A program made the position numbers and the translations under genes. Source: Naegleria gruberi (taxonomy: Eukaryota). Taken from it: DNA of 64,000 bases. Positions within the stretch are counted from its first letter, which is position 1, and each line of letters opens with the position of its first letter. The DNA lies in the NCBI GenBank assembly GCA_000004985.1, contig GG738927.1. One strand, given 5' to 3'. This document shows positions 1 to 64,000 of the stretch, piece after piece. The notes beneath the pieces are model-generated. The model worked only from the letters and a program-made list of their open reading frames with translations. It was not told the DNA's origin and searched no databases.

Positions 1-257
1 CTCCAGGTTTATCAATATCTCTTCCAACTTTCTATGAGAAATTGAAAGGAAATTTGAGAACATTGGAGCAAGGAGCTGATTGTCAACTCTATTTGGCTGT
101 CAGTGATGAAGTGAAGGAATCTACAGGTCTCTTTTTCGAAGATCGTAAACCTGTCACTCCTCATTTCACTCTCGCCTTTACTCAAGAATCAGAACAAGAA
201 CGTAAAGAACTCATCAAGAAGTGTGACTCCATTATCCAAGACTTGATGCTCAAATAA
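1..257 (+). CDS. 3'-terminal exon of a short-chain dehydrogenase/reductase (retinol-dehydrogenase-like) gene; 5' part lies outside the window
   Basis: Frame 3 is open from base 3 to the TAA at 255-257. The translation ...FYEKLKGNLRTLEQGADCQLYLAVSDEVKESTGLFFEDRKPVTP... matches the C-terminal segment of SDR-family retinol dehydrogenases (GA.T.LYLA ... G.YF.D motif region). Confidence 0.5.
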   Translation, partial: PGLSISLPTFYEKLKGNLRTLEQGADCQLYLAVSDEVKESTGLFFEDRKPVTPHFTLAFTQESEQERKELIKKCDSIIQDLMLK

Positions 258-514
258 ACTTGTACACAAAAGATCTTTTATCAGTTCATTATCTCAATAT
301 CTTATCTGCATGCGGCAGCACGAACCACCCTCCACGGAGTTGGGATAAACTGAGGAGGATGGAATAATGCAGTATCGAAAAACAGTTCTGCTCCACTACC
401 TATTCAATATTTCAAAAAGGGTATTGCACCATTCTCTCCACCATGATTCTTCATCATTAAAAAAAAAAGCAAAGACCTGTCATCATCACCTTGCTCTCTT
501 TAAAAACAGATCCA

Positions 515-1852
515 ATGCCAACCTGGAAAGAAAAAGCCAAAATATATTGGAGGTGAGTGTGTTTATAATATCTTTAAATATTTATTGGATTTTTATTCTA
601 AACATACGATGTGAATGTTGTGAAATGATAAAAGACATCCCGATATTCACGTCTACTGGAGAGCCATCCTTGCCGAATTGCTTGGAACCGCAATTGTAAG
701 TTATCAACTCGTTGAATTTTAATGGGAGAGAAAATTGATGAAAATCATGCAACTACAACCATGATGGGGTTGTGAATTAAATGATGCCCTTCTTGTAATC
801 TTCAAAAAATTGCATTTTCATTGCACTGCTACCAATGACTTATAGTTTGTCTTTCTGGGTACTTCGAGTGCTGTGTTTGCCAATAAGAATGAACCAGTAA
901 CTGTGGCATTGGGACATATTTTCGGATTGTTGGTGTGTATTCACATTTTCGGTCCAATTTCTGGAGCTCACTTTAATTGTGCAGGTTAGTAGTTGTGGGA
1001 TTTATGGATTTATTGATTTGGTTTTTGTTTAATGTTTGATGTGTAATTATTGTGTGAAATAATGAATAATGGATATTTATGGAAATTAATAGTTACTTTT
1101 GGAGCCCTTATTACAAGAAATATTGGTCTTGTATCTGGTATTGTGTATATGATTGCTCAAATTGTTGGAAGTATTGTTGGAGCTGCATTGACCACCTTAA
1201 TTGGTAAAACTGTTGTTCCAGGAATTTTCAAACCACCAGAAGATATTGATGATGCCTGGAGAGGATTTGCATTGGAAATTATCTTGACATTTGTTTTGGT
1301 TTTGGCTATATTTGGTGCTGCTGTCAAACCTCAACATTTCAAGAAATCTAATGGACTTCACTCAATTACTGGTTTGATTGCTGCCTTCCCCATTGCATTT
1401 GCTTTAGGAGCTGGTAAGTATTTGAATAATTTCAATAGTGATGGAATTTAATTTCTAAAGATGCTATGGCTGGTGCCTTAACTGGAGCTTCAATGAATCC
1501 TGCAAGAGCTTTTGTAAGTTTTCACACAAATTTCACAATTTACAAAATTTCCTTAACTTGAATTATTGAAATATTTGCTCAATTTTAACATTTACGAAAA
1601 CAACAGGGTCCACAAGTTGTTGGAGGTGTTTGGTATGCTCATTCATGGATCTATTATACAGCACCATTTATTGGAGCTGCCCTTGGAGCAATTGTTTATG
1701 AATTCTTACTTACCAAACCAAAGAAATTACAACACTACACTTCACTTTTACATATTAATACAAATTATGATGATTCAGATGATGAAAAGGATCAAGAAGA
1801 AGATCTTAGAAGCCAACAAAGCAATGCCTTATTATATACCACTAATCATTAA
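515..1852 (+). CDS. Aquaporin (MIP family) gene of about 285 aa, reconstructed as 6 exons: ~515-552, ~635-695, ~846-984, 1093-1413, 1461-~1513, 1607-1852
   Basis: Exon translations join in frame across GTGAGT/GTAAGT/GTTAGT donors and AG acceptors: ...YWRAILAELLGTAI | FVFLGTSSAVF...ISGAHFNCA | VTFGALITRNIGLVSGIVYMIAQIVGSIVGAAL... | DAMAGALTGASMNPARAF | GPQVVGGVWYAHSWIYYTAPFIGAALGAIVYEF...*. The first NPA box reads NCA, an N-C-A variant; the second NPA box (NPARAF) is canonical. Exon phases are consistent throughout (38+61 nt; 139 nt; 321 nt; 53 nt; 246 nt). The first exon and its ATG at 515 are the least certain part; the ORF-track ORF at 367-699 is in the wrong frame. Confidence 0.75.
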
Positions 1853-2645
1853 GAATTTTATTAGAGAAATAACAATTTTGGTGTGACATGTTAGTGTCAA
1901 CATTGGAAATTCAATGATTGAAATAAAAAATACTATATATGAATTATTTGAATCATTCATGATACTTTTCTTTCACCAATAACTTCAAGTGAAAGTCTGA
2001 AAATTATCACCTTGAAGTTTTTGATCAACAAGTTGTAAAATTTTCAAACTCAAAAACACAAGTGTTTCAATAAGTCTAACGATCATCTATTTGGTAACTG
2101 CCATTTCACCACATTCATATGTTAAAGAGAGAGAGATACCTTCTTGTTCCTCCAAGATGAGGACTATCATTAATGGGTACCTTTAAGGTAAATTACATTA
2201 CACCTTTCATTACCCATATCACAATACAGTTGGTTATAGACGTTATGAGATTGTTCCTTCTCATTAAACGACGTAGTGATTGTTGTCGCATCTCAGAGAT
2301 CTCACAACACCTCATCTTAATGAAACGCGAAAGTTTCAAGAGCACAATCCTCAGAGATCCTCAATCACATGAAGAGAGCGTTTCGTACTGATGGATTATT
2401 AAGGTAAGCAAACTTGGTAAAATTCTTACTGTTACTACATCAAACGAGATGGCTGCCCATTAGGAAGTCCTAACTTGCACATCTTTTTCCAAAGAGTGAG
2501 TCCGTTGTTTTCTTGAAGGGAACAATAGAATCTCTTTCCAAGTGGGAACATGTTGCTGTTGTGGAGAATTGAGACAACAATGCTCCACTAGAGGTGTACT
2601 GAGTTTGGCTGGCTTGCTCTCTATTCCCACACCACTCAAAACAAA

Positions 2646-3161
2646 ATGACTCTACAAGAGCCACAAGAAGAGAGCCAAATCACTTTTACACACACTCAAT
2701 TACCATCGATGATGAACCATGCTGCAAACAGCAGTGGAATACAATTGAGGTTAGATATTGAGGATCTGTTAAGGGAGTATGTAGCCTTAATGCAGGCATC
2801 TGCTCCAATTGCTTCTACTAATTCTACCATGGAACAGTTCTTCCACCAATCGAACAGCCCTTCTCATCACAGTAATTTATCAAATGATATAGATAATGTG
2901 TATTACTGTAAAACAGTAAGCCCAAATAATTCTGTAAATGTCTCTGAACAGCAGGTTACCAATACTATTACACTTCAACAAGACATTGTTCAAGATCGTG
3001 AGCAACAAGCAAAGAAGGGAAATTCCAAAAGGAAAAGTTCCGTTGATGATAAGCCAAATTATTCCAAATCCAAGGTAGGCAAAACACGAAGAAGAAAGAG
3101 CAAACTTCCAGGTGAATCAGAATTTAAATTATGGACTTGGATTGGAGAGAAGAGTTTATAG
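2646..3161 (+). CDS. Hypothetical protein (171 aa) with a Lys/Arg-rich basic C-terminus; it may have upstream exons
   Basis: ATG-initiated ORF in A-rich context ending KRKSSVDDKPNYSKSKVGKTRRRKSK. No recognisable domain. It sits convergent to the next gene, with about 25 nt between the stop codons. Confidence 0.3.
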   Translation: MTLQEPQEESQITFTHTQLPSMMNHAANSSGIQLRLDIEDLLREYVALMQASAPIASTNSTMEQFFHQSNSPSHHSNLSNDIDNVYYCKTVSPNNSVNVSEQQVTNTITLQQDIVQDREQQAKKGNSKRKSSVDDKPNYSKSKVGKTRRRKSKLPGESEFKLWTWIGEKSL

Positions 3162-3185
3162 AGAGTGGTGTGAATTATTCTTCAT

Positions 3186-5561
3186 CTATTGCTGATTCCA
3201 TTTCCTCCAATAGCAAGTGAGTAGTGATGTAATGCAATAGGTAGAGATGGTATTTCTGAAAGATTGAATATTGGCTGTCTTGTGAGCTTCAAACTTTTCA
3301 TAGAGTTCAAACAGATTCTTAGATGGATAGTCATTTGGATCAATTAGCAAGTACTCTCTCAATTCTAAAATCTTTTCATTCAGTAATTCAATGAAAGTCT
3401 CATTGGAAATATCTGATTTGAAAATGTCAAAGATGGTGTGATATTTCTGTATTCTAAGGTTTTCGTTTTGATTTTGAAGGTCGTACATCCCTAATGAAAG
3501 AAGAGCCATGTTACAGATTACAAAATAAATAATTGAACTTACATTCATTCTCCTCTATTGCTGATTCTCTAATTAATTCATAAACAGAGGAAACTGTGTC
3601 AATGGTTGTGAGTTGACTCTTGAGATTATTCTGCATCATTGTCAAGAATTTCTTTCTTAATGGATCTGAATAGAACTCTTTCCACAGGTCGTGAAAGGAA
3701 GTACTTGTTCGATTCCTTAAAGGTTGATTCATCCACTAGAATGTTAATCTTCAATTGATTGGCCAATAAGCTCAAATTCTTTGCAATCACAGTTGACTCT
3801 GAAACAATTGAATAATATCTGAATGATCGTGTTCCCAAGTTTCCTACATGACAATTCTCATTCGTTGAAATTCCCATTGAAAAATTGAACGATTCCACCT
3901 TTTCTGAAGACAAATCTTGTTGAGTATTCAAAGCTTGGAATCCTCTCTTAACTTTAAGAGCAGTTACGGCAATGTGTTTATGTTCTCTTCCAGTATCGAA
4001 TACCAAAACATACTCTGATATGGAAACAACTTGTAAATTGGCTTGGAATTGTTGAGCTGCACTTCTAATGACAGATACTATTTTAGGGAATGTTATTGAA
4101 ATTTCCTCTATTGTGTGCATGTCAGTATATTGAGGGAGAGTAATATTCAAAACACTGCATTCCTTCTTGTTGAGACCCATCCTGAATAGAGAGCTGGTGC
4201 TTCCCTTAGAGGAGAGTGATGCTTGTCTCTTAATGAGACTTTTCGAATTGGAATGTTTGAAAGATGAATAGTTTGATCTATTATCTGATACGAAACCCTT
4301 AAATGACTGGTCTGCTGTTGATTTTGTGTCGATGGAATACTTTTCTGTGTTGGATATTGGTGCCTGTCCATGGTGGTGATTGATGAGGGATTTTCCATTG
4401 TTCAGCTCAATTAATTCCTTTTCAGTCTTTTCAATTTCGTCCAATTGATTAACAACAGTATCAGGGAGGAAACTCTTAATTTCCGATAGACATTTAACAG
4501 TGGCTGCCAAACTTTGATAAATACTTTCAATTTCAATAAACATTGAAGAGTTTCGTTTCACATTTGCCAAATCAAAAACTTGAATCAATGATAATTGTTT
4601 CTCCAAAAACAATATTGGTCTAATGGCTATTCGACTAAGTAAAATTCTATATAAAACACTAAACACCAAAATACCAAAAGCAACACAAATGGAAGCTATA
4701 ATACTATTGTGAGCTGTTTTGGAAATATCATCAGAATAGACAATAATAAACTGTCGCCATGCAATATTCTCATTGGTGTAATTAGAAACTGAAACAATAT
4801 AAGAAACACCTCCACTTGTAATTGAAAAGAAGGATGGCAAGTTATAAAAGTCATAGCTTACAGCAATTGACTTCATTAAAGCTCCTGCATTTCTATCTGT
4901 GAGATCAAAAACACTGAGGGCCTTCTTTCCATCCTCACTAGTTGTTCAAATACTTCCTGCAATAGTTGTTGGACCATTCATTTCAGTAAGAATTGTAACC
5001 TTGATCTAGAATTTTCACCTCCTTCAGAAAGTCAGAAAAGAGAATTAATGGAATTGTGCATCTGCAAATTCCTTGAATAATCTTACTTCCATTCATTCTC
5101 AAAATCAATGGATCGAATAAAGGAGTTGCATATGGAAGAGCAATACTTCCATTAATGATATAGAATGGAGATGAGAAAACTCCCTCAGTTTTCAATTTTT
5201 CAATATTTGTTAAGGTGTCCAATATTTCGTTTAGTAATTTGGATAAACGTTCTCCTTTTTGATTTCTTGATCTCGGTTCCAAATCTTCTGCTGATGTTGT
5301 AGATCTCTTTGTTGAGGTAGTTGTAATATTTGTGGATGTACATTCATTACATTGTAAACCAGCACTCTATTTAATTTCAATGGCTGGTTTTTTTGTTGAC
5401 TTTTTTGTTGTACGTGGATTAAATTCTGATGACTCATTGGACATTTCTGGTGAACTGTTACTGGCTCTATGAGTTTGACAATTTCTATATTTTTGAAAGT
5501 CTGTTTTGATTTTCTCGACTTGAATTGAGAGTTTGAATTGTTCGTATAATTTCTCTAACAT
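3186..5561 (-). CDS. Multi-exon receptor-like membrane protein with a degenerate class III nucleotidyl (adenylyl/guanylyl) cyclase homology domain
   Basis: Minus-strand ORFs at 5367-5561 (ATG at 5561), 4983-5282, 3626-4876 (416 aa), 3511-3732 and 3186-3548 lie collinear. The 416-aa block has a predicted TM helix (IIASICVAFGILVFSVLYRILL) followed by a segment with cyclase-domain architecture: CSVLNITLPQY ... SISEYVLVFDTG ... FSMGISTNENCHVGNLGTRSFRYYSIVSESTVIAKNLSLL ... ILVDES. The metal-binding Asp positions (F.DI.GFT and IGD.YM in active cyclases) read LNIT and ISEY here. Exon junctions are not resolved: two frames are open across 3626-3732. Confidence 0.45.
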
Positions 5562-5913
5562 CTCTAGACCATATGTTGTTCTTCTCTGGGTTTTATCTTG
5601 TTGTTACATTTCTGATAACAAATTCGATCAACGGAGGAATTTATTATTTATTCAATAACTAGTGATTTGTAAAGAAATGTAATGCAGGATTGTAATATAT
5701 ACATCTCATAGGATATTCTCTCTTCGAATGATATCTCCAGAGTGGTAGCATTCCCTGGGAGAGGTTCTCAAACATTAACAATTTACTTCGTATGTCGGCA
5801 AGAAATTTTAAAAAGTTGGACCAAAAATTTTTATTTTACAAAATTTCCTTTTATTGCGAGCTACAGTGCCACCTTAATTCCGTTTGGCGCTAATAAAAAT
5901 CTGATTAAAAAAA

Positions 5914-6900
5914 ATGGATACCACTGATGAACCAGAGTTCGTATTTGACAATGACTACATCCAGCATGTAGATATTGCCATGGACTACGCTGACAGCGGG
6001 GAGTGTATTTTTTCTGATAATGAAGGCAATCTTCAAGGAAGTATTCACTTAATCACTGAAAGTCATACAAGCAAAACTTTGAGCGGCAGTGTGAAGAAAG
6101 CCATTCAAACTTCCTCCCGATCTGTGTGCCGTCTCTATGTACTATACAAGTCAGATTGTAATAAGGGTATAAGATCATTTGGTACAGCTTTCTTTGTATC
6201 TGAGTCATTATTAATGACTGCCCAACATTGCATCAAGCCTTCTCATACAATAGATGGGGTCGTGTACTTCTTAAAAAGTACATACATTGATCTTTCCTGT
6301 TGTTCTAGAGACTCACAATTTGAAATTGATGACTCTAGTTTGATAAAGAAGGTGCAAATTGTAGATAGAAGCAATTTTGAGAAAGATATCCAACAATTGA
6401 AGATGCCTGGAAAGGATGTTCCATGGAAGACTAGCAACGACTTCGCATTTCTAGAACTTGACCAAAGGAACCTCACCACCCCCTTCATACCTGTTGAAAC
6501 AACATTAGAGGGTAATCAGTGTTATGTTATTGGGTATCCCGGCACTATTTCTATTGAAAAATTCAAAAAGGATTATTGCAGAGATTTAGATGATACCAAA
6601 TCTAACCAATTGTGGGGAAAAGTTCAGCGTGAAATGGGCTATTTTGAATGCAAAATTGCCAGCCAAGGAACGTTTCAAGTTAAAACTGGAGATTATTTGT
6701 ACACACATAATTGTCCTACTTTGTGTGGAACAAGCGGTGCTCCGGTTGTAAATGAAAATGGGAAGTTAATTGGAATTCATGTGGGTGGAGACTATGCATT
6801 ACACAATAATTTCTGGATAACTATTTCCAATCAACATTTGAAGAGTGCTCTCATTTCTATGAAAGTTTGTTCTGATCAATCCTTTGTATCGCTCCAATAA
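5914..6900 (+). CDS. Trypsin-fold serine protease (S1 family, bacterial Trypsin_2 / glutamyl-endopeptidase-like), 328 aa, single exon
   Basis: Intron-less, ATG-initiated ORF. Catalytic triad contexts are present: LLMTAQHCI (His), NDFAFLEL (Asp), CGTSGAPVVNENGKLIGIHVGG (Ser). The last matches the GNSGSPV...VIGIHxGG pattern of staphylococcal V8/Spl-type proteases rather than the eukaryotic GDSGGP pattern. No N-terminal signal peptide is apparent (MDTTDEPEFVFDNDY...). Confidence 0.75.
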   Translation: MDTTDEPEFVFDNDYIQHVDIAMDYADSGECIFSDNEGNLQGSIHLITESHTSKTLSGSVKKAIQTSSRSVCRLYVLYKSDCNKGIRSFGTAFFVSESLLMTAQHCIKPSHTIDGVVYFLKSTYIDLSCCSRDSQFEIDDSSLIKKVQIVDRSNFEKDIQQLKMPGKDVPWKTSNDFAFLELDQRNLTTPFIPVETTLEGNQCYVIGYPGTISIEKFKKDYCRDLDDTKSNQLWGKVQREMGYFECKIASQGTFQVKTGDYLYTHNCPTLCGTSGAPVVNENGKLIGIHVGGDYALHNNFWITISNQHLKSALISMKVCSDQSFVSLQ

Positions 6901-7440
6901 TCACTAATCTAAGAATACAATTTTGTGGGCTGTGAACATGGTGTCATGCCAACAATCTAAAAGGTTCATTGATTTCTCTATGAAACTTTTAGAAGAATAG
7001 AACAAACAACAGAAACAATCAATTCTAGATCAGTTCACCAACTCTCAGTAATCCAGGTACTAACCTCCAGGAGGTCGAATAAAAGTGACATGACGAATGA
7101 GCGGGAAAGTTGCTCGCTCCTGAATATTTTGCTTTCTTTGTTTTCACTCTCCAGCTAAAAAATTTTCGTTAGACGGAAGGGTTAATAACATTATAATATG
7201 ACGCTGCTTTGGTTGATGCCTTAATTGCAAAGGGTGTTTGGTTGGCCTATTCAGGACGATAGAATCTTATCTGGACAAGCAAATAAAGACCAAATCAAAG
7301 GCGAATTATCGGACAATGCAACTATAATACAAATTAGTATTTAATTAAGGGCAATAAGTGAAGTACTTGAATTGTTCTCAATCAAGGTTCTTATTAAGAT
7401 GCATTAATGAAATCCGAAAATTCATTATTCTTGAATATTA

Positions 7441-9456
7441 TTATTGGTAGTGGAATTTGGTAGAAGAAGTGGGAATTACAGGAAGTTTGATTCTAGTTTC
7501 GGTACATTCGTGTGTAGAGAAATCTCTTCTCTTGATATCCTTGTGGCAAGAAGGACAATGAGTTTCATATTCTGAAAGATCAACTTGTTTGGCAACTTTA
7601 AGATCATATTCCAATTCATTTCCAGAGTGGCAGATTTGATTATGTTTGGAATAGTCGCATCTCTGTACGAGGCATCCACAATAGAGACAGATGATGCTCG
7701 AAGTTTTCAACCTGTTGGAAAGGTCTCTTCTCTGCTCTAGGATTTCATCAATTGATTGGGAATAGTCAATTGGCTTTACATTTTCGAGTGACTTATCCAT
7801 AAGTACTTGACTTTCTAACACTTGCAAGTCGACCTTATTTGCATATTTTGATTGCATGCTTTGCAGTGCTGGAGTGTGCTTTCTTGGCACGAGGCATACT
7901 TTTGCTGGTTTGGCATATCCAGACATAAACTCTAATAATTTATCCAATTCTGGGTTTTGTTCTCTGCAGTCGCCATATCCTCGAATACACAAACTCTTAA
8001 GGAATGAACGTCCTGCCCCGCCCTCTTTAAATACAAATAAAAGAGTCTCGATTAGTTTGGAACTCAATTCGCCATATGAAAAAGAACGAATGGATAGATC
8101 CAATTCCTCTAAGGTCTTTAAGGAATACAAGCTATTTTGCAACAAGTCAATATCATTTTCATTATCCACATGACATGAAAATAGCTTAATATTTGGGAAG
8201 TGTGTTATCCATCTATCTATTCTATTGGTAAAGAATGAACGTCCCTCCAATTTGAGTTCCAAAACATTTGGAAGTTCTTTCAGGTTTGGATCTGAGGTGA
8301 GGAATATTGGAGAGCTGTGTCTCATCAATGCAAAATCAAAGACACCGTCCAGATTTATGGACAGCTTCTTGACGCATTTGAATTTTGCTAAGAGTTCCAG
8401 AAAGGCCTTCGTCATTTCCACTGTATCAAAAATAGACAATGATTCTTCCCAATACGAATATTGAACTGTTCCAAGTGTAACTTCCAGCTCCTCCACAATA
8501 TTATTTGAGGTAGATGAGAGTTGATTCAACTGAGCTGCTTTGGTATAATTGAGATGAAGACTCAATTTCTTACAATTAGAAAGATTATTCAATTCAAAAA
8601 ACTTTGGTCCAATATACATTGATTCCAATACATTTGATGCAATACTATATTCAGTGTCATGATATAGATATTTGAGATTTTCAAATTCTGAAGTATTGGT
8701 AAGTAAAAAACCAGTGACATTGTCAAGGACTAGATTTTCCAACTTGTCCTTCACCCAATCAAAACACTGACAAAAAGGTTGATCAACCTTACATGTTTTC
8801 AATACTACTGTTTGTAAATTATCTTTACAAGCTTTGAATAAATTGCAAAATGCATTCGAATCAAAATTAAAATCCAACTTGATGAATGAACAATTGGTTG
8901 GATAGGATGTTTCCATTGAGAATGTTGGTTCTGTGAAATAGTTTGGCAAGTAGTTGACCACTCTTTGTGAAAATTCCTTCTTTCTTTGTTGATGAAGAGA
9001 TGGGAAATGAGTATTCCTTGGACGTGATGGAGCATACCTATCTAGATTAGCTTCCTGAATACTCCCATAGATGAATAGATTGAAAATCTTCATCCTATTA
9101 CTCTCCACAAACTTGTGCAAATACTTTACGAAGGGAATAATATCCTTCTCAATCATCATGTGTTTTTGATATTGCTCCTCCTTCTCACTACTAAATAAAT
9201 GATCAAAATCACCACCATACAAATCAATATTCGGATAGATGTGCAATGTATTAATTTGTTGAATGATAATTTCTCTCCATGATGAACACACCCGAGGAAT
9301 GATCATCATGATTGATCTAAAATCCAGATAGGATATGATTGAGTAGAGTACTTCTGGAGGAACCCTCGAATGAAACCAACCACCTGATCGTTGTTGCTCA
9401 TCTTCATCATTCTCTTCATGAATCGTTGTTCTTGTTATAGGAGATGAATTGAACAT
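7441..9456 (-). CDS. F-box protein with a C-terminal TRAF-type zinc finger (about 671 aa from the first ATG; the ORF track extends to 9480 with a non-ATG start)
   Basis: N-terminal F-box-like segment PPEVLYSIISYLDFRSIMMIIPRVCSSWREII. The long middle region resembles LRR-type F-box proteins. The C-terminus carries Cys/His clusters (CLYCGCLVQRCDYSKHNQICHSG ... HCPSCHKDIKRRDFSTHEC) typical of TRAF-type zinc fingers. Single exon. Confidence 0.65.
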   Translation of the reverse strand: MFNSSPITRTTIHEENDEDEQQRSGGWFHSRVPPEVLYSIISYLDFRSIMMIIPRVCSSWREIIIQQINTLHIYPNIDLYGGDFDHLFSSEKEEQYQKHMMIEKDIIPFVKYLHKFVESNRMKIFNLFIYGSIQEANLDRYAPSRPRNTHFPSLHQQRKKEFSQRVVNYLPNYFTEPTFSMETSYPTNCSFIKLDFNFDSNAFCNLFKACKDNLQTVVLKTCKVDQPFCQCFDWVKDKLENLVLDNVTGFLLTNTSEFENLKYLYHDTEYSIASNVLESMYIGPKFFELNNLSNCKKLSLHLNYTKAAQLNQLSSTSNNIVEELEVTLGTVQYSYWEESLSIFDTVEMTKAFLELLAKFKCVKKLSINLDGVFDFALMRHSSPIFLTSDPNLKELPNVLELKLEGRSFFTNRIDRWITHFPNIKLFSCHVDNENDIDLLQNSLYSLKTLEELDLSIRSFSYGELSSKLIETLLFVFKEGGAGRSFLKSLCIRGYGDCREQNPELDKLLEFMSGYAKPAKVCLVPRKHTPALQSMQSKYANKVDLQVLESQVLMDKSLENVKPIDYSQSIDEILEQRRDLSNRLKTSSIICLYCGCLVQRCDYSKHNQICHSGNELEYDLKVAKQVDLSEYETHCPSCHKDIKRRDFSTHECTETRIKLPVIPTSSTKFHYQ

Positions 9457-9949
9457 TTTTTTGATTCTGTCTTCAATCAATCAACTATTTAAATCCAACC
9501 ATTAACAACATCCATTGACTATCAGTTATCAGTTTTATGATCATTCCGATTCTGGTAAATTGTTTTCATCAAATCAAATCAATTAAAATTTTAATTACTT
9601 GAAATTCATCGATTAATTTTTTAAAATGTTGGCAACCACAATAAATGAGAGGAAAAGCAAAGAGTGAAATACAGAGAGAAAGGCGAGAGAGGAATTTGAT
9701 GTTTTGTTTTTGTTACAATTAACAGAACTTTGTTTGGAATGATGAGAAATGCTAAGCAGGTGCACAACAGAGGTCTACGATGATAGAGTGCGCTCAAAAC
9801 TACCAAGATCTGTCCTGACTCGATTTTTAACACTTTTTTATATTTCAAGTATGTCAATACTCAATTTCAAATCTTAGATCTTTCTGAATTAATTGAAATA
9901 AATTAAGGTTTATATATTTTACAATTGAAGATTGAGTTTGTACATGGGA

Positions 9950-11530
9950 TTAATCATTAGATCTACGCTTAGACATTGGTGAAATGAAGGATCTGAGAGC
10001 ATCAGCATTATTGGCTTGAGCAGGCTTTCTGTGATTGAGTGGAACATACTTTCTATGGTCAATACCAGTATAGACTTGCTTTGGTCTGAAAATCTTGACT
10101 TCAGGATCTTCCAAACTTTCAATCCAGTGAGCTAACCAACCAGCACATCTTGGAATGAGGAAAAGAACTGGATAATAGTCAGCTGGGAAACCTAAACACT
10201 TGTAAACCAAACCAGTGTAAAAGTCAACATTTGGATACAATTTACGTTCCTTAAAGTATGGATCATTGAGGGCAATTTGTTCGAGTTCAACAGCAATTTC
10301 AATCATTGGTTCCTTGCCCAAAACTTGGAAGACTTCATCGGCAACCTTCTTGACAATCTTGGCACGAGGGTCATATGAACGATAAATTCTGTGACCAAAG
10401 CCCATCAATTTCTTCTTTCTTTGTTTGACTTCTTCAATGAATTTTGGAATATTTTCCTTTGTTCCAATTTCTTCCAACATGTGAAGAACAGCTTCACAAG
10501 CACCACCGTGCAATGGACCATACAAGGCACCAGCTGTTAATTTACATTCCATTAAATTATTATAGAAATATTAAAATATATCATTTGATATTTTGATAAA
10601 TTACTTACATGCACCAGCAATTGAGGTGTATGGATCAACTCTACTACTGCTCAAGTGACGCATAGCAGCAGTGGAACAGTTCATTTCATGTTCTGCGTGA
10701 ATAATCCACAATTTTTCAAGAGCACGAGCAAGAACTGGATTTGGATGATAGTTGACTTCACTCAATCTGTCCAACATGTACAAGAAGTTACCAGTATAGT
10801 TAAGGTTATTGACAGGATTATTGTAAGGTTTACCAATTCTGTGACGATAAGCACTGGCAGCAATGGTTGGCAACTTTCCGAGAATACGATAAATTTGCTT
10901 AAATCTAAGTGAGTCAACCTTGACACAATCCTTATCAGCACCCTTCAAGAACAAATCAGATCCTTGGAGGGATGGATTAGCATCTTCATAGAAAGTACCC
11001 ATGGCAGCAATTGATGAAATAACCATTCCCATAGGGTGAGCATCATATCTAAATTGTTTCAACAAGGTGACCATGTTTTCGTGGAGATAGGAGTGTTTAG
11101 TAACTCTTTCTTCCCATAAATTCAATTGATTTCTATCTGGAAGTTCACCATTGATTAACAAGAAGGCAACTTCAAGGAATGATGATTTTTCGGCCAATTC
11201 TTCAATATCATATCCACGATAACGTAAAATACCTTTTTCACCATCAATATATGAAATACTACTTCTAGAAATGGCTGTATTCATAAATCCAGGATCCAAA
11301 CAAACAAGATCCAATTGTTCAAAAGCAACTGATCTGATGGCATTTCCTTCTTCTACATTAATTTTGATGATTTTTCCAGTCTTTGAATCCTTAACTTCAA
11401 GGAAACGTTTTTCACCAGGATTTGATGGAGCAGTAGCACTAGTCAAATTAGTGCTCAACATTTCTCCTCCAACAACTTGAGGCATCAAGTGTTGTTTAAT
11501 TGATTGCATTCTACGTTCAGCTGAAGACAT
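9950..11530 (-). CDS. Citrate synthase, 2 exons (11530-10609 and 10533-9950; intron about 75 nt with GTAAGT donor), about 501 aa; an N-terminal RMQSIKQHL nonapeptide resembles a PTS2 signal
   Basis: Exon 1 carries ...[26 protein letters not shown]... and exon 2 carries ...[23 protein letters not shown]...[18 protein letters not shown]...[10 protein letters not shown].... These are canonical eukaryotic citrate synthase motifs, including the GPLHGGA and GFGHRVY-type signatures. Exon 1 ends in phase 1 and the junction reads ...[16 protein letters not shown]. Residues 7-15 (RMQSIKQHL) fit the R-x-x-x-x-x-x-H-L spacing of PTS2 signals. Confidence 0.9.
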
Positions 11531-12018
11531 TTTTATATATTATTTACAATAACTTGAAATGATGATGATTAGAGTGTGGTATTTTGAAAAATTATACAAA
11601 GTATTATATTCTAATAATACAATGAGAGAGACGGAGGAGGACAGAAAGGGACAAAGTGTGTTTGCTTCTCTGTAACAAAGGAGAGATGGTAGGAACTTTT
11701 TTTTGATAAATTTTTTAAAGCCTTGTTTGATGTTTGGTTGTTTCTGTCTATTGGTTTGCTTAAGAAACGGAGAATTGCAAAATTGTTTGTCGCTTGTTTC
11801 GTGCTTAGTCAACGCGTGGAAGAAATAACAAATCTCCGAAGGCCATTTACTGTAGAGACAAAGAATCCATTGTAAACATAGAGTCAATTAAAGATATTTG
11901 TTGTAAATGGCATAAAAAACATGATTAGAGTATCAAGCTTTTGAAGCGTGTCAGAATTTGCCATTTCTGATTCATTTTATTCAGTCAATTGTGAACTCAA
12001 AAGGTAAAATTGTAAAGT

Positions 12019-12783
12019 TTATTGATTCGAATAAATCAGTGATACGGTCGAGATGATTACAAGGAAACAAAAGACATAAACCACACCATCACTAATAGAT
12101 TTCTGCTCTTCTTTCTGAAATTCATCGTTCATTGTTTGATTTTTGAATATTTCAGATTTAACAATTTGAAAATTAATCTTTCCCACCATTTTGTCCACAA
12201 CATTTTTGGAAGAATCTCTATTTGGAAACTCTCTGGCTAACCAATTAAGCAATTCGTGAGCAGATCCCATTTTCCAATTAAAGAATTTCAATATAATTTC
12301 CTTTTTAATCTTCATTTTCCTTGAAAAATGTTGGAGTGCAAAATATTGAAGTGAAATTTTCTTAATTTCTTTAAGGTTCATATCAGAAATTCCATCAATT
12401 TTTAAAAAATCCAAATTTTTCTCTTTTTCCAAATCATATGAAAAAGTTTTCGTTCTTTCCAAATAGAAATTCTTCACATTTTCTTTAGAAATGTCACAAT
12501 TCAAAGCAATACTTTCCAATTGATGATTCATAGCAAGCTGGATATCATTTTCTAATGAAGCAAGTCTTGAATTTTCATAAAATTGTTCATTTTCGTGATA
12601 AAAATCTAGAAATGTCAAGAGGCTTTCTTCATATATTTTAGTTTTGAGAATACTGAGACAGCACTTGTCATTAATTGAAGTGCATTGAGAGATGAGTGGA
12701 TTCTCAAGAGAATGGACGAAAGATAGAGACGAAAGTAATATAAGAAAGCAATAGAGAATTATTCTATGTTTTGTAGAAGACAT
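12019..12783 (-). CDS. Hypothetical secreted/type-I membrane protein (about 254 aa) with an N-terminal signal peptide and a C-terminal hydrophobic anchor
   Basis: ATG at 12783 (MSSTKHRIILYCFLILLSSLSFVHS...), a Cys-containing ectodomain, and a C-terminal ...VVYVFCFLVIISTVSLIYSNQ stop. The ORF-track start at 12813 is a non-ATG codon. Confidence 0.45.
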   Translation of the reverse strand: MSSTKHRIILYCFLILLSSLSFVHSLENPLISQCTSINDKCCLSILKTKIYEESLLTFLDFYHENEQFYENSRLASLENDIQLAMNHQLESIALNCDISKENVKNFYLERTKTFSYDLEKEKNLDFLKIDGISDMNLKEIKKISLQYFALQHFSRKMKIKKEIILKFFNWKMGSAHELLNWLAREFPNRDSSKNVVDKMVGKINFQIVKSEIFKNQTMNDEFQKEEQKSISDGVVYVFCFLVIISTVSLIYSNQ

Positions 12784-12852
12784 TTTTTTAAGGTGTTTCG
12801 ATAGTAAACACACAAAATAAAGTTCAAATAATATTTAGACAATTGGGTATTA

Positions 12853-13025
12853 ANNNNNNNNNNNNNNNNNNNNNNNNNNNNNNNNNNNNNNNNNNNNNNN
12901 NNNNNNNNNNNNNNNNNNNNNNNNNNNNNNNNNNNNNNNNNNNNNNNNNNNNNNNNNNNNNNNNNNNNNNNNNNNNNNNNNNNNNNNNNNNNNNNNNNNN
13001 NNNNNNNNNNNNNNNNNNNNNNNNN
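12853..13025. other. Assembly gap (173 N)
   Basis: An uninterrupted run of n characters; not a biological feature. Confidence 0.97.
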
Positions 13026-14744
13026 AAGAGTATAACTGTAAAAGGAAACAATGTCTTGTCCAGTGTTTTGAACTTTGTGCCTGGAAAAACTTCATCAGAA
13101 AGTGGAAGTAGCATTGAGTTTGTAAAAACATGGCTCTATTTTTGTAAATCAACACAAACTTTCTCATTGGTCAAACCAGAAGGTCAGCACATTCTCTTTC
13201 CAAGTATTAAAAAGTGGTTCACCGTCATGGATTTCAAGCAAATTGAAATGGAAGGTGAAGAATTCAAGGTAGAGCAATTATTGAAAGAATTCTTGATATT
13301 ACTTTTCAAGTCTTGCACTTCATTCCATAAAAAAACAGAAAAGGGAATGCTAAAGAATGTTGTTGTTGCCAATTGTTTCATTTTCACAGTACCCACTGAC
13401 ACTGATCTTGAAGCAAAGAAGAGATTTAAAAGAGTTGTAAAACAAGTTATTGATGAAACATGCAAAACTTCAAGACCAATTGAAATGGATGATATCTATG
13501 TTGTTGAGGAATATTCATTGCTGTTGCGTTTGAATTCTGACAAACCGAGTACCTTGATTATTGATATCGGCCATTTGACATGTGATGCACTTGTTAAGAA
13601 AAATGATGAAATACTTCAAGTGAATGGAGAAACAAGAGGAGTTTCTCTCATCCATGAAAAGATTAAGCAGTATGATAGTAACTTCGATCCAATGGAAGTC
13701 ATGAAAAATTTGTTCGACTATAGAAGTTCAGCAGAGTTACCTGAAAAATACGAAGAGTTGAAAACAATATTCGAGGATGGTGTGAAGGAAATTGCAGAGC
13801 CCATTCTTGATCTTATTCTTCAACATGGTTGCACAGATGTTGTGATTTATGGTGCATTTATTTCTCACGACTATTTTAGAAAGTTAATTGAGAAGTATGT
13901 GACCAACATAGAATTGAGCGAGTATGTCAACAGACAATTCAATTATCTCAAAGATGAATTCAAGAATCCAATAAGGACTCCTTTCGAAGTAAGTTGTAAT
14001 CCAGATGGTGGAAGTTCATTATTGAATGGTGCTAGATGTTTAATTGAGGAAGCACTTCTTAATCGTCAAGGTTTACATCAATTAGAATATGATAGAAAGG
14101 AGCTACCTTGTATATCTCGTATTGGATTCTGCTCATTCAACGAAAAGAAGGGGTGTCTTTGTTTTGATATTGTTTGTTCACTTTTTGATGCCTACGTTAA
14201 ACAAGATACCGAGGTTTTCATCATCAAGTTCAGAAATACCATTGATGCTTCAAAGGTTGAAAACAATGAAATCACAAAGCACAACTACAAAAGTGTTGGA
14301 ATTATGGAATTTGAAAGATTTTGCGCTCTAGAAATCAAGTTTAAACCAGACCTTAAATTATTCAAAAAGGGGTTTTTCCTTCATGGAATTGTAGGTGGAG
14401 ATAACCTGAAAATACTTCTTCATTATCAAGAAGCCAACAAACAGTACTTTTGCCATGCTTTCGACATTCCAAGAACAGGAAGAAAGGATAGAATTCCTGT
14501 TAATGATATTGGAAAGGTTTTCGAAAAGGAAAATGATTGGAATACTTGGTATGGAGCTCCTTATTACATTGAGATGAATATTGAGGACAAAGATAAGTAT
14601 AGCACCATTAGGTCATCTTACTTAAACCAAATTATTAGAGGAAGAGACTGGAAATTGTTCAAAGAATTGGAAGGTGGTGAATTGACGTATCTTCCTGAGG
14701 AATCATTAGTAAATGAAGTTCAGAAAAAGAAGAGACAAAAGTAG
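13026..14744 (+). CDS. Hypothetical protein, possibly with an actin/Hsp70-like (ASKHA) ATPase fold; 5' end lost in the gap
   Basis: The ORF is open from the gap to TAG at 14742-14744 (573 aa visible). Segments such as LIIDIGHLTCDALV and DVVIYGAFISHDYFRKL...DGGSSLLNGARCLIEEAL loosely resemble the phosphate-1/phosphate-2 and adenosine motifs of sugar-kinase/Hsp70/actin-fold proteins. This is weak and needs a profile search. Confidence 0.45.
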   Translation, partial: KSITVKGNNVLSSVLNFVPGKTSSESGSSIEFVKTWLYFCKSTQTFSLVKPEGQHILFPSIKKWFTVMDFKQIEMEGEEFKVEQLLKEFLILLFKSCTSFHKKTEKGMLKNVVVANCFIFTVPTDTDLEAKKRFKRVVKQVIDETCKTSRPIEMDDIYVVEEYSLLLRLNSDKPSTLIIDIGHLTCDALVKKNDEILQVNGETRGVSLIHEKIKQYDSNFDPMEVMKNLFDYRSSAELPEKYEELKTIFEDGVKEIAEPILDLILQHGCTDVVIYGAFISHDYFRKLIEKYVTNIELSEYVNRQFNYLKDEFKNPIRTPFEVSCNPDGGSSLLNGARCLIEEALLNRQGLHQLEYDRKELPCISRIGFCSFNEKKGCLCFDIVCSLFDAYVKQDTEVFIIKFRNTIDASKVENNEITKHNYKSVGIMEFERFCALEIKFKPDLKLFKKGFFLHGIVGGDNLKILLHYQEANKQYFCHAFDIPRTGRKDRIPVNDIGKVFEKENDWNTWYGAPYYIEMNIEDKDKYSTIRSSYLNQIIRGRDWKLFKELEGGELTYLPEESLVNEVQKKKRQK

Positions 14745-15340
14745 GTCTTCTCATTTTGAATAAATTATACACGTGATAGGAAATACATCTCGAGATATTG
14801 TAATGAAATCATAAGGAAATGTTGTGGAAGATAACAATTTTAAATAAAATTCTTTTCAAATTACATGGATTTAGAATAAATATTGATATATGATCTTAGA
14901 TTATATGATCCTCAATAACAAAGTTCTACTTCCATTACTAAAAACTCATTCCCCTTTTATGGAACTCTAATATAAGAAAGTGATCTCGCAAACACCGCAA
15001 CTCCAACTCGTATTACACTCTTTCGATTACATTAGACCATCTACTTTGTGTACTCAATGGCTATTAACAACAAGGTGTAGTTGCAATAAATTGATAGAAA
15101 GAATAGAAAGAATAGTTTCATTTTAAACGAATACAATTTTGCATACTAAATTGGAGTCATTAGAAATCAATTGGCAATCAGCAAGGTTAATTAGGAGTTG
15201 AAAACCTTGTATTTTTGTTGATAGCCAATGGTTTGACTGTCTCTTTCGGTTATATTTACGAAACTTCTAGTTTGTGAAATTGCCCATCATGTTTCAACTT
15301 TCTAACACGAGATTAAAATCAACTTACCATACACAATAAA

Positions 15341-16459
15341 ATGAGTGAACATATATCCATTACCGAATCGAACAATAGTACATCAACAGAACCAACTAAA
15401 CCATCATCTGATGTAGCAACTGTTGGTTTAGATCGTCCATACACTACTGCAGAAGCTTTCTGTAGAAATATTGGACTTGTCTCAAAAGAAGAACAAGCAA
15501 AGATTGAAAGAACTTGTGTTGCAATTGCTGGCTGTGGTGGTGCAGGTATGTTGTGTTTTAAATATCTCAATTAATTAACATCTTTGTTAACTTTGACTAT
15601 TAATTGTAACATGCATTACAACAACATCTAATCATGTCGATGAAAAGGTGGAGGTTATGCAAGCGCATTGGCTAGAACAGGTGTCAGTAATTTCAAATTT
15701 GCTGATTTTGATCACTATGAATTGGTCAACTTTAACAGGCAATATGGTGCGACCGTTAATTCAATTGGCAGAAACAAGGCAATTGTCACATCTGAAATTG
15801 TGCTTGCCATTAATCCACTTGCCAAAACTAAAGCATTCACCAATGGTATTGATGAAAGTAATATTGATGATTTCCTTGATGGTGTAAATGTTGTAATGGA
15901 TGCACTCGATCTGTTTGCACCAAGAACCAGACGTTTACTCTACAAACATGCACACAAGAAGGGAATTGCTGTGTTTACTGCTGGTCCAATTGGTTATTCA
16001 TGTGCTTGGCAAATCTATCTTCCAACTGGTCCAACATTTGATGATTTCTGTTGCATGAATGATAGTATGAGTGATGAGGATTTGATAGTTAGACATTTAA
16101 TTACAGCAGCACCTGCTGGCACTCATCTGAAATATATGAAAGCAAAGAATGTTGATTTGAGTGGACATGCTGCTCCATCTCTGGGTCCTGTTTGTACTAT
16201 GTTGCATGGAATTTTGGTGATTGAGGTGATTAATTTTGTGACAGGAAAGAAGCCAATTAAGGGTGTGCCACATTATTTCCAATTTGATATGATGACCAAT
16301 CAATTCAAGACGGGCTATTTGAGATGGGGAAATAGAAATCCAATTCAAAAGCTGAAGATTTGGTATCTCAATAGATTATTGGAAAAAGGAAAGAAGGAAA
16401 GAGCATTGGAAACTAAACAACCAAAGGATACAGAAAAGGAAACTGAATTGAAGGAATAA
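15341..16459 (+). CDS. ThiF/MoeB-family E1-like adenylyltransferase (closest in pattern to Uba5), 2 exons (15341-15545, 15648-16459), about 338 aa
   Basis: GTATGT donor after ...VAIAGCGGAG. Exon 2 continues G-GYASALARTGVSNFKFADFDHYELVNFNRQ, matching the E1 nucleotide-binding motif (VAIVGVGGVGS...LLLFDYDKVELANMNR in Uba5). A later segment, DLSGHAAPSLGPVCTMLHGILV, aligns roughly with the Uba5 catalytic-Cys region (GVCAASLPTTMGVVAG). The residue at the expected Cys position appears to be His; the alignment is tentative. K/E-rich C-terminal tail. Confidence 0.75.
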
Positions 16460-16614
16460 TATGTAGATTATTGTAAATAACATTTAAAAATAATATCCTT
16501 TTCATTTCCTCTTATTGGATTCAATAGTGATAAGTATCCAAAACAGTTTCATATATTCAATCTCATCAACAAACTGCCGAATTCCAAACATCATGAACTT
16601 TTACACCTCTACGC

Positions 16615-17004
16615 ATGGTTACATTATCAGCAATTTTTAATATTATTATGGATAATCACGTGGTGATAGAATCTACTTATAATTTCTATTTGGCAACATT
16701 CTCTGTTGGATTCTTCTACAGTGCAGTGATAATATTTTGTGGAGTTGTATTTTTCTTAATCAATGATACCATTGGAATTATATGGTCTGGTTATTTAGTC
16801 CTCAAAACAATCAGAAAGGTCACCAAGAATGTGAAAAATTCCTCAGACCGAAAGTCCAGAAATCCATTCACAGTCACCTTGTCATTAATGTTTGGATTAT
16901 TGAGCTGTGAATTTCTTCAAATAGTAGCTGGCTGTGTTGCAATTGTTGGTGATGATTACAAATTCATTCTAGCTCTCGTACTATTCTATCCATTTCAATA
17001 TTGA
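16615..17004 (+). CDS. Hypothetical small multi-pass membrane protein (129 aa)
   Basis: ATG-initiated ORF with 3-4 hydrophobic stretches. No homology recognised. It could be spurious. Confidence 0.3.
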   Translation: MVTLSAIFNIIMDNHVVIESTYNFYLATFSVGFFYSAVIIFCGVVFFLINDTIGIIWSGYLVLKTIRKVTKNVKNSSDRKSRNPFTVTLSLMFGLLSCEFLQIVAGCVAIVGDDYKFILALVLFYPFQY

Positions 17005-17381
17005 AAAACAAGTAGCCAGAAAATAGCAGCACAGAAACCAGTAATAATACAGCACCAACTATCGGCATTCCCAATCAAAAGGATGAAATCTTCTTCAAAT
17101 TCCAAGATGATCAAATCTATTCGGAAAGTACTCCTTCCTCAAGCCTTTCCTCCTCATTCCTTCACCTATCTTTCTAAAGTTTAAATCTTCATAAAATTCA
17201 ATTTAATATCTATTATCAACTTAAATACTCTCTTCAATCAAAAAAGCCTTTTCCATACTACTCTCATTCATTTACCTTCATCACCAAGAAAGTCTGAAAG
17301 CAAGTCTTCAATCAATTCAATCAATTTTATTTTTTTTAATTTTGATTTAAAAAATATTGCAACAACATCATCAACTACATC

Positions 17382-17651
17382 ATGTCCTTCCTCTCTAATC
17401 CAAAACTCTTGTTGAAGAAACTCTACGGAAAGGTTGTTTCCTTAGTTTCAACACTCGGAACCATTGCTTTCACCTCTTCAACTGCTATGGTTATTTTATA
17501 TTTGCCTCTTGTCTTGAGTCAAGACCAAGAAAAGTATGCTCTTCATCGTTTGATGGCTTCAGCTTTTGGAATTAAATTGGAAAATCAAGAAGTTGCCCAA
17601 TCTGAAGTACCAATGGCATCTTTACCTCTCGGAGCAATGTCTAAATTCTAA
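17382..17651 (+). CDS. Hypothetical small protein (89 aa) with one hydrophobic segment
   Basis: ATG-initiated ORF, MSFLSNPKLLLKKLYGKVVSLVSTLGTIAFTSSTAMVILYLPLVL.... No recognised family. Confidence 0.25.
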   Translation: MSFLSNPKLLLKKLYGKVVSLVSTLGTIAFTSSTAMVILYLPLVLSQDQEKYALHRLMASAFGIKLENQEVAQSEVPMASLPLGAMSKF

Positions 17652-17810
17652 ATCTAATTGTTGATGATCATCACACAAAAATTCTTCCGTAATAATAACA
17701 TCCTCTCCTTTCCAACATGTTCCCACTTTCACAATCTACCCATAATTCCGTTTTCTTTACTTTAAATAGTACACTTCACTTGTATTAGTTTAATAAAAAT
17801 TTATTTAAAA

Positions 17811-20800
17811 TTATTGCTTTGATGCTTTAAGACAGGTCATTAAAAATCTCATATTCTTGGCATTCTTAAGTTCTTGGAAGTACAACTTGTTCAAAGACTT
17901 GAAAGTGTGGTCAGCTGATGTGAAATCGCCTTGTAACATGGCATCACTCCACATTAAAAGTTCGTGAGCCAATGCATCATTGCTAGTTTCTTGTAAAAGA
18001 GTAAAGAGTGCATTCACACTTTGAGCAATCATTCTCTTCTTTTCCAAATGAGCAGCTCCCTTATCTTCTCCTCCATATAACTTATCGAAACTTTGAGTCA
18101 AACTATCTACAACATTTTGATATCTGGCACTTGTGACATTTCTTTCAATATCAATTCCAGCATACTTTTCCAAATTTTCTCTCAAAATGGCTTGTTGATC
18201 GACAACTGGTTGAATAACCATAGGTTGTTGAATAACTTCTGATTGTGGATTCAATGTTGGTGGCATTGTAACTTGTTGCCAAGTTGGAGTCATTGATGGA
18301 GAAGAATTGCTGCTACCTGTGCTTGGTGGCATACCTCCACCCATCATTGGTGGCATACCTCCCATTGGCATTTGGTTGGATTGGAATCCAGTGGATGGTT
18401 GAATTGGTTGTGGAGCAAATGTAGCCACACCTCCCAAATTATTATTTCCACTCATTGAATTCATTCCATATCCTCCCACTGATGGCATTCCTCCGCCCAT
18501 CATTGGTGGCATACCTCCACTCATTGAGTTTGATTGGAAACCAGTAGATGGTTGAATTGGTTGTGGAGTGAAAGATGCAACTCCTCCCAAATTATTATGA
18601 ATTGGATTATGAGTACTAGTTGGTTGATGATAGACAGGTGTTGTTGTTACAGGGTTATGGACTGGTTGAGTTACAGTAACTGGTTGATGCATGGCTACAG
18701 GCTTAGCAACAGCACCAGTTGGTGGAACGATGGCTCCTGAAATTGGGGAAACTGTTGGAAGTGGTTGAGGCAACAATTGAACATCAACCTTCTTGTATCC
18801 ACTACCTCCCAATTTCTTTGTATTGGTTGGTGAATCTGATCTGGTCGAAGAAGAGATTGTAGCACTTGAGCTTGGTGGAATAGAAGAAGCATGAGTTGTT
18901 GGAGTTGGTTGTGTTGTTTGTTGTGTTGGTTTCTTCTTAATCCAAGAACTTGGCATGGAAGGAGCCTTGAGACTTTGTGGAGCCTTACCAATGGAATGAT
19001 AAAGACGATATCTCAATTCTTGAATATCAACATTGGAATAATCCTTTGGAAGAATAATTGGTTGAGATGAAGTTTGGTCAATAGCAATATTCAAACAACG
19101 GAGAGCCAATGGTAAAGTCTTTTGAACATCAACCAAACTGCCCAATTCAATACATTTCATAGCAAATGTAATATAATATTGATTCAAAACATGACCATTT
19201 TGCAACATTTGATTCAAGATAGATTCAATGTATGAAATGGTAGTTGTCTTCTTGGAGATGGAGGCATAGGTGAGATGGTGTGTATGAAGTAATTCAATCT
19301 TGGAAATCAAATCAATGAGTCTGACAGCAAAATCTGGGCTTGATGTTGAAACACCTTCAATACTCTTTTCGAATTCAGAAATCCATCTGGTGAAGATTTG
19401 TTCAATTTGTCCAGAAAGGAATGAACCCAAGAGTGATCCTAGGAGATCATCTTCAGATTGTGGTTCATTTGGTCTATCAATGAGACGTTGTTCTTCCTTT
19501 TCAACCAAAGACTTGAGAACAGAATCGATCAAAGTCTTGTTCTTTGTCATATCCAAACAGAGAGTAGCAAGTTTTTCCTTCCAACTTTCTTCAGTATGGT
19601 TAAGAACAGCATCATAATTCTTATAGACAAGATCTCTCATGGCATTAATGACGGAACCTTCCTTACTATTCAAAAATTGTTCAACAACATAATTCCACAA
19701 TTCACTATTGCCAGTAACTTTGGCCAAAACTAAGGCATCAGAAAATCTGTTACCACTCAAGCAACAGTTGATGGCTCCTTGCATATTTCCAACAATAATA
19801 TTCTTCTTAATGAGTGTGCTCAATTCCTCAGAGTTATTTCTTTCGGATTCACTTGATTGAGGTTCAACAGTTTGAGATTGTTGTTGGATAGTTTCTCTAT
19901 TGTATCCTAACAATGATTGAATCTTCTTTCCTTTTTCTTCATCAGAAGTAAACAAAATTTCCAACAAATTCCATTCCATTGATTGGCTTTCAGATTGCTT
20001 TTGCTTACAATATTGAACGCAAAGATCTCTCTTTTCTTGTGGAGAAACTTGAGAAAGAACAATCTTTTCCAATTCAATAACTTGCTTATTGAAATCGAAC
20101 ATCTTTGGTGCATCAGATTCACTAACAGAAACAGAGGCAAGAGCAGAGGCACCACTGTAAATACGAATTGGATTTGGAGTCATGAATTGTTGAACTTGTT
20201 GGTGCTTTTCCAAACTATTTTCTTCACTTTCTTGCTTGATTGTGTTATTGAAAGCAATTAATCTATTTCCAAAACACCAAGAAACACCAGCTGGTCTCTT
20301 AAGCCATTTTGGTGCAGTCTTCAAAACTGAAGCAGTTGGTTGTGAAATATTCTTGACAGAGGCATTGAATGCATTGGATTCAACATTGACAGAACTTGGA
20401 TCTTGAACACTGTAAACTTGAATCTTCTTATCAAAAGAGCTTGTTGAAAGAATAGTTGATTTGTATGACCATTGGGCATCGAAAATCCATGGATATTCTT
20501 CTTGAGTATTAACTCTTCCCTTATTATTTCTATTGGATGATGAAACTTCAGAGAAACCAGTTGAAAGTTCTCCAAGTAAATCACCAGTATTAGGATTCCA
20601 AATAAGTGAACGATTGTCCTTACCACTACTGACCAAAAGGTTACTATCTTCACGACACCAACTAACACTCAAAACACCCTTTTGATGTCCTTGTTGAGCG
20701 GATCCGAGTTCTCTGATTGGAGCATAAGCCTTTCTCAAATCCCAAACTTCAATAACTGGTCTTTCATCATCCTCACAAGCTACTAATAATTGAGTATGAA

Positions 20801-21770
20801 TATCTGGATTCCAAGCAAGAGAACTGTATCTTGATCTTGGATGATTGGCATTACTGAAAGGAACAAGAACACGTTTTTGTCTCAAATCCCAAACAACAGA
20901 TGTTCCTTGATGAGATGTTGTTGCCAAAATATATTCGAATTTTTGATTCCATTGAAGATGAGAAATTGTTTGATTTTGATGTGGATTTTTACAACCCAAA
21001 ACAACAACACCAGGTTGTTCTGGTTGCTTCAAGTTCCAGATGAAAAGTTGTCCATCTTCACCAGCACTTGCCAATAAATTGACTTGTTTTGGATTAAATT
21101 CTAAGCCACGAACACTATTTTGGTGCTTATCAAGAGTAGCAACAAGAGCAGAACTTGTTGATGAAATTTTCTTTGTCTTGGAGTAAGATTCTACCATCTT
21201 GTTAACATCAAAAAGACTAATAGTACCATCAACTTGAGCACCAGCAACAATACCAAGTGATTCTCCTGTTGATCCCGGAGTACCCCAAGAAAGTCTGTTA
21301 AAACGATCAGGTGCTTCGATTTGAGCAACTAATTTTGGATGCTTTCTAGCAGCTTCCTTTTTCTTCTTTTCCTCTTCCTCTGTTGAGATTAATTCGTTTT
21401 GTTGATGAGTAGAACCCAATGATGAAAAGAAAGCTGATGAAGAACTATTTGAGAAGAAATCATCATCGTTACTTTGGAAAATATCTGATGAATCTGTTGA
21501 TTCTTGTTGTTGTTGTACGGATTCTTCTTCAACAGGGGTTTCTTCACTCTCTTCATATTTTGTGCTTAAACTACTGATTTGCTTTCCTGTAAAGCTTGGC
21601 AATATACTGTATATTTCTAAAGTTGCTCCAGTACCTGCTTGTTGACTAGATCTCAGCGATTCATTCCAATCCAACGAGCCAGCCAGAGAACCAACAGCCA
21701 TCAAATCGGTGTGGTCTTGAATAGGACACCAAGAAAGTGTACCAGACTTGTTAACGGAAGTGAGTCTCAT
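17811..21770 (-). CDS. sec31: COPII coat protein Sec31 (WD40 beta-propeller, alpha-solenoid, and Pro/Gly/Met-rich region), 1319 aa, single exon
   Basis: ATG at 21770 and TAA at 17811-17813. N-terminus MRLTSVNKSGTLSWCPIQDHTDLMAVGSLAGSLD... with WD repeats, as in Sec31. A central helical region is followed by a long PPMMGGGMPP / QPVTVTQPVHNPV proline-rich segment and a conserved C-terminal domain. The antisense ORFs inside this span (18534, 18695, 19300, 19458, 19907, 19983, 20321, 20841) are shadow ORFs. Confidence 0.85.
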   Translation of the reverse strand: MRLTSVNKSGTLSWCPIQDHTDLMAVGSLAGSLDWNESLRSSQQAGTGATLEIYSILPSFTGKQISSLSTKYEESEETPVEEESVQQQQESTDSSDIFQSNDDDFFSNSSSSAFFSSLGSTHQQNELISTEEEEKKKKEAARKHPKLVAQIEAPDRFNRLSWGTPGSTGESLGIVAGAQVDGTISLFDVNKMVESYSKTKKISSTSSALVATLDKHQNSVRGLEFNPKQVNLLASAGEDGQLFIWNLKQPEQPGVVVLGCKNPHQNQTISHLQWNQKFEYILATTSHQGTSVVWDLRQKRVLVPFSNANHPRSRYSSLAWNPDIHTQLLVACEDDERPVIEVWDLRKAYAPIRELGSAQQGHQKGVLSVSWCREDSNLLVSSGKDNRSLIWNPNTGDLLGELSTGFSEVSSSNRNNKGRVNTQEEYPWIFDAQWSYKSTILSTSSFDKKIQVYSVQDPSSVNVESNAFNASVKNISQPTASVLKTAPKWLKRPAGVSWCFGNRLIAFNNTIKQESEENSLEKHQQVQQFMTPNPIRIYSGASALASVSVSESDAPKMFDFNKQVIELEKIVLSQVSPQEKRDLCVQYCKQKQSESQSMEWNLLEILFTSDEEKGKKIQSLLGYNRETIQQQSQTVEPQSSESERNNSEELSTLIKKNIIVGNMQGAINCCLSGNRFSDALVLAKVTGNSELWNYVVEQFLNSKEGSVINAMRDLVYKNYDAVLNHTEESWKEKLATLCLDMTKNKTLIDSVLKSLVEKEEQRLIDRPNEPQSEDDLLGSLLGSFLSGQIEQIFTRWISEFEKSIEGVSTSSPDFAVRLIDLISKIELLHTHHLTYASISKKTTTISYIESILNQMLQNGHVLNQYYITFAMKCIELGSLVDVQKTLPLALRCLNIAIDQTSSQPIILPKDYSNVDIQELRYRLYHSIGKAPQSLKAPSMPSSWIKKKPTQQTTQPTPTTHASSIPPSSSATISSSTRSDSPTNTKKLGGSGYKKVDVQLLPQPLPTVSPISGAIVPPTGAVAKPVAMHQPVTVTQPVHNPVTTTPVYHQPTSTHNPIHNNLGGVASFTPQPIQPSTGFQSNSMSGGMPPMMGGGMPSVGGYGMNSMSGNNNLGGVATFAPQPIQPSTGFQSNQMPMGGMPPMMGGGMPPSTGSSNSSPSMTPTWQQVTMPPTLNPQSEVIQQPMVIQPVVDQQAILRENLEKYAGIDIERNVTSARYQNVVDSLTQSFDKLYGGEDKGAAHLEKKRMIAQSVNALFTLLQETSNDALAHELLMWSDAMLQGDFTSADHTFKSLNKLYFQELKNAKNMRFLMTCLKASKQ

Positions 21771-22474
21771 CTCTGTGGCCTTTGTTTTATTTTTTTAAAA
21801 TAATAAAATTTGATGACGATGGCAGTCATGAATAAGCTGTTGTTTTTATTGTGTGATGAGGTAAGCTAATACATCATCAGAATAGTGTAGTGTTGTAGAT
21901 ACAATATGATGAGGTAATATGGTAACAGATAACGCGAGACAACTGTAGAATGATTATTTAATGCTTACAAAAAGAGTTTCATCAAGATGTGCTGACAATA
22001 ATGTTTTGGCCTCTCAAGAATCCTTTTTGTATTGAACCTTAAATGAATTCTATTTCGAAACAAGGCAGTCAAGCAATTATTTGATTTAATTTTCGTTCAG
22101 TTTCTTCCCTGTCATTGCAATATTTATTTTGTAATCTTTGGATTACATTAATGTAATGAAACATAGGCAATTTATTATTTGACTGCAATCTTTCCGTTGT
22201 TTTTGTAAAGTTCAATCAATTGATAACAATGTCATCATCTTAATTAAAATACTAATGAAATCAAATTAAATCTACGTCCGCCTTTGACGGGCATAACAGT
22301 CTGACGGACCATCAAACAATTCAAATATTCCATCAAATAAACCCAATAAAGGTCCCAACAATTTAAAAAAAATAACAACAAGATAAGAGAGAGCTGCAAA
22401 CTCCCTAGAATTGTTATCTACATTGTTCATAATATCATCGGAATACATTGCTACAATAAATTATAAAAGAGAAA

Positions 22475-23005
22475 ATGGGTAATATTGGTAGTTCAATTGC
22501 CAATTCAATGGCAGAAAAGCAAAAGGCTGTGCAAGTTGAAATGCAAGAGAAAATGGTACAAAATCAGAAAAAGCAAGGAGAAAGAATGAAGAGAATGCAA
22601 ATTGCTACTCAAGTTGCTATTGCTAGAGAACGATTTTGGTGGATGGCTGGTTTCCATGGTTTTATTTCGACTGGTTTACTTGCTGGATTGATTAAGAAGA
22701 AACCAATTCATCCTGGAGTTATTCTTCCATATACGTAAGTGTTTTAATATTTACATGGATTATATTGAATTATTCTTTAATAATATTGATCATTGTAAAA
22801 TATTTTCGAATTGGAATTAAAATCGAATATGAAATTCCCTGTTCTTCACAACAGAGCTTATTCACTCGTTGTATTATACAATTGGGACTTTGCTTACGGA
22901 GACAAATTGGAAAGAATTGATAAAATCTATTCACAAATTCAAAAAGAAGACCACTGGTACATTCCAATTGATCCAGATATGGTTGAAGAAAAGAAGAAGG
23001 AATAA
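22475..23005 (+). CDS. PLGRKT-family (plasminogen receptor KT / C9orf46-like) small membrane protein, 2 exons (22475-22734, 22855-23005), about 136 aa
   Basis: MGNIGSSIANSMAEKQKAVQVEMQEKMVQNQKKQGERMKRMQIATQVAIARERFWWMAGFHGFISTGLLAGLIKKKPIHPGVILPYT | AYSLVVLYNWDFAYGDKLERIDKIYS...EEKKKE aligns along its length with vertebrate PLGRKT (MGFIFSK...AMQIAWSREFLKYFGTF...KKKPAFLVPIVPLSFI..YQYDLGYGTLLERM...). GTAAGT donor at about 22735; about 120-nt intron; phases fit. The MG..GS start fits an N-myristoylation context. Confidence 0.65.
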
Positions 23006-23454
23006 GTATTGTACTAAACTTGTAAATTATTGAATAAAATCAAAATATTGTAAAGAATTCTCATTCCCAACATGAAAGACTATCCAAATCCAACATTCTT
23101 GCCTTACCTCTCTGTCTTTACTTTTATAGAAATGTTTACTTGCTTGGCGTTGAGGAGATTTTACTTGTGACTGAGCAAAAACAACTCAATAAAAAAAGCG
23201 GCAAACTTTCTCTGTTTCTCTCAATTTGTATCTTTGAAGGAAATAGTATCATCCAAGCTAGGAAGCAAAACAGAAGAAGAGAAAGGATTATATAATTTCA
23301 AACATCATCAACATTTAGAGGATAAACAAGCGGCACTCGGAAAATACATCCTCTCTCTTGTTCTTCTTCGAATAATTTCAATAATATCATCATCAAGAGC
23401 ACTTTAAAACTCTCATCATCAATTATTGTACAAATATTAATAATATATTGGAAA

Positions 23455-24774
23455 ATGTTTTATTGGCTGCTTGGATCGATACCCTTTGTGGTACTCTTTT
23501 CTTTGGCTTATTACAAACAAAACTTGTTACTCTATTGTAATTATATGCCAAGAGGACAGGCTAGAATACTTGAATACTTACCTTCTATCTTCAATCTGCC
23601 ATTCGAAGATATTTTCCTCGATACATTGGACGGACAAGCAAAGATACATTGTTGGTTCCTTCGTTATGTACAACCAAATAGTGGCGGAATTGATGCTGCC
23701 TTCCTTCAAAAGAAGTCAAACGATAAACATGATGAAGACGAGGATGGAATCTTTTCCTTCCATCAAAATCAAACTGTAGGAATTTCTAATCATGCCGAAG
23801 AACATGGAAAGAAGAAGCAAAAGAAGAGTAATGTTGCCATGATGCAATACAAGAAGCAACTTCAATATACTCCAACAATAATCATGTTCCATGGTAATGC
23901 TGGAAATATTTCCCATCGTTTGACCAATGCTAGAGATATGTATCATACTTTAAAGTGTAATATTCTCATGGTTGAATATAGAGGATATGGTAAGAGTACT
24001 GGAGAACCTTCCGAAGAGGGCTTGAAGAATGATGCTGAAACAGCAATTAGATATCTTCTTGAGAAGCGATCGGATATCAATCCAAATAACATTTTCATTT
24101 TCGGAAGAAGTTTAGGAGGAGCTGTATCAATTTATTTGGCTTCAAAATATGCCAATGCTATTCGTGGAGTTATTGTTGAGAATACCTTCATGTCTATTCC
24201 AAAGTTGATACCAGCCATTTTCCCATACAGATTCATTTCACCAATTCTTCAATTCTTTAGTGTCAATAAGTGGGATAATGAAGCTACATTGAGAAATGCT
24301 CAATTCAGAAATGATTATCACAGAAAGAGACTTAATGGTGATTTGCCATTCTTATTTATTAGTGGAAGAAAGGATGAACTCATTCCAGCCACTCATATGG
24401 ATACTCTCATTGAAATTTATTGTGAAAGATTTGGAGAATATTGTTATGTTAAGAGATTTGATGAAGGCACTCATTATGGAACTTGGTTATGTCCTGGATA
24501 TTATGTTAATTTATACAAATTTGTTAAAAAGTTTAGAGTTAATCCACCAGTTGAACCAACCAAAACAAGAAAGCATTCTGTAGCTAAGACTCACAGTCTC
24601 CCTCAAACAGAACTTCAAATGTCTGACGATGTTATTGATAATATTACTATTACATTTGCTGACCCTCAATCACTCTCTGATTATAGTGGTAGTGCTCCAA
24701 ACAGTGGATCCAATAGCAATTCTAATAGTGGTGATAACACTCCTAGAAAGAAGGGTACCTATCTCTTCAGATAG
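23455..24774 (+). CDS. Alpha/beta-hydrolase of the ABHD13/Bem46 family (439 aa), with a low-complexity insertion and an S/N-rich C-terminal extension
   Basis: HGNAGNISHRL...YRGYGKSTGEPSEEGLKNDAETAIRYL...IFIFGRSLGGAVSIYLASKY is the Bem46/ABHD13 core (HGNAGN, nucleophile elbow GRSLGG). A K/D/E-rich insertion (KKSNDKHDEDEDG...KKKQKKSN) sits before the core. C-terminal tail SGSAPNSGSNSNSNSGDNTPRKKGTYLFR. Confidence 0.75.
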   Translation: MFYWLLGSIPFVVLFSLAYYKQNLLLYCNYMPRGQARILEYLPSIFNLPFEDIFLDTLDGQAKIHCWFLRYVQPNSGGIDAAFLQKKSNDKHDEDEDGIFSFHQNQTVGISNHAEEHGKKKQKKSNVAMMQYKKQLQYTPTIIMFHGNAGNISHRLTNARDMYHTLKCNILMVEYRGYGKSTGEPSEEGLKNDAETAIRYLLEKRSDINPNNIFIFGRSLGGAVSIYLASKYANAIRGVIVENTFMSIPKLIPAIFPYRFISPILQFFSVNKWDNEATLRNAQFRNDYHRKRLNGDLPFLFISGRKDELIPATHMDTLIEIYCERFGEYCYVKRFDEGTHYGTWLCPGYYVNLYKFVKKFRVNPPVEPTKTRKHSVAKTHSLPQTELQMSDDVIDNITITFADPQSLSDYSGSAPNSGSNSNSNSGDNTPRKKGTYLFR

Positions 24775-24824
24775 ATTATCTTTTTAATATTTGAAAAAAA
24801 CAATTTTGAAAATTTAGGAAAAAA

Positions 24825-25595
24825 ATGAACAAGAAACGAAAGATTGATACAACCTCTTTATTCGTTCCTAATATCTCGGAAATCATTGAAACAGTTAAAC
24901 TAGGTTTGGAAAATGAAAATTTTGATGATACACTAGAATATTTGGAAAATTTACTTGATGAAAATTCCACTCCTCCCGAATCCATTAAAAGATTATTATT
25001 TCCTCTTTTCCACTTTTATATTAAATATATTTTACTTCCGAATCAACAAGTTGAAAAGGCAGTATTATTCATGAGCAAATCATTGAAATATTCATCTTCA
25101 CTCGATATTTATGTGGAACTCATAACTTCCTCTTCTTCAATTGATAATTCAAACTTAACAGACTCGAATGAAACTTTGAAAACACTCATTGATTCTACAT
25201 GCTACAATATTCTCCAAAATTCACACCTTTTCACATGTCAATGTTCAGAAAAAGAATCACAGATGAATTCTCCCTCAATTAAACTAGCAATTGAGCAAGA
25301 TGACTTTACTGAATGGGAAATGGATTTATTCACTCGAGCATTCCAGGATCCTCTCACCCAAACCTTTCACCCTGCCTCCCTTAATGAACTCCTCGATCCT
25401 CTCAATGGGTTCTCCCTCAAACGACTTTCTCAATTGGAACCACTTTCGTTTCCCTTCTCCGTCCAAGAAATTCATCCCGTCTCAACAACAAACGAAACTC
25501 AAACCACACCAACTCCCTCACCTTCACATTCCACACAACCTGTCAATATATCCGTAGTGAAAAATAGCGCTGATAAATCACCCAATCTATTTTAA
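24825..25595 (+). CDS. Hypothetical protein (256 aa), Ser/Thr/Pro-rich C-terminus
   Basis: ATG in A-rich context only about 50 nt downstream of the previous stop. No recognised domain. Confidence 0.4.
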   Translation: MNKKRKIDTTSLFVPNISEIIETVKLGLENENFDDTLEYLENLLDENSTPPESIKRLLFPLFHFYIKYILLPNQQVEKAVLFMSKSLKYSSSLDIYVELITSSSSIDNSNLTDSNETLKTLIDSTCYNILQNSHLFTCQCSEKESQMNSPSIKLAIEQDDFTEWEMDLFTRAFQDPLTQTFHPASLNELLDPLNGFSLKRLSQLEPLSFPFSVQEIHPVSTTNETQTTPTPSPSHSTQPVNISVVKNSADKSPNLF

Positions 25596-25678
25596 ATAGC
25601 TCCCTTTTAAATTACTTTACAATAAAACAAGTCCTTATTGGGTAGTAATAATTATTATGTGATTCGCAACAATAAAAA

Positions 25679-28404
25679 ATGCAACAACAAGTCTTAGAGG
25701 ATGATGTGAAGGATAAACATTATCATTCGGAAGAAGGCTTGGATGATGGCAGTAGTAGTAACAGCAAAACTTCATCATCAACTTTATCTACTAATGTTAA
25801 TAGTAATAATACAACGACAATAAGAATGGAAAATTCAAAGAGTAGTAAGAATATGGCGGTGGAGGAATCGGTGGTCAATCAGGATAACAATATTGGTGCT
25901 AGTAAGAATGATGTTAATAGTAATATGCCAACAATTGTTATTCCTCATTCTTCGGAGAGTAGTAATTCAACAATTGCACATCATCATTTGCCCTTCAAAG
26001 TTGTAAATAACATCCACAATGAAAAAAGAAATAATTCTGTAGATTCCTTCTCCTCTGTGAGTATTTCTCCAACGACACCATCCACTGCTGGAAGTAGCAT
26101 TACTGTAAATTCAAATATTAGTTATAATAATAGTCGATTTGTAAATACGAATTTCACTTTTGGTTCATCAGGCTCTTTGACATTGACACCAACTGGTATT
26201 CACTCTCCTTCAATTCAAAATTCTGCCTCTATGAATAATTCAACAGGTACACTTCCGAGTGTTGATTCACAAAATATACATTTTTCAATGCCAATAGAGC
26301 AAGGTGGCCAATCCTATCAAAACTTGTCTGTGGATACTTCTCATCCTGAATTTTTACCTGCCACCAAGTTGACAGGAACTAGTAATTCTAGTTTTGGATC
26401 GTTAATCAATGGAACAAGTACCCAAAACAGAAGTGTTCTCTCAGTGAGATCAGTTGGCTCAAATATTGCCTTTGTGCCATCTCCTGGTTCTTCCAAGACA
26501 ATAATTTCTCCAGTGGCAGTTTCTTCATCAGTTTCCTTCGCAAATAATACAAAGAATAATACCATAAGCGACCCAGTTGCATTGAAAGGTACTGAATATT
26601 ATCATCATGATGAGGATGAAAAGGACGATTTTAAAAATGATGAAATCTCTACCTTTAAGGATGTGGATTTGAATCAAGAAGTTTCCGATGAGGATGATGG
26701 ATCGTCTCATAGAGATTCAATTGATACTAACAGAAAGAGTGTGGAATTGTTACTCAAGGATATTCCAACCTCTACTGGTAAAAGTGATGATTTTCATAGA
26801 GAACGATTGTGGAGACATTTCACTAAAACTAATATTGCTTTTGGTGTTTACAATTTAATTAATGATGTTGTATCACCAGCAACAATTAGTTCAGGTTATA
26901 CTGTCGCTCAGTCTGGTATTGGCGCCTATGTTTTAACATTGGTCATTGTTGCCTGTTTGATATTTTTCACGTTGATAATTCTCTATGATATGGCTAATGC
27001 ACAAAAAGTTACGAGTTTTCCTTCATTGATTAAGAAAACTTTTGGAAATATTGGATATATTTTGATTTGCATATTTATATTTTTGTTCAATTTTGGAGCT
27101 GTTTGTTCTGAACTTATTGAAATTTCTCAAATTTTGCCTGATTTATTGTATGAGCTTATTGGAAAGGAGTCAGTTTTCATTTCAAGATATGCTGTACTTG
27201 TTTATGTAACCATTATTTTGTTACCAATTGCATCTATGAAGCAATTATCAAGCTTCAAGTATGCTTCCCTCATTTCTGTAACTAGTGTTGCCCTAATTTC
27301 CATCTTATTGACCTATGAGCTTGGTCTCGGTAGAAGAAAGGTTCCTTACAATGATTCAGTTTTTGATTTTTTAAGACCTCAATATTTGAGCGCTATGGGA
27401 ACCTTGAGTTTTGTTTTTGTTTGCCATGATGTAAGTAGTATTACACTCATACTGATTCCAATAATTCCTAAAATCAATAGGTGAGTTTTGAGGTGATTGG
27501 ATCACTCAAAAACAATAGTAGAAAGCGTTACATGATTCTTGTATTTTGCATGCTTCTTTTGGCTGTTGGAGTTCTTCTTTTTATGGGACTTTCGAGCTTT
27601 TTATTGTTTTTCGATGTCAATTTGAAGGATGCCAATGTTTTGGATTTATTACCAAAGAATTATGGATTGGCGATTTTGGCAAGAATTCTCCTTTGTGCCT
27701 CTCTTGGATTATCAATTTCCTACACTTGTTTCATGCCTCGATTTGCCCTTAAGTCAGTAATCAAGACAATTTTGCAACAATTCGACGAAGTTAAACAACA
27801 AAAGGAACAATTCAAAACAAAACCATTCACTAGTGAACCATCCGACGAAAATACAGTTACTGAAAGTGAGCTTACTGTAGTGAGTGCTGGAAAGGACTCT
27901 GAAGAGGAGGATGCTGCAACAACTAGTGTCAATGAAACTTCACCAACAAGTGAAAATACCAAACACAAGAATGCAGTCTTGGCAAGTATTTCCAGATTCT
28001 TTGCCACCAGAACAGGAAAAGACGCTCTCCACTACGGAACTACCTTAATAGTTGTCCTGTCTGCTTTCATTGTTGCAATACTTGTGGAAAATTTGGGAGT
28101 TATTATTGGACTCACAGGAGCCATCAGTGCCACAACCATCGCTTATATTTTCCCAAGTTTGACCTACATTGTTTTGGAGAGAAGAGAACGAAAGGAAATG
28201 ATTGCAAAACTATTGGAAAAACAAGATTATGAAATGGTCAAGAATCACAAGGAAGCCAAGTCAACCAATACCAGCAAGAATATCAAACTTTCACTTCCTT
28301 GGACAAGAAGGGCTGCTGTGGCCTTCTCTTATTTTGTCTTGTTGACTGGATTTGCCATTCTTGTATTGAGTTTATCGAGTATTATTTATTATGCAGTTCA
28401 ATAA
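25679..28404 (+). CDS. Amino-acid transporter of the AAAP/SLC38 (Avt-like) family, 2 exons (25679-27430, 27481-28404), about 892 aa including a ~380-aa N/S/T-rich N-terminal extension
   Basis: After a long low-complexity N-terminus come 11 predicted TM helices. GTAAGT donor directly after ...SFVFVCHD; the 50-nt intron ends in AATAG; exon 2 continues VSFEVIGSLKNNSRKR...ILVF..., reproducing the conserved FxxVCHxxxxxIxxSLK segment of AAAP transporters. Exon 2 also contains an S/T/E-rich loop. Confidence 0.7.
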
Positions 28405-29157
28405 AGTTTTTACTAAACTTGAGATTGAATAAACTAAACTTTATCAAATTGATTTCTTCTTTTTTGGATAATGAGTTTAAAAACTCTTACCCAATGCTTT
28501 TTCTTAAATTTATAGCAAGTTTTCTTCACTAGCTTCCCGGAAATTTTCGCCGCCGCCGCCATAGCAAAAGTAAGGTCCTCCGACAAGTGTATGGTTCTTG
28601 TTGCATCCGAGTTTCATGTAAATATAAGTGCATGGATAGTGCAGTGGCATGAATCTGGTAATACCAACGCAGAGACGTTGGTTCGATTCTTGATAAGCGA
28701 TAAAATTTTAATTTTTATTTGTATCTTCTAAAGTTAATAATAGTTTGGATCTGCATAAAATAATTGCATATCTGAATTATTTAATCCATTATGAAAAGAA
28801 ATATTATTAATCATTTTTCTGTCTTGTTTATTTTGTACTTCCGTTCCCACTTGTTTTATCATTTCTGAACTAACTTTAAATTTAGCATAAAAATTGAATA
28901 AATTGTTTTCAATGTGGAAATAAATTGAATAATTATTGTAAATAATTTAGTAAAATCAAATAACTGTTAAACATGGATTCTAATGTTTCAGTTGAACTTG
29001 TTAATATTAATTCGCGTTGTATAAATAATATCCATTATTTATGAATATTAATTAAATCATTTAGTATACTTAAACTTGTAATATTAGATTCTATTTAATT
29101 TAATCTATTGAATATGTTAAAAATATTTGGAACCTATGAAGTGGAAGAGTAAATTTA

Positions 29158-29532
29158 TTATTCATTAAGTTCATCATTTACACATTGTTTGAAAAAGTTT
29201 ATAAAATCTATTTGAACATTTAAAGAAGATGGTAATTTTGATATAATATATTCACAAACATTAGAATACGGCTTAACTAAGCCAAATTGTTTTTGATTGA
29301 GTGATTTTAATATTAAAATAGGAAAGGTTGAAATTAATTTCCCAACAATAGCTTTTCTTATATAATTAGCATATTTCAAATTAGTCAGTTGTTTAAAATG
29401 TTCTTGATTATCATGGTTTTTGTTGTCTATTAAATTATGATATTTAAAAAATTCATAAACATAAATATTTTCAATATTAATATTAATAATATTACTTTCC
29501 CTTGTACTTTTTAATAATGATATAATGATCAT
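29158..29532 (-). CDS. Hypothetical ORF (about 125 aa from the first ATG), or the 3' exon of a larger gene
   Basis: The minus-strand frame is open from about 29756 to 29158 but has no ATG until about 29532. Extremely AT/Asn/Ile-rich. Low confidence that it is coding. Confidence 0.2.
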   Translation of the reverse strand: MIIISLLKSTRESNIININIENIYVYEFFKYHNLIDNKNHDNQEHFKQLTNLKYANYIRKAIVGKLISTFPILILKSLNQKQFGLVKPYSNVCEYIISKLPSSLNVQIDFINFFKQCVNDELNE

Positions 29533-29759
29533 ATCATTATTCACATCAAAATTTTTAATTAGGTGTTTAGTATGATTATTATTAATTACATTTTTAATAT
29601 TAATTAATAAATTATCATGATTAACTTGTTGAATAATTAATTCTTGAATTATTTTATCTATTTTATCTAGTACTATGTTATTATTTGGAGTAATTGATGA
29701 AGTAATAATAGTATTTCCAGATTGTTGAATATTGTTGGAAGATTCAATTGTAGAATTAT

Positions 29760-30420
29760 TATTAGTACTGATTGGTATTGTTAAATTAATTGCAGATTCT
29801 ATTGTTGTTGTAGTAGTGTTTGTAGGTTCTATTGTTGTTGTTATTAAATTATTTGATGTTGTATTTGTAGGTTCTATTGTTGTAATTGATGTAATTATTG
29901 AATCTGTTGTTGTACTTGTTAAATTATTAATATTTATAGTGTTTGTAGGTTCTATTATTGTATTTGTAGATTTAGTAGTTGTTGTTAAATTATTTGATGT
30001 AGTGTTTGTTATTGGAGTACTTATTAAATTATTTGTAGGTTCTATTGTTGTTGAATTATTTATAGTATTTGTAGATTGTATTGTTGTACTTTTTGTAGGT
30101 TCTATTGGTTTTGAATGTCTTATTATTCTCTAAATTATGTTAATGAAATATAATTAATAAAACAAACCCGTTTTTTTGTTGTTGTTAAATTAGTATGTTC
30201 TATTGTTGGTGTGGTTGTTATTAAATTATTTGATGTAGTGTTTGTTGGGTCTATTGTTGTTGTTAATTTAATTGTTGAATCTGTTGTTGTTGTTGTTAAA
30301 GTATTTGATGTAGCATTATTCGTAGGTTCTGTTGTTTTTAGTTTTTTGTGTCGCTTTGATGTTGTTAAATTATATTATATTTAAAATTAAAACAAACCCG
30401 TTTCTTATTATCACCATTAT
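29760..30420. repeat. Degenerate minisatellite: irregular 45-90-nt units built on TGTAGGTTCTATTGTTGTTG..., embedded in a ~240-bp tandem duplication (AAAACAAACCCGTTT at about 30161 and about 30401)
   Basis: The motif gtaggttct recurs at about 29822, 29867, 29945, 30035, 30094 and 30322 with irregular spacing. The block ...gttgttaaattat(a)t...aaaacaaacccgttt occurs twice, about 240 nt apart. The minus-strand reading gives T/N-rich peptide-like units (EPTNTTSNNLITTTIEP) but is interrupted by stops in every frame. The plus-strand ORF at 29732-30133 (GSIVVV... repeats) is a translation artefact of the repeat. Confidence 0.6.
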
Positions 30421-30715
30421 CATCACCATTATTCTTATCATCATCATCATTATTATTATCATATTCATCATTATTATCATCATCTTGTTCAACCTTTCTT
30501 TTACCAAACATCTTCTCCTCTATCGTAGTAGGAGGAAACAAAAAATGTTCACCATAAATAAAATTATCATTTGTTAAATCAATACATTCCATATTAACAA
30601 ACTCTTTTATATTATATGAATGTATAATGTGATCAACATGGATTCTAATAAATTTTGCTCCTTCGTGGATTTTTAGGTTTATGGATTTTGTTATTGGTGG
30701 ACCTTGTATTCTCAT
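30365..30715 (-). CDS. Hypothetical protein (116 aa) with a D/N-rich acidic tail
   Basis: ATG at 30715. MRIQGPPITKSINLKIHEGAKFIRIHVDHIIHSYNIKEFVNMECIDLTNDNFIYGEHFLFPPTTIEEKMF, then DDDNNDEYDNNNDDDDKNNGDDNGDNKK. The 3' end runs into the minisatellite. Confidence 0.3.
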   Translation of the reverse strand: MRIQGPPITKSINLKIHEGAKFIRIHVDHIIHSYNIKEFVNMECIDLTNDNFIYGEHFLFPPTTIEEKMFGKRKVEQDDDNNDEYDNNNDDDDKNNGDDNGDNKKRVCFNFKYNII

Positions 30716-30792
30716 TTTTTTTTAAAACATTTAAATCTATTAATAAAACATGCCGGTAGGTTTTATTTTTAGATCATCATATAAAAGTTGAA

Positions 30793-31476
30793 TCATAAAC
30801 GTTCTTTCCAAACTTTCTTTCCTTTAGCTAACTGTTCATTAACTAATTGCAATTCAAACACAATATAATCAAACTCTATTCTGATCTTGTGAGTTTCTTG
30901 TAAATAAACCAATTTTAAATTCACTACCATTGACCTCCACTTCTTCTTTTTATGTTCCCATTTATACAACCACCAATATCTATTATCCTCAAGAATAGGA
31001 AGAAAGGAATTTGGAGCATCATTAATCCATTCTAAAGTAGTTCTATCAACTTTTCTGCTACTTCCAGCCTCAAGTCCTCTATCAAAAATCCGATAATTGT
31101 CTTTGCTTTTACTTCCGTGAAATGATAAATCCAATTTCATACATAAAGCTTTCCATTCTATTTCATCACAACTAATTGTATTGTAGGTGTTAACAAATCT
31201 AGATATAGAACGTTTAGCATCTGGCACCATTCTTCTTCTGATAATATCCACAATCTCAGCCTCCATTACCATCACACGCTTCAAATAATAATCAGCATCA
31301 AAAATAAAAAAACTTTTTCGTTTTCCAATTAAATTATCGTCCAATCCTTCATTAAAATCACCAAAGAGATCCAAATAATCATCTAAACTCCCATCATCTG
31401 CTTTTTCGACAGTAGCAGCAAGCTTTTGTTCAACTTCTTCCAACACAGCCCTCTTCGAGACTTTTTTTTTGATCAT
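30793..31476 (-). CDS. Hypothetical protein (227 aa)
   Basis: ATG-initiated ORF ending 78 nt upstream of the 30715 start; it is unknown whether the two are exons of one gene. No recognised domain. Confidence 0.4.
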   Translation of the reverse strand: MIKKKVSKRAVLEEVEQKLAATVEKADDGSLDDYLDLFGDFNEGLDDNLIGKRKSFFIFDADYYLKRVMVMEAEIVDIIRRRMVPDAKRSISRFVNTYNTISCDEIEWKALCMKLDLSFHGSKSKDNYRIFDRGLEAGSSRKVDRTTLEWINDAPNSFLPILEDNRYWWLYKWEHKKKKWRSMVVNLKLVYLQETHKIRIEFDYIVFELQLVNEQLAKGKKVWKERL

Positions 31477-31864
31477 TCCAAAATTTTAATCTCACGCATT
31501 GTTGTTGGCATGGTGTTTTATTGAAAAAATTTTTGCCGCAAGTTACCAGCAAATAGTAAGCTAGTGTTATTGTCTTTTTAGTAATAGTGTGCAGGATGTT
31601 GGATGAGCGCTGGCTAGGTTTTTTATCCGTATGTAACTGCCATCCATCTCACCTTCACCCTGAAAAAACTCGTTAGATATTTCGCAAGGGTACAAATGTT
31701 CCCGCCAAATTTTTGAACAATGTGAAATTAATTGTTTTAGCAGCATTGCAAAGGTTTCAATGAATTAATTGATAACAAAATTTTGATTTTGGGATGGCAT
31801 TGATTAAATTAACTTGTGGATTCATTTGATACTCAGTAATGCTTCAATGTTAAATAGTTGCAAA

Positions 31865-31888
31865 TTGGCGCCAAAATTTTGGCGCCAA
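31865..31888. repeat. 24-nt perfect palindrome TTGGCGCCAAAATTTTGGCGCCAA inside a GC-richer non-coding island (31540-31990)
   Basis: The sequence equals its own reverse complement. The surrounding 450 nt have no ORF and a visibly higher GC content than the flanking intergenic DNA. Confidence 0.8.
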
Positions 31889-32669
31889 CTTTAATCATGT
31901 CTGTCTTTCCAAAGATTAGAAACTTATCTTCTCCTGTCCATCAGATATCTCAAGCTAGCTGACCCTCAACTCAGAGGTTATCCGTTGGTTAAATATCCAT
32001 ACACACTATTACTAAAAAGACAATATATATTTATATATTATATTATTAATATTGTCAAAGGCATCAATCAAGTTAAAAAAGATATAAATCTATTAATAGA
32101 TCCAGCAGTAAACAAAATAAACTGCAACAAGTCGTTAAATACGAGAAGAAACCTCAAGTTCGAAAGCAAAACATCAACACACAAAAAAAATGCCACAACA
32201 CCAAATCCAACACAAACACCTCCAAACCGTCTCTGACCTCAAACTCAACATTAAACCACGAAAAATCAGTGATTACAATCAGAAACGTTGGAATTCCCTC
32301 ACCGATGCTGAAAAACGAATCTACAACGACAATTATTGTTGTTCCTATTGCGACCTTCACAGGTATAGCATGAAAACATACTCTAGTAATATGATCCCAT
32401 TGGCTGTTGTAATGGAATCTACTGGTGGACATGGTCCTCGTTTTGTTTCAAAGAAATTTGGACGAAACTTGTCAGTACACTCCAAGATTTTTGTTGGCAT
32501 TACTGATTGTTAAACAAGAATATGCTTCTACAACTGTGAGATACTGTTTTTTGAGACAGGGAAAGTTTGGTCATAGGATTGATCATTCGAAATGCGCAAT
32601 TTTAGAAAAGGGTGAATTCTTCAACCATTCTTTGTTGGGATAAAGAAACTGGACGAAACACAAGTAGAT

Positions 32670-33596
32670 TTGGTGCTGTTAAACAGATGGAAAACCAAAA
32701 TTGTTACCATCATGCTGAATCAGGATAACATTAAGGAATCTCAAGTGTCTTGGAAAAAGGGAAAAGGACTAGTTTTTGAAAAAAATGAAGAACAAAGGTT
32801 GATTCCATGCATTTCTGATGGAAACTGTCTGGATTTTGTTGGAAGCACTGATTCTACAGTGTTCAAAGCTAGTTTTTCCAATACAGATAGTCCAGAATTT
32901 ACTGATGTTTCTCTGAAGTGTGATAAGAAATGTTTGGTTTTAGTCAACCAAACAGATCAAGCAATTTACTTGATTTACAATCAAATTCACAAAATGGTGA
33001 AGATGGAAGATGAATACTCAAGTGAATTGGTTCAATTTACTAATTTCTCACAATTTTCAAAGCTCATTACTCAGTCTGAGTCAAGAGCACTCTGTCGATT
33101 GACCAAAACCAAATACTTGGTGTTGATTTTTGAAGACAACTCCAACGCAATCACTTTCCAAGATCTAATCACACAAAATACACGTTGGTTTCTCTTTGAC
33201 TTGCAAAGCCACTCAATTGAGGTTGTGAGCCCAATTGTCCATCCATTAATTCAGCAGGGAAAGCATGAATTCTCAATCATTCAAAAAAAATCAAGAAAAA
33301 GAAAAGATTTTCGTTTTCTAGATGGTGATGTCAATGGTGGATACAGTGAAGCTTTGGAATTTCCTCAATCTTTCTCAAAACCAAAGTTGTTCGCTTTTCG
33401 TCCATTTAAGGCAAATCCTGACCTCTTCCAAGTTCATTTGAATTTGAGAGAGGAATTTGAAGCAATGAGTTTTTCTCTTAATTCATTGGGGTTTTCGTTC
33501 AGATTCTTGTTCAAAGTGAAGAGTGAAGCTCCAACTCCTTTTTCTCAAAAACAAACATCCTCCTTTTCCGATGTTTCTCTTCAATGTTTTTATTAA
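32670..33596 (+). CDS. Hypothetical protein (about 300 aa); it may be joined to the upstream ORF at 32190-32513 as one gene
   Basis: The ORF-track start at 32670 is non-ATG and the first ATG is about 32710. The upstream ORF at 32190-32513 (ATG, MPQHQIQHKHLQ...) ends near a GTATAG-like donor. No recognised domain. Confidence 0.35.
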   Translation: MVLLNRWKTKIVTIMLNQDNIKESQVSWKKGKGLVFEKNEEQRLIPCISDGNCLDFVGSTDSTVFKASFSNTDSPEFTDVSLKCDKKCLVLVNQTDQAIYLIYNQIHKMVKMEDEYSSELVQFTNFSQFSKLITQSESRALCRLTKTKYLVLIFEDNSNAITFQDLITQNTRWFLFDLQSHSIEVVSPIVHPLIQQGKHEFSIIQKKSRKRKDFRFLDGDVNGGYSEALEFPQSFSKPKLFAFRPFKANPDLFQVHLNLREEFEAMSFSLNSLGFSFRFLFKVKSEAPTPFSQKQTSSFSDVSLQCFY

Positions 33597-34072
33597 TTCA
33601 TCCAACATACTCATAAAATGTAATGAATAACGAATACATTGTAAAGAGTGCATGCATTCATTTTTCTCATCAAAATTATGGATGTTGAATTTATGAAATT
33701 GATGGCTCTGTATTTCGTAAGAATGAATTAAGCGAAGAAGCACATCTAAATAAACAATGAAAAGGCATTTCTTCCAAGAAAGCAATCAATATTTAACAGC
33801 AGATGCTTTAGCTTGCACTTTATCTTTCAATCCTGAAAAAACTGTTGGTGGTAAATCTGGAGCATCAACAGCAATTGCTTTGGGTATTTATTATTACTAT
33901 CATGTAGCAATAGAAGAAATTCCATTATGAGAAGACAAAAAATTTTTAGTTCAATAATAATCATCTTTATTGTAAACATTCAATTCAAAAACAGTAAATA
34001 AAGTAATTGCATATCATCAATGAAACTATTCCTCAAAATATAACTTGATTAAAACCCTTTCTAGAGATCTTT

Positions 34073-34870
34073 TTAGATTCTAAAAAATTGTCTCTTTCCC
34101 ATCAGATAATAGGCCACAATTCTCGTACCTATCAGTGCAACCGAACCAAATGATGCAATCAAAAAGCCATAAAGTATGGAACCAATATAAAAAATCATGT
34201 GATACTTGTAGAACTCAGGTTCAACCGTACTGCATTCTTTTTGGTTGACTAAAGCAAACGAACATATACGAAGGACAATTGCAATCAGTATACAGCAATA
34301 ATTGAGGATATTAAAGATGGTAAAACCCTTCGTCGTTTGCTTTTTAACATGATATTCAAATGTCTCTGCATCCCATTCCTTGTCAACCTTCATGCACTTT
34401 TGTTTAATTGTTTCCTCTACAAAATGCATAATCTGATAAAGGGAAAATAACAGAAACTGAATGAGAAAAAGTATGGTGATTGTTTTGCACTGACACGATT
34501 CAGTATCATCCAAATGAAAGAAGAAAGCAATGATCAGCACTATAGTTTGTCAAAATTATTTGAAACTATATCCGAAACAAAAACACATACCTTCAACTAT
34601 TTTATAAAGCAAGGAAACCAAGTAAGCTAAAACGAGTCCTACTTTTGACAAACTATTGTGTTTTTATCTTCAACAAGTTATCGGAAAGTGAGAAACTTAC
34701 ATTTTGGCAAGCAGAGTGGCGAGTTTACTTCTCTTCTCACTTTCGTTTTCTTGTTGAACAACTAAATTATTCTCAAGATTGTTGACAACCTTTTTTTCCA
34801 CATTTTCTCTTTTTTCGAAATTCTCATCATCAATTCCCAAATTCTCCTTGCTATTGTTGTGTGAAATCAT
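34073..34870 (-). CDS. Small Cys-rich multi-pass membrane protein, paralogue A; at least 2 exons (34870-34701 and 34539-34073, possibly with a micro-exon between)
   Basis: Exon 1 (MISHNNSKENLGIDDENFEKRENVEKK...LATLLAK) ends at AT|GTAAGT. The last exon encodes ...LDDTESCQCK...VEPEFYKYHMIFYIGSILYGFLIASFGS...YYLMGKRQFFRI with 3-4 TM segments. Paralogue B shares the DTESC, (V/E)PEFY and MxGK(R/N)(Q/E)F(F/S)R motifs. Confidence 0.5.
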
Positions 34871-34899
34871 ATTTTTTTTAAAACGAATTTTTTTAAAAA
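34871..34899. promoter_or_regulatory. 29-nt gap between the divergent start codons of membrane protein A (34870, minus) and kinase 1 (34900, plus): ATTTTTTTTAAAACGAATTTTTTTAAAAA
   Basis: Both ATGs were verified in the sequence. The spacer is an A/T palindrome-like element, so any promoter or TSS for either gene must lie inside the other gene's 5' region. Confidence 0.3.
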
Positions 34900-35920
34900 A
34901 TGTCAATTGACTTGTCGTCATCCTCAAAGAAGAAGCATCACGATGACATTTTAAACAAGTTTGGTCTCGATGTGAACATTACACTTGTTGGATCTGGTGG
35001 TTTTGGTTGTGTGTACAAGGTTGATGTGTCAGAAAATTGCTATGCCATAAAGGCAGTTGATTTTGTGGAGGATAATCAAATTTCGGAGAAACCAACAAGA
35101 AGTGAAGTGGTTATAGAAGCCATGAGAGATTTTAAACATGAGAGATTGTTGAATATTATGGAGAGGTTTGAAGTGGACTATACTTTGTACATGGTTTCGA
35201 ATTTTTGCAAATACGAAACATTGGAACAAATTGGAGGATATTTGAAACTAGATGAATACCATTGTTTGTTGATACTGAATCAATTACTGGAAGGTTTAGA
35301 ATATTTGCATTCCCAAAAACTCATACATAGGTTTGTTTTATAACTTAACCAAATATTGTAATATACGAAACAACCTAAACAGAGATATTAAACCTAGTAA
35401 TGTCCTAGTGGAATCAATAGATCCTACACGAGTTATTCTCGCAGATTTTGGGTTATTATTGCATGAGCATGGAAATAGAGCTGATCAAATGTGTGGTACC
35501 TTATACTATCTGCCTCCTGAAATTTCCCCAACAGGAGGAAAACGATTCACCTTCGCAGCTGATATTTATTCACTCGGATTGACCATAATTTCAATGATGG
35601 GAGTTCATATTCAGTTTCCAAGAACCTCACTTACTGTCAAAGGTCAAGTAATTCAGGGACTAAGGGAGAAATTAAGTAAGGCAACTATAGATATCCTATT
35701 GGATATGATTCATCCGTCACCTTCTCTCAGAGCTAACTTTTGCACAAACTTAAAAAAGAGAGTCAATCAAGTGATGAAAACTCTTGAAAACACTGAAAAT
35801 CTCTATCAGAATCGGCAAATGTATGAAGATATTGAGGAAACTGCCTTTTACAAAATTGGTTATTTCCTAAACGAAGTTGTGGATATTATAACCAATACCA
35901 AAACAGCAAATATTATTTAA
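34900..35920 (+). CDS. Protein kinase (Ser/Thr-type catalytic loop), paralogue 1; 2 exons (34900-35330, 35383-35920), about 322 aa
   Basis: GSGGFGCVYK (Gly loop), AIKAV (VAIK-type Lys), then ...LIHR|DIKPSNVLV, split by a 52-nt intron (GTTTGT...AACAG) in phase 2. DFG (ADFGLL) and a PPE-type APE motif (YLPPEI) follow. Confidence 0.85.
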
Positions 35921-35938
35921 TCAATTATTACAAAAGAT

Positions 35939-36759
35939 TTATTTATATCTAGAGAATTCATTCTTTCCCACCATGAAATTGGCAACAACTCTCAACAGCA
36001 TGTAAACACAAACTGTACACAAATTGAATACTATGACATATACTAAAAAGGAGCAAGTATACGACAAGACATTCGAATAAAATTCTGGAACTTGACTAGT
36101 GTTTTGGCATTGAGAAACGAGTGCAATATTACATATTGTTAGAATAACGACTGGAACTATGTGTACAACATTACATGATCTGATACAACCGTACATTGAA
36201 TCATCACACACTTCACATTTGAAACATGATTTCATACAGACCAAGCAAGTGTTTAACAATAATGAAAATATGGAACATGACAAGATGATAGAAGAGATGG
36301 AATGTGATTTACATGATTCGGTATCACTCAACTGATTGTATCTATTATAGAGAACGCCTAAACTGTCAAGTTATTCAAATATTGCAGAATAAACTTACAT
36401 CCCCAAATGTTAAATGCCAAAATTGTGAAATAATCAAAGAGAAGGTATAATCTAAATATTCTATTGTGTAAATTGCCAAGTTAATAAAGAAAATCCAAAA
36501 CTTTGAAAACTCACATGGATCCTGCTTTTTTTCCAGTCGTGGTCTGAGATGAGATTTGTTCTTCAACAGTTTTTGGTTTAGCATTTGGAATCACAAGAAG
36601 CGAATTATCATTCCAAAGATCCGATACTTGTTCAGAATGTTCATTAGGGTGGAGAGCAACTAATGACATGTCATCAACATCATTGTGTGAATCCATTTTT
36701 TTGAGATGACTGTCAACTAAACTGTTGAAGAAATGCTTGTGGAAATAGACGTGGGACAT
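35939..36759 (-). CDS. Small Cys-rich multi-pass membrane protein, paralogue B; at least 2 exons (36759-36515 and 36331-35939)
   Basis: ATG at 36759. Exon 1 ends at AT|GTGAGT, the same AT|GT donor arrangement as paralogue A. The last exon encodes (L)SDTESCKSH...QVPEFYSNVLSYTCSFLVYVIVFNL...FMVGKNEFSRYK. Confidence 0.5.
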
Positions 36760-36796
36760 CTTTCACACACACTTTGTGTGAAACACTTATTAAAAA
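36760..36796. promoter_or_regulatory. 37-nt gap between divergent start codons of membrane protein B (36759, minus) and kinase 2 (36797, plus), containing the inverted repeat TTTCACACA-N5-TGTGTGAAA
   Basis: The 9-nt arms at 36761-36769 and 36775-36783 are exact reverse complements. The arrangement mirrors the A/kinase-1 pair. Confidence 0.3.
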
Positions 36797-37922
36797 ATGG
36801 CTGACAACGATACAACATGTGATCAAATGATGATGGATTATTCATTTGGAGGTGGTCATATCAATTCAAATTTGCGAGGAAATTTACCCAACGATCAAAG
36901 AATTAGAATGAAACACATGAATGCCATCAATAACCATTATTACCTTTACAGTAATAATTCTAATACGAATTCTAATACTAATTCTAATAATGTAATAGAA
37001 CCTATAGGAGCAGGAGGATTCGGCACTGTCTACAAAACACAAATTCCCTTCGATAATACCATACACAATGTTGCCATTAAAGCAATTGAATTTGCAGAGG
37101 ATAATCCAAAGAGTGAAAGTGAAAAGCAAAAGCCAAGCAGAAGACAAGTAATGAAAGAGGCCAACAGAGTATTTGTGCATCCTCGACTTTTATATGTGAT
37201 GGATAGTTTTGAGGAGGATAAAACTCTCTATATTGTCTCGCCATTCTATGCAGGTGGAAGTTTGGAAAAGAATCAAGTAATAGAGGAGAGGTCATGTTTG
37301 ATAATTCTTGAACAGGTGTTGGAAGCTCTCGAGGTGTTACATGCCAATGATTACATTCATAGGTAGGTTTTGGTTTGGCAATCATGGAAACTAAACTAAT
37401 CTCAGAGATATTAAGCCTCACAATATTTTTGTCAGAAATTCGAATCCAATTGATGTTGTTCTTGGTGATTATGGACTGCTGAGATCTGTACACACCTTAA
37501 AAACAACAGGATTTTGTGGAACAAAATACTTTACAGCACCTGAAATTAAGGGAACAGATGTTTCAAGTTACACAAACAAATCAGATATTTACTCAACTGG
37601 TATGACAGCATTGAGATTATTGGGAGTTATTATTTCCGATCCAAGAACGACGACTACATTTAAAAGCCAAGTCGTCAATGGATTAGCATCTAGGAATGTT
37701 AGTAGGGAAACAACAGAGTTGATATTGCAAATGGTTCATCCAAACAGAAGAAAGAGGCCAAATGCCACACAAGCAAGACAACAAGTTCAACAAATTTATT
37801 TCATCTTGTTGCAACAATCGAATGATTTCTCTCCAGTTTCGCCAATTCAAACAACTAATAGTGGTAATTATGGAGGTTTTTTGCATGCTGTGTTGGACTC
37901 CTTTTCAGAACTTTTCTTTTAA
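36797..37922 (+). CDS. Protein kinase, paralogue 2; 2 exons (36797-37362, 37406-37922), about 360 aa
   Basis: GAGGFGTVYK, AIKAI, ...YIHR|DIKPHNIFV with a 43-nt intron (GTAGGT...TCAG) at exactly the same position and phase as in kinase 1. DYGLL (DFG variant), TAPEI. The N-terminus has an N/S-rich repeat (NSNTNSNTNSNN). Confidence 0.85.
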
Positions 37923-38018
37923 TACTTTTGTAAAAAATTGAAGAGAATCTTTTAGTTTAGTTTTTTTACACACAAGTCAACCAGAGAAAAGTAAATTTTG
38001 AGATTGATTTAAAAAAAA

Positions 38019-39497
38019 ATGCAAACAAGGGTCGTACTGTCGGACTTTCAAACTCTTGATGATTCATCACTGTTTCAATTATTTGAAAAGATGAAACATA
38101 AACTTTCAACAGCTAGAAAATCAAAAAGAAAATTCTTGGAAAATCGAATGAATATTGCTTTCGGATACATTCCCATAGAATTTTACAAAGATAGGGAATA
38201 CGTTTTGGCATCCATCAAGAAGAATGGCTCTCATTGTCTCTATGATATTCATCCAGAAGCCTTCTCCGATCGTGAAATTCTATTCGAAATGTTAAAATCC
38301 CTTAAAAATGATAATTTTGCATCTGTTCCAATTGACAATGAAATATTGAAACCATTTGCTAATGATCGTGAAATTGTCAAATTATTAATTCACCTAGATT
38401 CTTCTTTCTTTGACAATCAAAAATTCAAATTCGATAGAGAAATGGCTCTATTGGCATGCATTTCATGTTCAGATAACTGTTTCGGGATTAGTACGGAGTT
38501 TATGGAGGATGAGGAGTTTGTTTTGAGTGCTATTGAGGAGAATTATTCAGTATTCAATACAACAAGTGATAAATTGAAAAATGATAAAGCATTTATTAGA
38601 AAGGCATTGAAGAGAAATGGAAAGGTAATTTACGAGTTGAGTGATGAGCTGATGGGTGATGAGGAGCTCATTAAGATTGCTATTGAACAAAACCCAATGG
38701 TATTCGAAGCGATATATGAAAATGAGAGTATTAATTGTGGAGCAGATGTTATCAAGATGGCTGTCGAGAAGAATGGACAGTTATTGCAATTTGTGACGGA
38801 AGATTTGGAGAATTTTGATAGAATTGCAGTGAAACAGAATCCATTGGCATTGGATTATGCAAGTGATCAATTGAAAAATGATAGAGATAGTGTTCTGGAA
38901 GCTGTCAAAAAGGATGGATCTTGTTTTGTTTATGCATCTGAAGAATTGAGAAGTAATTCTTCATTCGTGCAAGAGGTAATTGATAATTGTGCAATTCCAA
39001 AGGAAAGCAATGAAATGCATCACGTTCTACTCCTCATTTTGAAAGAAAAAGGATATTGCCCTACCTCTGTCTATGAAGCATTGAGAAATATTGATAAGGA
39101 ACTTGCTTTGAGAATAGTTAGCATTCATGGAGAGATGATTTGTATAATGGTCGATTGGCAGAATGATAGGGATGTGTTACTGACAGCATTTGAAACATGC
39201 ACTTCATCTACAGGAAGAAAACGTATCTGCTCAAATATTTATATTACTGATAAGGAGTTAATTTATGAGATTTTTGTAAAATATTCCACTGATATTATAG
39301 GTCAAATTTATGAATTGGATGTTGAATTGTTGAGAAGATTGCTTCAAATTGATGGTTCTGCATTTCGTTTAATGGATGGAAAGTTTAAGGATGAACCTAT
39401 ACTGATTGAAGAAGCTTGGAAACAAAGTGGATATGTTGATGGGCCATCTGATGAATTATATACGAAACGTATGGAATATGCCTATCCAGAATTGTAA
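38019..39497 (+). CDS. DUF4116-repeat protein (492 aa), single exon
   Basis: Repeated ~35-aa units of the form D(R/K)E(F/I)VL.A(I/V)(K/E).NG..L.Y(A/I)S.EL.ND(R/K) (for example DREYVLASIKKNGSHCLYDIH, DRDSVLEAVKKDGSCFVYASEELRSN, DKAFIRKALKRNGKVIYELSDELMGD) match the DUF4116 repeat family. Confidence 0.7.
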   Translation: MQTRVVLSDFQTLDDSSLFQLFEKMKHKLSTARKSKRKFLENRMNIAFGYIPIEFYKDREYVLASIKKNGSHCLYDIHPEAFSDREILFEMLKSLKNDNFASVPIDNEILKPFANDREIVKLLIHLDSSFFDNQKFKFDREMALLACISCSDNCFGISTEFMEDEEFVLSAIEENYSVFNTTSDKLKNDKAFIRKALKRNGKVIYELSDELMGDEELIKIAIEQNPMVFEAIYENESINCGADVIKMAVEKNGQLLQFVTEDLENFDRIAVKQNPLALDYASDQLKNDRDSVLEAVKKDGSCFVYASEELRSNSSFVQEVIDNCAIPKESNEMHHVLLLILKEKGYCPTSVYEALRNIDKELALRIVSIHGEMICIMVDWQNDRDVLLTAFETCTSSTGRKRICSNIYITDKELIYEIFVKYSTDIIGQIYELDVELLRRLLQIDGSAFRLMDGKFKDEPILIEEAWKQSGYVDGPSDELYTKRMEYAYPEL

Positions 39498-39634
39498 AAG
39501 TCATCATCAAATCCTAATTGAATTAAATCTCTACCAGCAAATATAAACAATTTCACTATTAGGTAAAATTAACAGTTCAAATAATGGTTTTTATATTCAT
39601 GTATCAAGTTGGATTTAAAATCCCAAAATCCCAT

Positions 39635-40402
39635 TTAATATTGAACTTTTCTTTGATTAATAAAGTTCATAATTTTTTGAGCTGTTTCCTTTGCCTTATA
39701 ATAATTAAGGTAGCCCTTTGTAAACTTAACATTTCCAGAGCTAGTCACAATTATAATCTTTCCACTTGGAACTCCATTCACTCTCATTGAAAAATCCATC
39801 TCCACCACAACATCATTTATCGAACTATAAGGCACAGAAACTTCACGATCCAGACAGCCAAATTTCACAACTGCTCCATAACTCTTACTCATCAATTCTC
39901 TCTTCCTATCATCAAATATAAAGTCAGTATCTCTTGTAATAAGTGCAATAATCAAGAATGGTATGGCCAGGAATGGAAACCACAAAAAGACAAGGCCAAC
40001 AATAAAGAAAACCCAAGCGAAATTATTCTTTGGAGCTTTCATTACTATTCTTCCGTGCTCATCTACCTGAACATCAGCCGAGTTAAGATTTGATGGTGGT
40101 GATTGTGGAATGTAAACTTGTTGCACTGGAGGCATTTGCTGATTATATTGAGGCTGCAATGGTTGTTGTGGAGGGACAAAACCTATTGGTTCTGGTAGAT
40201 TATTCATCATACCTTGTTGGGGAGGAATTTGAGAAGGAACTTGATAAATATATTGTTGTTGTTGTTGATGTTGTTGTACCTGATCAATAGTTTCATTCAC
40301 CACACCAGTTGGTTGATAATACTCTGCGTGATCGGAAGAGTTTGATGCTTCTTGTTGAACAAGAGGTTCCTTAAGGGAATCTTGAGTTTGTTGCAAATGC
40401 AT
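39635..40402 (-). CDS. Hypothetical single-pass/hairpin membrane protein with a P/Q-rich N-terminal region (about 255 aa from the first ATG)
   Basis: PQQ/QQQQQ-rich N-terminal half, hydrophobic FAWVFFIVGLVFLWFPFLAIPFLIIALI, and a C-terminal globular part. The ORF-track start at 40471 is GTG. Confidence 0.45.
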   Translation of the reverse strand: MHLQQTQDSLKEPLVQQEASNSSDHAEYYQPTGVVNETIDQVQQHQQQQQYIYQVPSQIPPQQGMMNNLPEPIGFVPPQQPLQPQYNQQMPPVQQVYIPQSPPSNLNSADVQVDEHGRIVMKAPKNNFAWVFFIVGLVFLWFPFLAIPFLIIALITRDTDFIFDDRKRELMSKSYGAVVKFGCLDREVSVPYSSINDVVVEMDFSMRVNGVPSGKIIIVTSSGNVKFTKGYLNYYKAKETAQKIMNFINQRKVQY

Positions 40403-40825
40403 TTCGCTGGAACTGTAAGGAGGTATTTGAGGTATTTTGTTTGCTGTTGTTTTTTCAATAATAACATTCACAACAGCAATATATTACGAGAGATATTAAG
40501 GGCGGCTTGATGTTATGGTTCAACAACATAGAAGTAATGTAATAAGGGCATTCAATGGTGTGGATAATGGCAATGATGGTCCATCAGCATTTTATTAAAT
40601 ATACTTCAACATGCATTAGTATAAGTCAATTGAACTCTTACTCCACCCATTATTATGAGATCTCAGAAAGTACATTTGGCTCACAATTTATCTTTTGGTA
40701 TAATCAGAGTTGTTTCTTTTGTACCGAATTACGGCTCCAATTTTTAAATTACTGTTCAGGGTGCTCCTTAATGTTAAGAACTATCCAATTTTTCGATTTA
40801 CATCTTGTATCCATTCAATACCTTG

Positions 40826-43764
40826 CTACTGGATACTACAACTCTTGTGTGACTTCTTCCCTGGCTTACTTGGCGATTTTCTACTGAGCAGTTGCTTAAT
40901 GTGAGGAATAGAGTCCCATTCATTCAATTTTCCTTCATACATTTTAGAAAGTGGTTTCAAATTCATTTCTGCAAACTGAGTGAGTAAATTGAATATTTCA
41001 TGAACTGGTGGTATCATTTCTGGTTCGTAGATTGGAGAGGAGGAAGGTATTCTTTGTTGTTGGAAAAGAGTTTCGTCACCAAACATTAACATCCACTTGC
41101 AAATATCTAAAAAGTTTTCAACAGAGAGTAAGGTGGCGAGCTTTCTGATTAGATATATTTGAATAACACTGTCCATTTGGAATAAACTGGCATGATAAAT
41201 CATTCCAATTAGAATGGTTATTTCACTATTCAAAAGGACGAAAGAATCATCCACCGAGTCTTGTTGTTTGGATATTCCATAGCATGCGTGCATGAGATGG
41301 AGTAGTGCCTTTTCCTTAATCTTGGCCTCTGATGCTTCGATTGCATTTCTAGAATCGAGGTCAAAATCATATAAATCCAAGCAATTATCATCTTTGGAGA
41401 ATTGGAACTGTTCATCAAATATCTTTTCAAAAAGAGGGCTATAAGATGAGAGGATTGTCTTGTGCAAGTACAATACGTGCTTCTTTTCTGAATCGATAAT
41501 TACCTTGACATCTGAAGTAGCTTGATCGTTGAACATGTTGTGGAAAATATGTCTATGGTTCGATTGTTCATGAATTGGATGATTAATGTAGTGAGCGAAG
41601 GGTTTTTTCAAGCGAACTACACGAGAGACCTTTTCCAATGGTGTATCTTGAATATTTGCATTGAAATCTTGGAAATTATCCAAGAGCATTCTTATCTCAT
41701 CGGCTACTTGATCTGTAAGTTCCACATTACCATCTATTTCTTCAACCAAATAGTACATTACAAATCTTCTAAAATTCTCTATAATTAAATCAGTTTCGAT
41801 ATGATTCATGACATAGAGAGCATGAACCTTCTCGATAGGGGTCATGCTTACTAAGTGGTCCACTATCTTCTCCTTCTTGTGCACAAAATGACCTTGAACA
41901 CAATCCACTAAATATTGAGCAAAATTTAGTGCGATAGTAGTCATGGAATTGAGATACTCTTCATTAATCACCACATTCTCATAAAATTTTGGTGTTACCT
42001 TTCTCAATAGTGGACCATATCCATAAATCTTGTCATGGATTCTATCTCTATTGTAATGTCTAATAGGGAAGTGAAGTATTGGCAGAGAATCAATTATGGC
42101 CTTTCTGTGTGCAAAGTAAAAATGTGATGAGAATGCAGATGTCTCAACTCTGTTGATGGTATCAGTGTTAATTGAGGAAACCTTCCTGAAAACAGATGAA
42201 TATTGTGTTATATCCCCTGTACCAAGTCTATTTAACTTGTGAAGAGCAGCTCTATTTAAAAACTTACCTTCCATCAGTATTAATACCACAACTGTAAGCA
42301 TTCTGATCAGTTAGGAAAACAGACAACGAAGCTCCACATGAAACATGTTTTGGAATGAGATTAGTTTTCAGCATTGCAAATTGTGGCTTTTTCACTCTAT
42401 CTGAAAGACCCAACTCACCATTGATATTTCCACCACTGCAAATCATGTATCCACCAGTATTAGTAATAGCCATCGAATGAACAAATCCACATGAAATTTT
42501 TGTAATCTTAAATCCTGGTCTTACCATGTTAATTTTGACAAACTTTTTTACACTCTTCACATTACCCAGTCCAATTTGTCCCGATTCATTAGATCCAGAT
42601 ACGTAAATCTGACCATCCTGACTCAGTAGAACTGAATGGTCCTTACCAAAACTAATATCTTGAGCCAAAAACCCAGCTTGAACCAATGTGAAATAGGCAA
42701 CGTTGGGCTTGGATGACTTTCTACCAATGCCCAACTCTCCACAATTATTCTTTCCAGCAACATATAGAGCTCCATTATTTGTAATGAATGCAGAATGATG
42801 CTCTCCACAACATAGTCTCTTGATGGGTATATTCAACTCGTACGATTCAATAATTTCTTCCTTTCCATCTTCTAATGAGTGTTCCACGACATTATCTTCA
42901 TTACTGCTTCCACTCCCACTGGATGAACATTCTTCCTCTTCATTGTTTGAGGTATTTACAGTATATTTTGGTATATTTACTTTTTCGAAATCCTCCCGTT
43001 TCACTAAATCTCCCTAAAATGATGAGTCAATAAATCAATTTCACTAACTTACCAATCCAAGTTGACCATTGGTATTTAAACCTAAATTTAATCAATTAAT
43101 ATAACAAGTCCAATTGGATGTTTCCAATAATAATTATCAGTTTCCATATTTAGATATTTTATGACTTACCACTGCTGTACAACTCTCCTTCATTCGTTAA
43201 CAACATCAAATGAAACCATCCACTCGATATTGCCTTCACCTTCTTATCAAAATGTAATTTATGCATTTGTGACAATCCAGATTGATTTGTTTTCATTGCT
43301 CCCTTGAACGAATTATATCCACTCACATAAACTTCTCCAAATTCTGTTAATATTGCCAAATGATATGCACCTGCTTCCACTTGTTTAATCATAATCGGAG
43401 CAAAAGAAGGATTTTCAATTGTATGATGAGATGAATTCTTGCTAATTGGTGTTACAGTTGGAACTGGCTTTTCCGAATAATCATCCAATTGACCCAATAT
43501 TCCATACTTGTTTTTGCCACAAGAATAGATAAGATTGAGAGGTGCATTAGGAGAGGCAATATGTAATAGAGGAAGTGAAACACTATTTCTATTATTGTTT
43601 GATGATGATTTTGAAGTATTCGGAGAAGAATTATTATTCAATGTTTCCTCTTCATCATGTTGATGATTAGCAAGCGACGATGATGCTGATGAAGAAGGAC
43701 TCTCAGGTGAAGTTGCCTCCACCATTGAATCATCTTCCGTAGTTGAAAGTCTACTCTCTTCCAT
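40826..43764 (-). CDS. RCC1-repeat + BTB/POZ protein (RCBTB-like), 4 exons including a 29-nt micro-exon (43764-43170, 43081-43053, 43013-42268, 42227-40826), about 923 aa
   Basis: ATG at 43764. Exon 1 ends ...ELYSSG with a GTAAGT donor in phase 1. The micro-exon GTTTAAATACCAATGGTCAACTTGGATTG restores the frame and yields G-LNTNGQLGL, a canonical RCC1 G.N..GQLG motif, then GTAAGT. Exon 3 (GDLVKREDF...CGINTDG) ends AG|GTAAGT and a 40-nt intron leads to R-LGTGDITQYS..., another RCC1 motif. The downstream half contains a BTB domain (DVKVIIDSEKKHVLYLHKTILSSYSPLFEKIFDEQF...DLYDFD). Confidence 0.75.
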
Positions 43765-44280
43765 TATTGAAAATTGAGTTGGTTACTGGAAGTTCTTTGA
43801 GGTGTTTTTTCTTATATTATTAATATCTATCGGGACAGAGCAACAATTAATCGTACTACTCTGATGATTAATTCTAATGATTGTTGCTGTGTTGGGTTGG
43901 GCTCTCGTAGTTTCCTCTATTGGCCACAGTTTCTAATTTTGATGTTTTCTTCTTATTGTCTTGCAGCTTATTCTTGATTCTTTGTTATTAATAATTCTTC
44001 CTTATTGTACTACCAAGGAAAAACAACAAATCACTGGGCGGGAATTTTGTAGAGTTGTGGCTAGAAAGCTTTGGCGCTTGTTTTTTTCTTTTGAAATTTA
44101 AAAAGTTTGAAAAGAGTAAAATTGATGATGAATTTTTGAGTTGTGCTTGAAGTTTTGAAGGTCTTTCTAAAATGGACAGATGTGGCTTGGTGGCCATGTT
44201 GAGAAAAAGGCAGTTGATACCCTTGAGGTGAAACCAATGAGGATGGTTCAAAAAATTGTTGTAATCTCGAGTTCATTTCG

Positions 44281-45801
44281 GTGCCTTATACGAAATATCA
44301 TGAAGATGAGGATGTAAAGTGGAATAGGGTTAGTCCAAATCGTTTCAAACATTTATTGGCACTGGAGATTGGAGAAACAGAATCTTTGAAAGAACTTGAA
44401 AATATGTGGACAAGGTACGAGCAAGATCCATCTCTTTTGGATACAGTTACAGATTTTGTTACAAGGTTTTTGCGAAACAAATATTTTAAAAAAACCCTGG
44501 TGACCAAGTATGTCATTAAATTGAATAATACCGAACTAGCCAAAGATTTACTGAGAGTTTCCTCGAGTGGCAATAACTTGGATGCTGAGAGTTTAGTTGC
44601 ATTGATAAAAGCATTTGGGTTGGAAACATATAGAGAGAGGGTAATGGATCTTTTGGTAAAATGCAAAGCCAATCTTGCCTATGGATTCTTACAAGAAATT
44701 GAGGATGAGGAGATGGCAGAGAAGGTCATTTCTTTTTTTAGTGTAAAAGGAGGGGCCTCAAGCTATGAAAGTATTGTTTTACTCTGCCAAAAATATAACA
44801 GGAATTTGAGTGAAGAGGTCAGAAAGAAAATGTTATCGAATTGGTATGGGGATGTGCAAGATCTATTTGAAATGGCTAAAAGGTTGAAGGACAAGAACTG
44901 TTTCAACGCAGTGTTGGAGAAGTATTTCCGTCCTGCTAAAGATAATGTACCACATTATGCAAGAAACAAATTGAATGATTTTGATATGAATGTTAGCATG
45001 GTGGTGGATTGCATTCAATATCTTGGACTCGACAATTGCTCCAATTTTTTGAAGGAGTTAATAGCTGAATATTGTGCGAATGTTTTCGACTCTGTACTAA
45101 TAAGAATTCTCAAAATGTTTATCGGCCACCCAACCAATGAGCATGTAATCATGTTCATGATAGAGCAATTATGCTCTGGAATCTCTAAAAAAGTCACAAG
45201 TGACAAGGTGGATGAACTGGTTGGAATTTTACAAGGATTTGAAACAAGAGATGTTGGATTTATGAAAGCTTTCGTAAAAGGAATTACACCTTCTAAGGAA
45301 AATAGAAAAAATTATCATGTAATAATTTGTCCTCTAATTACAAAAGTTAAAGGAGTGGATGCTATCATCAACAGTGAGCCAATACAAAAATTAATATCCA
45401 AATGTATCTCATACTATGACAAGGTTATTGATAAACCTTCTAAATTAACACCTCCACCTTCAAATTGGACAATTGATGTAACTCTGAAATGTACTTGTGA
45501 TTATTGTCAGATGGCCACACAATTTTTGAAGAATCCTCACGTAACTGAATACAAACTTCAGGAAAATGAAAAACTCAGAAAGCACGTTACAGATAATATT
45601 GTGGCAGTCACTAGAGAATGTCTCTATAATACAGAAAAGACAAATAGACCGCCTTACATCTTGCATATTACAAAGAATACTCAATCTAAAGCCATGCAAG
45701 CAAAAGCATTGGAAGAAGTCAAAGCCAACAAAATCGAGCTGACCTCATTACTTACCTCAAGTTTGGAACCCAATAAGAAAAAGTTGAAAATTGAGGAATA
45801 A
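44281..45801 (+). CDS. Hypothetical protein (about 500 aa); the true 5' end is uncertain
   Basis: Long ORF ending TAA at 45799-45801. The ORF-track start is GTG, so there may be an upstream ATG exon in the 516-nt divergent intergenic region shared with the RCBTB-like gene. Helical, no recognised domain. Confidence 0.45.
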   Translation: MPYTKYHEDEDVKWNRVSPNRFKHLLALEIGETESLKELENMWTRYEQDPSLLDTVTDFVTRFLRNKYFKKTLVTKYVIKLNNTELAKDLLRVSSSGNNLDAESLVALIKAFGLETYRERVMDLLVKCKANLAYGFLQEIEDEEMAEKVISFFSVKGGASSYESIVLLCQKYNRNLSEEVRKKMLSNWYGDVQDLFEMAKRLKDKNCFNAVLEKYFRPAKDNVPHYARNKLNDFDMNVSMVVDCIQYLGLDNCSNFLKELIAEYCANVFDSVLIRILKMFIGHPTNEHVIMFMIEQLCSGISKKVTSDKVDELVGILQGFETRDVGFMKAFVKGITPSKENRKNYHVIICPLITKVKGVDAIINSEPIQKLISKCISYYDKVIDKPSKLTPPPSNWTIDVTLKCTCDYCQMATQFLKNPHVTEYKLQENEKLRKHVTDNIVAVTRECLYNTEKTNRPPYILHITKNTQSKAMQAKALEEVKANKIELTSLLTSSLEPNKKKLKIEE

Positions 45802-46512
45802 TCTAGAGGATTAAATTATTACAATAATTTTATTATAAGAATATGATATTGAGAAATCTATTCATCTTGGTCTTCCTCCAAATCCTCAATATCTTCAAAA
45901 TCCGCTTCTTCAACATCCTCACTAATATGCCATTCTTCATTCTCATCTTTAATAATGGATAATATTTGAAAAAGAGGATTCTGCAATATATAAATGGTTT
46001 GATTGTATGGACGTTTCCTTTCACTTTGGATTTACCAACCGGATATGTTTGTAATCTGTGTAAATTCTCATAAATGACACCATGTACAAATTCCGTAACG
46101 AGCAAAAGACTCGAATTTCTTATTGGAGGTTTGGACTAGACGTTCCTTAATTTCTTTCTGGAAATAATTCCAATCTGAAACATAGTACATTCCTCTTGAT
46201 ACCAAAATTAGGATACAATGTTCAAATCAGTCAAATTTCCTTCTGTCAAATATTGTAGTAATCTTACTCTCATTTCTCTTTCTGTTTTCTTCACTATCCT
46301 CCCAAGTAAGAGAGAGGGCGAAATGAATGGTATTCGTACTGGAGAATTCTCTTCCTCCTCATCAAACACTCTCCCCAGTACACATTTCACTTCTTCCAAT
46401 TCTGTTGTGTTGATAATATGATGAATGAATCTTTGGATAATCAAAATCCAAATAATATGAAACGATTGAATTGACAGAATTTCTGATATGTGAATCAGAA
46501 ATAACTTCAAAT

Positions 46513-47490
46513 TCAGGTCTCATTTTGAAATGAATTTCCCAAATTGACTGTAACTCCTTTCTGTAATTTCTTAATTAGAATATCTGGTTTGGTGAAGAGT
46601 ACTATTTTTCTTGTGTCCATTAATTCTGGAATACTGTTCATAAATTTAAACATCCTTTTGGTATCTTGAATTCTCAAAGTTTGCGAATCATCTTCAGCTA
46701 GATATTGATCTATCTCTGAAAGTGAGATCACCAAAAAGATTGTTTCTGGCATGGAAGCCAAAGACTGCATCCATGTTCTTCTTTCAGTTCTAGCCCCTCC
46801 CACATCCCTGAAATAGCCATACCTGAATTCAAATTGTTTGCTTGAATTTGTACATTCATAACACCACGTCAAAGGAAGAAAGCTTTCGTTTGGATTTTCA
46901 ATATTTTCCAAGAATTCTGGTAAATTTTCCAGCATTTGAAGGTTCAGTCTTGAATGTAAATTGATGCTATTTTTGTGTTCATTGCAATATTGTGAAATAT
47001 TTAAACTTATTTCATTCCATCTAATTTCGTATAATTCTCGCATATTTGGAATTTTCCAAACATGGATTAATAATTCACAAAAATCAAAATTAGAAACTTG
47101 TGGAAAGGAATCGAATAAATCCCAATCTTTTATCCTGATAATTTCCTCAATTTTATCCAAAGTCGATTCAAATCTCTCTAAAATCAACCCTTTCATTTGC
47201 TTTCTTTCACTTTCTTCCAAAATACTCCACAATTTTCCCATCATTGAACAACAAGCATACTGCAAATCATGCTCAAACTCTATTTTACTCGAATAAAACC
47301 ATTCCTTCCTCAAAATATGTTTTGCCAAATAATACAATGTTGATTTTCCACTATTGGCTGTTCCAAAAAGTGAGCAGCCCTCACCTATTTTTCTCCTAAT
47401 GGGTTGTTGTTGATTGGTTGCATCCGAAGGCAGTTGTTGCTGCTGATGATGATGATTATTTGGTATCGGATGTGATTGTTGTGCTCCCAT
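46513..47490 (-). CDS. Divergent heterotrimeric G-protein alpha-subunit-like protein (about 325 aa from MGAQQS), apparently lacking the canonical C-terminal TCAT/receptor-binding region
   Basis: MGAQQS (myristoylation-type start), P-loop FGTANSGKSTLYY (compare GAGESGKST), a ~190-aa helical insertion, switch II FRDVGGARTERRTWMQ (compare FDVGGQRSERKKW), and IVLFTKPDIL in place of LFLNKKD. The ORF stops 30 aa later. No Galpha C-terminal motifs were found in the adjacent minus ORF at 46208-46510. Confidence 0.55.
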   Translation of the reverse strand: MGAQQSHPIPNNHHHQQQQLPSDATNQQQPIRRKIGEGCSLFGTANSGKSTLYYLAKHILRKEWFYSSKIEFEHDLQYACCSMMGKLWSILEESERKQMKGLILERFESTLDKIEEIIRIKDWDLFDSFPQVSNFDFCELLIHVWKIPNMRELYEIRWNEISLNISQYCNEHKNSINLHSRLNLQMLENLPEFLENIENPNESFLPLTWCYECTNSSKQFEFRYGYFRDVGGARTERRTWMQSLASMPETIFLVISLSEIDQYLAEDDSQTLRIQDTKRMFKFMNSIPELMDTRKIVLFTKPDILIKKLQKGVTVNLGNSFQNET

Positions 47491-47693
47491 TTTTTTCTCT
47501 AAGGAAAAGTTCACCATCTTTTCTTTTCAATTTTTTGTAATTTTTGATATAGTTTACAATAAATAGCAGCTCATATATTAGCAATTATTGAGATCATTTT
47601 TGAACATTGTTGCATACTGGACGGAAACATAGAACAAATCGTTTCTTTTCCAATTCCAGTTCAGAAAAAATTGTCACAACCATAACCACCACC

Positions 47694-48140
47694 ATGACAC
47701 TCCACGCACGATCTTATACCCCAAGTGGTGGTGTTGCTACTTCCTCTTTTGTGATTGCCATTATTATTATTGCCACCATGTTCTTATTAATTCACTCTTC
47801 CAATGCCTTGAAGTGTTATAGTGGCAGTTTCACTGGTAGTATCACTCCGATTACTTTGCAGAATAATCTGACTCAGGTTTCAATTAGTGCCTCTGGTAAT
47901 GTGTGTTATAGTTATAAGGTGGCCATGAATGGAGTCTTGAATGTGTTCGGAGAGATGAGCAGCAGTGAATGCTCTGCTACCAAGAGTAAAGGTTCTCCCT
48001 ATTTTGATGTTGCATGTTGTGCTGTGAGTGATTTGTGTAATACTGGAGCTACTAGTGGTGTTGTTGCTGTTCCGACAATGTCTTCTTCATTGATGATGTT
48101 TGTTGGTTTGATTGTTTGGTGTTGTTGCTTAACGTTTTAA
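47694..48140 (+). CDS. Small secreted Cys-rich protein with signal peptide and C-terminal hydrophobic tail (GPI-anchor-like; ponticulin-like by inference), about 148 aa
   Basis: ATG at 47694 (MTLHARSYTPSGGVATSSFVIAIIIIATMFLLIHSSNA). The mature part has Cys pairs (CYSGSF...NVCYSY...ECSA...DVACCAVSDLCN) and ends with the hydrophobic tail SSLMMFVGLIVWCCCLTF. The GPI and ponticulin calls are inferences. Confidence 0.4.
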   Translation: MTLHARSYTPSGGVATSSFVIAIIIIATMFLLIHSSNALKCYSGSFTGSITPITLQNNLTQVSISASGNVCYSYKVAMNGVLNVFGEMSSSECSATKSKGSPYFDVACCAVSDLCNTGATSGVVAVPTMSSSLMMFVGLIVWCCCLTF

Positions 48141-48257
48141 TTATTTTCCAAATTCAACTGAAAATTCTGTTTTATCAAAAGTCAACATAATTGTAAATAG
48201 AGTAAATTATAATTTCCAATAAGAGTTCAATAATCAATAGAGAAAATATTTTCTTCT

Positions 48258-50480
48258 TTAATAATTGTCTTCTTCATCGACGTGAACACCAGTCAAGTGA
48301 GAGTGATTGGAATCTCCAGCAATGTGCCAACTGTTTGGATTTGACTTTCCGATTGGAGCAGAACCACCCAATTGACCCTTATGAGCATTGTGTTCCTTCA
48401 AAAATACATCATGGAAATTCTTCCAGAAATCTAATGAGGCAAATGTGTTAATTAGTGACTCGTTAGATGTAGCTCCAGTTGAGGCAACCTTATTTTGGAT
48501 CAGTTCAACCATATCTAACAAGTATCCCATACCAACAGTTCCTTTCCATGATTGACTATCAGCGGATTTAATAGTCTTACACTTTTCAACGATACGTTTA
48601 CATAATTGAATATCTTGCACCAATAATTTGGTCTTTAAATCAACAACAGATCCCTCGGAAATTGATAAACCACAAACAGCTGCAACCAAATTGTAAAGTT
48701 GCTTGTGTAAAAGTGAGTTGAAATCAAACTTGAAGGAAAGGTCTACAATAATTGCAGTGGAGGAGGTTTCCTTCAATGATGCAATAATTGAAGAAATAAC
48801 CTTTTGAACAGATTGTTCCTTTTCATTCTTTGAATATTGGAGGTTGACCAAACTCTTTTGGAGACTTATTAATTGTGAGTGAATGGTAACAATATAGTCA
48901 ATAGTAATCAAACGAACTTCACCAAGGGTTTCCTTCAATTCAACACCACATTGAAGAACTTGTATAACTTGTTGTTTTGGAGCTACATTGAGAATGGCAG
49001 TCAACTTTTCAAGAAGAGATGATGAAGTCAATGACTTTAAAGCTTCAACACCAAGTTCGATAACTTTGATATCAGTTGCAGATAATGTGGCATAGTCAAG
49101 AGTAGTAAGCATGGAAATGGCAGAAATGGCAGAAACAATTTGAGTCAAGAGATTCTTCATAAATTCAATTCCCAAAATGAAAAGTGATCTTTGAACCTCA
49201 TTGGTTTGGTCACACTTTAAAATAATATCCCAAAGTCTTTCAATATTGGTTGTTGATAAAATAGATTGAATAGCTGGCAAAGTATAGCTTGGTCTCTTTG
49301 TGAGTGATTTTTCAATCAATTGAGTCAAGAGAGAAAAGATATTCTTTTGTTCATCTTCAATTTCAATGTTCAAATCTTCATCGAAAACTTGTGTAGTATA
49401 ACTTTCAAGCTTGTTGAGCAATCTATCAAGCATAGCATATTTAGAGAATGTCCATTCTTGAACTGCCTTGTATGTTTTCATTTCTTCACTATTTTCCTCT
49501 TCACTTTCATTACCAAATGATGAATTTGAATTGACAGAGAAGGAGTAAGAGTCAGAGAATGAAGAGAACCCGCTCAACAATTGAATGAGTTGAGTTTGAG
49601 TTTGGAAAATCATAGATTCCATTCCAATAAACTTCAAGAAGAAGGTATCAAAGTCACACAAACCAATATTTCTAATAAATAAGTTTTCAAAGAGAGCCTC
49701 GGAAGTTGCAGTAAGCGATTCATCAACAGTCAAACTAACTGGAAGAGCCTTTTCATCAATAATTTCACACATTCTTTTCACAACATCAATATAATACTTG
49801 TCTGGTTTTTCCAAAATGACCAACATGGCCTTGATCCAGTATGTTGAAAGACTTCTATTCTTTGGGATAAAGTATGGCTTTCTTGTGAGAAGATACTTGA
49901 TGAGAAGCAAATCCAAAAATCGTTCTCCATAAACTTGATAATTTTCATCTTCACTCTTGCTAATAAGAGCACTATTAATACCATCAATAAAACAACCGAA
50001 AATTTCAGCAACAACATATGGATGTTGGAAGATAGCCTTGAGTTCTGGTCTATTTTCCAATTCTTCTAATTTATCTTTCATTGGAAGATTTGCCAAATAT
50101 TCTTGCTTCATCTTTTCTTCTTCTTGTTTGGCTTGTTTTCTAATGGAATCCGATGAAGTATTTTCTGTTGTAGCTGATGATTGATCATCCCATGAACCAA
50201 AATCGTCATCAAAAAAGTTTGAAGCTGTTTTTGGTTGATTCTTCTTATTCAAAATATCATCTTCAAAGTACTCCTCCACAGAAATATAATCAATTAATTT
50301 ACGTAAATTCTTGGAATTGGTGAGGAAGGAAATCAACTTTGGATTCAAGGATTTGACTTCTTGAAGCAAGGTTTCTTGATCTAAAATTTCTTCCAAGGTT
50401 GTTGATGGATTATCGAGAATGGTATCCAACGATTCAAAAACTTCGTCATCCGAGAACAAATCCCAAACACTTTGAGCCAT
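48258..50480 (-). CDS. SAPS-domain protein (protein phosphatase 6 / Sit4-associated regulatory subunit), 740 aa, single exon
   Basis: The N-terminus MAQSVWDLFSDDEVFESLDTILDNPSTTLEEILDQETLLQEVKSLNPKLISFLTNSKNLRKLIDYI parallels the SAPS start (MFWKFDL..S.LDTLLE.ED.TL.ELLDEEDVLQECK..N.KLI.FL), followed by a long helical region. Confidence 0.7.
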   Translation of the reverse strand: MAQSVWDLFSDDEVFESLDTILDNPSTTLEEILDQETLLQEVKSLNPKLISFLTNSKNLRKLIDYISVEEYFEDDILNKKNQPKTASNFFDDDFGSWDDQSSATTENTSSDSIRKQAKQEEEKMKQEYLANLPMKDKLEELENRPELKAIFQHPYVVAEIFGCFIDGINSALISKSEDENYQVYGERFLDLLLIKYLLTRKPYFIPKNRSLSTYWIKAMLVILEKPDKYYIDVVKRMCEIIDEKALPVSLTVDESLTATSEALFENLFIRNIGLCDFDTFFLKFIGMESMIFQTQTQLIQLLSGFSSFSDSYSFSVNSNSSFGNESEEENSEEMKTYKAVQEWTFSKYAMLDRLLNKLESYTTQVFDEDLNIEIEDEQKNIFSLLTQLIEKSLTKRPSYTLPAIQSILSTTNIERLWDIILKCDQTNEVQRSLFILGIEFMKNLLTQIVSAISAISMLTTLDYATLSATDIKVIELGVEALKSLTSSSLLEKLTAILNVAPKQQVIQVLQCGVELKETLGEVRLITIDYIVTIHSQLISLQKSLVNLQYSKNEKEQSVQKVISSIIASLKETSSTAIIVDLSFKFDFNSLLHKQLYNLVAAVCGLSISEGSVVDLKTKLLVQDIQLCKRIVEKCKTIKSADSQSWKGTVGMGYLLDMVELIQNKVASTGATSNESLINTFASLDFWKNFHDVFLKEHNAHKGQLGGSAPIGKSNPNSWHIAGDSNHSHLTGVHVDEEDNY

Positions 50481-50973
50481 TTCTTATTGTTGATGATGAT
50501 GAAAATTAAAAACAGAAAAACAAATAGCAGCAAGTGATGATGTAACCGAAATTTTTTTCGATTTTTTTAAAATTAAATTTTTTTAATTGAATTCAAAATC
50601 ATGTTTTACAGCTCAGTTAAGTATTGCAAGACAAACAGAACTGCTTGTTGAAATGATAAGGATAAATTGAAATATTGAAATGATCATTACTATTGGGTTC
50701 TTTTTCAATTTAAAATTATAAATTTAAAATAATTCCGTTCAGCAATTTGATTTCCATTGAGAAATAATTCGTACGCAATATTTGTGCTACTGTTGACACG
50801 TGTGTTGTTGTGATTAGTTTGAAGATTGGCCCTTCTATCTTGATCTATTTTGCGTTCAATTTCTTGGCTGCGCATGCATTAAATTCAATATCAAATTCAA
50901 ATGGAGCGGATAATAAAATTCTCAATTTGTTAATTGCAACATCCATCGATTTAGAAAAAACCCAAAAAACAAA

Positions 50974-52200
50974 ATGCACAACATTAGCAGTCTAGACAAC
51001 AGCACTTCCTCTCCATTATTCGATTTGATATGGCAGAATAAGAATGCTTACTATGAGCATTTGGCACTCTCCAATAAACATCAACAAGCCAAGAAGGAAT
51101 CTACTAATTCCTCTGAAAAGGAGTCAATGAATGAAGAGGAAATTGATGAAACTCTCCGATATATTGAAAATCCGTATCTTGTTGTAGAAAACAAACCAGA
51201 CACACATTTCATGCTATTGGCAAAAAATCCAGAAACTGAAGAAGGACAAGTCATGACTTTCTATAATCAAATCCATATTAATCCAGACCTTAATGATGCT
51301 AACAAATTGGATGAAGAATTGAATGGATGTTTTGAAAAATCAGCCCAACTCAAAGTTCCAATAATTTGCAGTGTTCCAACAAACGCTAAAAACACCTCTC
51401 AGATAATGGATAAGTTAATTAATAAGGGGTTCATACCATCTGGTACTGGACCAGGAATGATTTTGAATTACTCTACATTTGATAAACAGAAAGCCAAAGA
51501 TGCACTGAAATCCAATTCTGAAAAGTTGGAAATTGGTGAATTGAAACAAGTGAATTGGATACACAGATATGACGATGAACACCCTGATAATATCATGTTG
51601 AGATTATGGTGTTATACTTTGGTTTCTTCATTTGGATTCTATTCTAAAGAGACAACTGCAAATCATTTCTATGAGGTGTTCAGACATGCTCGTTTTGGAC
51701 CAGAAGAATCTCTTAGAATGTTCTATGTACTCTATAGAGAAACTCCAGAATCTAAACCAAAAATGATTAGTGTAGCCACACTCTTCGTAGAAAAGGAGAA
51801 GAGTGTGTGTGGGCTCTACAATGTTGGTACTGTAAAGGATCCAGCTATTAGAAGGATGGGTTCTGCTCGATTATTGTCCTATCATGCAGTTTTTGAAATA
51901 GGACAGGAAGAACTCAATTTGAAATATTGTACCTTGCAATCTTCAAAGGCAGCATTCAATTTGTACAAGCAATTGGGATTTGAACACATTGGAGATTGGA
52001 ACATGATTGTATATCCAGATAATGTTCACTGGTTGTTAAATCTCTTACTCAAGTTGGTTTTGTTGAGATTTGCCATGCGTCTGTTGGGTGTGAGAGATCT
52101 TTCCGAGGGATCGGCTTGGAAAAAGTTGCTGGCCTTTGTAGTGCTGTGGTTCTCATTTTTGGTTACTGTCATATTTTGGGTAGCTCCTCAAATTCAATAA
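50974..52200 (+). CDS. GNAT-type N-acetyltransferase-like protein with a C-terminal transmembrane/hydrophobic extension (408 aa)
   Basis: C-terminal half GLYNVGTVKDPAIRRMGSARLLSYHAVFEIGQEELNLKYCTLQSSKAAFNLYKQLGFEH resembles GNAT motif A/B (V..RR.G.A..L ... LY...GF). It ends with two hydrophobic helices. Confidence 0.45.
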   Translation: MHNISSLDNSTSSPLFDLIWQNKNAYYEHLALSNKHQQAKKESTNSSEKESMNEEEIDETLRYIENPYLVVENKPDTHFMLLAKNPETEEGQVMTFYNQIHINPDLNDANKLDEELNGCFEKSAQLKVPIICSVPTNAKNTSQIMDKLINKGFIPSGTGPGMILNYSTFDKQKAKDALKSNSEKLEIGELKQVNWIHRYDDEHPDNIMLRLWCYTLVSSFGFYSKETTANHFYEVFRHARFGPEESLRMFYVLYRETPESKPKMISVATLFVEKEKSVCGLYNVGTVKDPAIRRMGSARLLSYHAVFEIGQEELNLKYCTLQSSKAAFNLYKQLGFEHIGDWNMIVYPDNVHWLLNLLLKLVLLRFAMRLLGVRDLSEGSAWKKLLAFVVLWFSFLVTVIFWVAPQIQ

Positions 52201-52205
52201 AATCC

Positions 52206-53594
52206 TCAATTTCCAGATAATTTCAACCATTTTCCTAATAATTGTTCCATGTTGACATTGTTATGTGTTGTTGATGATGATGAAGAGGAAATGTTTTGAT
52301 TAATGATATCATTTGTAGATGTAGAATCATTGTCTGTGAAAAAATAATTCAATGAGGATGCTACCATCAATTTGGAACAAGTTATTGCTCCTTTCATATT
52401 GGCTAGAGCTATCCTTTTGAATTTTTCATGTTCCAATCTAGTGGGATGATAATTTCTAGCAAAGCATTCAGATCTAACAATTTTTAAACAATGAACCATA
52501 TAAATCTGTAGAGAGCTAGCTTCAAATAGTTGAAAATCTTTACATTGATAAATATCCTTACTCTGATCGTATAGATAATTGAGACAGGAGGTAAGAGCAG
52601 TGGCAGTCAACTCAGAAGCTGAACCCACAAATATTTTTACACCTTCCTCTATAGCTTTAAATATTTGATGTGATTTTGGGTAAAACTTAGGATCAAACTC
52701 TGGTCTTGAAGTGCTACTCTTTTCCATCATTTCAATATTAAACAATTTGGTGATAAACTCGTGTTGTCCCTCCAAAATTAAATTATTTTCGGCTTGCTCT
52801 TCCATCAAATCCAATTCAAACTCCTCATCAAAATCTATTTCATCAATATCTACTTCATCCTTATCCTCTTCCTCATTAATAATCTCAACTCGGTCGAATA
52901 TTGTTTCACTCGTAACTGATTCTCCACTTTCACTAATTATATCATAAGTTACAGCTTGTTCATTACTAAGATCAGATATTTCTGAAATAGGTTGAGTAAT
53001 TAAGGTGAGTGATATCTCATGTTCGTCCCTCCAAATTATTTCCTTAAAATCCAAATCAATAATGGCTCTAAATTCTGTTGGGTCCACAGTTCCTTGTTTG
53101 GCCTTGTTCACAAATTCTTTACCATCCAAAAATTCCTTTTCAATATCACTTGCTCTCTCCTCAGCAATGACTTTGAAAGAAAATAAAAGTGTTGATGGTT
53201 TCAAATGGCACGGATAAAAAGCCTGTTTAAATTGTCTCATATAATTCGTGACATTCTTCAAGTAATCCTCAGTGCCAGCTCCTTCCACTCGCACAAAGAT
53301 CGGAGTTCTCTTCAAACTCTTAATCATGTGTGCCTTCTCACCAACAGAAAGCCTAGAGAAAAAGGAATTAAAATAATAATTTTCACGATATTTAACAATG
53401 ACTGTATCGGTGACTAGATGTTCTCGAGAAACCTTCTCCGATTTGATTTTTGTTTTTTCTCCCGATTTTACATTTAATGATGTTGTTGTTGTTGAAGAAG
53501 GAGTTGTTGTACTACTTCTCCTAGAAGAAGAGGCAGCATCAGCAGATGAAGAAGTTTTTCTTGCCTTCTTGCTCCTTGTGTTTTTTGTTCTCAT
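52206..53594 (-). CDS. Hypothetical nuclear-type protein (462 aa): basic S/T-rich N-terminus, acidic D/E-rich centre
   Basis: ATG at 53594. KKARKTSSSADAASSSRRSSTTTPSSTTTTS then EEEDKDEVDIDEIDFDEEFELD. No confident domain call. The stop is only 6 nt from the stop of the convergent 50974 gene. Confidence 0.45.
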   Translation of the reverse strand: MRTKNTRSKKARKTSSSADAASSSRRSSTTTPSSTTTTSLNVKSGEKTKIKSEKVSREHLVTDTVIVKYRENYYFNSFFSRLSVGEKAHMIKSLKRTPIFVRVEGAGTEDYLKNVTNYMRQFKQAFYPCHLKPSTLLFSFKVIAEERASDIEKEFLDGKEFVNKAKQGTVDPTEFRAIIDLDFKEIIWRDEHEISLTLITQPISEISDLSNEQAVTYDIISESGESVTSETIFDRVEIINEEEDKDEVDIDEIDFDEEFELDLMEEQAENNLILEGQHEFITKLFNIEMMEKSSTSRPEFDPKFYPKSHQIFKAIEEGVKIFVGSASELTATALTSCLNYLYDQSKDIYQCKDFQLFEASSLQIYMVHCLKIVRSECFARNYHPTRLEHEKFKRIALANMKGAITCSKLMVASSLNYFFTDNDSTSTNDIINQNISSSSSSTTHNNVNMEQLLGKWLKLSGN

Positions 53595-54372
53595 TTTTTT
53601 GGCTGATTGTCTGGACTATTGAGTTTACAAAGTCAAGATGGTGAAACTATTAACATTGAGTGTTTACATTGATAATGAGTTGTGGAGCTAATTTTCTGTT
53701 CACTCATCTTTGAGAAATATTTCGAATAGAATATTAAACCAATTATTCCACAAACAAGTGTTTTCTAAGGTTATTGCTCACGATCTGCTTACAGTTTTTT
53801 CTATACAACAAAATTTCTATCATCATCTATTAATATTTCTATCGGAAAAAAGAGACATTCCCACAAATATTTTCTATACACTCATCATGACCCATTAATA
53901 TAATTTCTCCTTTCCCAACACTTGTACTATTAATTCCTTCTCAGCCTTAAGAATATAAAAAACCAACAAAGCTTAAAAACTCTTCTTTCAGGTTGTAAAT
54001 GGCAATGGAGGCATTTTTAAAAACAACACAAAAAAAAGGAAAATACAAACTCTGTTATAAAAATAGCGCGCACGTGGTCGGAAAACAAGTGTTGCCAACG
54101 AGCTTGAAAATTTCTTCTTCTCTTGAGAACAGCAGTGCGCTTTTTTATTAATAGGTTTAATTTCTCATCATACTTATAGTAATACAATAATACATTGGCT
54201 ATTCTTTGTTGAATTTGACAAATTTAAAAAAAGCCAGCTTTTCAAAGTTCCGAAGGCTTTCATCAAATTCTAACAACAACAAACTCTCTCTTGCTAAATA
54301 GTGTACATACAATCTAAAGAAGCTAACAGTAATAATAGTAATATAATATAATTTGTAAATAATTTGTAAATC

Positions 54373-55557
54373 ATGGAAACACAAGATAGTGTAACGGTTA
54401 AATTATTTAAACCATTAAATCACGATACGAATCCATACTTGTTTGTCAATGATGAACATAGTGATACATCATCTGATGTGAGTAGTAATAGAGAGTTTCA
54501 AAATATGATTGAAGATTTGAGGAGAGAAAGAAAACAAATGGAACAACAAAGTCTCTACGAAAGTCAACTACACTCCTCGAGACACTCTTCATCAGCAGAG
54601 GAGGAAATCAATTCATCAACCTTTACTACTGATTTGGATACTATTCAAGCATTAAATGTATTACAAAATTATATTCTTAAAGAATATGAAACTCTTAAAA
54701 GTAAAATTACTAGAGAATTAAAGGAATCTTGGACGATAATAGATGAAAATGGGAATAGTGTTGATGATGAAATGTCAATACAATCACTTTATCTTGAACA
54801 TTACAAAATCAACAAGATATTTCACGAGCGATTAACTGCTATATATAATAGTTTTAATAGAGAATACTTTTCCTTCAGTAAGGCCACAACTCTGTTAGAA
54901 TTACATAATGCCACTACTGAAATAAGTGCACATTACGATAGAATGTCTCTCAAATTTTCCAAAGCTTCAAAATCATTTAGACAAGTTCCTGAAATTCAAA
55001 TTGTTCAAAGCTCGCCAATTGTAAAGAAAGGCATGTCTTCTCTCTATGAAGATATTGAATCAGATGGAGAAGAGAGTGACGATGATAGTGTAGTTGAACA
55101 AGTGGAAGGGTCTATTCTTACTGAAAATGCCCTACAACAATATAGAAATGACACTAATGAACATGACTATTCTCCGGCATATTCTATTGTTACGAGTTCT
55201 ACAGTGTTGACTGGACCTTTCAGTCCTCTTATCACTCCAGTTAATCCTGTTCAAAATAATAATATATTCGATGATAATCACTCTATTCATACTGTTACAG
55301 AGGATGGCAGTATTGAAGATGAAAATAATAATCAAAGTACAGATTCTGTCAAGACAGTTCATCGAATTGCAACAACACCAAAATTAACTAGTAATAGCTT
55401 TTTCGCTCTTCCTTCCGAACTCGATGGTAGTACCATCGTTACTGAGCTATTACGAGTCATTGTTGAACAAGGTTTACAAATTTCTGAAACATTCAACAAG
55501 TATTACGCGAATGAATTCTACAAGAATGCAAAATTATCTCAAAGTGAGAGTAAATAA
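54373..55557 (+). CDS. Hypothetical acidic Ser-rich protein (394 aa)
   Basis: ATG-initiated single ORF. No recognised domain. Confidence 0.4.
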   Translation: METQDSVTVKLFKPLNHDTNPYLFVNDEHSDTSSDVSSNREFQNMIEDLRRERKQMEQQSLYESQLHSSRHSSSAEEEINSSTFTTDLDTIQALNVLQNYILKEYETLKSKITRELKESWTIIDENGNSVDDEMSIQSLYLEHYKINKIFHERLTAIYNSFNREYFSFSKATTLLELHNATTEISAHYDRMSLKFSKASKSFRQVPEIQIVQSSPIVKKGMSSLYEDIESDGEESDDDSVVEQVEGSILTENALQQYRNDTNEHDYSPAYSIVTSSTVLTGPFSPLITPVNPVQNNNIFDDNHSIHTVTEDGSIEDENNNQSTDSVKTVHRIATTPKLTSNSFFALPSELDGSTIVTELLRVIVEQGLQISETFNKYYANEFYKNAKLSQSESK

Positions 55558-55718
55558 AATCAAAGTATTCAAACAAATTAAATGATTTAAAGGTTGTATT
55601 TGTACAATTTAGATTTCAAAATTGCCTTGGGTGAACCCTTCTAGTTTGTAATTTACAACAATAATCTAAAATGTAAATTCCTTAGAGATCTCAATCCACT
55701 CGTGGCAAAATAATCAGA

Positions 55719-58700
55719 TTAATCATCAGAATCATCAGAATCATTAGAATCAGCAGAATCAGCAGAATCCTCTGAATCCTCAGAATCCTCATAGGACTCT
55801 TCCTCTTCTCTCTTGAATTTTGGAGCAAGAGTTCTCAAAAACTTATCCTTCAAAGCTGCAGGCGTTCTACATGTGTGAAAGGTTGTAGAATAAACTTTCA
55901 ATATCTTAGTCCAATTATCACTGAATCGTCTGTATCCTTCCTCTAACTTGTCCATCTCTTGTTCAGACCAAAATCTTGAGCTAGACTTTTTGGTAGGGGA
56001 AGACAATATTGACCTAGCTGCAGAGTCAGAGAGAACAGTACTATTCCTACTTTTTCTTCGACTAGATTTTCTCTTTTCTGTCTTTTCTAACTTGACAAAT
56101 AACGAGCCTCCTTCCTCTTCCTCCTCTCTTCTTCACTTGTTTCTACACATGTTGTAATACCATTTACTCTATCAGTAATGAAATTTGTATACTTATTTTC
56201 TGTATAATATTCTGAAGTTTTTCTATATTTGTTCAGTCCTTGCAAAGTGCAATCAGGTTCAAATTCTTGCTTCATTTTAGCATTATCATCACTTAGTCCA
56301 GTAGAAATTCTTTGTTTGTCCTTGTTTGGAGTTAAATCAAAGAGTTTTGTTTGCCTTAATCGTTTTTTACCGTTCTTTGATTGAGTTGATGAGGTAGTGC
56401 TTTGGGTGTCCTCTTGATTGTGAATAGATTGTAGAATGGAATCACTATGTGAAATGAAACTCTCTTGATGATTTTCGAGTGGATGAATCTCTGAAGGCAG
56501 TTGTGATGGAGAGGAGGCACCTGCTCCCAATTCTGGTAAATCAGTATCTATTTTATGTTGTACACCATTAACTTCTTCATGCTTGGAATTATTTACGAGA
56601 TTTAGTAATTTATCAGGAATGCAGAATATCAATTTTTCCACATTAATCAACAAGCCAGATAAAGCATCCTTCCTTTCATTTGGTTCTGCTTTGTTAATTT
56701 TCCTCTTCCATGATGCAAGTTTCTTCTCAAACCTCTCCTTTCCGAAACTTGATAATTGGGCTACTGATTTAAATCCTTCTTCCGAAAGTCCAGAAATTAT
56801 TTCCTGTAATTTAGTTATTAAAGCATTCACTTGATCGATGAAAGATGTACTCATCACAGAGTCTTTTAATTGTGATAGGTTTGTAAAAATCTCCTGAATC
56901 TTTACTATTACATCATCACGATTATATTGGTCACCAATGGCTTGCACAAATTTTGCAATCAAATCGCCATGTTCTCGAAAATTATTATACAAATAACTCA
57001 GGACGATTGTATTTGCTTCCGATCGTATTTGTGGCAAGACTTCATCATCGGTAATCATTTCATCAGTTATGTTTGATTGTTCCATTTTTTTTGTCTTGGT
57101 TTGCTGCTTCGAGAGAATTACCAGGTTGGATGCTGGCTTTGCATCGTTTTCTGTCGAATAGGTCTTGTGCCAATTTACGTGAGAGAGTTGATATTTCTTC
57201 ATTCTCGTGTCTAATGTATTTCAAAAGAAGACCACTATTCTCTTCAGATTCGGTTGCCAGGGTTGCGAATGAATCAGCCAATACAATCAAACAACTCATA
57301 ATGAGTGGAGCACCATCACTGGTAAAGACTTTAAGACAACTGATTACGAGTGGATAAAATTCTGAAGCCAGTGTTTTGGAAACGATCATAATCTTACCAA
57401 TTGCAGCTACAGCATGACTTTTCAATGATTTTGGTGCCTTTCTTGATTGCATACAGTTCCTTAGTAGATTGACATATCTAGAAAGAAATCCCTTGGTTAA
57501 GCTTTCAGTAACAGCCCTTTCTAAAACAAGTCCTTTGGCTTGTTCTCTTTGATTTTCCTTCATGCAGTTTTCCTCCTCACCTTCAAAATCATCCTCCTCT
57601 GATATCAGCTTGTCACTATTCTCGTTGAATTTCCTAGTAGCAATAGACCTAATTTCCAAACTATCCCTATAACAAATCTCTCCAACTAAATCAAAGAATG
57701 CACTCATCTTTTCGAGATCAGTTTCTTGTTTTTCAGTAAAATCCTTCCAAACTGAGCTCTCCACTTTTCCAATTCCATAGTAGGCCAATCTTCTATTACT
57801 CTCTGTAGAGTATACCAAGGAAAGGGTCTCACGACCAAATTCTAGTAGTAGGAACGCAATGTTTTCTTCCAAAAAGTTGTCCACAGACTTTTTGAAGGGT
57901 TGATTATTGCTTATTCTATATACCTCCTCTATAATTCTTATTTTCAATGAGATTAGCTTTCGATTACCTTCAATGTTGGAAATCAAATCTTTAAGGTTTT
58001 GAAGAATGTTTTCAAAAGGAATGAATACCAAAAAACTAGAGTCTAACTTGAGCAACAACAACATGGTGAATATTGCTGTTGTTAAATCTAGCTTCTCCCT
58101 ACAATACTCAACCAGAGATCTCAAACTCAAGTTAGGGAAGTAAGTCTTGATTCCACTGAATAAAATCAGCCATGGATCGATTAATTCAGTATTTCTTTTA
58201 CAGGTTACATTGATGAAAAAGCACTATAACTTACGTGATTGATTGCAACAATAAACCGAACTTGAACTTGGATTGAGGATCTACAAAATAGGAAACAAAC
58301 AGATTGCATATTCTCTGCTTAACAGATGAGTGTGTATCCTTTCCAATACAGGATACAAGTTCTGACCAGTCAATCTTCAAACCTTGAATGGTCAGTTTGT
58401 CAAACAAGTTGAACACTGATAGTATGGATTCTTTGCAAAATAGAGGGCCTTCAAGTGATAAAGCTCTCAAAGTGTTGAGCAATTTGGGAATGAATTTGTA
58501 GTAGACTTTTTCGAGAAATTCTACGTGCATTCTCTTACAAGAAATGTCATCATCCAAGTCATTTGATTCATGTTGGAACAGAATACACTCACTTTTTGTG
58601 GATGAAAATCTCACTTTAACATGCGAACTTTGTTGTAATCTTCTACTAAGGCTTTCGAATGTTTCATCAATGAATGGTACCATATTCTTTGGTTGTTGTT

Positions 58701-60366
58701 CCAAAAATAACATGGTGTTATCATATAAGGATTGACCTAATTTCTCAATCACATTATTCTTGTATAATTGATATAAATCCAACAATTCGACGCTTTTTTC
58801 AAAGTTGTCTCTACACAATAATAAATCAAAAGCTCTGGTGTAGGGATTTCTTTGTATTAGACCAAATGAAGCATTAATACTCTGTACTCTTGTTGTCTTT
58901 GACTTGTCAGAGATGTGGTCAAGGCAATTATTCTAATTACCTTAATAATCATATTTGAAATGTAACTTACCAAGAATTTGTTAAACTCAACAGCATAATT
59001 ATTCCAATCAACCTGACCCGAAATATCTGCAATTTTCTGGAATGCTCTTGTTCTAACAAAGGCGTCCTTATCGTTTGTTCTTTGAAGTACAATATTCAAG
59101 AAATCCTTATTGAGTATGTTTGCCTCTATCAAGTTGGAAATTACTTCCAAAAAGTATTTTCTAATTGAACCATTTGAGGAATTGGAAATGAAATCCAGAT
59201 CAGAAATGTACATTACGAATACTTTTGGAATTTTCTTTGAAAGGATTGACAACAGCTCTACAGCCTTTGATACATCTTTGCTCTTCTTATTGGTCAACTC
59301 TACCATATTCTGTACAAGTTGAATGAAATAATCCAAAAAGACGAAGGAGAATTCTTCGTTATGATTATGTATATCAACAAGTATTGAGCACATATTTTGT
59401 GGCTCAATTATTCCTTCTATGCACAACTTGGAAATAAATGCGCAAAATCTCAGGTGATATTTTCTTAAATCCTCTTCATCATTGATAATCTTGAACGGTA
59501 ATAGAAGCAACACTTGGAACGCACTCCACAAGCTTGTACTAGACTTTTTTCCTCCATTTGAAAATGCCAATAGGAGCTTTGGTAGGGAATAGTGCACCAA
59601 TTCAATCAAGATTTCCATTCTCATTTGCTTTCTTTTTGCATTCTCATAAAGAAGTGAAGTATAAGAATCAATAGAACCGAGTATCTTTTCCAAGCTACCT
59701 CCCTTCAATTTTCTGTTTTGTGACAGCTTGAAGAGTGAAGCAACTAGAATTAAGAAATGTCTATTGAATATTCTCATCAATAAAGCTCCATCAGGGTTAC
59801 GTGATGATGCCTCACCCTCATTCAATGAAATAGCCTCACTAATTGAATGACATCCATATTCTACAACCCTCACTATTTGACATAAAGTGTCACTACTCAA
59901 TGAATCAAAGGCTAAAACAATACTGTTGAAAATTCTACTATCCAACATCGGGAAAGCTATCATTAAAATTACATGATCACAATACATGAATAATTATTCG
60001 AAACATACCATCAACAATACTATGAAATTGATTTTTAATTTTCATCGGAAAATCATTCAAAAGACTTAACAAGCCTTCACTTGAAATTGGATTCTCTACA
60101 ATCAAACTATCCACAGACTTGAATAAGGATGAATAATCACCCACTCTTTCATTTTCACTCTCCTTGAACAATCCTTTTGAATTCGAAACAAGGCTTTCAA
60201 AATTCCAAACTTTTGAATTTCTAATCAATTTTGGCATATCCAAATAGCCTTTCTCCTCCTCTTTACTACCATTAGCCAGCACATTCAAATTGATCAACTC
60301 ACCATTATCAGCCTTTCTCTTCTTTCTTGGTTGTTTATCACTTGATTGCTGCTTCTTGTTTGCCAT
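55719..60366 (-). CDS. Large multi-exon gene (at least 5 collinear minus-strand ORF blocks, about 1400 aa): alpha-helical (ARM/HEAT-like by composition) body, probably ending in a telobox/TRF-type Myb domain
   Basis: ATG at 60366. ORF blocks at 59977-60366, 58857-59987, 58231-58818, 57063-58130 and 56087-57202 are collinear. One junction is resolved: 58235 AC|GTAAGT, a 40-nt intron to AG at 58196-58195, then (T)NTELIDPWLILFSGIKTYFPNLSLRSL.... The 3'-most block (55719-56006, frame open further upstream, no ATG) encodes RFWSEQEMDKLEEGYRRFSDNWTKILKVYSTTFHTCRTPAALKDKF, matching the TRF/telobox Myb pattern W..EE...L..GV..YG.G.W..IL......RT...LKD+W, followed by an acidic SEDSEDSADS tail. Whether the Myb exon belongs to this gene, and the 57063-57202 junction, are unresolved. 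Confidence 0.45.
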
Positions 60367-60372
60367 TTTTTT

Positions 60373-61077
60373 TCAATTTGTTTTTGGCGCCTTAGAATGT
60401 TGTTGATCTTTGATAATTTCCTCAACCTTTCTCATTACAAAATTCAAATAGACTCTATCTAAATCACTACAGAATACCTCTGATTCATGCATGGTTTTCT
60501 CTCCATACGAGCCATGGAAACTACTGGCTCCCAATTGTCGATCATCTTGTCTATTGAATGAGGCTATTTCCTCACCACCGAATGAAGTACTTGATGGTTG
60601 CTGCTTGATGAGGACAATAGAAAAATGATGAGCATTCGAAAACATTAATCCAAATTGATTATCAGTGACTAATTGGACAATCTTTGCGAGAAGGTGAAAT
60701 TCTGCCAACAAGTCAGCTCTTCCTTCCTTGTTTAAATCAAAAACATGATCATCAGGATGATTGACTTCCTTCTTATCATTTTCCAAACATTCAAACATCA
60801 TGGTTCTTTCTTCATTGACATAGAATGACCACACTGGAAACTTTCCTTCAATGCAGAGTTTGTATTTTGTAGGGAGTTTATTCTCTTCCGAAGAGGGTGA
60901 TGATGAGGGTGATTCACGTTTGTTATTTCCCTTTCCATTCATTAAAAAACCACTCGATATTGAATATTCATAGGAATGAGAAAGAAAGCAGCCACTCACT
61001 TGTTCCGATTCGTACCAGTTATATGATGAGGATGCCTTTCCACTGAAAGGATTATTCTTATTATTTGAATTGCCCAT
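60373..61077 (-). CDS. Hypothetical protein (234 aa) beginning MGNSNNK
   Basis: ATG at 61077 and TGA at 60373-60375. The central part ...CIEGKFPVWSFYVNEERTMMFECLE...FDLNKEGRADLLAEFHLLAKIVQLV looks globular. It ends 6 nt upstream of the ATG of the large gene on the same strand. Confidence 0.45.
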   Translation of the reverse strand: MGNSNNKNNPFSGKASSSYNWYESEQVSGCFLSHSYEYSISSGFLMNGKGNNKRESPSSSPSSEENKLPTKYKLCIEGKFPVWSFYVNEERTMMFECLENDKKEVNHPDDHVFDLNKEGRADLLAEFHLLAKIVQLVTDNQFGLMFSNAHHFSIVLIKQQPSSTSFGGEEIASFNRQDDRQLGASSFHGSYGEKTMHESEVFCSDLDRVYLNFVMRKVEEIIKDQQHSKAPKTN

Positions 61078-61931
61078 TTTTTTCTGTTAGTTGTAGATTT
61101 TACTAAGTGCAGGTTCGGAGATTTATCTTTTTTTGGGTTGAAAGATTGAATTGGAAATTCATCACGTTTGGAATATTTAAAGATTGATTCTATGAAATAT
61201 AAAATGTCTTGCTTAATAGTGAACGATGGAAGGTGGTAACAATTTGGACATGAATTGTTCTTTTCAATTCTACTGCTTTATTATAATAAGGTTTAGTCAA
61301 ACAATGTTGCTGAATATTTTCCATTCAATCGAAACATGTAATTTCAAACATTATTCTTGATATCGGTCATTGTTATCTCAATCTAAAATGTGCTTCTCTG
61401 AGAATGTCAATATTGTGCTCAAAGGATCTTTGGGGTCTATTTAAAGTCTTTGCTTATCTCTTCAGAAAATGATGTGTCTTGAGGTTTTTGCAGAGTTGGG
61501 GGTATAGCGTGAAACAGGTTGCCAAACAAAGTCATGTACTGTTTTACCTCAAGTATTATCCTTAACATTGTTCTTGATAATGGATATTGCATCATCTTCA
61601 TGATAAACCAAATGCAAAGGATAAGATGCAAGTAATGTATAAATAATTCAACTTCAAGAATAAACATTACCAGAGTAACTGGCAATGCGCTAGAGCAACA
61701 CTATCTACATACATTGTTGTACTCAATCATAGCCATAGTTGATTTTCAATTAGCTCATTCAAGTACACAATAGTCGCACAGTGTAGGCAAAATAAAAAAG
61801 ATTGAAGAGGATCAACTAGAAAAAAAATAACAAAAACACCCTGCCGCTGCGAGTTGCGTTTGTTTGATAACGTTTGAATCTCTCAAAGGATTATCTTCTC
61901 AATAGACAAGTTTCCATTTAACAACAACAAT

Positions 61932-63389
61932 ATGGCACAACAAGGAAGTGATGGAATTGATTCTTTCTTCTCCTCCGCAAACTTCCTCTCTAACTTCAAG
62001 TATACTTCTTCCTCTCATCAAGATGAACAATTATCGACTAGTAGACAATTTTCTGATAACTATTTATCCTCCTCTACCATCATGATGAATAATAATAACA
62101 ATATGTGGTTCTCCTCCAAACCAGCTTCATCATCAAACTTTTTCCTTTCCTCCAATCATCCTTCTTCCTCTGTTAGTACTTCATCAGCAATGAATTCACT
62201 GCAACACCACCTCTCCTCCACCTATCCTATAGCCCCTATTTCGAGATCATTGTCTGATAATTCACTCAAATCAACTCCACTCTATCAATCCAACAATAAT
62301 AACTTTTCACCCGAATCATCCAAGAAGAAGAGAAAACGATGCGATGAAGAGTACGAGAATGATGAGATTGAGTACGATCATTCTACTAATAACATCAATA
62401 ATTCTATTGATTTGATGAGAGAGGCAATGATTCTTCCAACCATCAATTTCCATGACAATATGATGGAAGAGAGTAATAATAATAATGGAGAGGATCATGA
62501 TTCGAGTATGTTCTTTCCACAATCATTCAACATGTTTGGCAATGTGAATAGTGGTCTGATGCAATTTTCCTTGCAGCATCAACAACATAATGCATTTCCA
62601 TTGTTTGAATCGGAAGAAGATATGGTTACGAGTGCTTCATCTGCTACTGGTGGTGTAAAGAAGAATAGAATGTCTCCACAATCACACCTGATTGAATTCA
62701 TTCGGGACAATATTATGCAATACTTACTGTTTCATCTCAAGCTTGATATGAGACAGACCATTTCTGGTGATGTGAATAATAGTGAGGATGTCAAGATGAG
62801 TGATGATTCAACCTCCTCCAACACTACTGGAATTGAACAGGATGTTGTCGATATTACCATACCTGTTGGTCTCTTGTTAGACTATATTGTACAACAAGCC
62901 CAGAGATTGTATTTTAATATGTATGAATATATTAGAGAGCTTGCATCCTCCTCAGTCAAACACCAAAGTAAATCAACAGATAATCAAAAAGAGATTGAGC
63001 TCTCACTTGCCTGTAACGAATTCGAAAAGATGGTTATTGAGCAAGTCCATTTTCTCCTCTCCCAAATCCAACTCATGAGATCCACAAATCAATCCAATGA
63101 TACTCAAATCATTCCAATGCTCAAAAAGTATGACAAGATTTTGCCAAAGAATTTTCACACATTACGATTGGTTAGCAGCACTAATGATGACAGTAGTATA
63201 GGGAGTAATGCTGATTCGTTCACTCTAGAGGGCATTGTGGACGAATCATTTCTCTTCAAATCATCCAGCTCCTCTCCCTCCATTCATAGATCATCCTTTG
63301 CACAAAACTTTGACGACATGAAAACCAATTCCTCCCTTAACGATATTTCCTCACTTCTCCTCAATACCAAGTTTAAATTGTTTTATTAA
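61932..63389 (+). CDS. Hypothetical S/N-rich protein (485 aa) with a KKKRKR basic patch
   Basis: ATG-initiated ORF. Poly-N run (MMNNNNNMWF) and a basic patch SKKKRKRCDEEYE, then a helical C-terminal half. No confident domain. Confidence 0.45.
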   Translation: MAQQGSDGIDSFFSSANFLSNFKYTSSSHQDEQLSTSRQFSDNYLSSSTIMMNNNNNMWFSSKPASSSNFFLSSNHPSSSVSTSSAMNSLQHHLSSTYPIAPISRSLSDNSLKSTPLYQSNNNNFSPESSKKKRKRCDEEYENDEIEYDHSTNNINNSIDLMREAMILPTINFHDNMMEESNNNNGEDHDSSMFFPQSFNMFGNVNSGLMQFSLQHQQHNAFPLFESEEDMVTSASSATGGVKKNRMSPQSHLIEFIRDNIMQYLLFHLKLDMRQTISGDVNNSEDVKMSDDSTSSNTTGIEQDVVDITIPVGLLLDYIVQQAQRLYFNMYEYIRELASSSVKHQSKSTDNQKEIELSLACNEFEKMVIEQVHFLLSQIQLMRSTNQSNDTQIIPMLKKYDKILPKNFHTLRLVSSTNDDSSIGSNADSFTLEGIVDESFLFKSSSSSPSIHRSSFAQNFDDMKTNSSLNDISSLLLNTKFKLFY

Positions 63390-64000
63390 ATGTGAATTTA
63401 CTATAGTCAATCGAATATAGGATGTATCGTGAGTAACTATTGCTTGTACTAATAACAAACAAGGTTAGGTATAATATGCAAAGCTTCTTCTACTTGACAA
63501 GGGTTCGAATAAAGCAACAAATGTGGTCGAGTGACTTGGAACGCACTCACACCTCAATTAGCCGTATTATTATTTGCCCAAATGAATGTCAGACAATTTC
63601 CTTAACAATCCATGTCTTCGTTTTGAGATGAAAACACTCTCAAATTGAGATGGAGCCAATCTCCTTAGTTCTGTGTCTCCCTTAATTTAGATCTTGACAT
63701 TAATAATGGTTTTACATCACCCTTAATTAAGATCTTTACAACGCACCTCAACCTTGTTCTGTGTCTACAACTTATATATTCAGGCATTCGGAGAGTCAAC
63801 GATTAAGGATTTTGTATTGCTAGTTGTTTCAATAGCTCTTTATTTAGCCAATGCCACTTTCCTCAAAATCAAATTTATCCATTTCTAGTAAGCTCCATGT
63901 TTAGCGGTCTTCCAAATTAGGCCTTCACTAAAGACATACTCATATGAACCAATTGAGATTGACTGGAGATTACGTCTCTTTAAGTTTTTAAAACGAAAAT

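Follow-up and report, generated by a model that had tools for sequence, protein, structure and literature searches.

A 64-kb window of Naegleria gruberi DNA (the window being the whole stretch that was analysed) contains a 416-codon open reading frame (ORF) on its minus strand, at 4876–3629 with the stop codon at 3628–3626. A reading of the sequence alone had proposed that it encodes a receptor-like membrane protein whose cytosolic part is a cyclase homology domain (CHD) that retains its fold and has lost its catalytic residues. Two questions arise from this: whether the domain is a class III cyclase fold without the residues for catalysis, and whether the locus is a working receptor gene.

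The locus and its open reading frames

The ORF is far longer than expected by chance, with a probability of ~1e-13 estimated from base composition (34–36% GC, ~7% stops per codon), and its product is 100% identical to an NCBI entry named 'predicted protein [Naegleria gruberi]'. The 416-aa block, its LNIT and ISEYVL motifs and its one transmembrane (TM) helix are all where the sequence-only reading had placed them, and two frames are indeed open at 3626–3732, as ORF 3511–3732 overlaps ORF 3626–4876. Other minus-strand ORFs within 3186–5561 are at 3186–3548, 4983–5282 and 5367–5561. Within this span, 3189–5207 is colinear with one protein family and no homology to anything was found for 5208–5561; approximately 700 nt separate 5207 from a divergent trypsin-like peptidase gene at 5914.

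Simple searches with the ORF are largely silent. Pfam reported nothing relevant for it or for four neighbouring ORFs, phmmer found no match among PDB sequences, and the same N. gruberi protein was the sole match in a word-indexed homologue search. Used as a query against the word index, the family alignment A1 gave no scoring match, which reflects a limit of that index.

A family in Naegleria and Willaertia

An exhaustive phmmer search with the 416-aa ORF identified 293 matches, 27 of them at E≤1e-30, with the query aligning to positions ~330–720 of relatives that are 820–870 aa long. The named members are from N. lovaniensis, N. fowleri, N. gruberi and Willaertia magna, and the 63 closest relatives come from Naegleria species, W. 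magna and metagenome contigs. The best of them are 34–37% identical to the product of this locus, and no close orthologue was found. Entries from N. lovaniensis and N. fowleri are named 'Guanylate cyclase domain-containing protein' in UniRef, and a member from N. gruberi (EFC43501) is annotated as 'Adenylate/Guanylate cyclase'.

Full-length members (about 820–870 aa) have a short cytosolic N-terminus, a first TM helix (TM1), a dCache-like sensor, a second TM helix (TM2), a HAMP-equivalent segment and a transducer helix, followed by a low-complexity linker, the CHD and a helical tail of ~100 aa that opens with DEW[LM]YEL. Of 18 family ectodomains, nine match Pfam dCache_1, the best at E 7e-7 and most of them under the 45-bit cut-off, and an ectodomain profile found only weak chemoreceptor dCache matches in the PDB (E 0.07). 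A profile of the tail matched nothing in the PDB and Pfam beyond designed helical repeats and isolated single entries.

A family HMM built from 23 full-length members aligns positions 223–820 onto 5207–3234 of the window, with 380 bits for the core, 63 upstream and 40 in the tail. The match consists of colinear segments (5207–4995, 4993–4949, 4945–3665, 3624–3544 and 3488–3234) that occupy three frames (Table 1). Paralogues such as N. gruberi NAEGRDRAFT_50581 (P0006), N. lovaniensis C9374_012592 (P0002) and N. fowleri FDP41_013308 (P0005) are colinear with the locus throughout positions 223–820, and the Naegleria and Willaertia paralogues share with it both the degenerate catalytic positions and the tail motif. 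The paralogue genes are full length and open, whereas at this locus positions 1–222 are missing and the remainder is interrupted by a stop, a frameshift and a frame switch.

Table 1. Features of the pseudo-cyclase locus, in window coordinates
Feature	Position	Strand	Basis or remark
Upstream sensor remnant, other frame (..EGVFSSPFYIINGSIALPYATPLFDP...FLKEVKILDQGY)	4995..5207	-	profile positions 223-292, i-Evalue 2e-19
Frameshift, equivalent to a 2-nt deletion	4994..4994	-	single A where relatives have one codon (QGY-V-LLTE)
In-frame TGA in conserved IAGSI*TT	4946..4948	-	GSINTT or GSIKTT in relatives
Family-profile positions ~333-706	3629..4876	-	matched by the 416-aa ORF, as annotated
dCache-like extracellular sensor, C-terminal remnant (aa 1-55, ..GVSYIVSVSNYTNENIAWRQFIIVYSDD)	4712..4876	-	alignment
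Transmembrane helix, aa 57-80	4637..4708	-	hydropathy and alignment; TM2 of full-length family
HAMP-equivalent segment, aa 81-131 (RIAIRPILFLEKQ...IEIESIYQSLAATVKCL)	4484..4636	-	alignment to bacterial HAMP segments
Transducer-like helix, aa 132-150, SEIKSFLPDTVVNQLDEIE	4427..4483	-	conserved with KKYVPANLVRQL of bacterial enzymes
Low-complexity Ser/Asn/Lys/His-rich linker, aa 151-232	4181..4426	-	joins transducer helix to CHD
CHD (class III fold), aa 233-404	3665..4180	-	ends at RPVERVLFR, final beta-strand excluded
Thr246 (ACT), metal-binding Asp 1 position	4139..4141	-	alignment
Val283 (GTT), substrate-defining Lys position	4028..4030	-	alignment
Ser287-Glu288 (TCA GAG), Ser287 at metal-binding Asp 2 position	4013..4018	-	alignment
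Ser356 (TCA), base-recognising Thr/Asp position	3809..3811	-	alignment
Val363 (GTG, 3790-3788) and Asn367 (AAT, 3778-3776), transition-state Asn/Arg positions	3776..3790	-	alignment
Frame-switch zone	3625..3664	-	family profile in frame 0 down to 3665, in frame 1 from 3624
Frame-1 segment LKSQLTTIDTVSSVYELIRESAIEENE(W)	3543..3624	-	last CHD beta-strand and start of DEW[LM]YEL; beyond annotated stop
52-nt intron, GTAAGT...TTAG	3491..3542	-	splicing rebuilds Trp codon (T|GG); W invariant in alignment A5
Tail exon (W)MYDLQNQNEN...PND...WNQQ	3189..3490	-	stop 3188-3186; profile positions 731-820, i-Evalue 1e-12

The membrane region

Alignments of the N-terminal part were made with full-length paralogues and with bacterial dCache_1-TM-HAMP-class III cyclases, namely the Lentisphaeria MAG protein MCJ8331522.1 (P0099) and the metagenomic proteins P0067 and P0106. 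The first 55 residues align both to the end of the Pfam dCache_1 segment in P0099 and P0067 and to the ectodomain end of the paralogues. A complete double-PDC dCache_1 sensor between two TM helices is not present; its last ~55 aa are in the ORF and ~85 disrupted codons lie upstream. The only hydrophobic stretch of the ORF with a Kyte-Doolittle value >2 is the TM helix at aa 57–80, for which we predict an N-out/C-in orientation because its C-terminal side is rich in arginine.

The segment that follows (aa 81–131) aligns without large gaps to the Pfam HAMP segments of P0067 (387–438) and P0099 (316–367). Pfam HAMP itself matches neither the 416-aa ORF nor any of 28 family members, and a profile of the HAMP region has no significant match in the PDB, so that the putative HAMP identity comes from transitive alignment only. 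The equivalent of the linker (aa 151–232) varies in length among family members and is missing from canonical bacterial homologues, in which the CHD follows within ~10–30 aa.

The cyclase homology domain

The CHD homology of this ORF is visible only by way of its relatives, by single-sequence phmmer in a large library, or through structure. A Pfam search, the check proposed in the sequence-only reading, returned no match to PF00211 (Guanylate_cyc) at E≤1 for either the whole ORF or its C-terminal 192 aa. Among the relatives, 22 of 42 family members match PF00211 at E≤0.01 (e.g. P0021 at 27.2 bits, with a cut-off of 21.9), and no other Pfam family recurs. A profile of 42 family C-domains, from which canonical cyclases were excluded, matched 38 PDB sequences, all of them class III cyclases; the best was Pseudomonas aeruginosa CyaB (3r5g; E 6.1e-11), matched over the whole domain. 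Single-sequence phmmer in the large library reached bacterial cyclases at whole-library E-values of 1e-6 to 1e-10, and the stretch that scores best against them, aa 300–410 at 1e-6 to 1e-8, lies inside the PF00211 segment of P0106.

Structure prediction points the same way. An AlphaFold (AF2) monomer model of the window CHD has a pLDDT of 90.2 and a pTM of 0.84, and the top 50 Foldseek matches in the PDB are all cyclases (among them Cya2, CyaB and CyaC, with TM-scores of about 0.7), the best being Synechocystis Cya2 (2w01; E 8.5e-11, TM 0.69–0.71, rmsd 2.2–2.6 Å). The beta-alpha-beta-beta-alpha-beta cyclase fold is present in the model, with the final beta-strand encoded beyond the annotated ORF. 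In the model of an intact N. gruberi paralogue (CHD plus tail; pLDDT 89, pTM 0.88) the sheet is completed by a strand, VYELxKE, and the target-normalised TM-score is 0.80–0.83 versus 0.66–0.69 for the window model. The family profile, AF2 model, Foldseek matches and alignment thus agree with the proposal that the cytosolic domain is a class III CHD with its catalytic residues replaced, and the expectation that the fold is retained holds in the prediction.

Catalytic positions

Alignment with canonical enzymes shows that all six canonical catalytic positions are replaced: D by T246, K by V283, D by S287, T/D by S356, N by V363 and R by N367. Both motifs to which loss of the metal-binding aspartates had been attributed bear this out, with LNIT (aa 243–246; 4150–4139) placing its T at the first aspartate position (Asp1) and ISEYVL (aa 286–291; 4021–4004) its S at the second (Asp2). 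None of the corrected gene models restores a catalytic Asp. From these replacements we infer that the CHD would be unable to make either cAMP or cGMP.

Replacement of the catalytic residues is no peculiarity of this gene and extends to all 63 closest relatives. Asp1 is never D among them, and is mostly Arg or Lys; the canonical Lys is kept in two, the Asn in six and the Arg in four. None of the 64 best-scoring cluster representatives, which comprise the query's own cluster and the 63 relatives closest to it, has the canonical motifs. We considered complementary half-sites, in which a C1-like and a C2-like paralogue would each supply part of a site, and these are ruled out, as neither full set is present in any of the 63 relatives; since no family member has a complementary half-site, pairing of different members cannot restore an active site. 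The Asp2 position is D or E in 33 of the 63 relatives and most have the adjoining Glu, and because roughly half of the family is acidic there, with a Glu alongside in most, some family CHDs may bind metal or nucleotide.

Disruptions at the 5′ side

Family-profile positions 1–222 (the N-terminus, TM1 and half of the sensor, or ~660 nt of coding sequence) are nowhere in the 64-kb window, and neither is a second paralogue. The upstream remnant of the sensor carries the frameshift and the TGA. Introns that would bypass them are ruled out, as alignments with homologues run through both sites without a break, and GT..AG pairs in the vicinity are only 13–16 nt apart or leave the TGA in frame; at 4994 the residues on either side adjoin one another in homologues, so that no intron can bridge the lesion. 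Compared with the intact paralogues the locus therefore has two unambiguous disabling lesions in addition to the 5′ truncation. The central 427 codons (4945–3665) are without lesions, and all of the invariant family residues in this core (G10, G121, N122, G124, D158 and P173 of alignment A1) are kept; every disruption is either at the 3′ junction or in a part that is dispensable after 5′ truncation. The description of the product as receptor-like is thus correct in so far as it is a membrane-anchored protein with a CHD, and does not extend to an intact receptor gene, with ~220 family positions gone and a frameshift and stop in the sensor.

The 3′ end

Because only weak GT donors (GTTCTA at 3676 and GTGGAA at 3685) could splice across 3625–3664, the frame switch between 3665 and 3624 has to be explained by a frameshift or by an intron of an atypical kind. 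Splicing from GTGGAA (introns of 34, 55 or 67 nt) was rejected, as the conserved RPVER motif would be lost. Splicing from GTTCTA (46 or 58 nt) spares RPVER, although the donors seen in the family, GTAAGT and GTATGT, look different. There is no intron at this site in the closest paralogue examined, from N. lovaniensis. The frame switch could nonetheless be an atypical intron and not a lesion. Beyond it, the last exon encodes the family-specific helical C-terminal domain.

Status of the locus and alternative explanations

The missing 5′ part, the lesions in the sensor and the frame-changed 3′ end together make a recently inactivated pseudogene the most likely interpretation. In full, we think it likely that the locus is a divergent paralogue, truncated at its 5′ end, damaged in frame and most probably inactivated recently, in a family whose CHD is non-catalytic. 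Either a pseudogene of recent origin or a truncated derivative is the most likely status, and the lesion pattern is equally compatible with a very young pseudogene and with a truncated gene still in use. A functional truncated gene would be translated as the 416-aa ORF from Met4876, or perhaps, with the frame switch crossed and the 52-nt intron removed, as ~530 aa including the tail, with the upstream lesions now in the 5′ UTR, and its N-out/C-in pseudo-cyclase would pair with full-length paralogues or active cyclases and tune their signalling. It would account for the 427 lesion-free codons with every family-invariant residue kept, for the confinement of both certain lesions to the 90-codon sensor remnant (an estimated random probability of ~0.02), and for a tail exon that is open to the usual family end behind a canonical intron that restores the invariant Trp; genome annotators also called the ORF as a gene. 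However, the annotated ORF stops short of the last CHD beta-strand and its TM-score is below that of the intact paralogue, the tail is reached only through a frameshift or the poor GTTCTA donor at a site that is intronless in the closest paralogue examined, and the best relatives are just 34–37% identical with no close orthologue. A gene that still functions in this truncated form is therefore possible, and we regard it as rather unlikely.

Two further explanations would change the reading more profoundly. An error of sequencing or assembly, with the real gene an intact full-length member and the frameshift, stop and missing 5′ part all spurious, is suggested only by the small number of lesions and by their having been seen in one assembly. 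It would require three independent kinds of defect to be errors, and ~660 nt of coding sequence to have gone from a place where only ~700 nt separate 5207 from the peptidase gene at 5914, in a window that otherwise consists of clean genes; we consider it very improbable. Least credible is an active cyclase with non-canonical residues, in which the Glu beside Asp2 and other migrated residues catalyse cyclic nucleotide formation. Some characterised class III enzymes do tolerate unusual substrate-defining residues, E288 follows the Asp2 position here, and Asp2 is D or E in 33 of 63 relatives. Yet both Asp residues are required for two-metal catalysis in class III cyclases and Asp1 is never Asp in the 63 relatives, being mostly Arg or Lys, and the transition-state Asn/Arg and substrate Lys positions vary across the family in a manner that indicates released catalytic constraint.

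If the CHD is non-catalytic, as we favour, then signalling by this family probably involves no catalysis. Ligand would bind the dCache sensor, and the signal would pass via TM2 and the HAMP-like segment to the CHD dimer and the helical tail; dimer and tail would serve as a docking module or as a switch in conformation. The product of the present locus, if translated from Met4876, would be a sensor-less, membrane-anchored pseudo-cyclase fragment, and its influence would be limited to modulating those full-length paralogues with which it might pair.

Implications for Naegleria cyclase counts

We lean towards the view, with somewhat better than even confidence, that Naegleria and Willaertia have a sizeable conserved family of receptor pseudo-cyclases of the dCache/HAMP type, in which the catalytic residues were lost before the two diverged and which has been kept under selection with a new DEW[LM]YEL tail; on this view the window locus is a truncated member, perhaps still serving as a modulator without a sensor. 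If this is correct, the class III cyclase scaffold has an output mode that is independent of cyclic nucleotides. The exceptional number of Naegleria cyclases in genome papers is taken as a sign of rich environmental sensing through cAMP and cGMP. At least 81 membrane adenylate/guanylate cyclases have been counted in Naegleria (PMC9928731). Part of the 80–100+ 'cyclases' that are quoted would then not be enzymes, and both the counts and the signalling capacity inferred from them would need correcting. A non-catalytic family would also be a natural, expanded set of receptor pseudo-enzymes on a class III fold, with output via the conserved helical tail, and a tractable system in which to study the role of a dead cyclase domain. 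As for the locus itself, the annotated 416-aa model represents a fragment of a damaged paralogue, and cyclase counts should leave it out. The novelty is moderate, and is at the level of the family.

Comparison with known systems

The bacterial dCache_1-HAMP-Guanylate_cyc proteins have the same domain order as the Naegleria family and align directly with this ORF through the end of the sensor, the TM helix and the HAMP segment. Common to the bacterial enzymes and this ORF is the transducer helix, K-x-[FY]-[LV]-P-x-x-[LV]-V-x-Q-L, and the bacterial cyclases share the CHD fold and a GN[LI]G hairpin motif with the Naegleria family. There are several departures. Unlike the bacterial enzymes, the Naegleria family has all of the catalytic and substrate residues replaced and has a low-complexity linker of 55–100 aa between the transducer helix and the CHD. 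It also has the extra conserved DEW[LM]YEL helical tail, to which nothing in solved cyclases corresponds, and this particular copy has further lost TM1 and most of the sensor.

Degenerate pseudo-symmetric sites are known to have regulatory roles in the C1/C2 domains of mammalian membrane adenylyl cyclases (AC) and in the alpha/beta subunits of soluble guanylyl cyclase (sGC), one example being the forskolin site. The Naegleria family resembles these in having CHD subunits without part of the catalytic set. In AC and sGC, however, each subunit keeps a complementary half such that one site forms, whereas both halves are lost in all members of the Naegleria family. A functional analogy may also be drawn with LapD, a bacterial TM-HAMP receptor with dead GGDEF and EAL domains, in that a membrane receptor with a HAMP-type relay would use a dead nucleotide-cyclase-type domain as a switch or binding module. 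LapD belongs to another domain family with a different ligand logic, and the analogy does not imply nucleotide binding by the Naegleria proteins.

A degenerate class III cyclase homology domain

The window has a GC content of 26–38% (mostly ~34%), and its genes are compact and lie on either strand. On the minus strand, the 416-aa ORF at 3626–4876 is 100% identical to the NCBI entry 'predicted protein [Naegleria gruberi]', identifying the window as nuclear DNA of N. gruberi. It has one strongly hydrophobic segment (aa 57–80), agreeing with the single transmembrane (TM) helix proposed in the sequence-only reading. The LNIT and ISEYVL motifs are at aa 243–246 and 286–291 as that reading named them, and the overlap of two open frames that it described at 3626–3732 is real.

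Three direct searches with the ORF sequence give no sign of a cyclase. Neither the ORF nor four neighbouring minus-strand ORFs match Guanylate_cyc (PF00211) at E≤1 by Pfam hmmscan, phmmer comparison of the ORF with all PDB sequences yields zero matches, and a word-indexed protein search returns only the ORF itself; for the query sequence alone, the PF00211 result, read literally, goes against the proposed cyclase homology domain (CHD). Exhaustive phmmer searching of 1.84 billion cluster representatives identified 293 proteins at E≤1e-3, 27 of them at E≤1e-30. The best relatives are proteins of 820–870 aa, of which the query covers positions ~330–720; those with names are from N. lovaniensis, N. 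fowleri, N. gruberi and Willaertia magna, and some further matches are on metagenome contigs. The N. lovaniensis and N. fowleri entries carry the UniRef label 'Guanylate cyclase domain-containing protein'.

We aligned the C-terminal domains of the query and 41 relatives, leaving out every canonical cyclase. The resulting profile matches 38 distinct PDB sequences, all of them class III nucleotidyl cyclases, including Pseudomonas aeruginosa CyaB (E 6.1e-11, whole domain), soluble AC10 (1e-10), Cya2, bPAC/OaPAC, rhodopsin-GC, AC8, AC5, AC9 and sGC. When the 42 domains are scanned one by one, 22 match PF00211 at E≤0.01 (best 1e-11; the query is among the misses), the only family to recur. The alignment was also used for an AlphaFold2 model of aa 225–416, which has a mean pLDDT of 90.2 and pTM of 0.84. 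Each of the model's top 50 Foldseek matches in the PDB is the catalytic domain of a cyclase; the best is Cya2 (2w01, E 8.5e-11), which superimposes with a TM-score of 0.69–0.71, rmsd of 2.2–2.6 Å and 12–17% identity. Profile matches, PF00211 matches in relatives, model and structural matches together establish class III cyclase fold and homology for the query C-terminal domain, bearing out the cyclase-type cytosolic domain of the sequence-only reading.

Loss of catalytic residues across the family

The query and 63 relatives were aligned with two canonical bacterial dCache_1-HAMP-cyclase proteins from the same phmmer search, P0067 and P0099 (PF00211 matches at E 1.7e-19 and 6.4e-32). The canonical residues are replaced at every catalytic column of the query (see table), including both metal Asp positions and ISEYVL as previously proposed. 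The first metal Asp column has no D in the 63 relatives (Arg in 19, Lys in 15, Thr in 9), the canonical Lys, Asn and Arg are kept in only 2, 6 and 4, and the second Asp column is D or E in 33. None of the 63 has a complete C1-like (metal-binding) or C2-like (substrate/transition-state) set, so that complementation of the mammalian C1/C2 type between paralogues is excluded at the sequence level. When the best 150 representatives are scanned for motifs, the canonical ones are missing throughout ranks 1–64 (the query's cluster and its 63 closest relatives) and occur only from rank 65 on. Pfam gives the proteins sampled there a dCache_1-(HAMP)-Guanylate_cyc architecture, and those with names come from bacterial MAGs. 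A structural GN[LI]G hairpin, the Asp of ILxDE and the RPV[DE]R strand are near-invariant in the 42-domain alignment. The family's catalytic columns vary, in what looks like a pattern of released catalytic constraint. With catalytic residues replaced and the fold retained, the earlier proposal of a preserved fold and, we infer, lost activity is supported.

Sensor, HAMP-like segment and helical tail

Query residues 1–150 align almost gap-free to P0067 320–457 and P0099 255–381, in which the Pfam assignments run from the end of dCache_1 through HAMP (387–438 and 316–367) to the CHD ~10–30 residues on; the N-terminal assignments in the table are mapped transitively through these domains. The Pfam HAMP model matches 0 of 28 family members and a PDB profile search is likewise empty, and we therefore refer to aa 81–131 as HAMP-like. 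Nine of 18 family ectodomains match dCache_1 (best E 7e-7). Between transducer helix and CHD the family has a low-complexity linker of 55–100 aa that is not in the bacterial enzymes.

All family members have a tail of ~100–130 residues following the CHD, beginning with an invariant E-W within DEW[LM]YEL, for which there are no relatives in Pfam or the PDB. In a model of the CHD and tail of the intact N. gruberi paralogue NAEGRDRAFT_50581 (pLDDT 89, pTM 0.88), the hairpin FITKPVDRILLEG then NVYELVKEKAV completes the CHD sheet, and four helices come next; solved cyclases overlay only the CHD part (target-normalised TM 0.80–0.83, ~200 columns). Both the tail and the non-catalytic positions are conserved across Naegleria and Willaertia.

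Two other gene models deserve comment. The N. lovaniensis gene C9374_012592 (PYSW02000005.1), annotated as intronless, has an in-frame 69-nt GTATGT...AAG stretch at 3733–3801 of its own locus, translated as VCYYSTVGSRCTIKSRFLVTMMK directly after DEWLYELQ. The N. fowleri orthologue lacks this stretch, which is probably a retained intron that the annotation missed. N. gruberi NAEGRDRAFT_54524 (2154 aa) shares a 90% cluster with a 654-aa family member, and may result from the merging of a pseudo-cyclase receptor gene with its neighbours in one model.

Features of the locus, the 416-aa query and neighbouring ORFs
Feature	Profile or query position	Window (strand)	Observation
Profile segment	223–292	5207–4995 (-)	63 bits
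Profile segment	294–308	4993–4949 (-)	weak
Profile segment	310–706	4945–3665 (-)	380 bits
Profile segment	703–729	3624–3544 (-)	weak
Profile segment	731–820	3488–3234 (-)	40 bits
Last strands of dCache sensor	aa 1–55		alignment to P0067/P0099
Second TM helix	aa 57–80		alignment to P0067/P0099
HAMP equivalent	aa 81–131		alignment to P0067/P0099
Transducer helix	aa 132–150		query SEIKSFLPDTVVNQL, bacterial KKYVPANLVRQL
Metal Asp 1	Thr246 (T of LNIT)		canonical D
Substrate-defining Lys	Val283		canonical K
Metal Asp 2	Ser287 (S of ISEYVL), then Glu288		canonical D
Base-recognising residue	Ser356		canonical T/D
Transition-state Asn	Val363		canonical N
Transition-state Arg	Asn367		canonical R
MIP/aquaporin ORF		1050–1451 (+)	partial domain, profile 73–172 of 222
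Trypsin-like serine peptidase		5914–6900 (+)	Trypsin_2, E 3e-16; immediate upstream neighbour, divergent
F-box protein		7441–9480 (-)	679 aa; upstream neighbour
Citrate synthase ORF		10601–11530 (-)	C-terminal domain only
WD40 ORF		17811–21770 (-)	1319 aa, N-terminal propeller; weak Sec16 Sec23-binding TPR match (PF12931, 23.1 bits, cut-off 22)
DUF4116 repeat ORF		38019–39497 (+)	492 aa, E 3.5e-49
G-protein alpha subunit domain ORF		46513–47517 (-)	334 aa, PF00503, E 2e-27

Structure and status of the locus

A family HMM (23 full-length members, 829 positions) mapped on stop-to-stop translations of the region is colinear with the locus and spread across three frames. Profile positions 1–222 (the N-terminus, TM1 and first half of the sensor) have no match in the region or the rest of the 64-kb window, and the ~700 nt between 5207 and the divergently transcribed peptidase gene at 5914 are too few to hold the 5′ third that the receptor gene lacks. 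At 4994, where homologues have QRGY-V-LLTE, the window reads CAA GGT TAC A ATT CTT ACT GAA, with one base for a codon; two nucleotides are deleted here, and no intron can span the break. At 4948–4946 there is a TGA within IAGSI*TT, where relatives have GSINTT or GSIKTT. Further downstream, passage from frame 0 to frame 1 at 3665–3624 requires a 1-nt frameshift or an intron, for which only two donors are available. GTGGAA at 3685 was rejected, as its use would remove the conserved RPVER; GTTCTA at 3676 differs from the family's GTAAGT and GTATGT donors, and an N. lovaniensis paralogue is intron-free at the equivalent site. The annotated product stops 22 residues past RPVER, short of the last CHD strand and the tail, which probably accounts for the poorer overlay of the window model on solved cyclases (target-normalised TM 0.66–0.69, versus 0.80–0.83 for the intact paralogue). 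The tail exon itself is genuine, since removal of a good 52-nt GTAAGT...TTAG intron at 3542–3491 rebuilds the invariant Trp codon (T/GG) of DEWMYDL, and it is open to the family's usual end (stop at 3188–3186).

The most probable explanation by a good margin of confidence is that the locus is a damaged, probably non-functional copy. Both certain lesions fall in the 90-codon sensor remnant, which is useless because TM1 and the first sensor half are lost, and the central 427 codons are undamaged with all family-invariant residues retained. This pattern fits a very young pseudogene about as well as it fits a surviving sensor-less fragment translated from Met4876; we regard a truncated gene still in use as rather unlikely. 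Branch length is no help here, as paralogues are as far from each other (26–40% identity, with one apparent orthologue pair at 54%) as from the query. That an assembly error lies behind the apparent defects is very improbable.

A 64-aa ORF at 5367–5561 (-) (MLEKLYEQ...), at the 5′ edge of the 3186–5561 span of the sequence-only reading, has no receptor-family or Pfam match; it ends in TAG, and the same frame then runs into the sensor remnant. It may be a new 5′ exon, UTR or noise. Elsewhere in the window, the aquaporin and citrate synthase ORFs each presumably represent one exon of a gene with introns, the WD40 ORF is possibly a Sec31/Sec16-like coat component, and the G-protein alpha subunit ORF, another signalling gene, shows no obvious connection with the pseudo-cyclase locus.

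Proposed role and comparison with known systems

The original observation of the ORF, its hydrophobic segment and its motifs is thus confirmed, and its interpretation as a membrane protein with a degenerate cyclase domain is supported at the domain level. Domain order and fold are retained in the family, and all catalytic positions are lost. Full-length members may be ligand receptors, in which TM2 and the HAMP-like segment would relay a signal from the dCache sensor to a CHD dimer. This dimer presumably no longer makes cyclic nucleotide, and with the helical tail it could work as a conformational switch or provide a docking surface. Lacking a sensor, the window's copy, if expressed, could act only as a partner paired with full-length relatives.

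Databases already label proteins of this family as carrying a cyclase domain, and the locus is one of its damaged members; the novelty lies in the loss of catalytic residues throughout the family and in the conserved tail. 'At least 81 cyclases' have been counted in Naegleria, with no comment on catalytic residues (PMC9928731). In the searchable literature, pseudocyclase and related terms are confined to four papers, with protists the subject of none, and we found no description of this family as pseudo-enzymes within its incomplete coverage. The closest known proteins, bacterial dCache-HAMP-class III cyclases, share the domain order, fold and transducer motif, but their chemistry is intact and they have neither linker nor tail. 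Degenerate CHD half-sites are well known from mammalian adenylyl cyclase C1/C2 and sGC, where one active site survives, and a closer functional analogy is with bacterial TM-HAMP receptors carrying dead GGDEF/EAL domains, such as LapD.

Follow-up and report, generated by a model that had tools for sequence, protein, structure and literature searches.

In eukaryotes, protein-coding genes that lie head to head, such as those of histones H2A and H2B or yeast GAL1 and GAL10, are typically co-expressed and are often functionally related. Membrane proteins that bind kinases are also well known. Yeast Sho1, which has four transmembrane (TM) segments and an SH3 domain, binds the MAPKK Pbs2, and in the association of tetraspanins with PKC a tetraspan membrane scaffold recruits the kinase. 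To our knowledge, the promoter architecture of heteroloboseans is essentially unstudied, and our literature search on Naegleria promoters, head-to-head genes and the kinome found nothing relevant. For human, head-to-head (bidirectional-promoter) gene pairs have been surveyed (PMC1487180).

Here we describe a locus of the amoeba Naegleria gruberi NEG-M, at positions 34073–37922 of a 64,000-nt stretch of DNA (the window), with two units of about 2 kb. In each unit a gene for a putative membrane protein (M, minus strand) lies head to head with a gene for a protein kinase (K, plus strand). Our preferred reading, to which we assign a probability of roughly 0.5, is that a lineage-specific divergent pair, probably co-regulated, underwent an old tandem duplication at the DNA level, and that a partnership between its two products is plausible.

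Layout and duplication of the unit

The original prediction of two M(−)/K(+) units side by side held at these coordinates, and units 1 and 2 have identical gene order and orientation:

34073–34870, minus strand: M1, unannotated three-exon gene for a predicted four-pass membrane protein of 232 aa
34871–34899: spacer 1, 29 nt, from the M1 start codon to the K1 start codon
34900–35920, plus strand: K1, Ser/Thr protein kinase of 322 aa (EFC36654.1, NAEGRDRAFT_75663)
35921–35938: K1–M2 gap, 18 nt, convergent, stop codon to stop codon
35939–36696, minus strand: M2, unannotated three-exon gene for a predicted four-pass membrane protein of 220 aa
36697–36796: spacer 2, about 100 nt, from the conserved M2 start to the K2 start
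36797–37922, plus strand: K2, Ser/Thr protein kinase of 360 aa (EFC36655.1, NAEGRDRAFT_75664)

Since only 18 nt separate their stop codons, the 3′ UTRs of K1 and M2 must overlap or be very short. Such a gap is ordinary locally, another convergent ORF pair in the window being 5 nt apart. No RNA genes were found in the 34073–37922 region, and tblastn revealed no third copy of the unit in the window. GC content is uniform (about 33%), which indicates native composition. The flanking genes, which encode DUF4116, RCC1-BTB and amino-acid transporter proteins, have no functional theme.

Paralogy was found by tblastn for the kinase pair and for the membrane pair, and DNA repeats within the kinase core lie 2023–2029 nt apart. 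Gene order, orientation, intron sites and phases, and the length of the second M exon have all been kept, although the proteins are now only 41% (K) and 27% (M) identical; the earlier claim of an ancient duplication of the whole pair is thereby supported. These are the features of a tandem segmental duplication, in which both genes are paralogous and their order, orientation and intron positions and phases are retained. We consider the gene anatomy and the duplication described here to be very probably correct. The ancestral unit would have been a three-exon orphan gene for a four-pass M protein, head to head with a two-exon orphan Ser/Thr kinase gene. Within the N. gruberi lineage, this lineage-specific unit of about 1.85–2.0 kb presumably underwent a tandem duplication of its DNA.

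Two kinases and two membrane proteins

The kinase gene models match the annotated "predicted proteins" EFC36654.1 and EFC36655.1 exactly:

34900–35330, plus strand: K1 exon 1
35331–35382, plus strand: K1 intron, 52 nt, phase 2, within HR/D
35383–35920, plus strand: K1 exon 2
36797–37362, plus strand: K2 exon 1
37363–37405, plus strand: K2 intron, 43 nt, site and phase as in K1
37406–37922, plus strand: K2 exon 2

As had been noticed before, the two genes have a common intron, which splits the Arg codon of HR/DIKP at phase 2. The proteins are 41% identical in the alignment (tblastn E~1e-49). Both exceeded the Pfam Pkinase (PF00069) cut-off of 31.7, K1 with 144.3 bits (E=5.9e-42) and K2 with 135.4 bits (E=3e-39). 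The alignment showed the motifs GSGGFG, AIK, IEA, HRDIKPSN, DFG and PPE in K1, and GAGGFG, AIK, KEA, HRDIKPHN, DYG and APE in K2, where DYG is a Phe-to-Tyr variant of DFG. With all catalytic motifs there, both kinases look catalytically complete and active, as judged from these motifs. The C-terminal tail of each is private and includes a conserved G-x-F-L-x-x-V-x-D stretch; from a reading of the sequence we judged the tails not to be TM segments because they contain charged residues. No accessory domain was found in K1 or K2, whose Pfam matches were to kinase-type families alone.

The nearest solved structures are PKR, MELK, Aurora A/C and SLK (E~1e-20 to 1e-21). Membership of the eIF2-alpha kinase/PKR family was rejected: PKR is the top PDB match (4e-21), yet MELK, Aurora and SLK are its equals (7e-21 to 7e-20), and Pfam detected no dsRBD or further regulatory domain. 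A single-polypeptide receptor-like kinase was rejected as well, as K1 and K2 match only kinase-type families and M and K are encoded on opposite strands. Identity to the best database relatives is only 29–34%. Neither single-sequence nor profile searches turned up a Naegleria paralogue elsewhere or any relative above 34% over the kinase domain.

The membrane genes had been described as if they had two exons. Three were found in each, the 62-nt exon 2, which encodes the first TM segment, having been overlooked:

34870–34701, minus strand: M1 exon 1
34700–34653, minus strand: M1 intron 1, 48 nt, GTAAGT..AATAG
34652–34591, minus strand: M1 exon 2, 62 nt
34590–34540, minus strand: M1 intron 2, 51 nt, GTATGT..TATAG
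34539–34073, minus strand: M1 exon 3
36696–36515, minus strand: M2 exon 1 (first in-frame ATG in the reference strain at 36759)
36514–36461, minus strand: M2 intron 1, 54 nt, GTGAGT..AATAG
36460–36399, minus strand: M2 exon 2, 62 nt
36398–36358, minus strand: M2 intron 2, 41 nt
36357–35939, minus strand: M2 exon 3

With donors restricted to GTNNGT and acceptors to YAG, these models are the sole in-frame solutions. If exon 1 were joined straight to exon 3, M1 would be out of frame and the M2 product would lack TM1. The introns of M1 and M2 have the same phases (2, then 1) around an exon 2 of equal length (62 nt), and a common CACAATAG acceptor. Exon 1 ends in AT/GTAAGT or AT/GTGAGT, as had been observed earlier, and the motifs reported at that time also recurred, DTESC and PEFY being invariant and GKxxFxR common to M1 and M2. 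The two proteins are 27% identical. Their Smith-Waterman score of 127 compares with 35±5.6 in 2000 shuffles (z=16), none of which scored as high; similarity between the N-terminal regions encoded by exon 1 was undetectable in the shuffle test (z=−0.5).

Four hydrophobic segments occupy aligned positions in M1 and M2 (Kyte-Doolittle, 19-residue window). The positive-inside rule would place both termini in the cytosol, together with a middle loop that is K-rich in M1 and Cys-rich in M2, and the conserved DTESC and PEFY in two short outer loops. The label "Cys-rich" given to both proteins suits M2 (15 of 220 residues, 6.8%) but hardly M1 (7 of 232, 3.0%), and only three Cys are conserved in the alignment. 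AlphaFold2 modelling of the exon-3 part from a two-sequence alignment gave a pLDDT of 56 and a pTM of 0.37, too poor for structural inference. Pfam gave no match at E<0.01, either to the known tetraspan families (tetraspanin, claudin/PMP22, MARVEL, MS4A and others) or to any other family. The best Pfam scores, for Ribophorin_II_C (0.017–0.059) and DUF2207_C (0.24), were all under the cut-offs.

Homologues of M were searched for widely. Among 5.8e9 proteins, the sole match in a word-indexed profile search was P0001, an ENA metagenome fragment of the same locus. A full HMMER search of 1.84e9 representatives returned P0001 and one other match, rejected as spurious (hhalign probability 1.4%). Scans of two JGI metagenome DNA sets and of IMG/VR gave no homologue, and no M-like ORF was seen in the flanks of kinases at 80 giant-virus loci (0/80). 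Giant-virus or foreign origin was ruled out by this last result and by the uniform GC content of about 33%. Further copies of the pair, a search for which had been proposed with the original prediction, were found neither in the window nor in the protein collections, the JGI metagenomes, IMG/VR or the giant-virus loci. From these comparisons, neither gene family seems to have a close relative elsewhere in the collections searched.

The M–K pairing is retained in a metagenome strain (loci L002 and L003) that is about 96–97% identical to the reference and hence too close to inform on conservation. All four genes are intact, and the ORFs of the M genes are so in both strains. In M2, 10 changes are synonymous and 3 non-synonymous, against a ratio of about 1:3.7 expected under neutrality, and dN/dS is 0.08; K1 and K2 have values of 0.16 and 0.13. 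The value for M1, 0.43, is not significant (14 non-synonymous and 8 synonymous changes). On these counts M2, K1 and K2 are clearly under purifying selection and M1 less clearly so, its constraint being weaker and relaxed. Indels in exons are in-frame; frame-breaking ones occur only in introns and spacers, where the lengths are 2, 3, 4, 5 and 16 nt. M1 has a 2-nt indel in intron 2 and an in-frame 3-nt indel in exon 1; in M2, exon 2 has two substitutions, neither of which alters the protein, and intron 2 has a 3-nt insertion and retains its AG acceptor.

By exact look-ups and homology searches, M1 and M2 appear to be missing from the N. gruberi annotation. They are very probably real coding genes of an orphan four-pass family, and their transcription is predicted. 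The N. gruberi reference would thereby gain two spliced protein-coding genes and, with them, a new orphan family of membrane proteins.

Start codons and spacers

Of the 29 bases of spacer 1 (ATTTTTTTTAAAACGAATTTTTTTAAAAA), 27 are A/T, and it contains inverted repeats of A/T runs, including a perfect 10-nt A/T inverted repeat. The K1 ATG is closely preceded by an in-frame stop, and exon 1 of M1 has no second in-frame ATG. The spacer differs between the two strains by one substitution and no indels.

The distance between the two ATGs had been put at 29–37 nt. For pair 1, 29 nt is exact, but for pair 2 it is most likely 100 nt and not 37, the latter being the gap to the first in-frame ATG of the reference strain. 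In the metagenome strain a 5-nt deletion at 36715–36719 throws ATG 36759 out of frame, so the conserved start of M2 is ATG 36696 and the spacer is therefore 100 nt long. The N-terminus read from 36696, MDSHND..., resembles MISHNN... of M1, and the likely start of one of the membrane genes is thus put right.

Spacer 2 holds a 9-bp inverted repeat, TTTCACACA/TGTGTGAAA (36761–36769/36775–36783), in a 37-nt surround of about 30% GC that is not especially A/T-rich. In the metagenome strain this spacer has lost 16 nt in addition to the 5 nt. The expectation of a palindromic, A/T-rich spacer therefore holds for pair 1 but not for pair 2, where the repeat, largely lost to the 16-nt deletion in that strain, is not conserved. 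Because of the two deletions, spacer 2 behaves as non-coding sequence and its palindrome as dispensable. Since it tolerates 21 nt of deletions, a specific conserved promoter element is not evident in pair 2.

In both pairs the genes are divergent and lie less than 1 kb apart, as defines bidirectional pairs. At 29 and 100 nt, their start codons are unusually close for this genome: across the window, eight other ORF pairs lie head to head, and 443–1684 nt separate their members. It had been argued that the 5′ regions are forced to overlap. This stands for pair 1, in which promoter or 5′ sequence must overlap the partner gene; the argument made for pair 2, from 37 nt and a palindrome, does not.

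Coupling of M and K and comparison with known systems

With only 29 and about 100 nt between start codons, a single bidirectional control region, A/T-rich and very short, would most likely drive each pair. The leaders would then overlap or have very little length, and co-expression of M with the K of its unit would follow. We give a shared promoter and co-expression about an even chance. Physical or functional partnership of the products is plausible but rather unlikely. Speculatively, the soluble kinase could be recruited to the neighbouring M protein, be regulated by it or phosphorylate it, as a "split receptor kinase". Its fullest form would be specific to Naegleria: an orphan tetraspan that senses through its DTESC/PEFY outer loops docks or activates a cognate orphan kinase, stoichiometric co-expression is hard-wired by a bidirectional promoter of minimal size (29 bp) whose 5′ ends overlap or are nearly leaderless, and the duplication yields two insulated cognate pairs. 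This version we regard as improbable.

The conserved divergent pairing had been taken to suggest that the products work together. This does not follow: the pairing in copy 2 was inherited from the one duplication event, so the two pairs count as one observation and, being copies of one ancestral pair, are weak evidence for coupling. M and K may be incidental neighbours, functionally unrelated, in a compact genome in which one segmental duplication spanned both genes; with gaps of 18–100 nt, any later breakpoint would have destroyed a gene and so prevented their separation. One event then accounts for both pairs, the 5 and 18 nt between convergent stop codons reflect general compaction, independent co-occurrence was not found in the collections searched, and the DUF4116, RCC1-BTB and amino-acid transporter genes nearby show no functional theme. 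We consider this quite possible, if short of an even bet. However, with 29 and 100 nt from ATG to ATG, the two pairs fall far short of the 443–1684 nt of the other head-to-head pairs in the window, which makes regulatory coupling at least hard to avoid, and all four genes have stayed intact through divergence to 27–41% identity.

Coupling might instead be antagonistic, the M/K transcripts overlapping at their 5′ ends and those of K1/M2 at their 3′ ends, with promoter occlusion or natural antisense leading to mutually exclusive expression. The 29-nt spacer is too small for two independent core promoters with leaders, and only 18 nt separate the K1 and M2 stops. But leaders of very small length would solve the problem equally well, the spacer of pair 2 leaves about 100 nt, and 3′ crowding is common in the window; we think such antagonism very unlikely. 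Less credible still is that the M genes are chance ORFs or decayed pseudogenes antisense between kinases that alone were duplicated. Their absence from the N. gruberi annotation and the protein collections searched, the lack of a Pfam family and the dissimilar exon-1 regions would fit this. It is largely refuted by the significant M1/M2 paralogy (z=16), the conserved three-exon structure with canonical sites, equal phases and an exon 2 of equal length, the four TM segments in both proteins, the 10 synonymous against 3 non-synonymous changes in M2 (neutrality about 1:3.7), the indel lengths that respect the exon/intron map, and the ORFs intact in two strains.

If M and K do cooperate, the locus would exemplify a two-polypeptide membrane–kinase signalling module that arose, and was then duplicated, in a single lineage; if they do not, it is a tandem duplication of the ordinary kind in a genome that is compact. 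The 29-nt start-to-start spacing offers a natural test case for the minimal size of a bidirectional promoter in a heterolobosean.

The likeness to Sho1 and tetraspanin scaffolds is a functional analogy only: M would be a four-pass protein with cytosolic termini, and K a soluble Ser/Thr kinase that could be recruited to the membrane. M shows no sequence relationship to these proteins in Pfam, and it has neither an SH3 or other docking domain nor the CCG motif and large loop of tetraspanins. Adjacent genes, as seen for M and K, are not a feature of those systems, and the M–K interaction is purely hypothetical. Like other eukaryotic protein kinases classed as "Other/unique", K1 and K2 have a full Pkinase domain with every catalytic motif, and they differ from known subfamilies in being equidistant from several unrelated ones. 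As in other tandem segmental duplications, a direct repeat of about 2 kb keeps order, orientation and introns, and the paralogues diverged later; nothing is unusual except that the ends of the unit nearly coincide with gene ends (18 nt between units). The locus resembles eukaryotic head-to-head pairs in that two divergent protein-coding genes share a short common intergenic region. It differs from them in its extreme spacing, 29 nt between start codons and not between TSSs, and in that here, as known from sequence alone, both partners are orphans and a tandem duplication has copied the pair as a whole.

Gene models of the duplicated module and their coding evidence

Our analysis showed two head-to-head pairs, each with a minus-strand gene for a four-pass membrane protein (M1, M2) and a plus-strand Ser/Thr kinase gene (K1, K2).

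34073-34870, minus strand: M1 (232 aa), exon 1 34870..34701, exon 2 34652..34591, exon 3 34539..34073
34900-35920, plus strand: K1 (322 aa), exons 34900..35330 and 35383..35920, identical to EFC36654.1 (NAEGRDRAFT_75663)
35939-36696, minus strand: M2 (homologous model), exon 1 36759 or 36696..36515, exon 2 36460..36399, exon 3 36357..35939
36797-37922, plus strand: K2 (360 aa), exons 36797..37362 and 37406..37922, identical to EFC36655.1 (NAEGRDRAFT_75664)

Both kinases are annotated as 'predicted proteins'. Their introns, confirmed to share site and phase, interrupt HRD between the second and third bases of its Arg codon (CATAG/GT...AG/AGATATTAA). K1 and K2 were 41% identical, and each matched the Pfam Pkinase family (E~1e-40). 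The catalytic motifs are complete in both, with DYG replacing DFG in K2; no accessory domains were found with Pfam, and a short G-x-F-L-x-x-V-x-D stretch is common to the C-terminal tails.

When all GTNNGT...YAG introns were enumerated, exactly one in-frame model of M1 was obtained. In both M1 and M2, exon 2 is exactly 62 nt long and encodes the first of four hydrophobic segments; the original prediction overlooked this exon, without which exon 1 cannot be joined in frame to the last exon. The intron phases (2, then 1) and the intron-1 acceptor CACAATAG are also common to both genes. M1 and M2 were 27% identical, and their Smith-Waterman score of 127 lies far above the 35+/-5.6 obtained with 2000 composition-preserving shuffles (z=16). 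This similarity is confined to the TM part, and the N-terminal regions encoded by exon 1 showed no detectable similarity (z=-0.5) apart from the shared initial M-x-S-H-N. The alignment contained the DTESC, PEFY and GKxxFxR motifs already described as common to both, as well as CMK. Under the positive-inside rule, the termini and middle loop are predicted to be cytosolic, and DTESC and PEFY to lie in two short outer loops. The label Cys-rich suits M2 (15 Cys, several in the middle loop) but not M1 (7 Cys).

The same locus was found on three contigs of one ENA metagenome (ERZ929261), with nucleotide identity of 96–97.6%. Relative to this strain, indels of 2, 3 and 4 nt fall in the predicted introns and indels of 5 and 16 nt in spacer 2, the interval between the start codons of pair 2; those within predicted exons are multiples of three only. 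Nei-Gojobori counts gave dN/dS of 0.08 for M2 (10 synonymous, 3 non-synonymous), 0.43 for M1 (8 synonymous, 14 non-synonymous), 0.16 for K1 and 0.13 for K2, and the two substitutions within exon 2 of M2 leave the protein unchanged. The fit of indel lengths to the exon/intron map, the dN/dS values and the synonymous exon-2 changes together argue that M1 and M2 are genuine coding genes. The reference annotation apparently lacks both genes, since neither the exact proteins nor homologues were present in a collection of 15 billion sequences, the sole exception being a prodigal-style call from the metagenome that covers the last exon of M1.

Of the four genes, M1 shows the weakest constraint, in part because eight substitutions cluster within 19 nt in TM4 (34166-34184, changing SILYGF to HVVSGI, against ~3% divergence elsewhere), from which much of its raised dN/dS comes. 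Clustered mutation, a short tract of gene conversion or a chimeric assembly could each explain these changes. In K2, the metagenome strain shows microsatellite-like length polymorphism: 12 nt are inserted in frame at 36987, within the N-terminal NSNTNSNTNSNN repeat (Asn/Ser/Thr; 36950-36990), and 3 nt (36804-36806) are deleted in frame.

Duplication and spacing of the start codons

Gene order, orientation and intron map are all alike in the two pairs and thus point to a single tandem duplication, at the DNA level, of both genes together. With protein divergence of 59–73% between the copies, its proposed ancient age was borne out. DNA-level repeats persist only in the kinase core, at a spacing of 2023–2029 nt, and no third copy of either gene was found within the window.

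The 29-nt gap between the start codons of pair 1 is well founded: no alternative ATG occurs in M1 exon 1, and an in-frame TAA precedes the K1 ATG. This spacer is A/T at 27 of 29 bases, with one substitution in the other strain. The 37-nt gap proposed for pair 2 had to be revised. In the other strain, 5 nt are missing between ATG 36759 and ATG 36696, so that the upstream ATG leads to a 13-codon dead end, and the ORF from 36696 (MDSHND...), which resembles the M1 N-terminus (MISHNN...), stays intact. Therefore, the conserved M2 start is 36696 and the conserved distance is 100 nt, shortened to 79 nt in the other strain. The palindrome claimed for pair 2, a 9-bp inverted repeat, is not a conserved element, because the 16-nt deletion removes most of it.

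In a crude ORF-based comparison, the window's eight remaining head-to-head ORF pairs had far larger gaps (443–1684 nt) than either pair of the module. The 18 nt between the K1 and M2 stop codons are not unusual, as the convergent ORFs 50974..52200 (plus) and 52206..53594 (minus) have 5 nt between theirs; in this genome, 3′ ends seem to overlap frequently.

Neighbouring genes

The window has a GC content of 34%, and the module does not differ in composition from the surrounding DNA. Seven long intronless ORFs are identical to N. gruberi NEG-M proteins from one 174,313-bp scaffold (EFC36651, 36659-36661, 36678, 36681, 36685). Pfam revealed the following module neighbours, among which no common functional theme was seen.

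38019-39497: DUF4116 repeat protein gene
Other neighbours: RCC1-BTB gene, amino-acid transporter gene, several ORFs without a Pfam family

The first 84 codons of the DUF4116 gene (38019-38270) showed 5 non-synonymous changes and 1 synonymous change against the metagenome strain; this dN/dS of about 1.3, from tiny counts, contrasts with the adjoining kinases. On the minus strand at 40826-43764, three successive ORFs, two with RCC1 repeats (43159..43764, 42264..43004) and one with a BTB domain (40826..42301), probably belong to one multi-exon RCC1-BTB gene. The plus-strand ORFs 25679..27484 and 27481..28404 overlap by 4 nt and match Aa_trans profile positions 6–211 and 212–380, respectively; together they form a single amino-acid transporter gene, interrupted by either a frameshift or a short intron. 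Between this gene and ORF 30793..31476 lies a stretch (29000-30500) of very low GC (20–24% versus ~33% in the flanking DNA), where GC and AT skew are strong and long ORFs are absent. The minus-strand ORF 30793..31476 encodes a 227-aa 'predicted protein' without a Pfam family (EFC36682); two further N. gruberi scaffolds carry copies with at least 90% identity (EFC40789, EFC49454). This ORF may represent a dispersed repeat or belong to a mobile element.

Meaning of the pairing

K1 and K2 fit no recognisable kinase subfamily, since PKR, MELK, Aurora and SLK structures are all similarly distant (E~1e-20 to 1e-21). Among 5.8 billion proteins, no relative above ~34% identity over the kinase domain was found except the same locus from the metagenome, nor was any Naegleria paralogue. 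Homologues of the M family were absent from 1.84 billion representative proteins (one extra match was judged spurious), JGI metagenomes and IMG/VR, and no M-like neighbours were found at giant-virus kinase loci.

The conserved divergent pairing had been taken as a sign of joint function. This was an over-reading: both pairs descend from one event, so the arrangement they have in common counts as one observation. The proposal of a compact shared control region was upheld as probable. With 29 nt between start codons, the control sequences of M1 and K1 would have to be common or interleaved, and co-regulation of the two genes is therefore likely, as is typical of head-to-head gene pairs (PMC1487180). 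A soluble kinase beside a four-pass protein with predicted cytosolic termini would make the M protein an attractive, if speculative, membrane anchor or sensor for the kinase; its AlphaFold model (pLDDT 56) is too poor for inference.

The original prediction was essentially correct, apart from the extra exon, the M2 start with its spacer length, and the Cys-richness and palindrome. Our investigation also yielded two genes that appear to lack annotation and, with them, a new family of orphan membrane proteins. The module is a new lineage-restricted example of two known phenomena, tandem duplication and the bidirectional gene pair.
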